This document shows positions 1 to 8,021 of a stretch of 8,021 bases of DNA, piece by piece. How positions within the stretch are numbered: the first letter of the stretch is position 1; the number at the start of each line of letters is the position of its first letter. This DNA comes from a virus (Monodnaviria > Loebvirae > Hofneiviricota > Faserviricetes > Tubulavirales > Inoviridae). Location: positions 1-8,021 of the IMG/VR virus record IMGVR_UViG_2695420487_000001; one strand, written 5' to 3'. Under the pieces are notes generated by a model. That model had not been told where the DNA came from. It did not search any database and was given only the letters and a program-made list of their open reading frames with translations. The position numbers and the translations under genes were made by a program.

Positions 1-135
1 CTGTCGTTCTCAAAATCGGTGGAGCTGCATGACAAGGTCATCGGGCATTATCTGAACATAAAACACTATCAGTAAGTTGGAGTCACTACCCAATTTTTCC
101 ATTGTGGAACTGATAGGGTTCAGTTTCCTCTTATT

Positions 136-157
136 AAACCGTGGTTTCCCACGGTTT
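136..157. other. Perfect 9-bp stem hairpin (aaaccgtgg / ccacggttt, 4-nt loop) immediately beyond the stop of the minus-strand membrane-protein gene
   Basis: Read directly: 136-144 aaaccgtgg, loop tttc, 149-157 ccacggttt. Flanks are only weakly T-rich (tttgaaatt on +), so function as a terminator is uncertain. Confidence 0.3.
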
Positions 158-161
158 GAAA

Positions 162-584
162 TTACCAGTGATATGAATTTCTTCTGTGCCACCAATAAAG
201 CAGCCCGTATCCGATGATAAGAATTCCGAAAAACATCAACGACATTCCCCAGCCAGTTCCATACCACGAAACCATATCATCGAAAACCAATCCACCCGTT
301 TCACGTACTCCGGCAGCTTCCTTAAGGATTGGTTTGAATACCGGAATCAGAAGGGCAATCGCCAGTGGAGCACCCCAGCGAACAAGACCTGTTTCCATTT
401 TGATCCCGAAAAAGATCCCCGCCCCAACAACAAGCAGCCAGACTATCAGGCTAGGCGCAGTTTCCAGAGCTGTTTGCCATTCAACATCGAAAGTTTTCAT
501 TAGCCAGGCAACAACTGCCAGACAGAAAGCAAATATGCCCACGACAACCAGTTCAACGCCGCTTGTTTCGTTATTTCTACTCAT
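162..584 (-). CDS. Hypothetical small integral membrane protein (about 4 predicted TM helices), 140 aa; phage accessory gene or flanking host gene
   Basis: Intact 140-aa ORF with four long hydrophobic stretches (e.g. VELVVVGIFAFCLAVVAWLM, GWGMSLMFFGILIIGYGLLYWW). AAGGA Shine-Dalgarno-like motif about 8 nt upstream of the ATG on the minus strand. The overlapping opposite-strand ORFs lack such features. No family recognised by eye. Confidence 0.6.
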   Translation of the reverse strand: MSRNNETSGVELVVVGIFAFCLAVVAWLMKTFDVEWQTALETAPSLIVWLLVVGAGIFFGIKMETGLVRWGAPLAIALLIPVFKPILKEAAGVRETGGLVFDDMVSWYGTGWGMSLMFFGILIIGYGLLYWWHRRNSYHW

Positions 585-626
585 CCTTTTGATCCTTTTT
601 CACTGTTCAAAATTCGCGCAATAAAG

Positions 627-655
627 AACGTGCAGTGTTGGTAATACTGCACGTT
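627..655 (-). terminator. Candidate intrinsic terminator between the repressor gene and the membrane-protein gene (perfect 10-bp stem, 9-nt loop, CTTTATT on the minus strand)
   Basis: 627-636 aacgtgcagt and 646-655 actgcacgtt are exact reverse complements. On the minus strand the hairpin is followed by ctttattgcg. It lies 28 nt downstream of the repressor stop (683). Confidence 0.4.
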
Positions 656-682
656 AGTCTCATTCCTGAGACCGCTAGCTTT

Positions 683-1129
683 TTACTCTTCGCCTGACAA
701 TGCTTTTTTCATAAACATTTTTGTACTGTAAGTATATGAACTTAATGCAGAAACTTGCCTTGCAAGTGCCAGAATATCTTGCTTCTCCAGTGTTCTGATG
801 TTCCACACGATGAAATTATGCGCGTTCGTGGTTTCTTCATCAGTATATCCGTCCGCAGAAGTTATCAGCTTTCGCTCAGTAGCTTCTTCTTTAACATCAA
901 GAGCATAGCCATAAGCTAAGGTGTTCAAATCTGCGCCAGTAATTTTAGCTATCTGAATTATATCGCTGAATTTAGGTTCAGTTTTGCCGGACGCTATCCT
1001 GACCAGCGTACTTACGCTAATGCCAGTCTTCTCGGCCAGTTCTTCATAAGTCGAGTGTTCCAGAATTGCCTTTTTTATACGTTCTGCTCTCTGTTTGTCC
1101 GCCATAACTTCATGCTCATTGTTGCCCAT
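683..1129 (-). CDS. Helix-turn-helix (XRE / Cro-C1-like) transcriptional regulator, putative prophage repressor, 148 aa
   Basis: Intact ORF. The N-terminal segment EELAEKTGISVSTLVRIASGK has a typical HTH pattern. GGAG lies 7 nt upstream of the ATG at 1129. The gene is transcribed divergently from the replication gene gII, the arrangement seen for repressors of temperate filamentous phages (e.g. CTXphi rstR). The C-terminal roughly 80 residues are unassigned. Confidence 0.8.
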   Translation of the reverse strand: MGNNEHEVMADKQRAERIKKAILEHSTYEELAEKTGISVSTLVRIASGKTEPKFSDIIQIAKITGADLNTLAYGYALDVKEEATERKLITSADGYTDEETTNAHNFIVWNIRTLEKQDILALARQVSALSSYTYSTKMFMKKALSGEE

Positions 1130-1300
1130 CTACTTCGCTCCATCTTAACAGTGGTTTTTCAATAGTCTGATTACATGCTCAGTTCTGACAATTTAAACAT
1201 TGCAAATGTATTGACTGTCAGATCTGAGCATATTACATTGTGACCATTCAATCTGCTCACAAATGACTATTGACACATATTTTGATGGGTGTGACTACTT
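1130..1300. promoter_or_regulatory. Divergent control region between repressor and gII: candidate sigma70 promoter for gII (-35 TTGACT 1211-1216, 17-bp spacer, -10 TACATT 1234-1239) overlapping a 21-nt-arm imperfect inverted repeat (1170-1190 / 1216-1236)
   Basis: Hexamers read from the sequence. The repeat arms match as reverse complements at 17 of 21 positions. A second TTGACA occurs at 1270-1275 without a convincing -10. No experimental support. Confidence 0.4.
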
Positions 1301-2353
1301 ATGATCGACTGGTTTACCGGAATTCTTCCTTGCACACACCGACCGTTACCGGCCGGTAGTGTCGTCAGCGTTGATGCTGACGGTGCAGTGGAGTGGGAAA
1401 CAGTAAAGCGGTTGACCGTTCGCGGTTCATACGAATCCACAATGAAAGTACGATCTGTTGGATCAGACGGGGAGGGCCGGGCAACTCATCTTTATATTGA
1501 CGGAAATCCGTCAAAATTTCTTCAGGGGCATTCTGTTATTGGCTCCGATGATTTGCAGGGGCTGGTATTAACCGCTTACGCAAGAATATTGGCATTACTT
1601 CATATTCCTCATGATCTACCATCCTATCGTCAGGTAATGGCAGGGCAATTTAAGATCTCACGCATTGATATTAACTACATGTATTCATTATCAACGCTGG
1701 AAAATGTCCGCGCATGGCTATATGCCGCAGAATTCAAGGCTAAAACTCGCCATGGTCGCGCCTGTGGTAAAGGTGGAACTGTTTACTTAGGGAAAAACTC
1801 CCGGCGGTGGAGCCTGAAATTTTATTCAAAATATGATGAGCATATTTCTGGTAAAAAAGGACACCAGATAGCAGAAGAGTTTGTTAAAGCTGGCTTACTT
1901 GACTGGTCTAAAGATAAATTACGAATTGAATTGACGCTAAGAACAACAGAATTAATTGACTTAAACCTTACGCTTGGCAGTAACTGGAATATCGATACTC
2001 CAAACAAATTATTCTCTGAATATGTAGGGAGAATAGAAATGAATCAAAATGCCATTTTGACCGATGAAAAAATAGTTAAACTGCCGAGAAAAATACAATC
2101 AACATATTTACTGTGGAAGCAGGGCGCAAACATGAAAGAAATGCTTCCAAAGCCAACATTTTACAGGCACCGAAAAGAATTATTGTCTTTCGGGATAGAT
2201 ATTAATTTTTATTGTGAATCCCCTGATTCAAATAATGTTGTTCCATTAGTAAGAACACTTGAAGCTAAACCAGCCCAAATCCCTACATGGGTTTATGAGA
2301 AAGGTTTTATTTTTGATTACAACCGTATTTCACATGCCAGTAACTGGCATTAA
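1301..2353 (+). CDS. gII: Replication initiation protein pII (rolling-circle nickase, Phage_CRI-type), 350 aa
   Basis: Starts MID... like fd/M13 pII. Conserved blocks recognised from memory of M13 pII: KFLQGHSVIGSDDL vs KVLQGHNVFGTTDL, KISRIDINY vs TISRIDATF, NNVVPLVR near the C-terminus. It is followed by the gV/gVII/gIX/gVIII block as in Ff/IKe. Confidence 0.9.
   Translation: MIDWFTGILPCTHRPLPAGSVVSVDADGAVEWETVKRLTVRGSYESTMKVRSVGSDGEGRATHLYIDGNPSKFLQGHSVIGSDDLQGLVLTAYARILALLHIPHDLPSYRQVMAGQFKISRIDINYMYSLSTLENVRAWLYAAEFKAKTRHGRACGKGGTVYLGKNSRRWSLKFYSKYDEHISGKKGHQIAEEFVKAGLLDWSKDKLRIELTLRTTELIDLNLTLGSNWNIDTPNKLFSEYVGRIEMNQNAILTDEKIVKLPRKIQSTYLLWKQGANMKEMLPKPTFYRHRKELLSFGIDINFYCESPDSNNVVPLVRTLEAKPAQIPTWVYEKGFIFDYNRISHASNWH
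2039..2353 (+). CDS. gX: pX-like protein from in-frame internal start within gII (C-terminal 104 aa of pII)
   Basis: ATG at 2039 is in frame with gII, and MNQNAILTDE aligns with the M13 pX start (MNIYDDSAV) by position within pII. Inferred by analogy only. Confidence 0.45.
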   Translation: MNQNAILTDEKIVKLPRKIQSTYLLWKQGANMKEMLPKPTFYRHRKELLSFGIDINFYCESPDSNNVVPLVRTLEAKPAQIPTWVYEKGFIFDYNRISHASNWH

Positions 2354-2364
2354 AGGAGCGTGAT

Positions 2365-2682
2365 ATGTCTAATTATGGTCTTTTTGTAAAAGGTAAAATG
2401 CTTGGTGCTCGTCAGCGTAATAAAGTCAATGGTCAGGGCTATTACAATGAAATTGGTATCGGTTTAGAGATCCCTGATGGTTTTGGCGGTACTAAGCAAG
2501 ACCAAATAATTATTCGTGTATCACAGTCCCTTGTGAACGCCGGAGTCATGAATCAAGCCAATAGTTTTACGGGGAAATTAGTTCAAATCCCTGTATATGT
2601 TCGTGTCTGGTCAATGGAGGGTAGAGAAGGTGTGACTTATAATATTTCATCAGATGGTGGGATCACTGAAATAAAAGGTTAA
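2365..2682 (+). CDS. gV: Putative ssDNA-binding protein (gene V position), 105 aa; not obviously similar to fd/IKe pV
   Basis: Intact ORF with a strong AGGAG Shine-Dalgarno 8 nt upstream. It occupies the gene V slot between gII and gVII. Function is assigned from synteny, not from sequence similarity. Confidence 0.55.
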   Translation: MSNYGLFVKGKMLGARQRNKVNGQGYYNEIGIGLEIPDGFGGTKQDQIIIRVSQSLVNAGVMNQANSFTGKLVQIPVYVRVWSMEGREGVTYNISSDGGITEIKG

Positions 2683-2684
2683 TT

Positions 2685-2771
2685 ATGGATGATGTTATTC
2701 AAATATTAATAGCATCCGGCATTGTTATTTCTTTTGGTCTTGGTGCTATTACCGCAGGTGTCATTCGTTAA
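2685..2771 (+). CDS. gVII: Minor coat protein pVII-like, 28 aa
   Basis: Small hydrophobic peptide MDDVIQILIASGIVISFGLGAITAGVIR. It starts 3 nt after the gV stop and its stop overlaps the next start (TAATG), as in Ff phages. Resembles M13 pVII (…IQISVVLCFALGIIAGGQR). Confidence 0.6.
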   Translation: MDDVIQILIASGIVISFGLGAITAGVIR

Positions 2772-2866
2772 TGTATATTGTGTATTTCTTCGGGGCTTAT
2801 ACCTTAGGATTTGCCCTTTTCTATGCGGTCGGTTCGTTTAAAACATTATCTGACCGATTAATGTAA
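2771..2866 (+). CDS. gIX: Minor coat protein pIX-like, 31 aa
   Basis: MYIVYFFGAYTLGFALFYAVGSFKTLSDRLM. AGGTG lies upstream and the start overlaps the gVII stop. Position and size match Ff pIX (…YFTRLM…). Confidence 0.6.
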   Translation: MYIVYFFGAYTLGFALFYAVGSFKTLSDRLM

Positions 2867-2895
2867 TAAAACCTAACTTAAATGGAGTTATTTAT

Positions 2896-3138
2896 ATGAA
2901 AGTCATTTCTGTTATTAAATCTAAAATTGCTGTGGCTTCAACCGCACTTTTTGTTTCTGCAAGTTGTTTTGCTGCTGATGGCGCAACGGGTAGCACTGAC
3001 TATGCAGGTCAGGCAATGGATTCACTGCTGACTCAGGCAAACGATCTTATTGCAAAAGTATGGCCTGCTGTTGTCGCTGTCGTTGGTGCGGGTCTTGCCA
3101 TTCGTTTGTTTAAAAAGTTCTCTTCGAAAGCAGTTTAA
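2896..3138 (+). CDS. gVIII: Major coat protein pVIII precursor (signal peptide plus about 54-aa mature coat), IKe-like
   Basis: GGAG 7 nt upstream. Signal peptide ends ...SASCFA. The mature part ADGATGSTDYAGQAMDSLLTQANDLIAKVWPAVVAVVGAGLAIRLFKKFSSKAV closely resembles the IKe/Ff coat (…IRLFKKFSSKAV), with acidic N-terminus, hydrophobic core and basic C-terminus. Confidence 0.9.
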   Translation: MKVISVIKSKIAVASTALFVSASCFAADGATGSTDYAGQAMDSLLTQANDLIAKVWPAVVAVVGAGLAIRLFKKFSSKAV

Positions 3139-3147
3139 AATTCACTC

Positions 3148-3171
3148 AGGGGCACTCGTTGCCCCTTTATT
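3148..3171 (+). terminator. Rho-independent terminator after gVIII (stem GGGGCA / TGCCCC, then TTTATT)
   Basis: 3149-3154 ggggca pairs with 3160-3165 tgcccc and is followed by tttatt. This is the same position as the strong terminator after gene VIII in Ff phages. Confidence 0.7.
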
Positions 3172-3184
3172 AAAGCGGGTTATT

Positions 3185-4428
3185 ATGAAAAGGAAAATAT
3201 TAATTATTTCCGCTATTCTTATTTCTTCTTTTTCACATGCTGATTCATGGGAAAGCATTACTAAATCTACTTTTCAAAGCTCTGCCTATTCTGAAAGTAA
3301 GCAAATAACCAACCAAGATGGCACTAAACAAACTGTTTATTATATTGATGCAGCTATGCAGGCTTCTGCCTGTCAGGGGGCTAAAGACAGTGCTCAGGGT
3401 GTTTTTACTCAGGTTAAACCAACTTATGAGGGAGTATGGCCTAACTCTGAATTCCGTCTTGTGTTTTCTGACGCTTGTACCTACAGCGACTCTCCGGGCC
3501 AGAAAGATAAATACTGGAATTTAACCGCTTATATTATCGGTGATATTCAGCGTTCTATTCCTGATGAAAAACCCTCCGAGCCTACACCTGAAGAAATTTG
3601 TGAAGCTAAACCTCCTGAAGAAGGTGTATTTAATAATGTCTATCTTATGATGGTGATCGTTATATTTATTATAACGGTTGTGAATATGAGGCCACTGGCG
3701 TCATTGTTTGCCAGGGTGATGGCACTGTTTGTGCGGCGACATGGAAGCCTACCGGAACCGTAGCCGATCCTTCAGATAAGCCTTCTTCTCCTGCTGGCGA
3801 TGGTGGGGATACTGGAGGCGGGGATACGGGGGGTGGTGATACTGGAGGAGGTGATACAGGCGGTGGTAACTCAGGTGGCGGTAACTCAGGTGGTAATGGC
3901 TCAAGTATTACCAAAGGAGATATTCAGTCAGCTATTGAAGGTGCTTCACCTAAAATGGCCAGTGAGATTCATGATAAGTTAACAGAAAAAGACACCTCAT
4001 CTGATGATAAAAAATCGGCTGATGAACAGACTAAAAATAATATAAATCGTCTTGGTGACGCTATAAATAACCTTACTCGCGGAGCCGGACGTTTTGCTGA
4101 TCCTTCTGGCGGTGATTCTCGTTATGGGAAAGGGGATTCCGAATTAGACAGTGCTTCAACATTGGCTGAATCCGAATTAGGAATAGCTAAAGATTCTCAT
4201 GGTGCTTTATGGGAAGCATTCCTGAATAAAGGTGCTATGCTCCCTAGTTTACCTAATGGTAATGGTTGTTCTGAACTTGTTATTTTCCCCGGTGAAATTT
4301 ATCAGATTGATATTGAATGCGATAAATTACTTACTATCAAAGATGCGCTTTCATGGATTTTTTATTGCCTTACCTTCTGGTATGTATTTACGTCTTTAAC
4401 CTCATTACTTCGTAAAGGAGGTGAGTAA
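3185..4428 (+). CDS. gIII: Adsorption / minor coat protein pIII, interrupted by a frameshift (N-terminal part in frame 2 to about 3643, remainder in frame 1 from about 3646); pseudogene or sequencing error
   Basis: Signal peptide [19 protein letters not shown]. The span 3185..4428 is 1244 nt, not a multiple of 3. Frame 1 after the shift gives [37 protein letters not shown] (like the fd N1 motif DRYANYEGCLWNATGVVVCTGDETQCYGTW), a Gly-rich linker (GGDTGGG repeats) and a C-terminal domain ending …[36 protein letters not shown] (like fd …CDKINLFRGVFAFLLYVATFMYVFSTFANILRNKES). Frame 1 has no start codon near the shift, so the two parts are one gene. Confidence 0.8.
3796..3900. repeat. Tandem near-identical short repeats encoding the glycine-rich linker of pIII (GGDTGGG x4, GGNSGG x2)
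   Basis: Direct reading: ggtggggatactggaggc / ggggatacggggggt / ggtgatactggagga / ggtgatacaggcggt / ggtaactcaggtggc / ggtaactcaggtggt. The reverse complement produces the spurious proline-rich ORF 3669..3914. Confidence 0.8.
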
Positions 4429-4769
4429 TGCCTTTATTATTAGGTATTCCTGCACTATTGCGTTTTCTTATTGGGCTTGTTCCTTTATTTATTGGCTATG
4501 TGGCAAGCTTCCTCGCACGCCTTGCGACTAAAACAGGATTGATAGCTGTAGCATTAGTTGCATTAATTACAACAACTGTCACTCTCTTAATGCAATATCT
4601 TGCTGAGGTTATGTACAATGGCCTTCCTGCTGATTTTTCACATTTAATTGCATCTGTCTTACCAGACCATTTTCAGGCCTGTGTTAATGTCATTATGATT
4701 ACTCGAATTAGCGTTTTTGTTTTCGATTTAAAACAAAAATTCCTTGATTATGCAAACAAGGTGATTTGA
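4428..4769 (+). CDS. gVI: Minor coat protein pVI, 113 aa
   Basis: [16 protein letters not shown]… resembles M13 pVI MPVLLGIPLLLRFLGF…, and …VFVFDLKQKF resembles …IFIFDVKQKI. Strong AAGGAGGTGA Shine-Dalgarno. The start overlaps the gIII stop and the stop overlaps the gI start. Confidence 0.9.
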   Translation: MPLLLGIPALLRFLIGLVPLFIGYVASFLARLATKTGLIAVALVALITTTVTLLMQYLAEVMYNGLPADFSHLIASVLPDHFQACVNVIMITRISVFVFDLKQKFLDYANKVI

Positions 4770-5864
4770 ATGACGGTTCATGTCGTAACAGGGAAATTAG
4801 GTTCAGGTAAGACACTGGTTAGTGTTGCCAGAATACAGGAAAGACTAGCTAAAGGCTGTCCTGTAGCCACTAATCTAGATATTAAACTACATAATATGCC
4901 CATGGTTGGTCGTTATGCGAAAAAAACACGCGTGATTCGTGTCCCTGACAAACCTTCATTAAATGATCTGCTGGCTATTGGTGTAGGCAATACTTCCTAT
5001 GATGAATCACGTAATGGTCTACTGGTTCTTGATGAATGTGGGACTTGGTTTAATTCCCGTTCGTGGGGGGATAAAGACAGACAGCCAGTTATTGACTGGT
5101 TTTTGCATGCCCGTAAATTAGGCTGGGATATTATTTTTCTGATTCAGGATATTTCGATTATGGACAAGCAAGCACGGCTGGCGCTTGCGGAGCATGTTGT
5201 TTATTGTCGTCGTTCAGATAAGTTAAACATCCCATTTATTGGTTCTTTCATGAATATAATTTCAGGTGCTCGTTTTTCTTTACCAAAGGTTCACTTTGGT
5301 ATTGTTAAATATGGTGACAACGTTAATTCAATAACTGTTGATAAATGGATGTATACCGGAAAGTCATTATATTCCGCCTACAATACAAAACAGGCTTTTA
5401 CTGATAATTATCCGCATGGTGCTTATTCGCTTTTGCCGCCATTTATTACACATGGTCAGTTTTCCGTTAACAAAGGGTTTAATTATTATATGCGCCTCAC
5501 GAAAATTTACTTTCGAAAATCAAACCGATTAATATTAATGCTTTCATTTCTGGCATTGGGGCTTGGACTTGGCTTCTGGCTACAATCTGGTAAGAATGCT
5601 GATGAGATTTCGGCTATTAAATCTGCTCATGCTGAACAGGTGAGGGCAGTAACTCCTGACAGTACCAGCGATTTACCGAGACTATCAATTAATTCCTTCT
5701 CTCAACTTGGTTTTGATGTTTCCGTTACGTTTGTTGATGCTAAGGGTATGAAGTACCAGTATTTTGATTTAATTAAAGATGGTTATTCTGTTGATATTAA
5801 AGATGCCTGCCGAATTGTTATCAGAAAAGGCCGTTATTTACAAAACATCACCTGCCAGGAGTAA
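4770..5864 (+). CDS. gI: Assembly protein pI (Zot-like P-loop ATPase), 364 aa
   Basis: Walker A motif GKLGSGKT at the N-terminus. Long stretches nearly identical to remembered M13 pI (VTGKLGSGKTLVSV, LLVLDECGTWFNSRSW, IDWFLHARKLGWDIIFL, DKQARLALAEHVVYCRR). C-terminal TM segment LILMLSFLALGLGLGFWL. Confidence 0.95.
   Translation: MTVHVVTGKLGSGKTLVSVARIQERLAKGCPVATNLDIKLHNMPMVGRYAKKTRVIRVPDKPSLNDLLAIGVGNTSYDESRNGLLVLDECGTWFNSRSWGDKDRQPVIDWFLHARKLGWDIIFLIQDISIMDKQARLALAEHVVYCRRSDKLNIPFIGSFMNIISGARFSLPKVHFGIVKYGDNVNSITVDKWMYTGKSLYSAYNTKQAFTDNYPHGAYSLLPPFITHGQFSVNKGFNYYMRLTKIYFRKSNRLILMLSFLALGLGLGFWLQSGKNADEISAIKSAHAEQVRAVTPDSTSDLPRLSINSFSQLGFDVSVTFVDAKGMKYQYFDLIKDGYSVDIKDACRIVIRKGRYLQNITCQE
5490..5864 (+). 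CDS. gXI: pXI-like protein from in-frame internal start within gI (codon 241)
   Basis: MRLTKIYFRKS aligns with the M13 pXI start MKLTKIYLKKFS. It is in frame with gI. No obvious Shine-Dalgarno, so expression is inferred only by analogy. Confidence 0.45.
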   Translation: MRLTKIYFRKSNRLILMLSFLALGLGLGFWLQSGKNADEISAIKSAHAEQVRAVTPDSTSDLPRLSINSFSQLGFDVSVTFVDAKGMKYQYFDLIKDGYSVDIKDACRIVIRKGRYLQNITCQE

Positions 5865-5871
5865 TATTATT

Positions 5872-7137
5872 ATGCGTTTATTTTTCATTGCTATCTTATT
5901 CACTTATTCTTTTTGCGTTTCTGCTGAAACTGTTAACCTGAATAATTCATCCGTTCGCTCATTTGTCCAGTGGTATTCATCAAAAACTGGCAAGCCCGTT
6001 ATTGTTAATCCTGATGTTAAAGGAACCGTAACGGTATTTAATGCTGATGTTAATCCCACAAATATTGATAGTTTCTTCAAATCTGTACTGAATGCTAACG
6101 GATTTGTCATGCTTTCGGGTAATCCTGCAGTAGTCTCTTTGCCGTCAAAATTACCATCACAGATGGCGTCAGACCTTGATGATGCTGATATTCGGTCTTA
6201 TGACTCTTTCCCGTCTGAGCCATCTTATCAGCCAGCGCCAGTGGAGTTTACTGTCAGAAATTTTAAGCTGACAAAAGTTCGATCGTCTGATGTTCAGCAA
6301 CTGGTTAAAATTTATCTGGATTCTAATGGCGGGGGTAATGTTGTGGATTATCCTGGCAATAACTCCCTGATTGTTTCCGCACCTGATGAGCTGCTTCCCG
6401 TCCTTTCCGATTTCATCAATTCAGTGGATGTTGCCCGCGATCAGGTTTTGATTCAGTCGCTGATGTTTGAAACCAGTCTGTCGGATGGTGTTGATTTGTC
6501 GTTTGCAGCCGGTTCTGCATCCGGGCATAAAGTAGCAGGGGGCTTTAATACTTCAGCATTGGGTAGCGCATTGTCGACTGCCGGCGGCTCTTTTGGCATT
6601 TTTGATGGTAATGTTCTGGCCGTATCCCTGCGTGCGGTGCAGAGTAACTCCCGGTCTAAGGTGATTTCAACGCCCCGGATTCTTACCCAGTCTGGTCAGA
6701 CAGGCTATATTTCTGTTGGTAAAAATGTACCCTTTATCACGGGTAAAGTTACGGGTGAATCTGCCGGGGTAAATAATCCGTTTCAGACCATTGAACGTCA
6801 TGATGTTGGCGTATCTCTGAAGGTGACGCCTGTTGTTATGGGGAACGGCCAGCTTGTACTTACTATTGATACCCGCGCTGATTCCATCAGCAACGATGAC
6901 CAGGCATCTGATATTATTACGAACCAGCGTCAGATACAGACAACAGTTCAGATTAAGGATGGCCAGACGCTCTTACTTGGTGGGCTGATTGATTCATCAT
7001 CCAGCAATGCTGACCGTTCTGTACCGTTTATCAGTAAAATTCCGGTGATTGGCTGGCTTTTCAGGAGTAAAGCTGACAGTAATGAGCAACGCATTATGTA
7101 TGTTCTGCTGACCGCTCATATTATTCGCGCGCTTTGA
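5872..7137 (+). CDS. gIV: Outer-membrane secretin pIV (phage assembly/export channel), 421 aa
   Basis: Start chosen at MRLFFIAILFTYSFCVSA (signal peptide) with AGGAG about 10 nt upstream; the track ORF start at 5779 lies inside gI. Secretin blocks closely match remembered M13 pIV: VIVNPDVKGTVTVF, SGQTGYISVGKNVPFITGKVTGESAGVNNPFQTIERHDVGVSLKV, DGQTLLLGGL, VPFISKIPVIGWLF. Confidence 0.95.
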   Translation: MRLFFIAILFTYSFCVSAETVNLNNSSVRSFVQWYSSKTGKPVIVNPDVKGTVTVFNADVNPTNIDSFFKSVLNANGFVMLSGNPAVVSLPSKLPSQMASDLDDADIRSYDSFPSEPSYQPAPVEFTVRNFKLTKVRSSDVQQLVKIYLDSNGGGNVVDYPGNNSLIVSAPDELLPVLSDFINSVDVARDQVLIQSLMFETSLSDGVDLSFAAGSASGHKVAGGFNTSALGSALSTAGGSFGIFDGNVLAVSLRAVQSNSRSKVISTPRILTQSGQTGYISVGKNVPFITGKVTGESAGVNNPFQTIERHDVGVSLKVTPVVMGNGQLVLTIDTRADSISNDDQASDIITNQRQIQTTVQIKDGQTLLLGGLIDSSSSNADRSVPFISKIPVIGWLFRSKADSNEQRIMYVLLTAHIIRAL

Positions 7138-7287
7138 TGGGGCCGTGGCGGGTGCGTTAAGCCCCGGTATGGCCACATCAAGAGCCGGATTTTACGTTTC
7201 ACCACGGAGCCTCTATATGGCCTTAAAACTGACAGGATATGAACAGAAAGACATCTTCTAGGTAATTCAATTACTTAGAGGTTTTTT

Positions 7288-7536
7288 ATGTCTGTAAAAA
7301 GCAGGGTGCGCGATCGACTCCCCAGTGGTCGCATGAAGTCTTACCGTCGTGTTAGTTCACATTTTACCAGTTGTTCCAGGTGGTTTGATAAATCACCGTC
7401 CTGGTATCGCAATATGATGATGACCCGGCCAGAGCGCCGTGAAGTCAGAAAGCTTCTTAATCAGGTCTTGCGTGGTCGTGATGCTGACGGTATCGCATTT
7501 CCTGTCAGTAACAAGCCGTTTGCATGGTGGTGGTGA
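7288..7536 (+). CDS. Hypothetical small basic Arg/Trp-rich protein, 82 aa (accessory ORF between gIV and the dif-like site)
   Basis: Intact ORF with GAGG about 7 nt upstream of the ATG. High Arg/Ser/Trp content and the ending …FAWWW; no family recognised. It lies in a segment that looks GC-richer than the phage body. Coding status not verified. Confidence 0.4.
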   Translation: MSVKSRVRDRLPSGRMKSYRRVSSHFTSCSRWFDKSPSWYRNMMMTRPERREVRKLLNQVLRGRDADGIAFPVSNKPFAWWW

Positions 7537-7916
7537 ACTTTTTAGCCGCTAAAATTTAATGCTTACGAAGTTATCGTAAACTCCGGTCAGTGACAAAACT
7601 CGTTTTGTTGCTGTCCGGGGTTGGCCAAGCCGTACAGTTTTCATTTTGAGCGTTATAGCTGATTCGGCGCGGCAGCGTTCATCTTATCTGACATTGTGGC
7701 TGTATTTCTGGGGAAGGTTTCATGTATCAGGTACAGATTTACCAACTGCAACTGGATGAACAGGCCTGATTGGTGAGGTCAGGCCGTTCACTTACTGCTG
7801 ACAGACATTTGATTCTGATTCGTCTGGAGAAACGGATGATTTTGAATCACTGTCGATAGTTGCCAGTTGACGCCAAGTGTCAACGATTCCCGCCAGATTC
7901 TGCCATCCTTACCATT

Positions 7917-8010
7917 GGTGCGCATAATGTACGACTCGTTATGTTGAAAAGGCCGCTGCGAAAATCGAATCCCGCAGCGGCCTCTTTAGCATAACGTCAT
8001 TGTGCGAACC
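7917..8010. other. dif-like XerC/XerD recombination site pair in inverted orientation forming a roughly 94-nt imperfect palindrome (candidate attP / integration junction of an IMEX-type filamentous phage)
   Basis: 7917-7927 GGTGCGCATAA equals the E. coli dif XerC arm 11/11. It is followed by tgtacgactcg and by TTATGTTGAAA (7939-7949; dif XerD arm TTATGTTAAAT, 9/11). An inverted copy lies at 7984-8010: ctttagcataa (9/11 to the reverse-complemented XerD arm), then ttgtgcgaacc (9/11 to the reverse-complemented XerC arm). Between them is a perfect 10-bp GC stem. Confidence 0.65.
7951..7982. other. Central GC-rich stem-loop of the palindrome (ggccgctgcg / cgcagcggcc, 12-nt loop); could also act as a bidirectional terminator
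   Basis: 7951-7960 and 7973-7982 are exact reverse complements. The stem is followed by tcttt on the + strand and ttttcaac on the minus strand. Confidence 0.5.
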
Positions 8011-8021
8011 AAAAATCTCAA

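Follow-up and report, generated by a model that had tools for sequence, protein, structure and literature searches.

Highly virulent E. coli K1 clones have been associated with CUS-1-type filamentous phages, and pandemic Y. pestis with YpfPhi, a close relative of these phages. Both CUS-1 and YpfPhi integrate at dif, and the ORFs at the ends of the genomes of these phages are a named open question in the literature (PMC4266046). For CUS-1 (Gonzalez et al. 2002), a 2014 review describes orf1 and orf1a as having no database homologs and an unknown function (PMC4266046). YpfPhi, which is 99% identical to CUS-1 over 7.1 kb, has YPO2271 and YPO2272 in the attL-side slot after the regulator (PMC4266046). 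Here, we show that an 8,021-nt stretch of DNA (the window) is a unit of a CUS-1-like filamentous (inovirus) prophage of E. coli and that the gene for a small membrane protein near its left end belongs to the phage.

Across bases 91-8021, the window differs from one tandem prophage unit of E. coli SCPM-O-B-12142 (locus L002) by two mismatches and one 1-bp deletion (99.96% identity), and this tandem prophage adjoins hipBA in the dif region. The left arm, i.e., the regulator, the membrane protein, Rep, and the ssDNA-binding protein, has 95-100% protein identity to CUS-1 of UTI89 (O18:K1:H7). The structural module is unlike that of UTI89, with coat, pIII, pVI, Zot, and secretin being unrelated or only 25% identical. 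The window contains the following features:

1-90, no strand: end of an IS1 element (IS1 matches; the inverted repeat stops at base 90)
162-584, minus strand: CDS of a 140-aa four-helix membrane protein (ORF with ATG start, stop included), the first cargo gene after the regulator
585-598, minus strand: ribosome-binding region (Shine-Dalgarno sequence AAGGA at 593-597, 8 nt before the ATG; a second motif, AAAGG, abuts the ATG; kept in all close loci)
627-655, minus strand: hairpin 2 (perfect 10-bp stem, 9-nt loop; RNA fold)
656-673, minus strand: hairpin 1 (6-7 bp stem, GGAA loop, abutting hairpin 2; RNA fold)
683-1129, minus strand: HTH (XRE/CI-type) regulator, presumed phage repressor (Pfam HTH_3, E 1.4e-9, and Phage_CI_repr, E 1.9e-4; PHROG 3557, transcriptional regulator)
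1130-1300, no strand: divergent control region between regulator and Rep (rightward sigma-70-like promoter at 1211-1239; promoter scan)
1301-7536, plus strand: rightward inovirus genes (Pfam Phage_CRI and G2P_X_C; RefSeq annotation of L002), comprising the next eight entries
1301-2353, plus strand: Rep pII/X
2365-2682, plus strand: ssDNA-binding protein
2896-3138, plus strand: major coat protein
3184-4428, plus strand: pIII, frameshifted in the window
4428-4769, plus strand: pVI-like protein
4770-5864, plus strand: Zot/pI
5872-7137, plus strand: secretin
7288-7536, plus strand: 82-aa ORF
7917-8012, no strand: attP-like region at the right end of the phage unit (two inverted dif-like XerC/D sites around a GC-rich hairpin)

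Two inverted dif-like sites (7917-7946, plus; 7989-8012, minus) around a hairpin (7949-7987) are the structure expected of an XerCD attP, and 108 bp of this region are found again at attL of L002. At the other end, window bases 1-90 match an IS1 copy in L002 perfectly (100% identity), and base 91 corresponds to position 10001 of L002, 37 bp ahead of the orf369 start. The IS1 element is inserted 71 bp past the stop codon of the membrane gene, before the start of the 369-aa cargo ORF of intact copies.

Several lines of evidence demonstrate that the membrane gene is viral and exclude a host origin. First, the tandem prophage of SCPM-O-B-12142 repeats orf369, the membrane gene, the HTH gene, and the genes for Rep through the secretin; similarly, a K. 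pneumoniae plasmid has tandem prophage units containing the membrane gene. Second, in an E. coli strain that has chromosomal copies as well, phage genes and the membrane gene make up the whole of a 9,565-bp circular replicon, evidently the replicative form. Third, the gene is found on 22 IMG/VR inovirus contigs and one gut-metagenome inovirus contig (23 in all), and an 8,271-bp high-coverage Izhakiella contig also bears it. Fourth, it is rare among complete E. coli genomes, occurring in 142 of 5,426, at a median of two and up to 16 places per genome, and lysogens commonly have two or more tandem copies. In addition, the gene lies beside a phage regulator in 10 of 10 annotated or tblastn-profiled enterobacterial loci. 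The initial annotation had allowed that the gene is phage-borne but could equally be the first flanking host gene; these observations establish the former and refute the latter. No support for a flanking host gene was found, the nearest case being a lone homolog in Mixta near the terminus region and with no phage genes nearby, while a spurious ORF is at odds with a dN/dS of about 0.1. We consider either explanation to have a negligible probability.

Judging from its pattern of substitution and its relatives, the ORF is a genuine gene, carried by CUS-1-like, dif-integrating inoviruses of Enterobacterales. Pairwise dN/dS is low (0.06-0.13 over nine loci, with dS up to 1.0), which indicates strong purifying selection, and the protein aligns end to end with PHROG 4174, a family of unknown function (residues 1-140 on positions 1-140 of a 140-position profile, E 1.1e-84). 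The protein is identical to WP_000089310 and to ABE07213 of UTI89, which is encoded between hipA/attL and the regulator, and the same protein is present in SCPM-O-B-12142. The description of the protein as polytopic with four helices was borne out by hydropathy, with four hydrophobic segments at about residues 12-29, 44-61, 70-87, and 112-132 (Kyte-Doolittle), and by an AlphaFold2 model based on a 47-sequence alignment (helices 8-32, 36-63, 67-91, and 111-137; pLDDT 83.6, pTM 0.70), in which helix 67-91 is kinked at P81/P85. In a family-wide charge count, the density of K+R per residue was 0.17 in the N-terminus, loop 2, and the C-terminus vs 0.07 in loops 1 and 3. Based on these counts, this inner-membrane protein probably has an N-in/C-in topology. 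Its most conserved motifs follow helix 1 (FDV), follow helix 3 (P-x-L-x-x-A-G-x-R), and precede helix 4 (WYGTGWG), and with the N-in/C-in topology they are predicted to lie on the periplasmic face. P73, P85, Y108, and G125 are invariant or near-invariant, and the family members share no conserved residue of a catalytic type.

The topology prediction and remote homology searches that the initial annotation had proposed thus gave four helices, a confident model, and no characterized relative. Scans of the window protein and 27 family members with Pfam, NCBIfam, and PADLOC gave no specific match (best VKOR, E 0.13), and for the window protein and two distant homologs PADLOC gave no match at E<=1 or at E<=0.01. 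Against PDB sequences, a profile search gave nothing beyond chance matches between helices (E >= 0.06), and Foldseek against viral structures gave nothing below E 0.5 and no specific fold neighbor. In the searches run, there was no sequence or fold similarity to known exclusion proteins. The absence of a counterpart in Ff/IKe genomes was confirmed and extended, as tblastn with the protein against 50,697 deposited phage genomes, including that of the Ff-relative I2-2, which was found through its Rep protein, gave 0 matches. All database names of family members are "hypothetical protein." Two UTI89 papers, one on an expression-library screen and one on whole-proteome annotation, mention neither the gene nor the filamentous prophage, and none of the family members named by source is a Y. 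pestis protein.

Several known classes of small membrane proteins were considered and rejected. An SMR transporter (four helices, about 110 aa) was dropped because there is no Pfam Multi_Drug_Res match and because E11, unlike the membrane-embedded Glu in helix 1 of these transporters, is not conserved in the family. A holin was dropped because the best holin-family E value was 0.33, in 2 of 27 members, and there is no endolysin context. There is no antitoxin-style overlap as for the toxin of a toxin-antitoxin pair. Membership in a colicin or T6SS immunity family was rejected in the absence of a Pfam or NCBIfam match and of a toxin gene in the inovirus loci. Finally, an inovirus morphogenesis protein (pI/pXI, pVI, pVII, pIX, pIII) was rejected because those genes all lie elsewhere in the window while the membrane gene is in the leftward arm, and because relatives that produce virions do without it.

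The membrane gene lies directly after the regulator gene, in the same orientation, in every inovirus locus that has it. No gene intervenes between the two, and the cargo downstream is variable or absent. This co-orientation had been reported for the window and holds there (162-584 and 683-1129, both minus strand). A fixed pair of repressor and membrane protein, as had also been suggested, is contradicted by the comparison of loci: the gene follows at least four regulators, and phages with a 76%-identical regulator lack it. Specifically, the regulators upstream are HTH148, two HTH variants at 36-40% identity, RHH-like proteins of 60 aa and of 89 aa, and, in locus L040, a 70-aa regulator. Likewise, the Rep partner is either a 350-aa pII type or an unrelated 396-aa type, the structural module is either of two, and the gene persists alongside two pIII types that are unrelated to each other. 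The distal cargo is orf369, a zinc-ribbon 91-aa protein (zn91) with orf159, a DpnII/MboI-like nuclease with DUF6953, or none. This synteny holds even where homologs are only 38-39% identical (loci L040 and L046).

By contrast, a sister E. coli lineage with the 76%-identical HTH regulator, the same hairpins, and the same structural genes does not have the membrane gene. In this lineage, a U-rich tail follows the pair of hairpins, and then comes other cargo, which is either a convergent DUF3892 gene with two small soluble ORFs or a Fic/Doc-like gene with a gene for a secreted protein whose C-terminus is clearly homologous to TolA domain III. YpfPhi, which forms infectious virions, has unrelated ORFs at this position (PMC4266046). 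Because the sister lineage and YpfPhi do without it, the membrane gene is, by this comparison of genomes, accessory and dispensable for the virus as a kind. The cross-locus comparisons support the conclusion that the DNA past hairpin 2 is a cargo slot in the leftward (lysogeny) direction of transcription and that the 140-aa gene is its commonest first occupant but not an essential gene. Protective or conflict genes occupy the slot, among them one for a restriction-nuclease-like product and, in a sister lineage, those for the Fic/Doc-like and TolA-III-homologous products.

These comparisons also bear on a possible role of the protein in the phage life cycle, i.e., in assembly or extrusion, relief of membrane stress from pI or the secretin, anchoring of replication or integration at the membrane, or modulation of the regulator as a membrane-bound partner of the switch. 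In the main lineage, the gene is kept through every module exchange and under strong purifying selection, and its linkage to the regulator is tight, with only 38 nt between the two in L040, all of which fits such a role. However, sister phages with the same structural genes and the virion-producing YpfPhi do without the gene, it lies outside the rightward morphogenesis operon, and it has homologs on elements that are not phages. Moreover, the four unrelated types of regulator next to it argue against a specific protein partner. We consider a life-cycle role improbable.

The architecture of the spacer points to how the slot is delimited. The membrane gene begins 98 bp downstream of the regulator gene, and the spacer (585-682) contains two adjacent hairpins; after hairpin 2 comes CTTTATTG (also given as CUUUAUUG). 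The initial annotation had described a single perfect hairpin as the separator; the perfect hairpin, with its 10-bp stem, is indeed present, but a second one at 656-673 accompanies it. The RNA fold of the spacer has an energy of -27.4 kcal/mol (z = -3.5), and none of 200 shuffled sequences was as stable. Hairpin 1 exists in three sequence-unrelated versions (GTCTCA-GGAA-TGAGAC, GTACCA-CGAA-TGGTAC, and GTATGG-GAAT-CCATAC), all of which keep the 6-bp stem and a 4-nt GAA-containing loop. Hairpin 2 is common to two of the three versions, and the third has an unrelated hairpin with an 8-bp stem instead; thus, stem/loop geometry is kept across all three two-hairpin versions. The boundary of exchange between HTH148 and RHH60 falls between hairpin 1 and hairpin 2. 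In the sister lineage without the membrane gene, hairpin 2, with a UUGAUUUUU tail, ends the regulator transcript before the convergent gene. Taken across loci, these comparisons suggest that hairpin 2 is probably a moderate, leaky intrinsic terminator of the regulator transcript.

A promoter scan found no sigma-70-like promoter between hairpin 2 and the ATG, and we dropped the idea that the membrane gene has a sigma-70 promoter of its own there. Because the two genes are co-oriented, because no promoter-like site follows hairpin 2, and because hairpin 2 looks like a moderate terminator, lysogens most likely express the membrane gene weakly, through read-through transcription that starts at the regulator promoter. 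An analogy for such expression is lambda rexB, which is made along with cI. The terminator-like hairpin could also mean that there is barely any expression in lysogens.

Outside these phages, the family is small. Only 41 clusters (50% identity) emerged when 1.84 billion representative proteins were scanned in full with HMMER. The close clusters are from Enterobacterales, and the distant ones, at 22-39% identity, have the same length and motif pattern; a locus search with homolog subgroup A3 yielded no viral contig. Among the distant homologs, one lies next to a relaxase gene on a conjugative element, one ends the cargo of a Tn7-like element after an E1-like gene, one precedes a type II CBASS operon by 0.6 kb on IncHI2 plasmids, one sits in an IS passenger position, where the end of a zinc-finger transposase-like ORF runs into it, and one shares 4 nt with the start of a VgrG-like gene. 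The mobile-element contexts of the distant homologs are few and heterogeneous. The occurrence of distant homologs (22-35% identity) as single genes on mobile elements fits a self-contained benefit to the carrier.

One form that such a benefit could take is lysogenic conversion unrelated to phage entry, in which the membrane protein would provide immunity to membrane-targeting toxins (pore-forming colicins, T6SS/CDI effectors) or a stress, fitness, or virulence function. The usual immunity proteins against pore-forming toxins are small polytopic inner-membrane proteins, the family rides on many kinds of mobile elements, the overlap with the VgrG-like gene provides a lead, but only a lead, and in Mixta, 2.3 kb separate the homolog from an Hcp gene. 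CUS-1 and YpfPhi also modestly increase fitness in animals; however, the CUS-1 mutation that affects virulence is in puvA, which encodes a virion protein, and not in the window ORF (PMC4266046). The lack of a toxin gene alongside in any of the >30 inovirus loci and of a Pfam match to the colicin or T6SS immunity families further argues against toxin immunity. Altogether, we regard a host benefit of this kind as possible but unlikely.

Based on position, topology, and analogy, we tentatively prefer a reading in which the protein acts in the inner membrane of lysogens as an exclusion or protection factor, in line with the exclusion or immunity function that the initial annotation had put forward as a candidate. 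We favor exclusion because membrane proteins encoded next to prophage repressors are a known class of exclusion proteins (RexB, SieA, PfsE). Such a protein would not target a specific primary receptor but would most likely interfere with an entry step that phages share despite their differing adsorption proteins, such as TolQRA-dependent pIII insertion into the inner membrane. Two considerations favor the inner-membrane step. First, it is common to phages with different pIII proteins and involves helix-helix contacts with TolQ and TolR; specifically, fd pIII touches the transmembrane helices of TolQ and TolR during import (PMC10424213). Second, the sister lineage has the secreted TolA-III homolog in the same slot, and this homolog would be expected, given the biology of Ff, to titrate pIII. 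TolA domain III is the co-receptor of pIII, and a soluble periplasmic copy of it blocks Ff infection. Because lysogens commonly hold tandem copies, exclusion of the same phage, if any, would not be absolute. Tandem arrays can also form without reinfection. A resident YpfPhi provides only partial protection against superinfection (PMC4266046).

A bolder version of the exclusion reading, which we consider doubtful, is that the protein is the founder of a new family of single-gene inner-membrane exclusion factors on mobile elements that would block TolQRA-dependent import by filamentous phages and perhaps by group A colicins. This version would explain why the gene is kept with two unrelated pIII types, why a sister lineage has the TolA-III homolog in the slot, and why relatives are found on plasmids, transposons, and conjugative elements. 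Whichever reading holds, the membrane gene persists more than any other cargo gene of this recombination-prone slot and belongs to an unclassified four-helix family. An exclusion role, if confirmed, would make the protein only the second of its kind known from filamentous phages and could provide a handle on the poorly understood inner-membrane step of entry; if not, the gene is a compact candidate for the fitness effect of these prophages.

Among known systems, lambda RexB is similar: it, too, is an inner-membrane protein with four helices and about 140 aa, and its gene follows that of a prophage repressor in the same orientation. RexB has 144 aa, is made in lysogens, and has a protective (exclusion) role. 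By contrast, the inovirus loci have no RexA-like gene, and a terminator-like hairpin precedes the window gene. An hhalign comparison of the 27-member family profile with RexB gave a probability of 0.09% (E 0.58). The likeness to RexB also raises the idea of a membrane-damaging effector, i.e., a RexB-like abortive-infection channel, a holin-like protein, or a post-segregational toxin with the upstream DNA-binding protein as antidote. HTH and RHH proteins are typical antitoxins, episomal forms of CUS-1-like phages are unstable, and some of the distant homologs are beside a CBASS operon or an E1-like gene, and these points, together with the size and topology shared with RexB, are in line with an effector. 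They are set against an hhalign probability that rounds to 0.1%, the lack of a RexA-like or other conserved partner gene, the poor holin scores given above, a size much larger than that of type I membrane toxins, and the persistence of intact copies in multi-copy arrays. Toxin-antitoxin operons also look different, as here 98 bp with a terminator-like hairpin separate the two genes. We consider an effector of this type quite improbable.

The exclusion factor that we prefer can also be compared with small inner-membrane exclusion proteins of tailed phages that block genome entry. HK97 gp15 and T4 Imm are proteins of this type. P22 has prophage-encoded SieA (PMC10883804). The window protein has no PHROG or Pfam match to SieA, gp15, or Imm, and the incoming element would differ from their targets in being a filamentous ssDNA phage that enters through the Tol proteins rather than by tail injection. 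Among inoviruses, Pf4 has PfsE (PA0721), an inner-membrane superinfection-exclusion protein that needs a YAWGW motif near the periplasmic side (PMC8764522). The best-conserved motif of the window protein, WYGTGWG, at the periplasmic start of helix 4, resembles this aromatic/glycine cluster; the resemblance is short and may be due to chance. PfsE has about 30 residues in a single helix, is encoded among core genes, and acts on the type IV pilus protein PilC, with suppression of type IV pili, whereas the 140-aa window protein spans four helices and is encoded as cargo next to the regulator.

The closest relatives of the locus as a whole are CUS-1 and YpfPhi. According to the 2014 review, YPO2271 and YPO2272 of YpfPhi are unrelated in sequence to the window ORF (PMC4266046). 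CUS-1 of E. coli O18:K1:H7 is the same element, and the window phage combines the CUS-1 left arm with a different structural module. By position, and the assignment rests on position, the membrane gene is the same ORF as the attL-side orf1 or orf1a of CUS-1, and its existence has thus been known since 2002. To that description, our analysis adds proof of viral origin from tandem and episomal copies, a cargo-slot architecture whose two-hairpin boundary is conserved, a wider four-helix family defined across diverse mobile elements, and a confident structural model without known relatives.

In all lineages of the locus comparison, a pair of abutting hairpins marks where the gene for the regulator ends; they lie at the following positions in the window and in the relative loci.

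Window 627-673: two abutting hairpins at the end of the regulator gene
L003 9913-9958, L006 6868-6912, L048 4456-4500 and L050 4456-4500: equivalent hairpin pairs

The first hairpin occurs in three unrelated sequence versions that nevertheless keep, through compensatory changes, a 6-bp stem and a 4-nt GAA-containing loop; the stem of the second is either the conserved one of 10 bp or another one of 8 bp. The position of the pair coincides with the cargo slot's recombination boundary. The two hairpins look like a terminator together with a second structured element; the pair might also act on the ssDNA, as a minus-strand origin or in packaging.

Beyond this boundary, the cargo differs between relatives, and the variants considered here are located as follows.

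L050 4608-6697, L054 9175-10266 and L055 9281-10372: region of a Fic/Doc-like gene and a gene for a secreted TolA-like protein
L017 10491-11562, and L027-L029: DpnII/MboI-type nuclease and DUF6953 pair, one distal cargo variant
L002 8855-9964: orf369, the 369-aa cargo ORF of CUS-1 (PHROG 17621), absent from the window

In the sister lineage, the place of the four-helix membrane protein gene is taken by the Fic/Doc-like gene and the gene for a secreted 363-aa protein, which contains a homolog of the C-terminal domain (domain III) of TolA. When sequence covering this region served as query, 1,134 of the 5,426 complete E. coli genomes matched part of it; all of the listed matches fall on the TolA-like gene. 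In both E. coli genomes inspected, the TolA-like gene is located in the hipA/dif region, and in one of the two it directly follows a regulator remnant, as if the left arm of a filamentous prophage had stayed behind as a fossil. The secreted protein could be a decoy for pIII, i.e., a putative exclusion factor.

In the nuclease variant, a protein of 264 aa has a restriction-nuclease domain of the DpnII/MboI type (E 7e-59 in Pfam; E 1e-34 for PADLOC Aga_Helical-REase), and its gene is paired with that for a DUF6953 protein on a 9-10 kb ssDNA phage. No methyltransferase gene is visible. The third variant, orf369, has no match in Pfam, NCBIfam or PADLOC; a version with 27-49% identity, apparently split, is carried by the 9.5-kb circular episome (L015 8728-9503). 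Positions 1-90 of the window are the end of an IS1 element abutting the phage. The IS1 edge lies 71 bp past the stop codon of the membrane protein gene and 37 bp short of the orf369 start in intact copies; thus, orf369 has been either separated from this prophage copy or lost from it.

A 35%-identical homolog of the membrane protein lies outside the phages, on the IncHI2 plasmid p23141-mcr.

L016 7117-13307: membrane-protein homolog region of p23141-mcr

There, three genes for proteins of 108, 161-170 and 138 aa lie in a row, the homolog last, just upstream of a CD-NTase/E1-E2/JAB/SAVED operon (type II CBASS). Relatives of the regulator (window 683-1129) with ∼60% identity are very common on ∼41-42 kb contigs of E. 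coli and Salmonella, and this repressor type is probably common to a group of larger temperate elements. In L003 (JARKOR010000214.1), deposited as 'Candidatus Nanosynbacter', the prophage adjoins a hipA gene 98% identical to that of E. coli; the contig almost certainly belongs to Enterobacteriaceae and was mis-binned.

Compared to the near-identical SCPM-O-B-12142 prophage, one T is missing at position 3644, within the pIII gene (3184-4428). Because this 1-bp deletion frameshifts the adsorption protein after approximately residue 153, this prophage copy is probably noninfectious.

The right end carries an attP-like structure.

Window 7917-8012: two dif-like sites around a hairpin

The first dif-like site has an over-long central region (GGTGCGCATAA-TGTACGACTCG-TTATGTTGAAA) and is followed by a hairpin with a 13-bp stem and then by the second site on the other strand. 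In the reference genome, the same 108 bp form attL. This structure is a folded XerCD substrate of the type used by CTXphi.

Follow-up and report, generated by a model that had tools for sequence, protein, structure and literature searches.

A Probable Immunity Repressor and Its Predicted Operators Upstream of gII in a dif-Integrated Filamentous Prophage

Introduction

Back-to-back with the replication gene of an Escherichia coli filamentous prophage lies a gene for a real Cro/CI-type helix-turn-helix (HTH) protein, and this protein is in our judgement the immunity (lysogeny-maintenance) repressor of a dif-integrating phage, probably acting through predicted 18-bp operators (we put the probability of this reading at roughly 0.78). 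The DNA analysed, hereafter called the window, is the whole stretch of 8,021 nucleotides in IMG/VR record IMGVR_UViG_2695420487_000001. The gene and its fold class, the operator motif and its covariation with the recognition helix, the boundaries of an exchangeable cassette, and the selective constraint were all established in silico. The idea of a repressor at this place is already in the literature, since YPO2273 of YpfΦ, which lies at the rstR position, was proposed as a putative RstR-like repressor (PMC4266046).

The observation made in a first-pass annotation of this DNA is correct but largely ordinary, and our analysis reveals no new kind of system. What is new are the operator sequence, the layout of the promoters, and a switch in specificity predicted for S38N/S40R (from ATGCTCA to GACA half-sites), which together make the hypothesis of YPO2273 as a repressor directly testable; also new are the cassette boundaries, the purifying selection, an invariant promoter/operator stretch, and a conserved C-terminal hairpin. 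Prophages of the CUS-1, YpfΦ, and UPΦ types occur widely in extra-intestinal E. coli, Yersinia pestis, Salmonella, and Klebsiella, and have been linked to infection fitness.

The Regulator Protein

The regulator and its presumed target are arranged as follows.

683..1129, minus strand: regulator ORF, 148 aa, XRE/Cro-CI-type, ortholog of YpfΦ YPO2273 and of the CUS-1 regulator
Regulator domains, in residues: HTH, about 12-73; variable linker, about 75-97; conserved C-terminal helical hairpin, 98-145
1138-1141, minus strand: Shine-Dalgarno sequence GGAG, read from the sequence, 8 nt 5' of the regulator ATG
1301..2353, plus strand: gII with nested gX, rolling-circle initiator and presumed repression target (Phage_CRI, E 2e-72; G2P_X_C, E 7e-33)

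The first-pass annotation had described a 148-aa HTH regulator on the strand opposite gII and had proposed a profile search and a structure prediction as checks; the outcome of both supports it. The Pfam profile HTH_3 (PF01381) matches residues 27-68 with 38.2 bits against a cutoff of 23 (E 1.4e-9), and Phage_CI_repr (22.1 against 22) and HTH_31 (28.3 against 27) also pass. The phage transcriptional regulator profile phrog_3557 aligns residues 1-148 with its positions 1-141 of 142, covering both domains (E 6.9e-74), and in the annotation of an identical prophage the protein has the RefSeq entry WP_001608238.1, a helix-turn-helix protein. The Shine-Dalgarno sequence is kept in strain UTI89, although an adjoining base is substituted there.

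In the AlphaFold2 (AF2) model, the HTH domain consists of five helices (12-25, 28-35, 39-46, 54-64, and 68-73; pLDDT 82-88), which superpose on the SinR N-domain and on 434 Cro with an rmsd of 1.5-1.9 Å and a TM-score of 0.75-0.82 on the target; these Foldseek matches (3qq6, 1b0n, 3cro, and 9iaq) include none at E <= 1e-3, and a PDB sequence search with the whole regulator returned weak HTH matches only. The C-terminal part, of which roughly 80 residues had been left unassigned as a possible oligomerisation or signal-sensing domain, reduces to about 50 conserved residues that follow the variable linker and are modelled as a two-helix hairpin at a pLDDT of only 60-65. Four of its residues are invariant (W109, N110, D118, and R124), its sequence relatives are confined to a family of about 25 clusters at 50% identity, and Foldseek found nothing specific for it. 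On this model the hairpin probably serves oligomerisation, which is more likely than sensing. A five-helix XRE HTH domain followed by a helical oligomerisation element is also the plan of SinR, of the arbitrium-phage repressors, and of the 434 Cro/cI N-domain. Small two-domain XRE repressors likewise use a palindromic operator with half-sites about one helical turn apart, a likeness that is limited to fold and layout.

Unlike the lambda cI/LexA-type repressors, the regulator has no C-terminal Peptidase_S24 domain (Pfam, E <= 0.1), and no LexA box (CTGT-N8-ACAG, up to one mismatch) was found in the control region. LexA/SOS control as in CTXφ was rejected on these two grounds, and a search for an induction route by way of an S24 domain or a LexA box found none.

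Judged by its substitutions relative to UTI89 and Y. pestis (pN/pS 0.02 at a pS of 0.27), the regulator gene is under strong purifying selection. Positions 1183-1323 show no difference at all from UTI89, for which P is about 5e-20 at the synonymous rate.

The Control Region and Its Predicted Operators

The sequence between the two divergent genes, together with the regulator's two ends, contains the following features.

1175..1192, plus strand: O1, ATGCTCA-GTTC-TGACAAT, the inverted repeat's left arm (its outer 18 nt), 45 nt 5' of the regulator ATG
1214..1231, minus strand: O2, ATGCTCA-GATC-TGACAGT in the minus-strand reading, the repeat's right arm (its outer 18 nt), between the -35 and -10 elements of the gII promoter candidate
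1253..1270, plus strand: O3, CTGCTCA-CAAA-TGACTAT, abutting TTGACA at 1270-1275, at +8 to +25 from the predicted gII start site
1112..1129, plus strand: possible O4, ATGCTCA-TTGT-TGCCCAT, two mismatches to the palindrome, overlapping the regulator start codon
1211..1239, plus strand: best gII promoter candidate (P_gII), TTGACT at 1211-1216, 17-nt spacer, TACATT at 1234-1239
1170..1197, minus strand: candidate regulator promoter, -35 TTTAAA at 1197-1192, 16-nt spacer, -10 TGTAAT at 1175-1170
627..673, minus strand: two hairpins followed by UUCUUUAUU, 3' of the regulator stop codon, at the cassette's left edge

A long imperfect inverted repeat overlapping the best gII promoter candidate had been noticed before, and it is real. 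Its arms at 1175-1201 and 1205-1231 are 27 nt each, pair at 22 of 27 positions, and are separated by 3 nt; the repeat score of 12 was reached in none of 2000 dinucleotide shuffles of 1130-1300 (mean 5.9, maximum 11). The extent given earlier was 1170..1236. The repeat resolves into two inverted copies, O1 and O2, of an 18-bp operator with the consensus ATGCTCA-N4-TGAGCAT. In all, the control region appears to hold three, possibly four, copies of this predicted operator. An initial reading of the motif as TCAG-NN-CTGA, exact only at 1179 and 1218, was dropped, since the relatives conserve ATGCTCA-N4-TGAGCAT instead.

Comparison with related loci links the repeat to the regulator. The perfect palindrome occurs at O1's distance in loci L022 and L026, and with one mismatch in L024 from Aeromonas; the same three loci repeat the operator-TTGACA arrangement seen at O3, and their O1-O3 spacing is 77-81 bp against 78 bp here. 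The exact string TGCTCA-N4-TGA occurs three times in the whole window, always inside 1175-1270, and is likewise confined to the control region in L022 (where the proximal copy falls within the called rep ORF), L024, L026, UTI89, the RF plasmid described below, and Y. pestis, against a chance expectation of at most 0.06 per locus. In other words, the ATGCTCA-type motif is limited to the regulator-rep control regions of four lineages with a common recognition helix. In locus L020, where the regulator is 76% identical and its recognition helix bears S38N/S40R, the corresponding two positions read GACA-N4-TGTC. O2 is unchanged in UTI89, F11, the RF plasmid, and Y. pestis, and the three polymorphisms seen within type-A operators are all confined to the N4 spacer, although operator variation in cassette A is too small for a covariation statistic. 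It should be mentioned that the right half-site is degenerate in every operator of the window (4-5 of 7 positions), that the operator spacing of 39 bp is a non-integral number of helical turns, and that the O4 position is a weaker match in the relatives (three mismatches in L026, four in L022).

Both promoters are consensus matches. P_gII, with its -35 element within the right arm of the repeat, is the sole consensus sigma70 site in 550-1400, has a PWM score of 11.5 (among the top 9 of 79,900 positions in the window), and sits in the 141-nt stretch identical to UTI89. The conserved TTGACA at 1270-1275 has no recognisable -10 element, which leaves the true gII start site uncertain. The regulator promoter would lie at 1170-1197, where the candidate scores 8.7, the top of the minus strand, and has its spacer filled by O1. 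The hairpins at 627-673 (RNA fold -23.5 kcal/mol, z -2.98) are likely a terminator, and the region 600-668 is conserved in prophages carrying other cassettes.

From this layout we infer that the regulator binds DNA, represses gII and its own gene, oligomerises, and confers immunity. Its dimers would bind the ATGCTCA-N4-TGAGCAT-type operators, probably assembling further through the C-terminal hairpin. O2 in the P_gII spacer and O3 just past the predicted start would together silence gII/gX and hence the downstream genes, and O1 in the spacer of the regulator's own promoter, with the possible O4 on its start codon, would provide autoregulation.

The same sites could in principle serve a Cro-like or activator switch factor that favours replication, or one that mainly controls the leftward accessory genes. 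The HTH_3 domain by itself is silent on the sign of regulation, the hairpins 3' of the regulator may permit read-through into the 162-584 gene, and virions are made without induction (PMC7307601). However, O2 between the -35 and -10 elements and O3 past the start are positions typical of repression; because the regulator is the sole regulator of the phage, a pure Cro role would leave it without any repressor; the cassette swaps independently of the leftward genes; and YpfΦ lysogens are reported to be partially protected from superinfection (PMC4266046). We therefore regard a switch factor as unlikely. The leftward accessory genes themselves comprise a 140-aa membrane protein and cargo.

A dif-Integrated Prophage with an Exchangeable Cassette

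Returning to the immunity repressor, its genetic setting is that of a temperate phage, as the first-pass annotation had supposed. The window is a tandem prophage with a UPΦ/IKe/I2-2-like backbone, integrated at dif: the copies follow each other with a 9078-bp period beside hipBA, which is the chromosomal dif neighbourhood, a dif-like attP site lies at 7917-7949, and a 9.5-kb circular form of a sister phage (the RF plasmid) is present in a strain that is a lysogen as well. Virion release or episomal replication in the absence of induction is described for prophages of the UPΦ and YpfΦ types (PMC7307601, PMC4266046), and these cases, with the RF plasmid, imply that repression is at most partial.

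A temperate lifestyle had also been seen as grafted onto an Ff-like structural module, and the mosaic structure fits this view. From gII to gIV the window is collinear with I2-2 and IKe (I2-2: 78% coverage, 66.7% nucleotide identity), and its g3p carries an IKe-type pilus-binding domain. Nucleotide identity to CUS-1/YpfΦ, whose structural genes are unrelated, is 94-97% over the regulator and control region. IKe and I2-2 do not integrate and, as had been stated for the classical phages, have just an intergenic region upstream of gII (PMC7307601), unlike the window prophage with its regulator. The segment exchanged is the following.

673..1300, 628 bp: exchangeable cassette of regulator, operators, and divergent promoters, delimited by breakpoints against sister prophages

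Homology to sister prophages with other regulators ends at 668-672 and returns at 1301/1302, precisely at the gII ATG, and these breakpoints mark 673-1300 as a putative exchangeable immunity cassette. Its place is taken in cassette B, which is carried by the UPΦ-type prophages L002 and L015, by a 150-aa allele with 40% identity (phrog_3557, E 1.4e-68), and in cassette C, sampled in F11 copies 1-2, ZYB62, and ECONIH2, by an unrelated 60-aa phrog_2503 protein for which no Pfam or PDB relative was found. The left-arm membrane-protein gene is 100% identical in UTI89/CUS-1, and its identity is 93-95% where the phage carries another cassette. A search of genome contigs yielded six regulator loci, a sample that under-represents the taxonomic breadth, and every lineage examined (E. 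coli, Y. pestis, Vibrio, Aeromonas, and metagenomic contigs) pairs the regulator with a divergently transcribed rolling-circle initiator. The regulator/operator/promoter cassette would move as a single block between phages of the UPΦ, CUS-1, and YpfΦ types and determine the specificity of immunity, like the rstR/ig-2 region of CTXφ.

In Ff and IKe, the region directly upstream of gII is the replication origin, and the palindrome, which occupies the equivalent place, might be read as a replication element, either a gIIp-binding and nicking (+) origin or a single-strand hairpin (-) origin. Two further features would fit: TTTTTCAATAGTC at 1155-1167 bears a faint likeness to TTCTTTAATAGTG, which we take to be the f1 nick region, and an outer inverted repeat, TCAATAGTC, lies at 1159-1167 and 1265-1273. 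However, sister prophages with 83-89% identical gII differ completely between about 672 and 1300, which means that the control sequence goes with the regulator allele rather than with gII; the motif accompanies the regulator even where the initiator belongs to another family (Rep_trans, in Aeromonas); and a better origin candidate lies at 7846-7890, in backbone common with CUS-1 and 96.7% identical. Because the sequence follows the regulator allele, we rejected the origin as very improbable.

Least credible, and rejected on synteny, is a regulator acting apart from replication control as the antitoxin or regulator of a HigA/HipB-like toxin-antitoxin or defence pair with the 140-aa membrane protein, for although its HTH, and only this part, weakly resembles antitoxins of the HigA and HipB types and the two genes are oriented alike, the membrane-protein gene stays while the regulator is swapped, terminator-like hairpins separate them, the divergent rep gene is common to the lineages although their downstream neighbours vary, and the membrane protein matches no toxin family in Pfam or PHROG profiles.

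Comparison with Known Systems

The presumed immunity repressor is shared with YpfΦ and CUS-1. YPO2273 and the CUS-1 regulator (UTI89 WP_000527682.1) have 146 of 148 residues in common with it (98.6-99%; the differences are A21V and L144V), and the 6% nucleotide divergence is nearly all synonymous; Y. pestis has two tandem copies, whose regulator is 99% identical over residues 1-148. The synteny (a dif prophage in which the regulator and a Phage_CRI gII are transcribed divergently) and the control region with O1-O3 are also the same. The difference is that in the window this cassette is joined to structural and assembly genes like those of UPΦ, IKe, and I2-2, not to a module of the CUS-1/YpfΦ type. 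The UPΦ viruses resemble the window prophage in their dif site, tandem arrays, and reverse-oriented ORFs beside dif; the paper that describes them (Shapiro & Putonti 2020, PMC7307601) names gII and gV as the only genes in common with YpfΦ and contains no discussion of any regulator.

The Vibrio cholerae phage CTXφ offers a parallel in organization. Its RstR is also an HTH_3 repressor that lacks an S24 autocleavage domain and is transcribed divergently from the replication initiator; its operators, placed in the intergenic region that the two genes have in common, cover the rep promoter, as the predicted O2 (in the P_gII spacer) and O3 (downstream) would do here; its prophages stand in tandem at dif; and its allelic repressor/intergenic cassettes break at the rep gene and give heteroimmunity (PMC8402870, PMC4266046). 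Orthology with RstR was rejected, because the similarity stops at the HTH (27% identity over 78 residues) and the C-terminal parts are unalignable. CTXφ is absent among the 60 of 126 tblastn matches listed (E <= 10), where the six Vibrio records are other phages. The initiators are unrelated (Phage_CRI here, Rep_trans, or RstA, in CTXφ), although the Aeromonas regulator homolog pairs with Rep_trans and RstB, and the two systems have no operator motif in common. According to work cited in PMC8402870, repression of PrstA is exerted by an RstR dimer of dimers, and a reference in the same source has CTXφ induction requiring LexA cleavage, unlike the window, where no LexA box was found; an RstC-like antirepressor was not identified here either.

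Significance and a Plasmid Homolog

If the cassettes are heteroimmune, their exchange would explain how different filamentous prophages come to be stacked in tandem at dif.

An orphan 122-aa homolog of the regulator is encoded on IncP-1-like conjugative plasmids of E. coli and Salmonella (about 41-46 kb, with TrfA and Trb/Tra). Its HTH helices 2-3 are identical to those of the regulator (33 identical residues, with 5 nucleotide differences), and both plasmids examined lack an ATGCTCA-N4-TGA site. We raise the tentative and, on balance, doubtful idea that this homolog is a repressor mimic, which would shut down gII when phages of the YpfΦ/CUS-1/UPΦ type, themselves likely pilus-specific, enter the cell, and so shield pilus-bearing hosts. 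If true, this would be defence by borrowed immunity.

The regulator and its relatives

The regulator encoded in the window is the already-noted putative repressor of the filamentous phages YpfΦ (Yersinia pestis) and CUS-1 (its counterpart in strain UTI89), here recombined onto a UPΦ/IKe-like backbone; to this we add an operator model that can be tested, together with a predicted switch of specificity. The first-pass annotation had proposed an HTH regulator on the strand opposite to gII and immediately upstream of it, and had placed an inverted repeat over the gII promoter; ORF, repeat, and promoter overlap are all present, essentially where they were described. The ORF (683..1129, minus strand) encodes 148 aa behind a Shine-Dalgarno sequence, GGAG, 8 nt upstream, and the profile search assigned the product to Pfam HTH_3 (38.2 bits, cutoff 23), with Phage_CI_repr at threshold.

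The protein, a full-length member of phrog_3557, differs by two residues (A21V and L144V) from those of the UTI89 CUS-1-type prophage, the third prophage of strain F11, and the 9,565-bp circular replicon of strain TUM14759. Because it is nearly identical to the Y. pestis copy (99%), it is an ortholog of YPO2273 of YpfΦ. YpfΦ lysogens are partly protected from superinfection, and RovA binds the YPO2274 promoter (reviewed in PMC4266046); we found no literature later than this review on the YPO2273-type gene. The gene differs from the UTI89 or Y. pestis allele at 28-29 nucleotides, 26-27 of them synonymous and 2 non-synonymous (pS 0.27, pN/pS 0.02). The family is small: a search of 1.84 billion representative proteins gave just 135 matches at E <= 1e-3, with both domains spanned in about 25 clusters.

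AlphaFold2 confidently predicts a five-helix XRE domain (residues 12-73, pLDDT 82-88) and a poorly predicted linker; for the C-terminal part, previously unassigned, it gives two helices (98-112 and 116-145) with a pLDDT of only about 60-65. In Foldseek searches with this model no match reached E <= 1e-3; at the domain level it comes closest to the SinR N-domain, 434 Cro, and C-proteins, with a TM (on the target) of 0.75-0.82, and the longest alignments are to small two-domain repressors (SinR/SinI and arbitrium-phage repressors). A C-terminal motif, AHNFIVWNIRxLDKxDILxxxRQVSAL, is kept in all homologs, with W109, N110, D118, and R124 invariant. The Pfam search found no S24 peptidase domain in the regulator, and we infer a putative oligomerisation role for its C-terminal domain.

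The prophage backbone

The 8,021-nt window represents an E. coli prophage of the filamentous family Inoviridae. Positions 91-8021 are 99.96% identical to NZ_CP144928.1, where the element is arrayed in tandem (period 9,078 bp) directly after hipBA (the chromosomal dif neighbourhood). The assigned genes are as follows:

gII, forward: Pfam Phage_CRI, E 2e-72
gV, forward: Pfam assignment
gVIII: "major coat protein" in the annotation of the identical RefSeq copy
g3p, forward: Pfam assignment, IKe-type pilus-binding domain
gVI, forward: Pfam assignment
gI, forward: Pfam Zot
gIV, forward: Pfam secretin

From gII to gIV the prophage is collinear with both IKe and I2-2 (the latter at 78% coverage and 66.7% identity). 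A dif-like attP, GGTGCGCATAA-TGTACGACTCG-TTATGTTGAAA, lies at 7917-7949; its XerC arm is perfect, its XerD arm has two mismatches, and its centre is 11 nt long rather than 6. It is followed by a strong GC-rich hairpin (7951-7988). The UPΦ viruses (Shapiro & Putonti, PMC7307601) are similarly Lineavirus-like, dif-integrating, and found as tandem prophages; that paper mentions no regulator.

Positions 1-90 are an IS1 end (96-98% identity to copies of this element across many phages and genomes) and take the place of the 369-aa phrog_17621 gene found there in CP144928 and UTI89. Within gIII (3185-4428), a 1-base deletion at about 3642, relative to the otherwise identical CP144928 prophage, leaves ORFs 3050-3763 and 3955-4428 in place of an intact g3p attachment protein; the copy may be defective, or the deletion may be a sequencing error. 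A 140-aa multi-pass membrane protein (162-584, minus strand; phrog_4174), 100% identical to the UTI89 copy, is kept across cassette types, and superinfection exclusion is one possibility for its role.

The control region and its predicted operators

The long imperfect inverted repeat has arms at 1175-1201 and 1205-1231, complementary at 22 of 27 positions across a 3-nt spacer, a score that 2,000 dinucleotide shuffles of this intergenic region never reached. Its overlap with the best gII promoter was borne out: the sole consensus σ70 site nearby, TTGACT (1211-1216)/17/TACATT (1234-1239), is among the 9 best-scoring of about 80,000 positions in a PWM scan and has its −35 in the right arm.

The arms were initially read as TCAG-NN-CTGA mini-palindromes, a reading corrected by footprinting against the loci of family members at 76, 64, 57, 56, and 46% identity. 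In all five, the regulator gene is divergent from a rolling-circle initiator, which is Phage_CRI in L020, L022, L026, and a Vibrio phage, and Rep_trans with RstB in the Aeromonas contig (L024). Three lineages, L022, L024, and L026, retain the recognition helix GIS[VI]STLVRI of the window; 45 nt upstream of their regulator ATG lies ATGCTCA-N4-TGAGCAT, which is perfectly palindromic in L022 and L026; L024 has one mismatch. A second site lies 77-81 bp away, beside TTGACA. The predicted operators of the window are as follows:

O1, 1175-1192: at the same 45-nt distance from the regulator ATG
O2, 1214-1231, inverted: an additional copy between O1 and O3
O3, 1253-1270: counterpart of the second site, 78 bp from O1

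The operator centres are 39 bp apart, and the inverted repeat is O1 and O2 together. Exact TGCTCA-N4-TGA occurs three times in the window, always inside 1175-1270, and is confined to the control region in L022, L024, L026, UTI89, the RF plasmid, and Y. pestis (expected at most 0.06 per locus). In L022 the proximal copy falls within the called rep ORF (916-2394), a Phage_CRI gene of 492 aa against 350 aa in the window, whose 5' end holds the operator; its start codon is probably mis-called. A fourth operator-like site, with two mismatches, may lie over the regulator start codon (1112-1129); L026 and L022 have weaker counterparts at this position. A perfect TTGACA (1270-1275) adjoins O3, as in L022, L024, and L026; in the window it lacks an acceptable −10 downstream, and a second promoter and part of the operator are both candidate roles.

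The longest stretch within 683-1600 that does not differ from UTI89 is 1183-1323 (P about 5e-20 at the synonymous rate), spanning part of O1, all of O2, the gII promoter, O3, and the 5' UTR. Three polymorphisms were seen inside the operators of this cassette type, in O1 of UTI89, O1 of the RF plasmid, and O3 of Y. pestis; each lies in the N4 spacer. In L020 (76% identity, same gII family), the recognition helix carries S38N and S40R, and GACA-N4-TGTC stands at the same two positions, with the ATGCTCA motif absent; the Vibrio phage also has a changed helix and GACA-N4-TGTC. Of the in-silico evidence, this helix-site covariation is the strongest sign that the regulator would read the predicted operators.

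An exchangeable cassette

Local BLAST against sister prophages gives sharp mosaic boundaries. CUS-1 (UTI89) is homologous over 91-2690 (left arm, regulator, gII, and gV) and 7216-7931, excluding the structural genes. The UPΦ-type backbones of APEC E19057 and F11 prophages 1-2 are homologous over 138/161-668/672 and again from 1301/1302, the gII ATG. The gap is occupied in APEC E19057 by a 150-aa regulator (cassette B; 40% identity, same two-domain layout, different repeats) and in F11, ZYB62, and ECONIH2 by a 60-aa phrog_2503 protein with 3-4 direct CTCnTGAACTCA repeats (cassette C). Since alternative occupants fill this gap, 673-1300 (cassette A) behaves as an exchangeable unit of regulator and control region. 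These boundaries uphold the earlier interpretation of a temperate lifestyle grafted onto an Ff-like structural module, the backbone being UPΦ/IKe-like. Cassette A is present in about 99 of 5,426 complete E. coli genomes (at least 80% coverage).

In cassette C (L003 6630-6981, from F11; L017; L018) the CTCnTGAACTCA repeats lie upstream of gII. Its 60-aa protein lacks relatives in Pfam and PDB and is probably the regulator of UPΦ-type phages; a ribbon-helix-helix fold is our guess. In L015 (NZ_CP035884.1, 464-1692), cassette B is duplicated in the order regulator, truncated gII fragment, regulator, so that part of the regulatory module is repeated in RS1-like fashion.

Proposed mechanism

In the gII promoter (TTGACT-17-TACATT), O2 would fill the spacer and O3 would lie at about +8 to +25; in the best divergent promoter candidate (−35 TTTAAA 1197-1192, 16-nt spacer, −10 TGTAAT 1175-1170), O1 would fill the spacer. 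Given these positions, repressor bound to O2/O3 would switch off gII/gX together with RF replication and the genes downstream, and the repressor would also autoregulate its own gene. A Cro-type or activator role is less likely, as the operator positions argue against it. The reading of the palindrome as an origin of replication fails, since the sequence goes with the regulator allele rather than with gII; a better (+)-strand origin candidate lies at 7846-7890, in backbone common to CUS-1. This candidate, CTGTCGATAGTTGCC followed by the inverted repeat GTTGAC-N7-GTCAAC, presumably resembles the f1 nick region; the non-coding stretch around it is 96.7% identical to CUS-1, and gII is common to both. 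An antitoxin role is contradicted by synteny.

Downstream (3') of the regulator stop codon are two hairpins and a U-rich tract (−23.5 kcal/mol, z −3), and the control region contains no LexA box. The regulator probably gives leaky repression; UPΦ901 is released in the absence of induction (PMC7307601). Strain TUM14759 carries a CUS-1-type phage, equipped with the same regulator, both as a free circle (L004, NZ_CP128883.1, 9565 bp) and as chromosomal copies (H85), as would be expected if the replicative form is active in a lysogen.

The system would work like rstR/ig-2 of the Vibrio cholerae phage CTXφ, in which regulator and control region are also exchanged as one unit. However, El Tor RstR aligns with the regulator over the HTH only (27% identity over 78 residues), which at the sequence level places the latter outside the RstR family beyond the HTH_3 superfamily; RstA is a Rep_trans protein unrelated to gII of the window, and the operator motif is absent from CTXφ.

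Homologs on conjugative plasmids

On IncP-1-like conjugative plasmids (TrfA, Trb/Tra, MOBP/MPF_T, about 41-46 kb), a 122-aa homolog is encoded alongside a resolvase gene, at the end of the trb operon:

L014 (NZ_CP033354.2), 29453-29821
L027 (NZ_CP062878.1), 23968-24336

TGCTCA-N4-TGA is absent from both plasmids, and a PLSDB search with the control region matched no conjugative plasmid. Residues 26-58 (HTH helices 2-3) match the phage protein at every position, and the genes differ there by just 5 nt. These homologs look like orphan repressors, and we speculate that they might protect pilus-bearing hosts from such phages.

Follow-up and report, generated by a model that had tools for sequence, protein, structure and literature searches.

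In the filamentous prophage analyzed here, a repressor gene and gII, the gene of the replication initiator, diverge from a 171-bp intergenic region, and the question is whether this region holds the plus-strand origin of replication, the operators of the repressor, or both. A preliminary description had left these possibilities side by side and had called the region the control hub of the element. The window, by which we mean the whole stretch of 8,021 nucleotides, is an E. coli filamentous prophage of the CUS-1/YpfPhi/UPPhi type, and its ORF list and a Pfam scan revealed a complete filamentous-phage gene set. The repressor gene (683..1129, minus strand; ORF list) encodes a 148-aa Cro/CI-type helix-turn-helix protein that matched HTH_3 (1.4e-09) and Phage_CI_repr (1.9e-4) in Pfam and PHROG 3557, "transcriptional regulator" (6.9e-74). 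The product of gII (1301..2353, plus strand) is the rolling-circle initiator pII, a 350-aa member of the Ff pII family with Pfam matches to Phage_CRI (2e-72) and G2P_X_C (6.9e-33). The other genes of the window are gV, small coat genes, gVIII, gIII, gVI, a Zot-type gI, the secretin gene gIV, and an 82-aa ORF. No known RNA family was found in an Rfam scan of the window.

The left end of the window is the tip of an IS1 element, and from approximately base 91, the sequence matched one copy of a tandem prophage adjoining hipBA in E. coli SCPM-O-B-12142, with two substitutions and a 1-nt deletion. The interval 600-1400 was 94% identical to prophage CUS-1 of UTI89. The regulation and replication genes were of the CUS-1/YpfPhi type and the structural genes of the I2-2/UPPhi type. 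Among sequenced phages, the closest pII was the gene II product of I2-2 (57% identical), which was also the only close one. In Yersinia pestis, in extra-intestinal E. coli, and in further Enterobacterales, dif is the chromosomal site occupied by the CUS-1, YpfPhi, and UPPhi phages.

The intergenic region contains an imperfect palindrome at 1175..1231, which belongs to neither strand in particular and consists of two 27-nt arms (1175-1201 and 1205-1231) separated by a 3-nt spacer, with its center at 1203 in an AT-rich segment (1190-1212). According to the repeat finder, 22 of the 27 arm positions are complementary (81%), which makes it the strongest inverted repeat of the whole window; in 300 first-order Markov sequences of the same length, the best inverted repeat with 27-nt arms did not exceed 20/27. 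The shorter arms described earlier (1170-1190 and 1216-1236, 17/21 complementary) were confirmed, and the repeat proved to be larger than had been claimed. As single-stranded DNA, the palindrome was predicted to fold with −15.3 kcal/mol (z = −4.08), a value reached by none of 200 shuffles.

Each arm holds one copy of an operator-like motif, in full TGCTCA-N4-TGAC(A/T). Site 1, TGCTCAGTTCTGACA, lies on the plus strand at 1176..1190 in the left arm, and site 2, TGCTCAGATCTGACA, lies on the minus strand at 1216..1230 in the right arm. Site 3, TGCTCACAAATGACT, lies outside the palindrome on the plus strand at 1254..1268 (direct repeat D1), just 3' of the start of gII transcription, predicted near 1246. 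The core TGCTCA-N4-TGAC occurred three times in the 8-kb window, always in the repressor-gII intergenic region, against 0.02 expected, an enrichment that is partly circular because the motif was defined from the three sites that were later counted. The motif lacks clean dyad symmetry, and such a site would be unusual for an HTH repressor that binds as a dimer.

A promoter scan of both strands of 600-1400 returned a single promoter-like site, the predicted sigma-70-like gII promoter at 1211..1239 on the plus strand, with a −35 hexamer TTGACT (1211-1216), a 17-nt spacer into which site 2 falls, and a −10 hexamer TACATT (1234-1239). The same scan found no match on the minus strand, from which the repressor would be transcribed. 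Two candidates for a repressor promoter were noted by eye, TTGTCA-18-GACTAT and the extended −10 TGTTAAGAT; no convincing conserved −35/−10 pair was found for this gene, and among the −10 candidates, only TGTTAAGAT was conserved. The extended −10 would leave the repressor mRNA nearly leaderless. No LexA box (CTGT-N8-ACAG, up to one mismatch) was present within 1130-1300.

The distribution of these elements among relatives was informative. In blastn searches, the repressor gene together with the intergenic region was matched only in YpfPhi loci of Y. pestis, and the 5' end of gII and a hairpin region at 600-690 were matched in Klebsiella, Brenneria, and other loci. Between this hairpin and the start of gII, at least three unrelated inserts were observed, termed types A, B, and C. 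The type A cassette, present in the window, consists of the 148-aa HTH repressor and the 171-bp intergenic region with the palindrome; type B consists of a 150-aa HTH repressor and an unrelated intergenic region; and type C consists of a 60-aa protein and another unrelated intergenic region. The type A and type B repressors were 40% identical, with different recognition-helix sequences. More distant type A repressors were sought, and all that were found were at least 92% identical. The intergenic regions of the other two types carry repeats of their own: type B has three copies of a AACAAATGTGTCAC-like motif, with inverted arms 92 nt apart, and in type C, TGAACTCA is repeated three to four times, in direct orientation only. 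In blastn comparison, loci of types B and C and of the I2-2 type gave no match to 1130-1300. The pII proteins encoded next to these cassettes were 90-96% identical to that of the window in other type A loci and 100% in an identical E. coli copy. Type B phages were as close as other type A phages, with 92-96% identity, and in type C the value was 87-89%. Since any sequence that pII requires in cis would have to be present with every cassette, whereas repressor operators should differ from one cassette to another, this pattern supports operators and not an origin in the intergenic region. The interval 683-1300, comprising the repressor gene as the left half and the intergenic region, behaves as a swappable immunity cassette. 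Three features of an immunity region were found together here: a divergent gene for a repressor with a DNA-binding domain, repeated operator-like sites overlapping a predicted promoter, and the exchange of repressor and operator region as one unit.

The pattern of conservation within type A was observed in a gap-free alignment of eight distinct variants. The −35 and −10 hexamers of the gII promoter were invariant in all eight, as were TGCTCA (1176-1181), TTCTGACAA (1183-1191), TTGACTGTCAGA (1210-1222), TGAGCATATTACATT (1225-1239), GCTCA (1255-1259), TGACTATTGAC (1264-1274), and the intervals 1138-1153 and 1155-1161. Variable intervals were found at 1162-1175 and 1240-1253. At site 3, the TGCTCA and TGAC positions were kept apart from a change at 1254 in one variant, and the N4 varied among the eight. 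In one variant (L015), the N4 was identical in sites 1 and 2, giving perfect pairing between them. The complementarity of the two arms ranged from 19 to 22 of 27 across the eight variants, and compensatory changes were not consistent; this drift without systematic compensation speaks for two protein sites, each under its own constraint, more than for a hairpin maintained by selection. With three conserved sites, the first two of them forming the arms of the palindrome and the second lying in the promoter spacer, the palindrome is most likely an operator pair at the gII promoter.

We therefore regard it as probable, judging from these comparisons, that 1130-1300 is the regulatory half of an immunity cassette, made up of repressor operators and the gII promoter, and that the origin lies elsewhere. 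The suggestion in the preliminary description that the palindrome is the repressor operator is thus supported by comparison, namely by the co-inheritance of the cassette, the three-copy motif, and the conserved promoter that it overlaps. The notion of a control hub holds for transcription and immunity and fails for replication initiation.

From this anatomy we infer repressor binding and promoter activity as follows. The 148-aa HTH repressor would bind the three TGCTCA-N4-TGAC(A/T) sites, of which sites 1 and 2 are inverted, so that the region reads as a palindrome of ~60-70 nt, and site 3 lies 38 bp further to the right. Site 2 would fill the spacer between the −35 and −10 elements of the gII promoter and site 3 would cover the start of the transcript, so that, with repressor bound, expression of gII and of the phage genes downstream of it would cease. 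Such repression would keep the prophage quiet, and phages carrying the same cassette would be excluded by immunity. Site 1, on the repressor side, probably governs the repressor's own weak leftward promoter. Rolling-circle replication would start ~500 nt to the left, at a hairpin at 627-655, and run rightwards.

This scheme is compatible with what has been written on the related phage of Y. pestis. The YpfPhi region between the repressor gene and gII is "believed to be involved in transcription initiation," and the repressor homologue YPO2273 has been likened to RstR, with its role awaiting demonstration (PMC4266046). In that review (2014), the regulation is given only as a guess, and the origin of YpfPhi is not mentioned. 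The other literature that could be reached addressed neither the regulation nor the origin of CUS-1, YpfPhi, or UPPhi phages, and no binding, transcription, or nicking results for the phage of the window were found in any of the literature reached.

The preliminary description had also pointed to a string resembling the Ff nick region. In the core plus-strand origin of Ff phages (M13/f1/fd), pII cuts T^A within the hairpin D loop (TTCTTT^AATAGTGG), and a pII-binding inverted repeat follows. The 31-letter string quoted earlier is present, starting at 1140 and not at 1141, and it contains the Ff-nick-like motif TTAACAGTGG at 1145..1154 on the plus strand. This motif was identical to M13 TTAATAGTGG at nine of ten positions, the M13 letters having been checked against its record. 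Allowing one mismatch, the window contained one match to the M13 sequence against 0.73 expected, and at least one was found in 105 of 200 shuffles. The 41 nt around the motif (1135-1175) showed no hairpin potential (−0.9 kcal/mol, z = +0.29), and when 42 nt were anchored at its supposed nick (1146/1147) and compared with the M13 core origin, 15 of 42 positions were identical, the window-wide mean being 10.8. The Ff-type origin element ACTCTTGT was absent next to TTAACAGTGG. Nothing within three mismatches of TTAACAGTGG was found ahead of gII in regions of types B and C or of the I2-2 type, whose pII proteins were 55-96% identical, and none of ~50 type A copies had a rearrangement junction at the motif. 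Thus, the string exists, and its likeness to Ff consists of a 9/10 match at chance level, with neither a hairpin nor conservation along with pII; the resemblance is most likely due to chance.

The motif lies in the 5' leader of the repressor gene, within a block (1138..1161, minus strand) that was nearly invariant in the eight type A variants, one of which differed at 1154. This block contains the Shine-Dalgarno sequence of the repressor gene, GGAG, which is complementary to 1138-1141 and precedes the ATG at 1129 by 8 nt; TTAACAGTGG as it occurs in the block is specific to the type A cassette. The block may have a role beyond the Shine-Dalgarno sequence, and the minus-strand extended −10 TGTTAAGAT for the repressor is possible within it. 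The block is conserved beyond what a simple leader needs.

The placement of the origin between the repressor gene and gII was not upheld, as the motif and the palindrome are absent in type B and type C relatives, which keep the hairpin at 627-672. Judged by this conservation and by the rearrangements described below, the plus-strand origin is most likely located at 627-672. The candidate origin hairpin, AACGTGCAGTGTT-GGT-AATACTGCACGTT, occupies 627..655 on the plus strand, with the nick predicted within G641-T642-A643. A second inverted repeat, GTCTCA-TTCC-TGAGAC (657..672, plus strand), follows directly 3', in the position of the pII-binding repeat of Ff. Folding of 627-655 with 657-672 gave −16 kcal/mol (z = −6.09). 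When anchored at T642^A643, 627-672 shared 21 of 42 letters with the M13 core, which placed it in the top 10 of 15,958 positions. The hairpin reads ...GGT AATAC TGCAC where Ff has ...TTT AATAG TGGAC, and both have an inverted repeat immediately 3'. As the predicted nick, both the T^A cut of Ff and the G^T cut of CTXphi would fit the loop. To the left, the flank GTTCAAAAtTCGCgCAAT (600..626, plus strand) is partly conserved among CUS-1/UPPhi/YpfPhi-type loci, although their accessory genes differ; it may be a part of the origin, or else of the promoter or leader that serves a 140-aa ORF. It is possible that the 627-655 hairpin is part of a larger origin, perhaps including this flank.

The hairpin followed pII across the relatives. 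It adjoined gII in every cassette type and in all intact relatives examined, down to I2-2 (pII ~55-57%). Independent loci (L003-L011) were those found via pII, and the hairpin was present in all of those found via pII alone in Klebsiella, Y. pestis, Brenneria, and others (L003-L008 and L011); only the left arm was present in a degraded Photorhabdus copy (L010) with gII truncated at approximately residue 109. From I2-2-type loci (pII ~55%) to identical phages, the stem and most of the loop were unchanged and two loop positions varied, an invariance that is partly built in for the IMG/VR and metagenome loci, because these were fetched with patterns containing the hairpin core. Changes on both sides of a stem were also observed: two base pairs of the second repeat were changed in relatives (GTCTCA/TGAGAC to GTACCA/TGGTAC), and in a metagenomic locus (L173), a C-G pair of the main stem had been replaced by T-A, with both partners changed in compensation. 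When the I2-2 intergenic region was compared with the window by sensitive blastn, the one significant non-coding match fell at 626-651, beyond the 3' end of the repressor gene.

Natural rearrangements pointed to the same loop. Three independent deletion or duplication junctions were observed, each linking unrelated phage DNA to the right half of the hairpin loop, and all within G641-A643. In a Klebsiella locus (L003), ...CCCGT was joined to AATACTGCACG on the AATAC side, the native partner being CCCGTATATG. In an IMG/VR locus (L027), gII-internal ...ACAGT was joined to AATAC (native ACAGTAAAGC, identical to window 1400-1409), and in a metagenome locus (L156), gVIII-internal ...CAAGT was joined to AATAC (native CAAGTGGTG). 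The left partners of all three end in GT, and the letters shared at the junctions limit the crossover to the bonds between 640 and 641, 641 and 642, or 642 and 643. Each product is a head-to-tail partial duplication beginning at the loop, as aberrant termination of rolling-circle synthesis started there would give. Similar junctions at the pII nick site occur in f1 miniphages.

Two other readings of sequences in this part of the window were rejected. A mere terminator at 627-655 would leave the nearly invariant loop and the three junctions unexplained; a terminator-like flag on the plus strand was raised for one hairpin variant and not for the copy in the window. An exact 11-mer shared with the M13 nick region, CACGTTCTTTA on the minus strand at 621-631, was attributed to chance, as it lies on the wrong strand and its CTTTA part is not conserved in relatives.

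I2-2 (Lineavirus) resembles the window in its pII (57% identical), in its hairpin and following repeat (84-92% identical), and in a small leftward ORF between hairpin and gII. Unlike the window, it has no HTH repressor, palindrome, or nick-like 10-mer upstream of gII, and it does not integrate. Its replication module is said to have been exchanged relative to IKe/Ff, a finding ascribed to Stassen et al. 1992. The Ff-type pII-binding element ACTCTTGT was found neither in the window nor in complete relatives; its only occurrences were a degenerate copy in I2-2 and those on small plasmids encoding a Rep_1 protein. Three such plasmids (L143, L147, and L151) had a filamentous-phage-like intergenic region with an intact Ff-type nick hairpin, GTCCAC TCTGTTTAATA GTGGAC, and ACTCTTGT, followed within ~10 nt by a GTAATAC hairpin. 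The degenerate Ff-type element of I2-2 lies 85 nt upstream of its hairpin. We read these arrangements as suggesting two distinct origin types, which would stand side by side in the Rep_1 plasmids, and an Ff-type relic that I2-2 would have kept after the exchange of its replication module.

Against this background, three other explanations of the intergenic region were weighed. The first would place the pII nick at 1141-1170 and assign the palindrome to a plus-strand origin, as its hairpin or as the part bound by pII, directly upstream of gII as in Ff. It has in its favor the 9/10 likeness of TTAACAGTGG to the Ff nick on the viral strand, its near invariance in type A cassettes, the membership of pII in the Ff pII family, and the position of the Ff origin directly upstream of gII. 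We consider this very improbable, given that the match was at chance level without a hairpin and reached only 15/42 when extended, and that loci of types B and C and of the I2-2 type lack both motif and palindrome ahead of gII, even with pII up to 96% identical. Moreover, ~50 copies had no junction at TTAACAGTGG against three junctions in the 627-655 loop, and CTXphi, with the same gene order, has its ori(+) adjoining rstR (PMC4439123, Fig 6A). It is very unlikely that the palindrome acts mainly as a hairpin in single-stranded DNA, either as a minus-strand origin or priming site or as a duplex operator on incoming single-stranded DNA. Its predicted stability (−15.3 kcal/mol, z = −4.08) and the pairing of site 1 with site 2, with one mismatch in the window and none in L015, fit such a role, but the palindrome is specific to type A, whereas a minus-strand origin should be common to all relatives. 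The direct repeats of type C and the arms 92 nt apart in type B also speak against it, as does the inconsistent compensation of arm changes (19-22/27), and the −35 hexamer lies in an internal loop of the fold, which argues against promoter mimicry.

A special form of the hairpin idea is that in packaged single-stranded DNA, sites 1 and 2 pair and rebuild a duplex operator at the tip of the 57-nt hairpin, by which the resident repressor would recognize incoming DNA. We give this very little credence; if true, immunity or a block to priming would act before the complementary strand is made, and there would be a reason for arranging operators as a long palindrome and not as separate sites. The third explanation takes the region chiefly as a platform for host proteins (RovA/SlyA, H-NS, and IHF), with the phage repressor acting elsewhere or indirectly. 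RovA is reported to bind the promoter region of YPO2274 (gII of YpfPhi), and transcription of phage genes rises upon loss of RovA (review PMC4266046), and the AT-rich center of the palindrome (1190-1212) would suit such proteins. However, neither the exchange of the intergenic region together with the repressor gene nor the three-fold, cassette-specific motif is explained in this way. We consider it unlikely as a replacement for the immunity switch, with which it is compatible as an added layer of control.

Two known switches resemble the one proposed here. The CTXphi ori(+) is situated in ig-1, beyond rstR, and PrstA is under SOS control. Kimsey and Waldor reportedly found that the CTXphi repressor and intergenic region co-vary between heteroimmune phages. 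As in the window, a leftward repressor gene and a rightward initiator gene flank a short intergenic region with the initiator promoter (rstR - ig-2 - rstA), and the initiator is conserved among heteroimmune phages that differ jointly in repressor and intergenic region (PMC4439123). The ori(+) of CTXphi, drawn adjoining rstR (PMC4439123, Fig 6A), has a hairpin in whose apical loop RstA cuts G^T. Unlike CTXphi, the window has no LexA box in its intergenic region, a different operator-like motif, and a pII of the Ff Phage_CRI family. The arrangement also resembles lambda OR, in that a CI-type HTH repressor gene diverges from lytic or replication genes, three related sites in ~90 bp overlap the rightward promoter, and the leftward promoter appears weak. 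It differs from lambda OR in that the sites are not clean 17-bp dyads, that their centers are ~38-40 bp apart and not adjacent, and that no Cro-like antagonist was identified.

An immunity switch of this kind is the expected system for a temperate filamentous phage, and the present analysis gives it concrete coordinates: the immunity type should be set by the three candidate operators together with the predicted gII promoter. With at least three interchangeable immunity cassettes, it may be predicted which prophages exclude which incoming phages. For the candidate ori(+), the natural mini-genome junctions narrow the predicted nick to three phosphodiester bonds. The position of ori(+) bears on how virions and truncated, satellite-like copies arise from tandem prophages, and it would be useful for phagemids of this pII subfamily.

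The conserved candidate origin hairpin and its inverted repeat (627-672 of the window, with a flank at 600-626) lie just past the repressor gene on its 3' side. This hairpin region was the sole non-coding match of the window to the filamentous phage I2-2, and natural rearrangement junctions (n = 3) fell at the same place. Positions 627-672 are likely the plus-strand origin, with a candidate nick within G641-T642-A643.

One of these junctions is in the IMG/VR contig L027, which carries a 754-bp tandem duplication joined to the hairpin loop; the left partner was a gII-internal segment corresponding to 1384-1409 of the window. This segment, GGTGCAGTGGAGTGGGAAACAGTAAAGC, is similar to that hairpin in its left arm and loop (GTGCAGTG...GTAA). 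Separately, a second IMG/VR contig (L066, 7030 nt) was found to start exactly at GTAATACTGCACG and to end at the dif half-site GGTGCGCATAATGTA. The ends of L066 could represent another hairpin-loop break or an assembly artefact.

In phage I2-2 (L011, 2535-2585 and 2720-2918), a degenerate Ff-like core-origin element, TTCTTT...GTACTCTTGTTGCAAAATCGCAAC, was detected upstream of the GTAATAC hairpin and is a relic. Between the hairpin and gII, I2-2 also carries a small leftward ORF that is interrupted by a frame break and resembles the 60-aa protein of the type C immunity cassette.

Two further hairpins were located after gIV. The GC-rich hairpin at 7141-7175, directly after the gene, could be aligned to the annotated "morphogenetic signal" of I2-2 (common core GGTGCGTTA..GCCC) and is probably the packaging signal. 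The other, at 7579-7622 in the non-coding stretch after an 82-aa ORF, has 21-nt arms (-13.2 kcal/mol, z = -4.3) and is a candidate for the minus-strand origin or for a part of attP.

Near the right end of the window, at 7917-7996, E. coli dif is represented by its first 15 nt (GGTGCGCATAATGTA), and a complete dif was absent. After these 15 nt comes an inverted repeat whose 24-nt arms hold the XerD-arm-like sequence TTATGTTGAAA and its partner. This arrangement agrees with published descriptions of YpfPhi and UPPhi, in which the inter-copy junction or attP is imperfect. At the opposite end, an IS1 end (1 to ~91) abuts the phage accessory region, and in the reference strain the start of the 370-aa accessory ORF lies 37 bp further to the left.

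The genome is a mosaic of 1301-2682 versus 2686-7137. The repressor/gII/gV module showed ~94-96% identity to CUS-1/YpfPhi, whereas the structural and assembly genes were of the I2-2/UPPhi type, unlike those of CUS-1 in UTI89. Compared with a prophage copy in E. coli SCPM-O-B-12142 that is nearly identical otherwise, the window has a 1-nt deletion at ~3643, which splits the attachment-protein gene gIII into ORFs in two frames (3050-3763 and 3955-4428). Either the phage is defective or the deletion is a sequencing error.

Finally, a filamentous-phage-like intergenic region was identified on three metagenome contigs (L143, L147, and L151) that are small Rep_1-type rolling-circle plasmids. There, a hairpin resembling a packaging signal, an intact nick hairpin of the Ff type with its ACTCTTGT repeat, and the GTAATAC hairpin are arranged in tandem. 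These plasmids may be natural phagemids that can exploit two kinds of helper phage.

Follow-up and report, generated by a model that had tools for sequence, protein, structure and literature searches.

Do the replication genes of this Inoviridae prophage share their ancestry with the genes that build its virion, or has one set been exchanged relative to the other? The question arose for positions 1301–2682 of an 8,021-nt stretch of DNA (the window). A first-pass annotation had recognized there a shortened, diverged pII and a gene V-position protein resembling no Ff/IKe pV, next to structural proteins regarded as very close to Ff/IKe. The window very probably represents most of a 9.1-kb dif-integrated Inoviridae prophage built of two blocks with differing ancestry. 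Block A would be a Ypfphi/CUS-1-type backbone (7216–8012 and about 604–2690) that carries gII/gX and gV together with an RstR/CI-like repressor, a double hairpin resembling an origin, orf82, and an imperfect dif site; region 1301–2682 would be its enzymatic core. Block B (2688–7164) would supply virion and assembly genes of the Lineavirus type (I2-2/IKe/UPphi) along with the packaging hairpin. The features are as follows.

626–672, + strand: two adjacent hairpins with stems 627–639/643–655 and 657–662/667–672 (conservation, folding)
683–1129, − strand: HTH_3/CI-type repressor, 148 aa, homolog of Ypfphi YPO2273, RstR-like (Pfam, identity)
1130–1300, no strand: divergent control region between the repressor gene and gII (repeat search)
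1301–2353, + strand: gene II, rolling-circle replication initiator pII, 350 aa (Pfam, identity to Ypfphi/I2-2/M13)
2039–2353, + strand: gene X, in-frame internal start at pII Met247, 104 aa (alignment of Met247 with I2-2)
2365–2682, + strand: gene V-slot protein, 105 aa, PF17426 "Putative_G5P", predicted SSB-like OB fold (Pfam, AlphaFold2, Foldseek)
2685–7137, + strand: Lineavirus-type morphogenesis cassette (Pfam, identity to I2-2/IKe/UPphi), made up of the next seven genes
2685–2771, + strand: gVII
2771–2866, + strand: gIX
2896–3138, + strand: gVIII
3185–4428, + strand: gIII, frameshifted in the window
4428–4769, + strand: gVI
4770–5864, + strand: gI
5872–7137, + strand: gIV
7131–7185, + strand: packaging (morphogenetic) signal hairpin (alignment with the I2-2 and IKe signals, folding)
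7288–7536, + strand: orf82, Ypfphi/CUS-1-type gene 3′ of gene IV (identity to the L006 and NC101 homologs)
7917–7949, + strand: imperfect dif-like site GGTGCGCATAA / TGTACGACTCG / TTATGTTGAAA (read directly from the sequence)

Replication initiator, origin, and control region

Two Pfam domains, Phage_CRI (PF05144; residues 1–231, E 2e-72, 244 bits against a cut-off of 21.7) and G2P_X_C (PF05155; residues 253–335, E 7e-33, 113.5 bits against a cut-off of 25), were found in pII. Both exceed the gathering score and follow the N-to-C order of Phage_CRI initiators; judged by its sequence, pII truly belongs to the Ff pII/Phage_CRI family despite its divergence. It shares these Pfam families with the pII of Ff (M13/fd/f1) and IKe, from which it differs by its low identity in a MAFFT alignment (27% to M13, 26% to IKe) and by being 60–70 residues shorter (350 aa versus 410 aa in M13 and 421 aa in IKe). 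The 60 residues missing relative to M13 are accounted for by several small deletions, with no single truncation, and the conserved blocks are MIDxxxxxLP, PSKxLQGHxVxGxxDL, RID, SRxxxLxxYxK, LRxE, and NNVVPLVR. The earlier description of pII as shortened by about 60 residues and conserved block by block is thus correct. At the position of M13 Tyr197, reportedly the residue that becomes attached to DNA (Asano et al. 1999), a Tyr is present in each of the five sequences aligned (window, Ypfphi, I2-2, M13, and IKe).

Met247 of pII and Met247 of I2-2 pII share an alignment column, and the latter is the annotated start of I2-2 gene X (3829–4125). The sequence GGGAGA sits 5′ of the gene X ATG, and translation from this internal ATG (2039) would yield pX. 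Rolling-circle replication would begin with a pII nick in the plus-strand origin, for which the conserved hairpin 626–672 is the probable site. Disruption of YPO2274, the pII homolog of Ypfphi, resulted in no particle production (PMC4266046).

The hairpins at 626–672 are the sole non-coding match of the region to the I2-2 intergenic region (52 nt, 84.6%). Their core of ~40 nt is almost invariant across the window, I2-2, Ypfphi, Klebsiella, and Brenneria, and as ssDNA they fold at −16.2 kcal/mol (z = −4.75). They are a candidate plus-strand origin, the likely nick or binding site of an I2-2/Ypfphi-type pII.

The 148-aa protein matches the Pfam families HTH_3 (E 1.4e-9) and Phage_CI_repr (E 1.9e-4). 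The copies of Y. pestis and E. coli NC101 share 99% identity with it, and canonical UPphi lacks it. YPO2273 has been described as an RstR homolog with a putative regulatory role (PMC4266046). In the control region, the repeat search revealed a 27-nt inverted repeat (1175–1231) with a partial third copy (1254–1278), which are possible operators, and there is one weak sigma-70-like site on the + strand (1211–1239).

The gene V-slot protein

The 105-aa protein is not an orphan. Its residues 2–104 match PF17426 on profile positions 1–108 (E 1.6e-51, 173.4 bits against a cut-off of 25), as do all 59 family members, and on sequence grounds it belongs to this family, which includes the I2-2 gene V product. 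Ypfphi YPO2275 shares 96% identity with the window protein and the I2-2 protein shares 41%, and a PF17426 gene lies directly 3′ of gII/X in the window, I2-2, Ypfphi, NC101, and TUM13936.

No relation to the Ff/IKe pV family was detected. With tblastn, nothing was found in IKe, and M13 and If1 returned short spurious matches outside gene V (E 1.8 and 7.5). PF02303, the Ff/IKe pV family, was matched by neither the 105-aa protein nor any of its 59 relatives at E values up to 1, and hhalign against an Ff/IKe pV alignment gave a probability of 0.7%. The lack of visible similarity to Ff/IKe pV reported from the sequence alone was therefore confirmed by BLAST, Pfam, and hhalign. A clear pV homolog on profile search, which was considered at that stage as the result that would speak against exchange, was found in the sense that the protein is a homolog of the I2-2 gene V product, but not of Ff/IKe pV. 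As a separate observation, the ssDNA-binding protein of If1 appears neither Ff-like nor PF17426-like, by eye and with tblastn.

The structure prediction proposed in the first-pass annotation as a test for an OB fold indeed yielded an SSB-like OB fold. The AlphaFold2 model, built from 11 closely related sequences, has a pLDDT of 87 and the topology β1–β3, helices, β4–β5. In Foldseek, SSBs of bacteria and phages rank highest (E about 1e-5, TM about 0.5), and most matches have moderate TM-scores of 0.45–0.57. A PDB search with the single sequence returned nothing, and a search with the 59-sequence profile returned marginal matches alone (PrgE, E 0.029; a protease, E 0.067). The fold of Ff pV is of the OB type. 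The window protein thus resembles Ff pV in gene slot, in size, and in its predicted OB-type fold, while the model departs from Ff pV by placing helices, like SSB, between the third and fourth strands. The literature search returned no paper characterizing PF17426 and no experimental ssDNA binding for any member.

With its SSB-like OB fold, the protein would take the role of Ff pV, coating the displaced single strand and passing it to the assembly machinery. Since homology to Ff/IKe pV is not detectable, the pV job would be done here by another OB-fold family. It is quite unlikely that the protein is instead some other nucleic-acid-binding or regulatory protein that occupies the gene V slot by chance and is no pV equivalent. 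Such a reading agrees with the missing sequence and profile similarity to Ff pV, with a Pfam name that calls the function "putative", and with the marginal PDB profile matches. It does not fit the constant position of the gene between gII/X and gVII in I2-2, UPphi, Ypfphi, and inoviruses from metagenomes, where the product is recorded as a DNA-binding protein, nor the size of 100–120 aa kept across 63 cluster representatives. In addition, the top matches of the predicted fold are exclusively SSB-type proteins, and the window contains no second candidate ssDNA-binding gene. The structure-based argument favors PF17426 proteins as SSB-like OB-fold proteins replacing the Ff-type pV.

Breakpoints and alternative histories

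With blastn, Ypfphi/CUS-1-like DNA was found at 604–2690 and 7216–8012 (about 80–98% nucleotide identity; 89.8% to Ypfphi over 604–2690), and I2-2/IKe similarity spans 2688–7164. The breakpoints lie at the gV stop/gVII start (2688–2690), where the junction coincides with the shared stop/start motif TTATGGAT, and just 3′ of the packaging hairpin (7164–7216). At the protein level, identity to Ypfphi/NC101 is 99% for the repressor, 95–96% for pII, 96% for pV, and 82% for orf82. Against Y. pestis Ypfphi, pVII, pIX, pVIII, pIII, pVI, and pI have no match and pIV is 27% identical. The pattern is reversed against IKe: the morphogenesis proteins are 51–71% identical, pII has one 68-residue match, and pV has none. 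Per-protein identities, a comparison proposed from the outset, therefore place the replication module with Ypfphi/NC101 (95–99%) and the morphogenesis proteins with I2-2/IKe (50–73%). Together with the sharp breakpoints, they support the suggested exchange of the repressor/gII/gV cassette relative to the morphogenesis cassette.

The morphogenesis proteins are 50–73% identical to those of I2-2, 51–71% to IKe, and 82–96% to canonical UPphi. "Very close" to Ff/IKe, as they had been called, was an overstatement: identities for pVIII, pVI, pI, and pIV are 57, 51, 65, and 71% to IKe and 43, 36, 53, and 51% to M13. The hairpin at 7131–7185 corresponds in alignment to the morphogenetic signals annotated in I2-2 (2260–2330) and IKe (6141–6196), folds at −20.9 kcal/mol (z = −3.4), and travels along with the morphogenesis cassette. 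Such a swap would be tolerated because the packaging signal and all proteins recognizing it are kept jointly in block B, and the origin and its cognate initiator jointly in block A. With a 1-nt deletion in its gIII (position 3643), the window copy may yield no infectious virions; gIII is intact in E. coli SCPM-O-B-12142.

The 3′ part of block A carries orf82, which is 82% identical to an 82-aa ORF at 7153–7401 of L006 and to the NC101 homolog and is missing from canonical UPphi. The first 15 nt of the dif-like site were found again at prophage junctions in L005–L008 and L010, and a GC-rich hairpin (7952–7986) lies 3′ of the site. The exact E. coli dif was searched for with up to 3 mismatches and did not match; the central region is 11 nt, not 6 nt.

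Similar identity of all genes to one known phage would speak against exchange, as was pointed out in the first-pass annotation, and I2-2 comes near to this, with identities of 41–73% from gII to gIV (pII 57%, pV 41%, morphogenesis proteins 50–73%), because I2-2 already has this module type. As gII–gIV are colinear with I2-2 and broadly similar in divergence, part of the mosaic signal could be old and vertically inherited. Carried further, this would mean that no exchange took place in this lineage: an I2-2-type replication module and the lineavirus cassette were co-inherited since the ancestor shared with I2-2, the mosaic look stems solely from the comparison with Ff/IKe, and IKe is the genome that swapped its module. 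The single broad band of identities to I2-2 is in line with such a history, and the pII and pV of IKe are as close to M13 (60% and 44%) as its remaining genes. It is nevertheless unlikely. I2-2 and IKe are 69–93% identical in morphogenesis proteins, yet their gII/gV are wholly different, and the morphogenesis tree (M13,(window,(I2-2,IKe))) needs at least two swaps under any scenario. The module DNA is 88–90% identical to Ypfphi/CUS-1, where the capsid genes are unrelated. It is nearer to CUS-1 than to canonical UPphi, while the capsid block groups with UPphi, and the repressor and orf82 are common to the window and CUS-1.

An assembly artefact, in which two dif prophages were merged by the assembler, is extremely improbable. 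Tandem non-identical dif prophages are indeed common and hard to assemble (PMC7307601). The window is, on the other hand, 99.96% identical (two mismatches, one 1-nt gap) to two tandem copies in one complete genome, where the prophage adjoins hipBA, and the diagnostic junction between the lineavirus gIV and the CUS-1-type orf82 was found in six independent complete E. coli genomes from different hosts with 92–100% identity. Read-through replication between tandem prophages, a mechanism known from CTXphi, was considered for the origin of the hybrid and is insufficient alone, because hybrid junctions would then be expected at the origin and dif, not at gV/gVII and 3′ of gIV. The exchange of two blocks remains the preferred reading. 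A sliding-window comparison detected no recombination breakpoint within gII–gV; the module is uniformly nearer to CUS-1/Ypfphi, with 88% DNA identity to CUS-1/Ypfphi and 81% to canonical UPphi, even along its length.

Relation to known phages and significance

The module swap is real, but its kind is already known: a swap of the replication module of I2-2 was reportedly noted by Stassen et al. (1992, J Mol Evol), who are said to have described this phage as a composite replicon, and the split of gII/gV between UPphi and Ypfphi has been published (PMC7307601). Both module types occur together in I2-2 (Lineavirus I22) as well, in which a short pII and a PF17426-type pV accompany IKe-like capsid genes; its gene X likewise begins at Met247, and its origin-like element is conserved. 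I2-2 differs in that its pII and pV are considerably diverged from those of the window and in that a repressor, a dif site, and accessory ORFs are missing from its annotation. I2-2 does not integrate (PMC7307601).

Ypfphi of Yersinia pestis and CUS-1 of E. coli O18:K1:H7 resemble the window in the proteins corresponding to YPO2273–YPO2275 (repressor, pII, and pV, 95–99%), the origin-like hairpins, orf82, the imperfect dif, tandem dif integration, and gene order. The YPO2273–2275-type module and the imperfect dif junction of these prophages are both present in the window. The differences are module DNA that is 88% identical rather than the same and the entire virion and assembly cassette, which in Ypfphi encodes proteins of 83, 90, 570, 95, 341, and 414 aa; the Ypfphi-type morphogenesis/secretion genes (YPO2276–YPO2280) are not present in the window, where the first five of these proteins have no match and pIV is 27% identical. 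The CUS-1/Ypfphi phages are associated with virulence.

The window has the Lineavirus-like core genes I–VIII and the dif integration that characterize UPphi (PMC7307601), and ECONIH2, a strain named in the same study, matches it at 85% identity. Canonical UPphi, exemplified by E. coli TUM13936, shares with it the lineavirus-like morphogenesis cassette, the gII/gV module type (88% and 93% aa identity), dif integration adjoining hipBA, and orf140, and the colinear alignment over 1302–7140 shows 83% DNA identity. UPphi differs in having a 60-aa regulator in place of the 148-aa Ypfphi-type repressor, and two ORFs after gIV (102 and 77 aa) in place of orf82. These two ORFs, by their position presumably h1 and h2 of PMC7307601, gave no significant tblastn match in the window (best E 0.69). 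Genes II and V of UPphi901 are >85% identical to Ypfphi, and its other genes <20% (Shapiro & Putonti 2020; PMC7307601). A whole-window megablast against the phage collection revealed no close sequenced phage relative; the matches were an IS1 end (1–99) and a 421-nt stretch of I2-2 gene I.

Among 5426 complete E. coli genomes, gII–gV is present in 160 and the morphogenesis block in just 55, indicating that one module rides with two capsid cassettes. The hybrid sub-variant is rare, occurring in six of these genomes. The window is thus a modest addition, a rarer sub-variant in which a Ypfphi-type repressor and orf82 replace the UPphi regulator and the two post-gIV ORFs. It is about as likely as not that it represents a distinct natural hybrid class, unseparated in the UPphi paper, with a complete CUS-1/Ypfphi regulation–replication–integration backbone in a lineavirus capsid. 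Because of the 99% identity of the repressor, it would then probably have the same immunity as CUS-1/Ypfphi. The N-terminal domain of its pIII resembles those of I2-2 and IKe, phages specific for conjugative pili.

The importance beyond bookkeeping is small. The exact breakpoints confirm that filamentous phages of Enterobacterales swap a self-contained origin–repressor–gII–gV unit relative to one that comprises the capsid and assembly genes and the packaging signal. The rare hybrid sub-lineage links Ypfphi/CUS-1 and UPphi and bears on inovirus taxonomy, cross-immunity, and host-range prediction. If the hybrid is genuine and functional, a Ypfphi replicon would switch its receptor by whole-cassette exchange, and a pV of another OB-fold family would work with a foreign assembly machinery.

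Gene content and integration of the prophage

The plus strand carries the full filamentous-phage gene set in the order gII/X, gV, gVII, gIX, gVIII, gIII, gVI, gI, and gIV, and the ORF map places two reverse-strand ORFs upstream of this row. Pfam assigned PF05144 and PF05155 to pII, and recognized a major coat protein, a pIII pilus-binding domain, a Zot-type pI, a secretin pIV, and an HTH_3/CI-type repressor. A DUF5455 protein, 51-52% identical to the pVI of I2-2 and IKe, occupies the pVI position. The following features were recognized.

1-96, IS1 end, matching the IS1 copies of numerous phage and plasmid records at 94-98% identity
162-584, minus strand, orf140, hydrophobic 140-aa protein
626-672, double hairpin of ~40 nt
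1175-1231, inverted repeat of 27 nt, 81% complementary, with a partial third copy at 1254-1278, within the stretch that separates gII from the divergently oriented repressor gene
3185-4428, gene III, with a frameshift from a 1-nt deletion around 3643 (TATTCTT to TATCTT)
7917-7949, imperfect dif-like site: XerC arm exact, centre of 11 nt instead of 6, XerD arm with 2 mismatches
7952-7986, GC-rich hairpin directly after the dif-like site

A chromosomal prophage of Escherichia coli SCPM-O-B-12142 is 99.96% identical to the window (two mismatches and one 1-nt gap), and is present as tandem copies of 9078 nt each, adjoining hipBA. These tandem copies and the dif-like site identify the element as a dif-integrating inovirus prophage. 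The same dif-like sequence also flanks the first prophage copy, beside hipA; the junction of tandem Ypfphi copies is an imperfect dif site as well (PMC4266046). The 369-aa reverse-strand ORF of the reference prophage is missing from the window because IS1 was inserted between it and orf140. Pfam gave no match for orf140, whose conservation is 96-97% in canonical UPphi and in CUS-1-type prophages; it is not present at the Y. pestis locus. The otherwise identical gIII copy of SCPM-O-B-12142 encodes an intact 414-aa attachment protein; the frameshift is either a true inactivating mutation or a sequencing error.

Two blocks of different affinity

The first-pass annotation proposed that the replication and regulation cassette had been exchanged relative to the morphogenesis cassette, and both per-gene identities and DNA breakpoints support this.

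Amino-acid identity to the window proteins (tblastn)
I2-2: repressor none; pII 57%; pV 41%; morphogenesis proteins 50-73%; orf82 none
IKe: repressor none; pII one 68-residue match; pV none; morphogenesis proteins 51-71%; orf82 none
Ypfphi (Y. pestis): repressor 99%; pII 96%; pV 96%; pVII, pIX, pVIII, pIII, pVI, and pI unmatched; pIV 27%; orf82 82%
CUS-1 type (E. coli NC101): repressor 99%; pII 95%; pV 96%; morphogenesis proteins as for Ypfphi; orf82 82%

DNA similarity to Ypfphi covers 604-2690 (89.8%) and 7216-8012 (79-98%), and similarity to I2-2/IKe spans 2688-7164. The left junction is the gV stop with the following start codon, where the motif TTATGGAT is common to both phage types; the right junction lies directly 3' of a hairpin at 7131-7185. 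The flagged ORFs had been placed exactly, and pII is indeed shortened (350 aa; M13, 410 aa; IKe, 421 aa) and conserved in blocks, with 27% identity to M13 and 26% to IKe in a MAFFT alignment. The shortfall is distributed across several small gaps, and a Tyr is kept in the column of M13 Tyr197. Calling the structural proteins "very close" to Ff/IKe was too strong: identities are 51-73% to IKe and I2-2, and 31-54% to M13 and If1.

I2-2 and IKe are 69-93% identical in morphogenesis proteins yet unrelated in gII/gV. With the topology (M13,(window,(I2-2,IKe))) for the morphogenesis genes, every scenario requires at least two module swaps. The replication module accompanies capsid cassettes of lineavirus type as well as of Ypfphi type, which adds at least one further swap. 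In Brenneria and Phytobacter, it is paired with Ypfphi-type morphogenesis genes, and both co-diverge. Among 5426 complete E. coli genomes, gII-gV is present in 160, and the morphogenesis block of the window in only 55.

Canonical UPphi, such as that of TUM13936, has the capsid block in common with the window (82-96% aa), but encodes a 60-aa regulator in place of the 148-aa repressor, and two other ORFs in place of orf82 after gIV. The gII-gV DNA of the window is 88% identical to CUS-1/Ypfphi vs 81% to canonical UPphi, uniformly across the module. The diagnostic junction between lineavirus gIV and orf82 could have arisen as an assembly artefact; this was rejected because 6/5426 genomes, of diverse host origin, share it (92-100% identity). 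The window type thus represents a genuine though rare sub-lineage. Database match H27 is ECONIH2, one of the strains that PMC7307601 names. Two contigs carry related DNA under non-enterobacterial labels: L008 (Candidatus Nanosynbacter MAG) bears an enterobacterial UPphi-type prophage, and L012 (Aerococcus MAG) a near-identical gII-gV module. Both are probably binning contamination.

The protein in the gene V slot

The 105-aa protein had been described as dissimilar to Ff/IKe pV, and this held: tblastn drew a blank in IKe, and its only hits in M13 and If1 (E 1.8 and 7.5) were short, spurious, and located away from gene V. The protein is not an orphan. It matches PF17426 (Putative_G5P) with E 1.6e-51, and is 41% identical to the annotated I2-2 gene V product. 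Searching exhaustively with a profile recovered 63 cluster representatives, the full-length ones nearly all ~100-120 aa. PF17426 was matched by 59/59 aligned relatives and the Ff pV family by 0/59 at E up to 1, and profile-profile comparison with an M13/IKe-type pV alignment gave a probability of 0.7%.

The AlphaFold2 model (pLDDT 87, pTM 0.76) shows three strands, short helices, and two strands. The best Foldseek matches in PDB were bacterial SSB OB domains (E ~1e-5, TM ~0.5), and most named matches in a viral library were SSBs of phages, among them the Thermus phage OH3 ssDNA-binding protein. The protein is read here as an SSB-like OB-fold protein that performs the pV job and belongs to a sequence family other than Ff/IKe pV; it would bind ssDNA. 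A literature search found no experimental paper on the PF17426 family. The annotated ssDNA-binding protein of If1 (L004, 1-291, 96 aa) is unlike M13/IKe pV and also unlike the PF17426 protein, and therefore at least three families may fill the pV slot among coliphage inoviruses.

Earlier accounts and the logic of exchange

The 1992 description of the I2-2 genome reportedly presented it as a composite replicon with an exchanged replication module. UPphi phages were described as dif-integrating relatives of I2-2 and IKe (Shapiro & Putonti 2020, PMC7307601). The Ypfphi modules were described by Derbise & Carniel (2014, PMC4266046), including YPO2273 as a putative, RstR-like repressor and the loss of phage production on YPO2274 disruption. 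Given these accounts, the module-exchange interpretation is supported but not new, and the window prophage is a rarer recombinant sub-type. Small additions are the exact breakpoints, the SSB-like fold prediction for PF17426, genome counts per block, and the logic of origin and packaging signal.

The double hairpin at 626-672 is nearly invariant in the window, I2-2, Ypfphi, and Brenneria, whose pII proteins diverge by up to 43%, and is a likely candidate for the plus-strand origin. Klebsiella spallanzanii (L007, 4370-8931) has three copies of the 45-nt origin-like element, at a locus with a run of N. The repeats at 1175-1231 and 1254-1278 are possible operator sites. The hairpin at 7131-7185 aligns to the sites annotated as morphogenetic signals in I2-2 and IKe. 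One block would thus move as a unit of origin, repressor, initiator, and ssDNA-binding protein, and the other as a unit of packaging signal, coat, and assembly proteins. With the origin beside the replication genes and the packaging signal beside the coat and assembly genes, each block would be self-sufficient, and exchange would be tolerated for this reason.

Follow-up and report, generated by a model that had tools for sequence, protein, structure and literature searches.

The window, by which we mean the whole stretch of DNA analysed here with its 8,021 nucleotides, is an almost complete unit of an E. coli filamentous (inovirus) prophage. The features below are taken from the ORF listing and from annotated relatives, and the phage dif-like site comes from a comparison of junctions.

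1-90 (+): right end of an IS1 element
162-584 (minus): 140-aa ORF
683-1129 (minus): HTH protein, 148 aa
1301-2353: gII, replication protein
2365-2682: gV, ssDNA-binding protein
about 2685-2771: gVII
2896-3138: gVIII, major coat protein
3185-4428 (+): gIII, attachment protein pIII/G3P, broken
4428-4769: gVI
4770-5864: gI/Zot
5872-7137: gIV, secretin
7288-7536 (+): 82-aa ORF
7917-7949 (+): phage dif-like site

According to the ORF listing, the frames of gII, gV, gVIII, gVI, gI and gIV are still open in the window. The continuous ORF of about 400-430 codons that is expected for an IKe-type G3P/pIII is absent, the gene being split over two frames. An 81-aa proline-rich ORF at 3669-3914 (-) simply results from reading the opposite strand of the glycine-rich linker repeats in gIII and should not be counted as a gene.

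Gene III and the position of the break

Gene III starts with the ATG at 3185 in frame 2 and stops with the TAG at 3761-3763, which gives a product of 192 aa. Frame 1 is closed by a TAA at 3634-3636 and is then open from 3637 to the TAA at 4426-4428 (263 codons). This ORF layout agrees with the initial annotation, made from the sequence alone, which had put the first 153 codons in frame 2 and the remainder in frame 1. The overlap of the two frames, which it gave as 3637..3766, does start at 3637, while its end has to be moved to 3763. The parts of the gene are listed below with the evidence for each; the assignment of the IKe-type domains rests on sequence matches to PDB entries and on Pfam.

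3185..3763 (+): 5' fragment, the 192-aa ORF, with signal peptide, N2, 24 aa of N1 and a 39-aa tail (ORF listing)
3185..3241 (+): signal peptide, aa 1-19 (hydrophobic window; the 4eo0 alignment begins at aa 20)
3242..3568 (+): N2 pilus-binding domain, intact, aa 20-128 (Pfam: PF21443; PDB: 4eo0)
3572..3643 (+): first part of N1 (TolA-binding), aa 130-153, holding C139 (PDB: 4eo1)
3643..3644 (+): deletion site
3644..3760 (+): out-of-frame tail of 39 residues, hydrophobic and then basic (translation)
3646..4428 (+): 3' part of the gene in frame 1 (alignment to the f1 pIII C domain, 8b3o)
to 3768 (+): rest of N1 with C166, C176 and C183 (frame 1; 4eo1 alignment)
3790-3906 (+): Gly-rich linker (frame 1)
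3907-4425 (+): C-terminal domain (frame 1; alignment to 8b3o)
4345-4410 (+): membrane anchor within the C-terminal domain (frame 1)

The G3P pilus-binding family (Pfam: PF21443) matches aa 22-125 with an E-value of 1.9e-25, and the N2 domain of IKe G3P (PDB: 4eo0) matches aa 20-128 with an E-value of 1e-27. In the latter alignment D20, the mature end, pairs with residue 2 of the crystallised domain. An N-terminal domain had been reported earlier only in general terms; it is present and intact, and these matches identify it as the pilus-binding N2 of the IKe type. For N1, the TolA-binding domain of IKe (PDB: 4eo1) matches aa 130-195 with an E-value of 1.1e-25. The break had been placed at the junction between the N-terminal domain and N1, which is incorrect, as it lies after codon 153 and thereby 24 residues inside N1. 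Falling behind Y153, it parts C139 from C166, C176 and C183, and the four-Cys domain of N1 is not intact. Phage_Coat_A (Pfam: PF05357) covers aa 135-176 in the intact relative and has no match in either fragment of the window. The alignment to f1 pIII (8b3o) reaches aa 411 in the protein of this intact relative, which equals the one encoded by the window after repair.

The out-of-frame tail is hydrophobic and then basic, as previously described. Its first 15 residues score as very hydrophobic by Kyte-Doolittle, peaking at 3.16 over aa 152-166. Export of the truncated N2 fragment, with this tail tethering it to the membrane, would be possible.

We aligned the window gene with three intact homologues, whose genes are 99.9%, 92% and 83% identical to it. 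The alignment contains a single gap of 1 nt, located in the window copy, where one T of a TT pair is lost between 3643 and 3644. The intact homologues read GTC TAT TCT TAT GAT and the window reads GTC TAT -CT TAT GAT, with codon 154 left as 'CT' at 3644-3645. The gene has 1244 nt in the window versus 1245 nt in intact relatives, of which E. coli SCPM-O-B-12142 is the closest complete genome. The initial annotation had proposed such an alignment and had expected a loss of 1 nt around 3644-3646, which is within 1-3 nt of the aligned position. Adding back one T gives an ORF of 414 codons, in line with the 414-415 codons that had been foreseen, and its protein is 100% identical to WP_053902684.1, the 414-aa protein annotated as 'attachment protein' in SCPM-O-B-12142. 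Going by this alignment, we class gene III of the window as a pseudogene of the IKe-type G3P/pIII family.

Carriers, the tandem array and the intact relative

The exact 192-aa product is found on 82 contigs, for which the only organism named is E. coli, and the index of the public collection lists it in 108 blocks. The downstream 157-aa ORF is found on 67 contigs, and a one-residue variant of it on 10 more. These carrier contigs come from NCBI assemblies, ENA and Logan assemblies of independent SRA runs. The carriers differ by private SNPs at positions 1644, 2959, 4126, 5010, 5478 and 6856, and since different carriers have different ones they are separate isolates. In the complete genome GCA_977064715.1, on a contig of 4.87 Mb, the deletion is present in both tandem prophage copies. 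An exact search with the 37-mer across the deletion gave 0 matches in the species-representative genomes, a set that holds one genome per species and is therefore uninformative here. We found no literature naming the carrier assemblies (JHRT01, PQPI and the GCA numbers).

The prophage occupies the chromosomal dif site, with hipBA on one side and yneL/ydeT-ydeP on the other. Its right junction is a perfect dif (GGTGCGCATAATGTATATTATGTTAAAT), and the left and internal junctions are the phage dif-like site. This site, GGTGCGCATAA-TGTACGACTCG-TTATGTTGAAA, forms the junction between tandem prophage copies, and the crossover with the chromosomal dif lies within GGTGCGCATAATGTA (7917-7931). Its XerC arm is perfect and its putative XerD-like arm has 2 mismatches. 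The two arms are 11 nt apart versus 6 nt in E. coli dif, which is an unusually long spacer. Even when up to 3 mismatches were allowed, a search of the window for the canonical E. coli dif gave 0 matches, the spacer of the phage site being 5 nt longer.

The window ends in the internal type of junction, so that it represents 'copy 1' of a tandem array, with one base (7861) different from copy 1 of GCA_977064715.1. That genome has two tandem units of 9853 bp (4877-14729 and 14730 onward of the extracted locus L010), which are 100% identical and both carry IS1 together with the gIII deletion.

The target duplication of IS1 is CAATTTTT, 8 bp long and located at 91-98. The element is flanked by the 140-aa ORF and by a minus-strand gene for a 369-aa protein that lies beyond the window. 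It is inserted 36 bp upstream of this gene's start and probably separates the gene from its operon. Every carrier whose left side is visible has IS1 together with the frameshift. On contig CYBP01000067 of GCA_001285805.1 the left IS1 is joined to cybB, gapC and aldA and not to the 369-aa gene and hipA. This arrangement would mean either that IS1 has mediated a rearrangement or deletion of about 100 kb, or that the contig was joined wrongly through the IS1 repeat.

In SCPM-O-B-12142 the same tandem pair of prophages occupies this site (hipA|dif|yneL-ydeT); IS1 is absent there and gIII is intact in both copies. The adjoining host sequence matches at 100% identity for about 4 kb to the left and about 5.8 kb to the right. 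Between 91 and 8021 the window is 99.96% identical to SCPM-O-B-12142 over 7.9 kb, the only differences being substitutions at 3068 and 7861 and the missing T. The same tandem site, the identical flanks and the intact, IS1-free state of this relative indicate a recent, in situ origin of both the frameshift and the IS1 insertion, within one E. coli lineage in which the intact prophage was already present. As both tandem copies are identical mutants, the array must have been homogenised or rebuilt after both mutations. This may have come about, for instance, by gene conversion, by contraction of the array with later re-expansion, or by a replicating mutant genome integrating again.

The six coding SNPs of the carriers are all nonsynonymous (gII G115E, gVIII A22T, gIII-C G>R, gI R81C, gI F237V and gIV V329L). 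Six out of six suggests relaxed constraint on the whole prophage, with n=6 being too few to tell neutrality from chance (probability of about 0.18 under the neutral expectation).

Relation to IKe, I2-2 and UPΦ viruses

Among characterised phages, IKe, I2-2 and the Erwinia PEar phages come closest, with about 70% nucleotide identity over parts of gIII. The G3P of IKe and I2-2 (Lineavirus) has its domains in the same order as here, namely signal peptide, N2, N1, Gly-rich linker and C-terminal domain. Neither IKe nor I2-2 integrates, and their gene III is intact, whereas the phage of the window is a dif-integrated prophage in which gene III is broken after codon 153.

UPΦ viruses are relatives of IKe and I2-2 that are found in tandem at dif in E. 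coli, Salmonella, Klebsiella, Citrobacter and Yersinia (Shapiro & Putonti 2020, PMC7307601). With UPΦ901 and the ECONIH2 prophage this phage shares the integration at dif as tandem repeats. The order of the core genes II, V, VII, IX, VIII, III, VI, I and IV is also common to UPΦ and this phage, as is the reverse 140-aa ORF, which is 98% identical. Compared with the UPΦ prophage of ECONIH2, the core has about 84% nucleotide identity and its proteins are 82-96% identical. The two UPΦ-specific genes downstream of gIV, searched by tblastn with the two ECONIH2 ORFs, have no match in the full phage unit. Conversely, the HTH gene (683-1129, minus) and the 82-aa ORF (7288-7536) belong to this phage and have no counterpart in ECONIH2. 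ECONIH2 has other accessory genes at these two positions. The 369-aa gene outside the window is likewise an accessory gene of this phage, unlike in UPΦ. Accessory modules flanking the conserved core appear to be swapped between lineages, and the phage is best called a sister lineage related to UPΦ and not a UPΦ virus in the strict sense.

A broken gIII in UPΦ-related prophages has precedent. The UPΦ prophage of E. coli GCA_001519645 carries a premature stop codon in gene III and was judged by the authors to be non-viable unless complemented (PMC7307601, section 4.1). It was a single assembly mentioned in passing, whereas the present allele occurs in both tandem copies and on no fewer than 82 contigs. 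Gene III nulls of the Ff phages such as f1d3, in which losing the pIII C domain blocks termination and release (PMC10175506), serve as the functional model for the lesion of the window. They are engineered deletions in an episomal phage, whereas here we have a spontaneous frameshift in a chromosomal prophage.

Many human ExPEC genomes (matches H23-H40) have only the first 600-700 nt of gIII, coding for N2 and N1, in common with the window (region 3185-3785), with 83-86% identity. The linker and C-terminal half of gIII have no match in these genomes. This pattern indicates that the receptor-binding part is exchanged as a module among different filamentous prophages.

Interpretation of the two-frame gene III

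We consider it very probable that gene III of this dif-integrated tandem IKe/I2-2-like (UPΦ-related) prophage is a pseudogene that arose through a genuine, inherited deletion of one T. The initial annotation had left the choice between a defective prophage and an assembly error, and the former is the reading supported by the same lesion across independently assembled contigs. One T would have been deleted between 3643 and 3644 and then passed on vertically. Translation from the ATG at 3185 would give the 192 aa made up of the signal peptide, the whole N2, 24 residues of N1 and the 39-residue nonsense tail. It would lack the remainder of N1 as well as the Gly-rich linker and the C-terminal domain, which caps and releases the virion. 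The frame-1 segment has neither a start before 3955 nor a signal peptide. The deletion and the IS1 insertion would both be recent events in one E. coli lineage with an intact prophage beforehand, and the tandem array would later have been homogenised or formed anew, bringing both lesions into both copies.

In Ff phages, pIII and pVI terminate the assembly and release the filament, and f1 without pIII is about 10^6-fold less infective (PMC10175506). With both gIII copies broken, virion release and transmission should fail unless another phage supplies the attachment protein. As the other core genes are open, replication and filament extrusion may still start. By analogy with the Ff phages, the prophage may thus replicate and build filaments, and unless pIII is provided in trans there would be no termination or release of filaments and no infectious particles.

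The lesion is ordinary prophage decay, a frameshift pseudogene in a known kind of prophage, and does not challenge current understanding. It is notable only for its spread through many isolates and both tandem copies and for the near-isogenic intact counterpart. For annotation, gene III on at least 82 contigs should be described as a frameshifted pseudogene and not as two 'uncharacterised proteins'. Shedding of infectious filamentous phage should not be assumed for carrier strains. The pairing with SCPM-O-B-12142 provides a natural comparison for the effects of pIII loss on a dif-integrated inovirus and its host.

It is improbable, though conceivable, that the truncation is kept because it is useful, either with the secreted or membrane-tethered N2 fragment as a pilus-binding decoy against conjugative pili or related phages, or as a replicating tandem prophage that does not shed and sits in a successful clone. 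In the latter case the loss of pIII could stop a costly virion release while other prophage functions are kept. N-terminal pIII fragments of Ff phages alter host envelope and pilus functions, and here neither N2 nor the signal peptide is damaged, the tail is strongly hydrophobic and both tandem copies are homogenised to the mutant form. The broken allele is also found on 82 contigs versus 38 for the exact intact parent, either because a successful clone was sampled more often or because the lesion confers some benefit. Clonal sampling is able to explain this excess, however, and the TolA-blocking N1 domain is destroyed. Furthermore, there are no independent recurrent gene III truncations in the same 90% clusters, where the others are singleton partials at contig ends, and the accompanying IS1 insertion and the later, exclusively nonsynonymous coding SNPs look like decay.

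Full-length pIII could in principle be produced by programmed -1 ribosomal frameshifting or transcriptional slippage, as recoding is used by some phage genes and a -1 shift anywhere in 3637-3763 would rebuild an almost normal protein. The shift would be confined to this stretch since frame 1 is closed by the TAA at 3634-3636. We regard such recoding as highly unlikely. The absence of a slippery heptamer, noted before, holds over the whole upstream ORF, with no X XXY YYZ in the zero frame in 3185-3763, and there is no homopolymer of 6 or more near the break. In a model of pseudoknot-free structures the fold of the downstream RNA appears unremarkable, with a minimum free energy of -43 kcal/mol versus -38.4 ± 3.9 for shuffled sequences (z = -1.18), and 25 of the 200 shuffled RNAs fold as well. 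The same two-frame arrangement might have been expected in related intact copies, but all homologues compared are single ORFs, including the tandem pair of SCPM-O-B-12142, APEC E19057 and ECONIH2, and the closest is identical after repair. In the homologue clusters, with 167 and 682 members, the proteins measure about 401-426 aa except for partials at contig ends. With all relatives examined having a single ORF, the two-frame state is a derived lesion and not a conserved design.

We give equally little credence to two working polypeptides, of which the N-terminal one would bind the receptor and the C-terminal one, translated from the ATG at 3955, would act in capping. Gene callers do predict the 157-aa ORF at 3955-4428, and about 93 C-terminal residues of f1 pIII are enough to terminate assembly (PMC10175506). 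This ATG is located 192 nt past the upstream stop, however, and has no well-spaced Shine-Dalgarno sequence, the AAGGTG ending 12 nt upstream. Frame 1 has no ATG, GTG or TTG before 3955, and a product from there would not have the signal peptide for correct membrane insertion. Without an earlier start, a good Shine-Dalgarno sequence or a signal peptide, an independently functional C-terminal piece is unlikely, and even if made it would give capped, non-infectious particles without a receptor-binding part.

Finally, a sequencing or assembly error hiding an intact gene III of 414 codons would have in its favour that single-base indels are the commonest type of assembly error and that a nearly identical intact copy of the prophage exists, but it is effectively excluded by the same truncated protein on 82 contigs from various submitters and independently assembled SRA runs, by the private SNPs that differ between the carrier loci, by the deletion in both tandem copies of a complete genome and by the nature of the site, which is a TT dinucleotide and not a long homopolymer.

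Follow-up and report, generated by a model that had tools for sequence, protein, structure and literature searches.

A one-base frameshift in the gene for an IKe-type attachment protein in a dif-integrating filamentous prophage of Escherichia coli

Positions 3185–3645 of the window (the whole stretch of DNA that was analysed, 8021 bases) are, with a probability that we put at about 90%, the 5' part of gene III of a dif-integrating, IKe/I2-2-like prophage of Escherichia coli, a gene whose product has the domain order of IKe G3P, would in its intact form function much as the IKe and Ff proteins do, and has been inactivated by a one-base deletion. In the first-pass annotation, the ~130 N-terminal residues of this protein were taken for an unrecognised domain within a new pIII architecture. 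The domain is the known, crystallised pilus-binding domain of IKe and I2-2, and neither it nor the architecture is new. The architecture is accordingly of little importance, since it has been familiar from IKe and I2-2 for decades, with a crystal structure and a Pfam family in existence. The present analysis adds two things: gene III carries a fixed one-base frameshift, and the prophage that harbours it has been identified.

The prophage and its surroundings

Judged by its sequence, the window represents a filamentous E. coli prophage of the IKe/I2-2 type that integrates at dif and is close to the published UPphi viruses. It contains a full inovirus gene set on the plus strand, arranged in the order found in IKe and accompanied by reverse-oriented genes, an insertion sequence end and a dif-like site:

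1–96 (approximately): end of an IS1 element, abutting the prophage
162–584, minus strand: 140-residue ORF without Pfam match, called "membrane protein" in the PLSDB record of a related prophage
683–1129, minus strand: HTH repressor-like gene
1301–2353, plus strand: G2P replication protein
2365–2682, plus strand: G5P
2685–2771, plus strand: small gVII-like ORF
2896–3138, plus strand: Gp8 major coat protein
3148–3171, plus strand: GC-rich hairpin (AGGGGCA/UGCCCCU) with UUAUU after it, between the stop codon of gene VIII and the start codon of gene III
3185–4428 (stop included), plus strand: gene III (G3P), split by a frameshift
4428–4769, plus strand: DUF5455 ORF in the gVI position
4770–5864, plus strand: Zot/pI
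5872–7137, plus strand: pIV secretin
7288–7536, plus strand: 82-residue ORF after gene IV, without Pfam match
7917–7944: dif-like hybrid site, GGTGCGCATAATGTACGACTCGTTATGT, the first 15 nucleotides of which are those of E. coli dif

The 140-residue and 82-residue ORFs lie on either side of the core phage genes, where the UPphi viruses have their accessory genes. From position 91 on, the window and a prophage adjoining hipA in E. coli NZ_CP144928.1 are 99.96% identical, with two substitutions and one indel in 7.9 kb. Tandem prophage units, too, adjoin hipA. In the assembly GCA_977064715.1, a unit consisting of a 369-residue ORF, IS1 and the phage is tandemly repeated with a period of ~9.85 kb (locus L005, 2194–2891 and 12047–12579); since the repeated unit includes IS1, it was duplicated after the IS1 insertion.

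A scan of the window for E. coli dif with up to three mismatches returned no site, and a looser scan identified the hybrid at 7917–7944, in which the 15 identical nucleotides are the XerC side of dif. In two of the fetched loci (L001 and L005), copies of this hybrid site adjoin hipA and separate the tandem units, and two others have an exact dif where the array ends distally (L007, 7924–7951; L002, 9036–9063).

The hairpin that separates gene VIII from gene III has a predicted folding energy of -12.6 kcal/mol (z = -1.95) and was not called by a consensus terminator scan. In IKe, a stem-loop terminator is annotated at the same gVIII–gIII position, and the hairpin of the window is likely to be an attenuating terminator.

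Domain structure of the gene III product

Gene III of the window lies between gVIII and gVI, the latter represented by the DUF5455 ORF, as does the gene for G3P of the IKe/I2-2 type. The intact protein consists, in this order, of a signal peptide, an N-terminal domain of ~110 residues (domain 1), a cysteine-containing domain similar to fd N1, a glycine-rich linker and a C-terminal anchor domain. In the window these elements are distributed over two reading frames:

3185–3241, plus strand: start (ATG at 3185) and signal peptide, residues 1–19, aligning with the annotated 19-residue signal peptide of IKe
3242–3568, plus strand: IKe-type pilus-binding domain, residues 20–128, a discrete domain with Cys63 and Cys98
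3569–3643, plus strand: KPSEPTPEE connector and first part of the N1-like (TolA-binding-type) domain, residues 129–153, the last stretch in the original frame
3643–3644, plus strand: frameshift site, with one T of a TT pair missing (intact allele TAT TCT TAT, window TAT CT TAT)
3644–3763, plus strand: out-of-frame tail of 39 residues and stop codon, identical to the C-terminus of the catalogued protein P0118
3643–3768, plus strand, -1 frame: remainder of the N1-like domain, residues 154–195 of the intact protein, with Cys166, Cys176 and Cys183
3769–3903, plus strand, -1 frame: glycine-rich repeat linker, as read from the translation
3904–4428, plus strand, -1 frame: C-terminal domain of G3P with membrane anchor, and stop codon

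The identity of the N-terminal domain is directly evident from several comparisons. Residues 20–128 match the PDB entry 4EO0, entitled [quoted passage not shown], with an E-value of 1e-27 and 47–50% identity, and residues 22–125 match the Pfam family PF21443 (G3P_pilus-bind) over profile positions 2–105 of 105, with a score of 87.4 bits against a cut-off of 27 bits. When domain 1 alone was compared with IKe using BLASTP, the identity was 50% (E 1e-38). The mature N-termini are nearly the same as well, DSWES in the window and DNWES in IKe. An AlphaFold2 model of residues 20–133, built with 27 homologues, has a mean pLDDT of 94.2 and was superimposed by Foldseek on 4EO0 with TM scores of 0.89/0.96, an rmsd of 1.0 Å and 47% identity; 4EO0 was the sole PDB match of the model at E <= 0.001, and at the same threshold the sole match in the viral structure library was a 115-residue protein with 46% identity. 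Structure prediction followed by a Foldseek search, which the first-pass annotation had proposed as a check on the novelty of the domain, has thus returned the IKe fold.

Beyond this domain, the intact protein is colinear with the G3P proteins of IKe and I2-2 throughout, at 56% identity, and both of these proteins contain PF21443 followed by PF05357, the same order as in the intact protein of the window type. This alignment had been named at the outset as the comparison on which the novelty of the domain would stand or fall, and it refutes the novelty. Public databases, moreover, already list the intact protein (WP_053902684.1) as an "attachment protein" and give both of its Pfam domains as precomputed matches. 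The case for a hitherto unrecognised receptor-binding domain and a new pIII architecture could be argued from the dissimilarity of the domain to fd N2 and from its location before the N1-like motif, but the full-length match to PF21443, the 4EO0 homologue and predicted fold, the identical domain order in IKe and I2-2 and the existing public annotation of both domains reduce the probability of that reading nearly to nil.

The beginning of the N1-like motif, 16 residues long, is invariant in the alignment of the window-type protein with IKe and I2-2, and aligns with the PDB entry 4EO1 and, from residue 5 on, with fd N1. Its first cysteine, Cys139 (ICEAKPP...), is aligned to Cys7 of mature fd G3P, which means that in fd the cysteine motif begins about 7 residues after signal peptide cleavage and not, as the first reading had it, about 30 residues after the signal peptide. 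Residues 130–195 match 4EO1, another chain of IKe G3P, at E 1e-25, and the domain matches fd N1 chains at E 1e-12 to 1e-13; PF05357 follows PF21443 in the intact protein with 32 bits, and all four cysteines of the N1 type (C139, C166, C176 and C183) are conserved.

Downstream, the DNA that encodes the linker contains tandem repeats with a period of 15/30 bp at 3802–3894, and the C-terminal domain aligns with residues 208–403 of fd G3P and with the C-terminal domains of IKe and I2-2; gene callers report only its last 157 residues as an ORF (3955–4428). The description of a glycine linker that leads straight into the C-terminal domain is therefore accurate, with the qualification that in the window both are encoded in the -1 frame. 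No counterpart of fd N2 was found in gene III: fd chains align to residues 137–223 (N1) and 197–411 (C-terminal domain) only, and a Pfam scan of the intact protein returned PF21443 and PF05357 and no N2 family, so that the reported lack of an fd-N2-like domain is borne out. The arrangement of Ff proteins, in which N1 is the first mature domain and N2 the next, is not that of the window G3P. The original description, an additional N-terminal domain followed by N1, a glycine linker and the C-terminal domain without N2, holds for the order of the parts and fails in one respect, as domain 1 and most of N1 are encoded in different frames.

A fixed frameshift in gene III

The frameshift is seen directly in the DNA. 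The reading frame that opens at 3185 runs through Tyr153 (3641–3643), continues for 39 out-of-frame residues and terminates at 3761–3763, and everything that comes next in the intact protein, from the remainder of the N1-like domain through the linker to the C-terminal domain, has to be read in the -1 frame (3643–4428). The intact allele, in E. coli NZ_CP144928.1, encodes 414 amino acids, and the missing T is the only indel that distinguishes the two prophages in 7.9 kb. Instead of a gene in a single frame, the window contains a 192-residue ORF (3185–3763) and a 157-residue ORF (3955–4428). The end coordinate of the region described in the first-pass annotation, 3645, coincides with the site of the frameshift, which was missed there.

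The alteration of a single base in a short T run, together with an intact allele in the closest complete genome, is what a sequencing or assembly error in a truly intact gene III might look like. This explanation has very little to recommend it once other assemblies are considered. The 192-residue product is identical to P0118 and is encoded on 82 contigs (in 108 index blocks), the 157-residue ORF is identical to a second catalogued protein, P0109, found on 67 contigs, and at the DNA level the single-T allele is present in six fetched loci (L005–L010), four of them in NCBI assemblies and two in Logan run assemblies, with another locus (L001) carrying the TT allele. Six independent loci and 82 contigs rule out sequencing error as the cause of the frameshift. 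The recurrence of the broken allele in six or more independent assemblies marks it as a mutation inherited within an E. coli lineage, and gene III of the window is a fixed frameshift pseudogene in that lineage.

The full-length protein could in principle still be made if programmed -1 ribosomal frameshifting or transcriptional slippage bypassed the lesion, and a -1 shift that re-reads T3643 would indeed restore the exact intact protein. The site, GUC UAU CUU, is not a slippery heptamer of the X XXY YYZ type, however, and it lacks a homopolymer run, which makes programmed recoding unlikely; close relatives, furthermore, encode G3P in one frame. We consider such a bypass highly improbable and retain the interpretation of gene III as a pseudogene.

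The window allele would give rise only to a 192-residue fragment, in which the signal peptide and domain 1 are followed by 25 residues from the connector and N1 and then by the 39 out-of-frame residues. Because the protein is truncated inside the N1-type domain and the C-terminal domain is cut off from the signal peptide, the prophage copy is predicted to release no infectious virions on its own; as tandem copies exist, one with an intact gene III in the same genome might complement it in trans. It is conceivable, and in our view less likely, that the fragment, which carries a signal peptide, has been kept because a periplasmic or membrane-held pilus-binding domain hinders superinfection or a pilus system. 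In any case, a functional inference or annotation that assumes an intact pIII in the window would be wrong.

Other damaged alleles of gene III exist in related prophages (P0003, P0126, P0077 and P0035). They include frameshifts elsewhere in the gene that lead into the same alternative frame; in addition, one allele joins G3P domain 1 to the secretin, and another joins G3P to the C-terminus of Zot. Some of these alleles may be assembly errors. The genome from which P0003 originates has 11 matching places.

Variation of domain 1, receptor and relation to known phages

The variability of G3P was assessed in an alignment of 28 full-length family members, using as the reference P0014, a protein of the window type that is one residue off the intact allele. 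Identity to the reference across the 28 members ranges from 19 to 97% in domain 1, from 47 to 98% in the N1-type domain and from 42 to 95% in the C-terminal domain. Individual members are mosaics: P0058 is 29% identical to the reference in domain 1, 86% in N1 and 51% in the C-terminal domain, and the corresponding values for P0037 are 35%, 85% and 62%. Such domain-wise mosaicism suggests either exchange of modules or rapid diversification of the receptor-binding domain. On these alignments, domain 1 is the most divergent part of the protein and is its fast-evolving or exchangeable module, as expected of a receptor-binding domain. This variability makes it the region in which determinants of host range should be sought.

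The domain-1 family is small. An exhaustive search of 1.84 billion cluster representatives yielded 15 at E <= 0.001, and a word-indexed homologue search with domain 1 alone retrieved 13 proteins, mostly partial. The named source organisms of the full-length members belong to the Enterobacterales. When P0058, P0037 and P0064 are viewed together, identity in the pilus-binding domain falls to 19–35%, with the adjacent N1-type domain remaining at 73–86%.

By virtue of its homology to the pilus-binding domain of IKe G3P, domain 1 is likely to be the primary-receptor-binding module, in agreement with what had been supposed from its position. The two domains of IKe G3P were reportedly found to be functionally independent by Jakob and colleagues in 2012. 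In IKe p3, the first domain binds the pilus and the second binds TolA (PMC6431161), and this division of labour is the best-supported model for the intact protein described here, for which we infer both pilus binding and TolA binding. By homology with IKe and Ff, domain 1 would bind a retractile pilus, which is a conjugative one in the case of IKe and I2-2; retraction of the pilus would then bring the N1-type domain to TolA in the periplasm, and the C-terminal domain would insert into the inner membrane for uncoating. During assembly, the C-terminal domain would cap and release the virion, as in Ff.

As domain 1 is only 47–50% identical to that of IKe, the receptor specificity of IKe is not transferable to it. 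One possibility is that domain 1 retains the fold and recognises a pilus or other surface structure different from the receptors of IKe and I2-2, which are the N and I2 conjugative pili. Several observations point in this direction. The distance of domain 1 to both the IKe and I2-2 domains compares with 91% identity between those two. It is the most divergent module among the 28 members (19–97% vs 47–98% for N1), with mosaics such as P0058. Finally, in the only published attempt with a related phage of the UPphi group, neither IncI-bearing strains nor the I2-2 host JE-1 could be infected with UPphi901 (PMC7307601). Judged by the GGGES linker repeat described for UPphi901, its domain 1 is apparently of the P0026 type, 83% identical to that of the window. 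On the other hand, immunity, low titre or growth conditions may account for these failures, and IncI plasmids were present in every UPphi901 host of that study (PMC7307601). On balance, we entertain a different receptor as a tentative proposal, somewhat less probable than its opposite. If true, it would explain why UPphi901 does not propagate on IncI or I2-2 hosts. The identity of the receptor matters because IKe-like, dif-integrating prophages are widespread in E. coli and Salmonella.

The YpfPhi/CUS-1 prophages resemble the window type in being integrated at dif, in forming tandem arrays and in having Enterobacterales as hosts. Their genes II and V are >85% identical to those of UPphi901, whereas the structural genes, including that for the attachment protein, are <20% identical (PMC7307601). 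Given this low identity of the structural genes, the receptor data for YpfPhi/CUS-1 (a wide host range, with pilA and psaA not needed) were rejected as a guide to the present phage.

The G3P proteins of Ff phages (fd/M13/f1) have a homologous, TolA-binding N1 domain with the same four cysteines, a glycine-rich linker and a homologous C-terminal domain. In Ff, however, N1 comes first and is followed by the F-pilus-binding N2, whereas the window type has no N2 and carries a pilus-binding domain of an unrelated fold before N1.

The closest match in architecture is G3P of IKe and I2-2 (Lineavirus; 4EO0 and 4EO1; PF21443 and PF05357), which has the same domain order and, as predicted here, the same domain-1 fold. 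Kept in the window type are the length of the signal peptide, both cysteines of domain 1, the 10-residue junction, the four N1 cysteines, the glycine-rich linker and the C-terminal anchor, along with the gene order gVIII–gIII–gVI. Identity to IKe and I2-2 is 47–50% in domain 1, about 73% in N1 and about 51% in the C-terminal domain, and the glycine linker is shorter than theirs (414 vs 434 amino acids for the whole protein). Unlike IKe and I2-2, the phage of the window is integrated at dif, contains accessory ORFs and a repressor-like HTH gene, and has a frameshifted gene III.

The UPphi viruses occur as tandem prophages integrated at dif in E. coli, Salmonella, Klebsiella, Citrobacter and Yersinia enterocolitica (Shapiro & Putonti 2020, PMC7307601), and they possess all of the IKe/I2-2 genes, reverse-oriented ORFs beside dif and extra ORFs after gene IV (PMC7307601). 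Gene III is the most variable gene of the group, and an early stop in it has been noted in one assembly (PMC7307601). The window shares with these viruses the dif integration, the tandem units and the core IKe/I2-2 genes. A 7938-bp circular "plasmid" of Salmonella enterica in PLSDB (NZ_CP140410.1) is ~84% identical to positions 1302–8013 of the window and probably represents a related phage in its replicative form; if so, members of this phage group are active.

The UPphi group as published is very tight, with genes of its own (h1 and h2) and at least 98% amino-acid identity to the core genes of UPphi901 (PMC7307601). The other E. coli prophages of the family that span most of the window, from more than 15 complete genomes, are about 84–85% identical to it at the DNA level. 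UPphi901, compared here by its description, has a GGGES linker repeat, which differs from the repeat in the window linker; two catalogued proteins with a GGGES repeat as in that description, P0025 and P0026, are 81–86% identical to the window G3P. From these two sets of values, the prophage of the window is probably a sister lineage of UPphi901 and not UPphi901 itself.

Follow-up and report, generated by a model that had tools for sequence, protein, structure and literature searches.

What is the small, strongly basic ORF that lies between the secretin gene gIV and the dif-like site of a filamentous phage genome, and does it encode a protein at all? A preliminary description of the DNA analysed here (an 8,021-nt inovirus sequence, IMG/VR record IMGVR_UViG_2695420487_000001, hereafter the window) had regarded ORF 7288..7536 as possibly acquired separately and had suggested a Xer activation factor, a DNA-binding regulator or non-coding DNA. 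We examined the prophage, the conservation of the ORF and of its surroundings, and the relation of both to the Xer attachment site.

Integration of the prophage at dif

According to the ORF listing and Pfam scans, the gene set of the window is that of a complete filamentous phage. A minus-strand HTH repressor is followed by gII, gV, gVIII, gIII, gVI, gI/Zot and the gIV secretin. The latter is the last morphogenesis gene and occupies positions 5779..7137 on the plus strand (Pfam Secretin, E=8e-45; RefSeq annotation of an identical prophage). In RefSeq, the start of gIV corresponds to window position 5873. In a megablast search of complete E. coli genomes, strain SCPM-O-B-12142 contained the window (99.9% identity) as one of two tandem prophage copies with a period of 9078 bp, adjoining hipBA. 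No integrase is annotated in this tandem prophage in RefSeq. Alignment of the junctions yielded GGTGCGCATAATGTA as a core common to the left, middle and right junctions of the array, and a perfect 28-bp dif, GGTGCGCATAATGTATATTATGTTAAAT, is regenerated at the right end only, indicating that the element integrated at dif by Xer recombination. Integration at dif, regeneration of dif on one side, a tandem array and the lack of a phage integrase are the features of a CTX-type IMEX. The window matches the 'UPphi viruses' of Shapiro & Putonti in gene content and position (PMC7307601); UPphi has a full IKe-like assembly gene set (RefSeq annotation; PMC7307601). In a collection of deposited phages, nothing matched at the DNA level, and a single, weak protein match was obtained. 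We conclude that the window is a UPphi-type inovirus, present in tandem at the dif site of E. coli.

Folding as ssDNA and the junction alignment delimit a CTX-type folded attP(+) at 7915..8012 (plus strand). It contains a perfect XerC arm, GGTGCGCATAA, at 7917-7927 (plus strand), and the ORF indeed adjoins a genuine Xer site, as had been supposed. Further on the plus strand follow an 11-nt central region, TGTACGACTCG (7928-7938), and a XerD-like arm, TTATGTTGAAA (7939-7949). Next come a GC stem-loop (7950-7981) and the inverted XerD-like arm, the last base of which is 7994; CGTCA (7995-7999) then leads to the inverted XerC-like arm TTGTGCGAACC (8000-8010; reverse complement GGTTCGCACAA). As ssDNA, 7915-8012 is predicted to form a single long hairpin in which a XerC/XerD site with a bulged centre is rebuilt. 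The folding energy is -30.7 kcal/mol compared to a shuffle mean of -12.1 (z=-7.8). The attP thus consists of inverted dif-like sites that fold in the (+) ssDNA around a bulged centre, as in CTX-type IMEX. Judging from the sequences of the junctions, the crossover lies within GGTGCGCATAATGTA, on the XerC side. CTXphi-type folding has already been proposed for Ypfphi. A matching architecture was found in four other phages with the gene (L003, L032, L034 and L025). These four attPs belong to Xenorhabdus, Pectobacterium, CUS-1 replicative-form and L025 phages, and their terminal stems differ.

The 82-aa gene and its protein family

The ORF at 7288..7536 (plus strand; ATG at 7288, TGA at 7534-7536) encodes an Arg/aromatic-rich protein of 82 aa and ~10 kDa with a pI of 11.63. 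It contains 14 Arg, 5 Lys and 5 Trp, which bears out its first characterisation as highly basic and Arg/Trp-rich. Pairwise dN/dS values were calculated by the Nei-Gojobori method for 14 distinct nucleotide sequences (80 pairs). The median was 0.145 in the ORF frame compared to 1.5 and 1.2 in the two off-frames. Variable columns of the alignment are distributed over the three codon positions as 39/36/74, and stops occur in all other frames and on the opposite strand. Rfam gave no match inside the ORF and, across the region, only a sub-threshold match to the attP stem. Full-length homologues from Escherichia, Salmonella, Yersinia pestis, Pantoea, Brenneria, Pectobacterium, Xenorhabdus and Zobellella are nearly all 79-83 aa long. 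A word-indexed search returned 24 clusters of relatives from Salmonella, Pantoea, Brenneria, Xenorhabdus, Klebsiella and E. coli, in which intact forms are nearly all 82 aa long (identity 66-94%), and a genome scan found that Y. pestis also has an 82-aa gene. In remnants and mini-elements the dN/dS remains at 0.13-0.20, including within Zobellella and within Brenneria. A few copies are truncated or frameshifted, for example in strain 7CC, as expected for prophages. The frame is thus conserved and, judged by its substitution pattern, 7288..7536 is a real coding gene under purifying selection; the suggestion that it might be non-coding is not upheld.

The gene itself is already on record as hypothetical. 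In UPphi901, h1 and h2 are listed without homologues or predictable function (PMC7307601). In Ypfphi, YPO2280a and YPO2281 lie beside attR, have 'no predictable functions' and are common to CUS-1 (PMC4266046). A homologous gene was found between gIV and the dif-proximal end of prophages of the UPphi, CUS-1 and Ypfphi type. The copies of E. coli NU14 and Y. pestis both encode 82 aa, are 82% identical to the ORF of the window and share its position and its leader (see below). We take the NU14 prophage to be CUS-1, NU14 being an O18:K1:H7-type strain. Most likely, the ORF is h1 or h2 of UPphi901 and YPO2280a/YPO2281 of Ypfphi/CUS-1. The two published accounts (PMC7307601, PMC4266046) give no function for the gene and report neither homology of UPphi to Ypfphi/CUS-1 nor a wider family, a selection pattern or a leader.

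A GC-richer segment, 7138..8021, had been taken as a sign of separate acquisition. Its G + C content is indeed higher (0.472, with 0.498 in ORF 7288..7536) than that of the whole window (0.419). However, the 3' half of gIV already reaches 0.47-0.49, so that there is no composition step at 7138, and GC content alone is insufficient to delimit a module. A clearer boundary was obtained by blastn comparison of the UPphi unit with the 9.6-kb circular replicative form of CUS-1. The two share only 163-2690, comprising the repressor, gII and gV, and 7217-8013, while the morphogenesis block is otherwise unrelated. The notion of a separately acquired segment therefore stands, but its boundary is at 7217, the first base of the leader ORF, and not at 7138. 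The stretch 7138..7216 (plus strand), upstream of the point at which similarity to CUS-1 starts, is a UPphi-type-specific spacer. Presence in the circular replicative form also identifies the region as phage DNA instead of host sequence flanking dif.

The core motif of the gene product is KSPSWYRN..TRPERREV...G.D.DGIAFPV.NKPF.WWW. At E<1e-3 its family comprises 153 cluster representatives with the family-wide motif PSWW.N..TRP.RR...G.D.D..FP..KPH.YYW, and is a large, previously undescribed family of small mobile-element proteins. Members also occur in tailed-phage, jumbo-phage and ICE-like contigs. The distant ones lack a nearby dif site, and the activity of the family cannot, therefore, be Xer-specific. 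The gene neighbourhoods of distant homologues in tailed and jumbo phages were uninformative.

Profile-HMM and structure-based searches, including those for DUF3653, assigned the protein to no named family or fold. Pfam contains no family for the ORF at E<=1, and scans of the ORF and 35 relatives against Pfam, NCBIfam, PHROGs and PADLOC returned uncharacterised PHROGs families and a weak similarity to JetB2 (PADLOC, E=2.5e-4) only. Searches of PDB sequences, whether with the single sequence or a profile, gave chance-level matches only, and word-indexed protein searches with profiles yielded no further named relatives. Neither a fold or sequence match to DNA-binding families nor a similarity to toxin families was found. 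A bS21-like protein was considered and rejected: hhalign gave a probability of 0.06% against E. coli RpsU, and Pfam Ribosomal_S21 did not match. An AlphaFold model based on 12 sequences was poor (pLDDT 52). With 147 sequences the pLDDT was 74, and a long basic helix was predicted with confidence at residues 38-61. The protein has ~7 conserved aromatic residues in addition to this Arg-lined helix.

Leader ORF and Shine-Dalgarno hairpin

When distant loci were aligned, a conserved micro-ORF became apparent at 7217..7261 (plus strand). This leader consists of 14 codons and a stop and encodes MALKLTGYEQKDIF. Tyr(-7), Asp(-3), Ile(-2), Phe(-1) and the stop do not vary among the genuine leaders recovered. 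Among enterobacterial leaders the G, Y, E, Q, D and I codons vary synonymously only (GGA/GGG/GGT/GGC, TAT/TAC, GAA/GAG, CAG/CAA, GAC/GAT and ATC/ATT, respectively). The pattern Y-x3-DIF-stop is also kept, each time directly before the stop codon, in Zobellella (MMLYWYRSLDIF), Aestuariibacter (MINIQGYYNKDIF), gammaproteobacterial MAGs (MKNCLEGYFCKDIF), a GC-rich ICE-like element (MHYLDQDIF), a 42-kb viral contig (MLIRWYFQKDIF) and tailed-phage contigs, one of them with an endolysin (MNYMSYDIF). Since the Tyr codon lies outside any stem, the constraint acts on the leader peptide.

The end of the leader is part of a predicted RNA hairpin at 7250..7292 (plus strand). Its 5' arm, GACAUCUUCUAGGUAAU, consists of the last leader codons and the stop, and pairs with AUUACUUAGAGG, which holds the Shine-Dalgarno sequence, and with AUGUC, which holds the start codon of the 82-aa gene; that is, the leader end GACAUCUUCUAG... 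pairs with UUAGAGG and AUGUC. A good ribosome-binding site had been noted for the ORF, and AGAGG is indeed present at 7277-7281, 6 nt 5' of the ATG at 7288. However, both the Shine-Dalgarno sequence and the AUG sit inside this conserved hairpin. All of the distinct homologous leaders (13/13) fold alike, with -10.6 to -20 kcal/mol and inner stems that differ in sequence. A covariance model trained on 12 enterobacterial sequences recovered the element in four untrained loci (L044, L054, L057 and L041; E=1e-6 to 4e-4). For 12 distinct sequences, 99.4% of the alignment cells are paired compared to 32-60% with slid partners. Covariation is modest: since few positions vary at all, a single pair of the model has changed on both sides. 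A role of the 7255-7287 hairpin and its T-run as an intrinsic terminator was rejected as the main one, as relatives lack a conserved T-run.

An upstream ORF that ends in a hairpin sequestering the Shine-Dalgarno sequence and AUG, together with conservation at the level of the peptide that points to a nascent-chain effect, characterises leader-peptide attenuation or coupling of translation. Known cases of leader control of translation are the erm/cat attenuators, TnaC stalling at its stop codon and mok-hok coupling. These systems likewise have a short upstream ORF overlapping such a hairpin and conserved residues in the nascent peptide. The leader described here differs in that it would regulate a mobile-element protein, and its peptide is a candidate arrest peptide. 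To our knowledge, Y-x3-D-I-F-stop is unlike any known arrest peptide. The predicted layout of leader and hairpin is one of translational attenuation or coupling, and translation of the 82-aa gene appears to be gated by this previously undescribed 14-codon leader peptide. A ribosome would have to reach, and probably pause at, Y-x3-DIF-stop for the gene to be translated; at the leader end it would melt the hairpin and expose the start site. If the hairpin is opened only by a ribosome on the leader, the protein would be made rarely or under some condition, and such gating suggests that it has to be scarce or conditional.

The dif-proximal module and possible roles of the protein

In the close subfamily (at least ~50% identity), the gene is dif-proximal in every dif-integrating locus with enough 3' flank. 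It is usually the last gene before dif in these loci, and in each of them a dif-like XerC arm follows on the same strand after 30-2000 nt. The gene follows the secretin alongside three unrelated replication proteins, namely Phage_CRI in the window and CUS-1, Phage_GPA in Xenorhabdus, and Rep_trans in L004 and Pectobacterium. In several Brenneria strains the leader, the gene, the hairpin downstream of it, an acidic ORF and dif persist without other phage genes. Two Zobellella species and a metagenome contig carry the leader and the gene 32 nt from a dif-like site, with a tyrosine recombinase adjoining. A remnant of the right prophage end adjoins dif by construction. The dif-proximal position of the remnants is partly a by-product of prophage decay, and the loci sharing the module are related by descent and are thus not independent observations.

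Two further elements lie between the gene and attP. The first is a near-perfect hairpin at 7579..7631 (plus strand), which begins 43 nt past the stop of the gene and consists of arms at 7579-7599 and 7602-7622 (21 bp) followed by GGCCAAGCC. It is more strongly conserved than the coding sequence and shows compensatory changes. It is kept in CUS-1, L004, L009, L033, Pectobacterium and the Brenneria remnant; no hairpin of this type was found downstream of the gene in the Xenorhabdus phages and Zobellella elements. We regard it as a candidate cis element, which might be a packaging signal, a minus-strand origin or a protein target. The second is the 3' remnant, at 7721..7777 (plus strand), of an acidic ORF of the 'h2'/YPO2281 type. 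This ORF of 58-65 aa (pI about 5) is intact in CUS-1, Ypfphi, Brenneria and Pectobacterium. It is deleted in the window and also absent in L004, although the 82-aa gene is intact in both, and in strain 7CC a different, reverse-oriented ORF occupies its slot. This makes the stretch a cargo slot, and the 82-aa gene does not depend on the acidic partner. The gene, the 7579-7631 hairpin and the folded attP make up a module that has been passed on as one unit through exchanges of the replication and morphogenesis modules.

Our preferred explanation, which we put forward tentatively and as somewhat short of probable, is that the gene is a real accessory gene of a UPphi-group inovirus integrating at dif through a CTX-type hairpin attP, and that it encodes a leader-gated nucleic-acid binder. 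The extreme charge, the Arg-lined helix and the conserved aromatic residues suggest binding to nucleic acid, or else to an acidic partner. The gene has kept to the hairpin attP and the hairpin beside it as backbones were exchanged, which suggests that its product acts on the structured dif-proximal DNA. That the protein binds nucleic acid and, in these phages, acts on structured ssDNA of the dif-proximal region is possible, with the balance somewhat against it. An accessory role at or around the recombination step of folded attP and dif is likewise conceivable, at a similarly cautious level. The protein might stabilise the folded attP or the pseudo-Holliday junction, or shield either of them, in XerC-mediated integration; alternatively, it might modulate recombination at a dif site occupied by the prophage, without activating XerD. 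Several observations speak against a nucleic-acid binder acting at attP. The protein matches no DNA-binding family, distant family members occur in contigs without a nearby dif, and the evidence from position is weakened by the common descent of the module loci and by prophage decay. In addition, CTXphi-type integration works with host factors alone.

A mechanistic precedent is provided by Endonuclease III, a host factor that aids CTXphi at the junction step (PMC3442271). It binds the junction and favours the XerC-only route by which a folded ssDNA attP integrates. This host enzyme has no similarity to the 82-aa protein, and the analogy would be mechanistic only. An unlikely form of the proposed role, in our estimate, is that of a new phage-encoded accessory factor for Xer/dif elements, acting on attP, on the junction intermediate or in immunity of the occupied dif, and switched by a new Y-x3-D-I-F-stop arrest leader that several kinds of mobile elements would use.

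The main rival, which we consider somewhat unlikely, is a dosage-sensitive effector directed at the host, such as a toxin-like protein, a growth modulator, or a superinfection-exclusion or anti-defence factor, which would be independent of Xer and silenced by the leader. It would account for the presence of the family in many kinds of mobile elements beyond dif-integrating ones, for purifying selection on the gene in remnants without a phage, and for the tight translational gating, which is typical of harmful proteins. Toxin-antitoxin genes are common as neighbours, and the weak PADLOC similarity to JetB2 points in the same direction. The acidic ORF that follows the basic gene in CUS-1, Ypfphi, Brenneria and Pectobacterium also fits, and the effector might pair with this 'h2' protein in some elements. 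However, the gene remains intact in the window and in L004, where the acidic partner is missing, and no similarity to toxin families was found. Cargo at this place turns over (h2, h4, h5), whereas the 82-aa gene is constant across backbones. A type II toxin-antitoxin pair in particular was rejected, given the missing partner in the window and L004 and the lack of a toxin-family match.

Decidedly unlikely is a packaging-signal binder analogous to PSB15 of the Xanthomonas phage phiLf-UK, which would recognise the 7579-7631 hairpin and bring phage ssDNA to the assembly site. The hairpin travels with the gene across different morphogenesis modules. PSB15, which is encoded by an integrative inovirus, is small and basic as well; it combines a Trp/Phe motif for DNA contact with a basic helix and a tail that is disordered (bioRxiv 10.1101/2024.03.19.585677). 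Its target is a DNA hairpin, and the 82-aa gene has a conserved hairpin alongside. Nevertheless, PSB15 binds through DUF3653, its DNA-binding part, which the 82-aa protein lacks; it is encoded on the minus strand and shows no sequence relationship to the 82-aa protein. Moreover, the hairpin is missing in the Xenorhabdus phages and Zobellella elements, the gene is conserved at loci without assembly genes, and the IKe-like assembly gene set of UPphi is already complete (PMC7307601).

The Xer activation factor of the preliminary description, a XafT-type protein that activates XerD independently of FtsK, is highly improbable. XafT of TLCphi (PMC6744903, PMC9226527) is likewise a small protein of an element exploiting XerCD/dif, and the point in favour of such a factor is the adjacency of the gene to a Xer site. 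XafT, however, combines HTH-XRE with DUF3653 and activates XerD on an attP without a proper XerD arm, whereas the 82-aa protein has neither domain and is accompanied by a CTX-type hairpin attP. No DUF3653 or HTH signal was detected in the ORF (Pfam, E<=1) or in 35 family members (E<=0.1). The folded attP has both arms and a crossover on the XerC side, corresponding to the CTX-type route, which proceeds without XerD catalysis (PMC4266046, PMC3442271), so that no XerD activator is needed. Membership of the XafT family was rejected on both counts; judged by its domain content, the protein is not a XafT/DUF3653 protein.

An anti-repressor of the phage HTH repressor is also unlikely, given how well the gene is conserved among phages whose regulators differ. 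The probability of a chance ORF over non-coding intergenic DNA or a structured RNA/DNA element is close to negligible: the database annotation 'hypothetical protein' and the few truncated or frameshifted copies would fit, but the low dN/dS (0.145), the excess of third-position changes, the length conserved across genera, the stop-rich off-frames and opposite strand, and the lack of an Rfam match all stand against it.

Taken together, what the analysis adds to a gene already on record is a protein family, a pattern of selection, a faithful association with the dif-proximal module and, as the main new finding, the Y-x3-DIF-stop leader. Prophages of Ypfphi, CUS-1 and UPphi occupy dif in plague bacilli and extra-intestinal pathogenic E. 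coli, and published accounts call their unexplained end genes the key gap. In very different inoviruses, one of these end genes constantly accompanies the hairpin attP, and it is the only protein-coding gene to do so. Its constancy, its survival without a phage and its widespread family make it the first candidate for a phage-encoded part in CTX-type integration or maintenance in enterobacteria. The leader and the hairpin that sequesters the Shine-Dalgarno sequence represent a compact new candidate for translation controlled by a nascent peptide. Even if the protein is found to be a dosage-sensitive effector of an ordinary kind, the leader would keep its value as a regulatory part.

Module exchange and other copies of the gene

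Comparison of the window with the replicative form of the dif-integrating phage CUS-1 yielded nucleotide-level similarity only in positions 163-2690 (90.6%) and 7217-8013 (79-96%). The entire morphogenesis block (2691-7216) is exchanged between the two, and one of the recombination boundaries falls at the ATG of the leader, the 14-codon ORF upstream of the gene. An E. coli sequence listed as an 'untypable plasmid' (L034, NZ_CP128883, 9565 bp) was found to be a circular CUS-1-type phage replicative form, which features the gene, the acidic ORF downstream of it and the attP hairpin.

In Pectobacterium polaris (L032, 1-11260), two different inoviruses are integrated in tandem at dif. Both carry a separate copy of the gene at their end, directly behind the secretin, with products of 82 aa and 79 aa; the DIF leader is absent from the 79-aa copy. 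In E. coli strain 7CC (L033, 1688-1935), the gene is frameshifted according to the RefSeq annotation. Truncated or frameshifted variants constitute a minority of the protein clusters of this gene and could result from prophage decay or sequencing error.

The leader in other contexts

In Zobellella (L074, 5343-7077; L041, 11-1881; L073), a gap of 32 nt separates the leader and the gene from a sequence resembling dif (ACTTCGCATAATGTATATTATGTTAAAT), and the gene of a 433-aa tyrosine recombinase lies next to them. Both the side on which the recombinase is located and its orientation are reversed between genomes, which is consistent with an inversion spanning the dif-like site or with a small element that is associated with dif and carries its own recombinase.

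Two large viral contigs (L047, 3203-3239, minus strand; L053, 7437-7473, plus strand) encode a leader ending in LWYN(K/R)RRDIF-stop, followed by the Shine-Dalgarno sequence TAGAGG, upstream of a gene whose acidic product exceeds 200 aa and is unrelated to the 82-aa protein. The leader device, seen in these contigs as leader and Shine-Dalgarno sequence, may not be confined to the family of the 82-aa protein.

Hairpins and the variable cargo slot

On the 3' side of the gene (window 7579-7631), an almost perfect hairpin of 21 bp precedes the sequence GGCCAAGCC. It is more conserved than the adjoining coding sequence, shows compensatory changes among phages and is retained in a phage-less Brenneria remnant. 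Candidate roles for the hairpin are those of a packaging signal, an origin of minus-strand synthesis or a binding site for a protein. Positions 7640-7777 form a variable cargo slot, which in CUS-1, Ypfphi, Brenneria and Pectobacterium holds the acidic ORF of 58-65 aa (ELK..LLKDP..RAAYEAESQNP...). Only the last ~55 nt of this ORF are left in the window, out of frame, and in strain 7CC it is replaced by a reverse-oriented ORF of 81 aa.

Within the attP hairpin, the interior portion (window 7940-8011) matches more than 400 plasmids at approximately 94%. Most of these plasmids are conjugative, and their hosts are E. coli, Klebsiella, Salmonella and Pantoea. On the minus strand, this region has the appearance of a terminator-like hairpin followed by TTTTC, and on plasmid pECO-cbb3 the corresponding sequence adjoins the 3' end of a gene of the STM4504/CBY_0614 family. 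The shared sequence could be a common terminator of cargo genes, or it could have been left behind when Xer recombination inserted DNA into plasmids.

Weak match to JetB2

Residues 18-80 of the 82-aa protein (window 7288-7536) gave a weak PADLOC match (E=2.5e-4) to JetB2, the kleisin-like subunit of Wadjet, in its N-terminal region. The match was observed in four of 35 family members and may merely reflect amino-acid composition. A genuine match would suggest that the 82-aa protein interferes with a defence system that targets plasmids and replicative forms.

Follow-up and report, generated by a model that had tools for sequence, protein, structure and literature searches.

A candidate CTXphi-style attP built from two inverted dif-like sites in a dif-integrated filamentous prophage of Escherichia coli

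Hijacking of the host Xer recombinases makes the integration of the cholera-toxin phage irreversible. The attP(+) of this Vibrio cholerae phage, CTXphi, a CTX-type IMEX, was reportedly described by Val et al. in 2005. The defining features of the CTX type are an attP1 with an over-long central region of 12 bp, which is hence unsuitable as a double-stranded Xer site, and an attP2 with a centre of 5-7 bp and incompatible bases; YpfPhi and CUS-1Phi are listed as related members (PMC4246890), and both have been classed as CTX-type (PMC4246890, PMC4266046). For Ypf of Yersinia pestis, inverted XerC/XerD sites, an intact 3' dif and tandem repeats were reported; the XerC/XerD mechanism was called 'proposed', and in E. 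coli in the laboratory Ypf was mostly episomal (PMC4266046). The UPphi viruses, described by Shapiro and Putonti in 2020, are dif-integrating relatives of IKe and I2-2 that integrate as tandem repeats (three copies in the ECONIH2 prophage) with only the first 15 nt of dif recurring, and their site was presented as 'a copy of the dif site', without an inverted site, attP or fold (PMC7307601). VGJphi- and TLCphi-type IMEX likewise lack an integrase of their own and depend on dif and the XerCD recombinases of the host. In the former, one double-stranded dif-like site has a central region of the usual 6-7 bp, and integration is reversible; the locus described below differs in its inverted pair of sites, whose spacers measure 11 and 5 nt. 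The latter have a degenerate XerD arm, recombine XerD-first and depend on an activator encoded by the element, XafT, whereas in the locus studied here the XerD arms match at 9 of 11 positions and the crossover lies on the XerC side; no DUF3653/XafT-type family was matched in a Pfam scan of the window, some small ORFs of which had no Pfam match of any kind.

The window, that is, the whole 8,021-nt stretch analysed, carries a filamentous prophage (Table 1). Its core gene order, gII, gV, gVII, gVIII, gIII, gVI, gI and gIV, is that of IKe and I2-2, and its pI is 64.8% identical to IKe pI, so the IKe/Ff-like carrier named in an earlier note on this DNA was recovered, with an IKe-like morphogenesis module. 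No integrase or recombinase was matched by Pfam in the 10 phage proteins scanned, and none is present in the RefSeq annotation of the prophage. A megablast search against a phage collection that lacked CUS-1, Ypf and UPphi returned only a 421-bp match to gene I of I2-2 and IS1 matches. Judging from its sequence, this prophage copy looks defective, with an IS1 end and a frameshift in gIII at about 3642. We assign to 7917-8010, with a probability of about 85%, the role of attP in a dif-integrating filamentous prophage, a mosaic of UPphi and CUS-1 that would use XerC and XerD in the manner of CTXphi.

Table 1. Positions of the phage genes and of the parts of the candidate attP within the window.
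Feature	Position	Strand	Remarks
IS1 end abutting the prophage, not phage	1..90	.	sequence match
Accessory ORF, 140 aa	162..584	-	no family match; 100% aa identity to UTI89 prophage ORF
HTH repressor gene, rstR position	683..1129	-	98.6% aa identity to UTI89 prophage gene
Replication module	1301..2682	+	gII 1301-2353, gV 2365-2682
IKe/UPphi-like structural/assembly module	2685..7137	+	gVII, gVIII, gIII, gVI, gI, gIV
gVIII	2896..3138	+	
gIII	3185..4428	+	
gVI	4428..4769	+	
gI	4770..5864	+	
gIV, secretin	5872..7137	+	
Intergenic region adjoining attR	7138..7916	+	ends in phage-side flank CCATCCTTACCATT
82-aa ORF	7288..7536		in attR-side intergenic region; 81.7% to UTI89 prophage ORF
Site 1 XerC-binding arm	7917..7927	+	GGTGCGCATAA, 11/11 to E. 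coli dif
Site 1 central region	7928..7938	+	11 nt, TGTACGACTCG
Site 1 XerD-binding arm	7939..7949	+	TTATGTTGAAA, 9/11 to dif; paired with 7984-7994 in all variants
GC-rich connector	7950..7983	+	34 nt; 11-bp stem 7950-7960/7973-7983, 12-nt loop 7961-7972; closes hairpin on XerD side
Site 2 XerD-binding arm	7984..7994	-	minus-strand TTATGCTAAAG, 9/11
Site 2 central region	7995..7999	-	5 nt, plus strand CGTCA; bottom strand of folded centre
Site 2 XerC-binding arm	8000..8010	-	minus-strand GGTTCGCACAA, 9/11

The region consists of two inverted dif-like sites around a GC stem of 10-11 bp, and all coordinates of the earlier note held when the sequence was re-checked. The exact XerC arm reported there is identical to that of dif at every position, and the near-consensus XerD arm does follow after an 11-nt spacer. 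On the minus strand, the second, inverted site announced at 7984-8010 reads GGTTCGCACAA-TGACG-TTATGCTAAAG. The stem core, said to be perfect within 7951-7982, joins GGCCGCTGCG (7951-7960) to CGCAGCGGCC (7973-7982) by 10 complementary base pairs, or 11 if A7950-T7983 is counted. Residues 8000-8010 are complementary to 7917-7927 except for a G.A mismatch and a T.G wobble. Homology to the dif centre was observed beside the XerC arm only: TGTA (7928-7931) matches the beginning of TGTATA and is followed by CGACTCG, and the bottom strand has CGTCA versus TATACA in dif. XerC would be expected to cleave at the 3' edge of the site 1 XerC arm. The stretches 7917-7949 (+) and 7984-8010 (-) were the only full dif-like sites in the window, and a whole-dif search with up to three mismatches found no intact dif inside it. 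Single arms with up to two mismatches occurred at chance level (2 vs 1.9 expected and 9 vs 6.4 expected), while an exact 11-mer match is expected 0.004 times per window; of 3000 simulated windows, 11 contained a full site and none an inverted pair of them.

Folded as ssDNA, as the earlier note had recommended, the plus strand of 7900-8021 formed one long imperfect hairpin of -30.7 kcal/mol, compared with -12.8 +/- 2.6 kcal/mol for its shuffles (z = -6.9; 0/200 as good). The predicted ACTCG bulge (7934-7938) was unpaired in the minimum-energy structure, with TACGACT unpaired in its place in the centroid structure, and both folds left 6 surplus nucleotides on the top strand. The interior of the site 1 spacer forms the bulge and its last CG pairs with a CG of the site 2 spacer, the bottom strand of the folded centre, at 5 nt, being shorter than that of dif (6) or CTXphi (7). 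The fork that had been claimed was not observed; the connector forms one unbroken stem, giving a straight hairpin whose internal bulge is asymmetric. The minus strand folds well too (-28.2 kcal/mol).

We compared the hairpin across 35 distinct variants from several genera, and also in a smaller set of 10 sequences. Among the 35 hairpins, in an alignment whose columns 23-44 were dictated by the pattern with which viral contigs were searched, 96.0% of pair cells were paired and 12 pairs had changed on both sides; none of 500 shuffles reached this level of pairing, and slid controls were 25-60% paired. The entropy was 0.17 bits in paired columns vs 0.85 bits in unpaired ones (p = 5e-7). Variation was located in the predicted bulge and loop, with a mean of 0.98 bits per column in the bulge interior (columns 14-20, including an invariant T) and 0.82 bits in the loop. 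The first three spacer bases that match the dif centre, TGT, were invariant. In Xenorhabdus and Photorhabdus, the stem sequence was swapped through compensatory changes. The spacers measured 9-11 nt in site 1 and 5-6 nt in site 2, and every variant possessed the inverted partner site. Taken as sequence comparisons, these observations support selection on the fold of the hairpin.

A prophage located just after hipBA in CP144928 matches the window at 99.96% identity, and the comparison supports the assignment of the window as a prophage that occupies exactly the dif site of E. coli, adjoining hipA. The IS1/prophage junction of the window had no match among complete genomes; the junction anatomy described here is that of CP144928, UTI89 and ECONIH2. 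The left junction of CP144928 passes from host flank into the full hairpin, and the inter-copy junction from the phage flank CCATCCTTACCATT into the full hairpin, as in the window. The right junction runs from phage flank through a perfect dif into host flank, so the dif that had been sought at the other end of the element is present where the array ends. In the empty site of MG1655, dif is surrounded by these two host flanks, and the UTI89 and ECONIH2 prophages share the arrangement of CP144928. Two prophage copies were present in CP144928, at least two in the ECONIH2 stretch read, and one in UTI89. Compared with each other, the junctions place the crossover within the shared ATTGGTGCGCATAATGTA, which comprises the XerC arm and the 4 nt next to it in the central region; the dif segment that recurs at the junctions is the 15-nt GGTGCGCATAATGTA. 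The XerC arm of the window is preceded by CCATCCTTACCATT, as at the internal and attR junctions, and this phage-type left flank implies phage-derived sequence after the hairpin, the window itself ending at 8021.

The polarity of integration, with the junction at site 1, agrees with the prediction for XerC cleavage on the plus-strand hairpin; a minus-strand hairpin as substrate would have been joined at site 2, in the opposite orientation. Exchange of double-stranded DNA at site 1 alone would give identical junctions, and for this reason junction data cannot separate ssDNA from dsDNA entry. A VGJphi-type route, in which double-stranded site 1 recombines with dif under XerC catalysis and site 2 and the stem are incidental, thus predicts attL and attR exactly as they were found, and site 1, whose XerC arm is perfect and whose XerD arm matches at 9/11, would provide it with TGTA homology beside the XerC arm. 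Nevertheless, we regard this route as improbable. Functional Xer sites have 6-7 bp between their arms, much less than the 11 bp of site 1, and in all 35 variants this long spacer is kept in length (9-11) and not in sequence. Moreover, the inverted partner is constant and co-varies with site 1, whereas VGJphi-type elements have one dif-like site only (PMC4246890).

According to the CTXphi-style model that we favour, the inverted half-sites would pair in the packaged (+) ssDNA to yield duplex XerC-binding and XerD-binding arms, with the GC stem-loop closing the XerD side. The packaged strand is presumably the plus strand, given the gene orientation and the Ff precedent. In the folded centre, only TG/CA and CG/CG would be paired, with about 6-7 top-strand bases bulged. 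Host XerC and XerD would bind this mimic of dif and form a synapse with chromosomal dif, XerC would cut after GGTGCGCATAA on both partners, and one pair of strands would be exchanged, stabilised by the TGT(A) homology to the dif centre TGTATA. As the XerD side lacks homology, no second strand exchange would follow, and replication would turn the junction into an integrated prophage, flanked by the whole hairpin towards hipA and by a restored dif on the opposite side. Neither double-stranded spacer (11 or 5 bp) would suit Xer, and integration should therefore be irreversible; new phage would arise by rolling-circle replication across tandem copies. By analogy with CTXphi, the substrate would be single-stranded, catalysis would be by XerC only, replication would resolve the junction, and integration would be irreversible.

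We used CTXphi as a positive control, and its attP1 spacer of 12 nt, inverted attP2 spacer of 7 nt and fold (z = -7.3) were recovered. Like CTXphi, the locus has two inverted plus-strand sites with an over-long first spacer (11 vs 12) and a short second one (5 vs 7), dif homology by the XerC arm only (TGTA here, TGT in CTXphi), and a strong ssDNA fold. In both cases, the site lies between the last plus-strand gene and the divergent repressor side, and the integrated phage is bounded by the complete hairpin on one side and by a restored dif on the opposite one. Tandem arrays occur in CTXphi and were observed here in CP144928 and ECONIH2. Unlike the 89-nt connector of CTXphi, which branches, the connector here has 34 nt and a continuous GC stem that makes a plain hairpin. 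Further differences are the arms, which follow enterobacterial dif and not the Vibrio dif of CTXphi, and the coding content, as the phage of the window encodes its own secretin and an Ff-type gII instead of RstA. In terms of the CTX type, we found an inverted pair, abnormal spacers, ssDNA pairing, XerC-side homology, the corresponding junctions and no recombinase. The folded attP hijacking XerCD that the earlier note had put forward is in line with the dif insertion, the conserved pairing and the CTXphi layout.

Two known groups share parts of this genome. The dif prophage of UTI89 is probably CUS-1 (of E. coli O18:K1:H7), as judged from the serotype clone and the gene layout. Its hairpin is 100% identical to 7915-8021 of the window, despite unrelated morphogenesis modules, and nucleotide identity reaches 91.9% over 91-2690, 79.8% over 7216-7683 and 96.7% over the 212 attR-proximal bp at 7720-7931. 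The accessory ORF and the repressor (Table 1), gII (95.4%) and gV (96.2%) are also similar in protein sequence, and, as in CUS-1Phi and YpfPhi, the prophage is integrated in dif with an intact dif at its 3' end. In contrast, the structural/assembly module (about 2690-7216) has no nucleotide similarity to the UTI89 prophage; identity between the secretins is 27%, and BLASTP found no match for the remaining morphogenesis proteins. The window does not show the identity of about 99% over the 7.1-kb phage core that would place it with CUS-1Phi/YpfPhi. The gene set and order resemble those of UPphi, as do the IKe/I2-2 likeness, the Ypf-like gII and gV (87-93% identical to ECONIH2 UPphi), the dif integration in tandem repeats and the shared GGTGCGCATAATGTA. 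Proteins of gVIII, gVI, gI and gIV are 82-96% identical to those of the ECONIH2 UPphi prophage, whose hairpin differs by one loop base. Unlike UPphi, the window has immunity and attR-side modules of the CUS-1 type, and nucleotide identity in the core reaches only some 84%. For h1 and h2, the signature genes located between gIV and dif in UPphi, BLASTP gave no match between the ECONIH2 proteins and the window. With h1 and h2 absent and the 82-aa ORF similar to that of UTI89, the phage is a UPphi x CUS-1 mosaic and not a strict UPphi virus. Yersinia and E. coli were not represented among the results of a genome-contig search with pI, which did return relatives from Vibrio, Halomonas and Marinomonas with a different site arrangement.

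Hundreds of genomes and plasmids in which site 1 has been lost also carry the GC stem and site 2, with an identity of about 93%. Their persistence without site 1 suggests that this part may have a separate role and may be kept for another reason, e.g. termination of the abutting gene. It could accordingly be argued that the palindrome functions chiefly in transcription termination, in packaging or as a minus-strand origin hairpin and that the likeness to dif is a scar of integration, and several observations fit such a role: the 11-bp GC stem sits between convergent genes, TTTTC follows it on the minus strand, the stop codon of the minus-strand ORF lies 4-18 nt past site 2 in every locus examined, the stem and site 2 survive in phage-less remnants, and Ff phages retain functional hairpins in the corresponding region. 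A scar, however, would leave the inverted XerC/XerD arms, the 5-6 nt spacer and the co-variation with site 1 unexplained. A consensus promoter and terminator scan did not call the stem, whose 12-nt loop exceeds the limit of the scan, and the T-run is short; the one promoter-like match, which overlaps the XerC arm, is at chance level (1 vs 1.2 expected). For packaging or origin functions, better-placed hairpins exist in or near the attR-side intergenic region at 7134-7181 (by the gIV stop, as in Ff) and 7579-7622, and Rfam gave no family at threshold; at a permissive E-value it produced only generic hairpin matches far under gathering scores. We hence consider it very unlikely that such a function is the main one. 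As a secondary role, termination of minus-strand accessory genes by the GC stem is compatible with attP, and we would put it at somewhat less than an even chance. That the XerC arm is the host's own dif, or a chance match beside unrelated sequence, can be practically dismissed: GGTGCGCATAA is the host arm and at attL junctions the arm is host-derived, but in the window, where the earlier note had asked about this origin, it is preceded by the phage flank CCATCCTTACCATT and the sequence past TGTA diverges from dif, the array has its true dif at the distal end, MG1655 has the empty site, and the simulations gave no inverted pair (0/3000).

Both the phage group and its CTX-like integration strategy are already in the literature. 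The novelty implied for a non-integrating IKe/Ff lineage does not stand, as dif-integrating relatives of IKe and I2-2 were published in 2020 (PMC7307601). The increment is small: the fold is now spelled out for UPphi, and its description as 'a copy of dif' is corrected. The compensatory pairing, invariant TGT and free bulge give stronger computational support than the published one-line statement on Ypf. The strategy that serves the cholera-toxin phage would here be that of E. coli filamentous prophages tied to extra-intestinal and urinary isolates. For work on ssDNA Xer integration beyond Vibrio, the site would also offer an E. coli substrate that is at hand and amenable to genetics. Its practical value is modest but real, and the expectations of specialists are unchanged.

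We must also note that the hairpin appears to outlive the phage as phage-less islets by dif, and copies are present on large plasmids. Hypervariable regions have reportedly been described of late in Vibrio inoviruses. A tentative and rather doubtful extension is that the hairpin and the constantly abutting minus-strand gene form a portable lysogeny-and-cargo cassette, passed among inovirus backbones with no other relationship and delivering anti-phage defence genes; if true, the E. coli dif locus would be a Xer-fed hotspot of defence genes comparable to those Vibrio regions. Among 25 distinct abutting proteins, six matched defence-candidate families, namely SIR2/PDC-S25, AbiJ_NTD4+DUF7014/PDC-S32 and Pycsar-type TIR/PDC-S35.

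Rather than a free phage genome, the window is a filamentous E. coli prophage in its integrated state. Over positions 91-8021, three differences (99.96% identity) separated it from strain SCPM-O-B-12142 (NZ_CP144928.1; CP144928 below), and positions 1-90 were the end of an IS1. In CP144928, two tandem prophage copies lay directly after hipBA, the same place as dif in E. coli K-12. No match to a recombinase family was found among the window's genes. The copy in the window is probably defective: compared to both CP144928 copies, the attachment protein gene gIII (3185-4428) was frameshifted by a 1-bp deletion at 3642, and IS1 stood in place of the left-hand sequence. Barring a sequencing error behind the deletion, infectious particles are probably beyond this copy. 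The IS1 end adjoined the prophage 36 bp from the end of a 369-aa accessory gene of CP144928; therefore, in the window copy, the accessory gene and hairpin expected on the attL side are missing or displaced. This junction was absent from the complete E. coli genomes of the collection searched. The flanks of the prophage were inferred from CP144928 and from the dif prophages of UTI89 and ECONIH2.

Features of the window, of the CTXphi control and of comparison loci
Feature	Position	Strand	Details
Minus-strand genes		-	140-aa ORF, HTH repressor
Plus-strand genes, in order		+	gII, gV, gVII, gVIII, gIII, gVI, gI (Zot domain), gIV secretin, 82-aa ORF
Inverted repeat after gIV	7134-7181		19-nt arms; begins at the gIV stop codon
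Inverted repeat after gIV	7255-7281
Inverted repeat after gIV	7579-7622
Site 1, XerC arm	7917-7927	+	GGTGCGCATAA; 11/11 vs E. coli dif XerC arm
Site 1, spacer	7928-7938	+	TGTACGACTCG; 11 nt
Site 1, XerD arm	7939-7949	+	TTATGTTGAAA; 9/11 vs XerD arm
GC stem	7951-7960 with 7973-7982		10 bp, perfect; 11 bp counting A7950-T7983
Hairpin loop	between the stem arms		12 nt
Site 2, inverted	7984-8010	-	minus strand GGTTCGCACAA-TGACG-TTATGCTAAAG; each arm 9/11; spacer 5 nt
CTXphi attP1	RS1-CTX junction of the CTXphi record		AGTGCGTATTA + 12-nt spacer + TTATGTTGAGG
CTXphi attP2, inverted	89 nt after attP1	-	AATGCGTATTA + 7-nt spacer + TTATGTTACGG
CTXphi right end			dif1-type site, AGTGCGTATTA-TGTATG-TTATGTTAAAT; XerC arm phage-derived
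ORFs adjoining site 2 (examples)	L001 8109-9218; L082 4073-5425; L081 4072-5013; L084 525-918	-

The earlier note's description of the two dif-like sites, the spacer and the stem was exact on re-inspection. Folded as ssDNA, the plus strand of 7900-8021 formed a single long imperfect hairpin of −30.7 kcal/mol, compared to −12.8 ± 2.6 for shuffles (z = −6.9; 0/200 matched the real energy). As the note had anticipated, ACTCG was an unpaired bulge in the minimum-energy structure. The minus strand folded somewhat more weakly (−28.2 kcal/mol, z = −5.3). The "forked" shape did not hold, because the connector is a single stem; the hairpin is straight, with an asymmetric internal bulge.

The empty site of MG1655 reads ...cttccttggtttatatt-GGTGCGCATAATGTATATTATGTTAAAT-catgtctgag.... 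At the left junction in CP144928, the MG1655-type host flank ran into GGTGCGCATAA-TGTACGACTCG-TTATGTTGAAA, with the stem and then site 2 behind it; this complete hairpin matched window 7914-8021 exactly. The inter-copy junction consisted of the phage flank ...ccatccttaccatt and the whole hairpin, a configuration shared by the window. At the right junction, a perfect dif lay between the phage flank and the host sequence catgtctgag. The integration junction was formed at site 1. Phage and host were identical only over ATTGGTGCGCATAATGTA, which places the crossover within the XerC arm or the four bases that open the central region. XerC cuts within this interval. Use of site 1 would be predicted for cleavage of the plus-strand hairpin, while a minus-strand hairpin would be expected to give a site 2 junction and an inverted prophage. 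By themselves, the junctions fit ssDNA and dsDNA entry equally, since dsDNA exchange at site 1 alone gives identical ones.

As reviewed in PMC4246890, CTX-type phages have two inverted sites with 12-bp and 5-7-bp centres ill-suited to dsDNA recombination, homology beside the XerC arm only, and catalysis by XerC only; replication resolves the junction, integration is irreversible, and tandem copies yield phage. Our control, the CTXphi attP, folded at −52.2 kcal/mol (z = −7.3). It lies between the last plus-strand gene and the divergent repressor, as does the window's hairpin, but its connector is branched. With two inverted sites, a stable fold, insertion at dif and the same layout in the control, the CTXphi-style attP proposed in the earlier note is supported.

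Further hairpins came from other E. coli dif loci, from genera reached with the pI protein (Rosenbergiella, Izhakiella, Xenorhabdus and Photorhabdus) and from 43 IMG/VR contigs. All eight hairpins folded had a common shape, in which the 5′ strand of the central region was longer by 5-6 bases (z = −6 to −11). Among ten diverse hairpins, 96.5% of pair cells were paired and 12 of 38 pairs had changed on both sides, values equalled by 0/500 shuffles; slid controls were 27-58% paired. The GC stem of Xenorhabdus and Photorhabdus differed in sequence, with pairing complete. The 35 distinct hairpins were 96.0% paired, with 12 compensatory pairs and none of 500 shuffles as good. Column entropy in this set was 0.17 bits for paired vs 0.85 bits for unpaired columns (Mann-Whitney p = 5e-7), with means of 0.98 bits in the bulge, 0.82 in the loop and 0.03-0.35 in the four recombinase arms, columns 23-44 of the alignment being predetermined, in the case of the IMG/VR sequences, by the pattern used to find them. 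The TGT at spacer bases 1-3, the start of the dif centre TGTATA, was invariant in the 35, and spacers measured 9-11 nt in site 1 and 5-6 nt in site 2 without exception. Part of the arm co-variation may arise because each arm follows the specificity of host XerC/XerD, and not because the arms pair; either origin supports a Xer substrate. We also observed recurrent mismatches in the hairpin alignment (A2), namely G.A in the XerC arms (18/35 variants; columns 4/95, window 7920/8007) and A.C at the XerD arm/stem boundary (24/35; columns 33/70, window 7949/7984). T.G wobbles were retained at window 7925/8002 and 7944/7989. Such departures from Watson-Crick pairing may make cruciforms form less readily or dsDNA sites harder to recognise.

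The best-supported reading, to which we assign a probability of about 0.85, is that the folded plus strand is exchanged by XerC at dif, fixed by replication and not excised. The packaged plus strand would fold, XerC and XerD would bind the rebuilt arms, and XerC would swap one strand pair with dif, aided by TGT(A) homology. The mismatched XerD side would block the second exchange, and replication would fix the insertion. The double-stranded prophage would not excise, because its site centres are 11 bp and 5 bp. Our data demonstrate the anatomy, the fold, the site of insertion, the junctions, the crossover interval, the tandem arrays and the evolutionary constraint; that ssDNA is the substrate, that XerC alone catalyses the exchange and that integration is irreversible are presumed on the model of CTXphi. 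VGJ-type recombination of site 1 alone as dsDNA would leave the same junctions, but it is improbable given the conserved long spacer and the co-varying inverted partner. Slightly less probable still is a hairpin serving primarily as a terminator, packaging or origin element, which leaves the second set of Xer arms unaccounted for when the repeats at 7134-7181 and 7579-7622 are better placed. A secondary terminator role of the GC stem is plausible, because a minus-strand ORF ends 4-18 nt past site 2 in every locus examined (37/37). A host dif or a chance match deserves almost no weight. Single arms (≤2 mismatches) occurred in the window at chance level; only 11/3000 simulated windows held a full dif-like site, and 0/3000 an inverted pair.

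The inverted repeats after gIV, all strong, one of them a terminator-like stem with a T-run and one with 21-nt arms, are candidate packaging signals or replication origins. The gIV stop codon, where the first repeat begins, is the position of the Ff packaging signal.

The finding is already known, because a CTX-type attP in CUS-1/Ypf and an integrating IKe-like phage have been published, and the hairpin is identical to that of the UTI89 dif prophage (100% over window 7915-8021; attR-side segment 96.7%), whose right end is a perfect dif. CUS-1 was defined in the O18:K1:H7 clone, to which UTI89 belongs, and we infer that the UTI89 prophage is CUS-1. Reviews place YpfPhi and CUS-1Phi among related CTX-type members (PMC4246890), and for Ypf, inverted XerC/XerD sites, a 3′-terminal intact dif and tandem repeats are on record, with the XerC-dependent mechanism termed "proposed" (PMC4266046). 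As reported by Shapiro & Putonti 2020 (PMC7307601), UPphi viruses are relatives of IKe and I2-2 that, unlike those two, integrate, doing so at dif as tandem repeats that match dif over the first fifteen bases only; their genes II and V are Ypf-like. The paper calls the site "a copy of the dif site" and makes no mention of an inverted site, attP or fold. The earlier note correctly read a real, functional-looking element, but its surprise at an integrating IKe-like phage had been anticipated in print. The fifteen bases are exactly GGTGCGCATAATGTA. In ECONIH2, the worked example of that paper, the internal-junction hairpin was one loop base off the window's and the right end was a perfect dif. 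We add a little to this: UPphi-type phages rely on the folded site described above, not on a copy of dif; comparative evidence supports selection on the fold; and in its enterobacterial version the hairpin lacks branches and has a bottom-strand centre of 5 nt.

The repressor, gII, gV and 140-aa ORF of the UTI89 prophage had 95-100% protein identity to the window's, whereas its morphogenesis genes were unrelated; those of the ECONIH2 UPphi prophage were 82-96% identical. The window pI was 64.8% identical to IKe pI. The UPphi signature genes h1 and h2 were absent from the window, which carries immunity and attR-side modules of the CUS-1 type; therefore, it is a UPphi x CUS-1 mosaic. Segments 91-2690 and 7216-7931 (accessory ORF, repressor, gII, gV, attR-side intergenic region) were CUS-1-like, as in UTI89, and 2690-7216 (structural and assembly genes) UPphi/IKe-like, as in ECONIH2. 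Such a mosaic fits an origin by recombination among distinct prophages stacked at dif.

Vibrio/Photobacterium pI relatives (L040, L041, L046, L054, L057-L059, L061, L064) carried, ~5.4 kb upstream of the pI match, a complete minus-strand dif-like site opposite a poorly conserved partner 42-109 nt apart, which may be another attP design. Close or clear pI relatives were also present in contigs labelled Candidatus Nanosynbacter, Paenibacillus, Actinomadura and SAR11 (L005, L006, L012, L015), probably contaminated or mis-binned assemblies; in L006 (4780-4918), the E. coli hipA-dif flank (GGATTCTCCCTTGGTTTATGTT) precedes the hairpin.

The GC stem and site 2 (window 7940-8012), the right two-thirds of the feature, recurred at ~93% identity in ~950 of 5426 complete E. 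coli genomes, with 487 plasmid loci among them. Both remnant contexts read (L081 3944-4071; L082 3930-4072 and 6718-6745) had an unrelated 49-bp segment (TGTCAAAGCTCAGTGAAAATGTCTAATCACTGGCTCATTAGAAATGTCC) in place of site 1 and lacked phage genes; one minus-strand gene came next, then an ISNCY pseudogene, then dif or a site resembling it. That gene was SIR2 on the chromosome and AbiJ_NTD4+DUF7014 on the plasmid. The minus-strand ORF beside the hairpin was hypervariable in identity across loci. Six of 25 distinct proteins beside intact or remnant hairpins matched defence-candidate families (three AbiJ_NTD4+DUF7014, PDC-S32; two Pycsar-type TIR, PDC-S35; one SIR2, PDC-S25), and the others scanned had no family match. 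The slot 3′ of site 2 looks like a defence-gene cargo site. Together with the remnants, it resembles the hypervariable regions reported in Vibrio inoviruses (PMC12715192).
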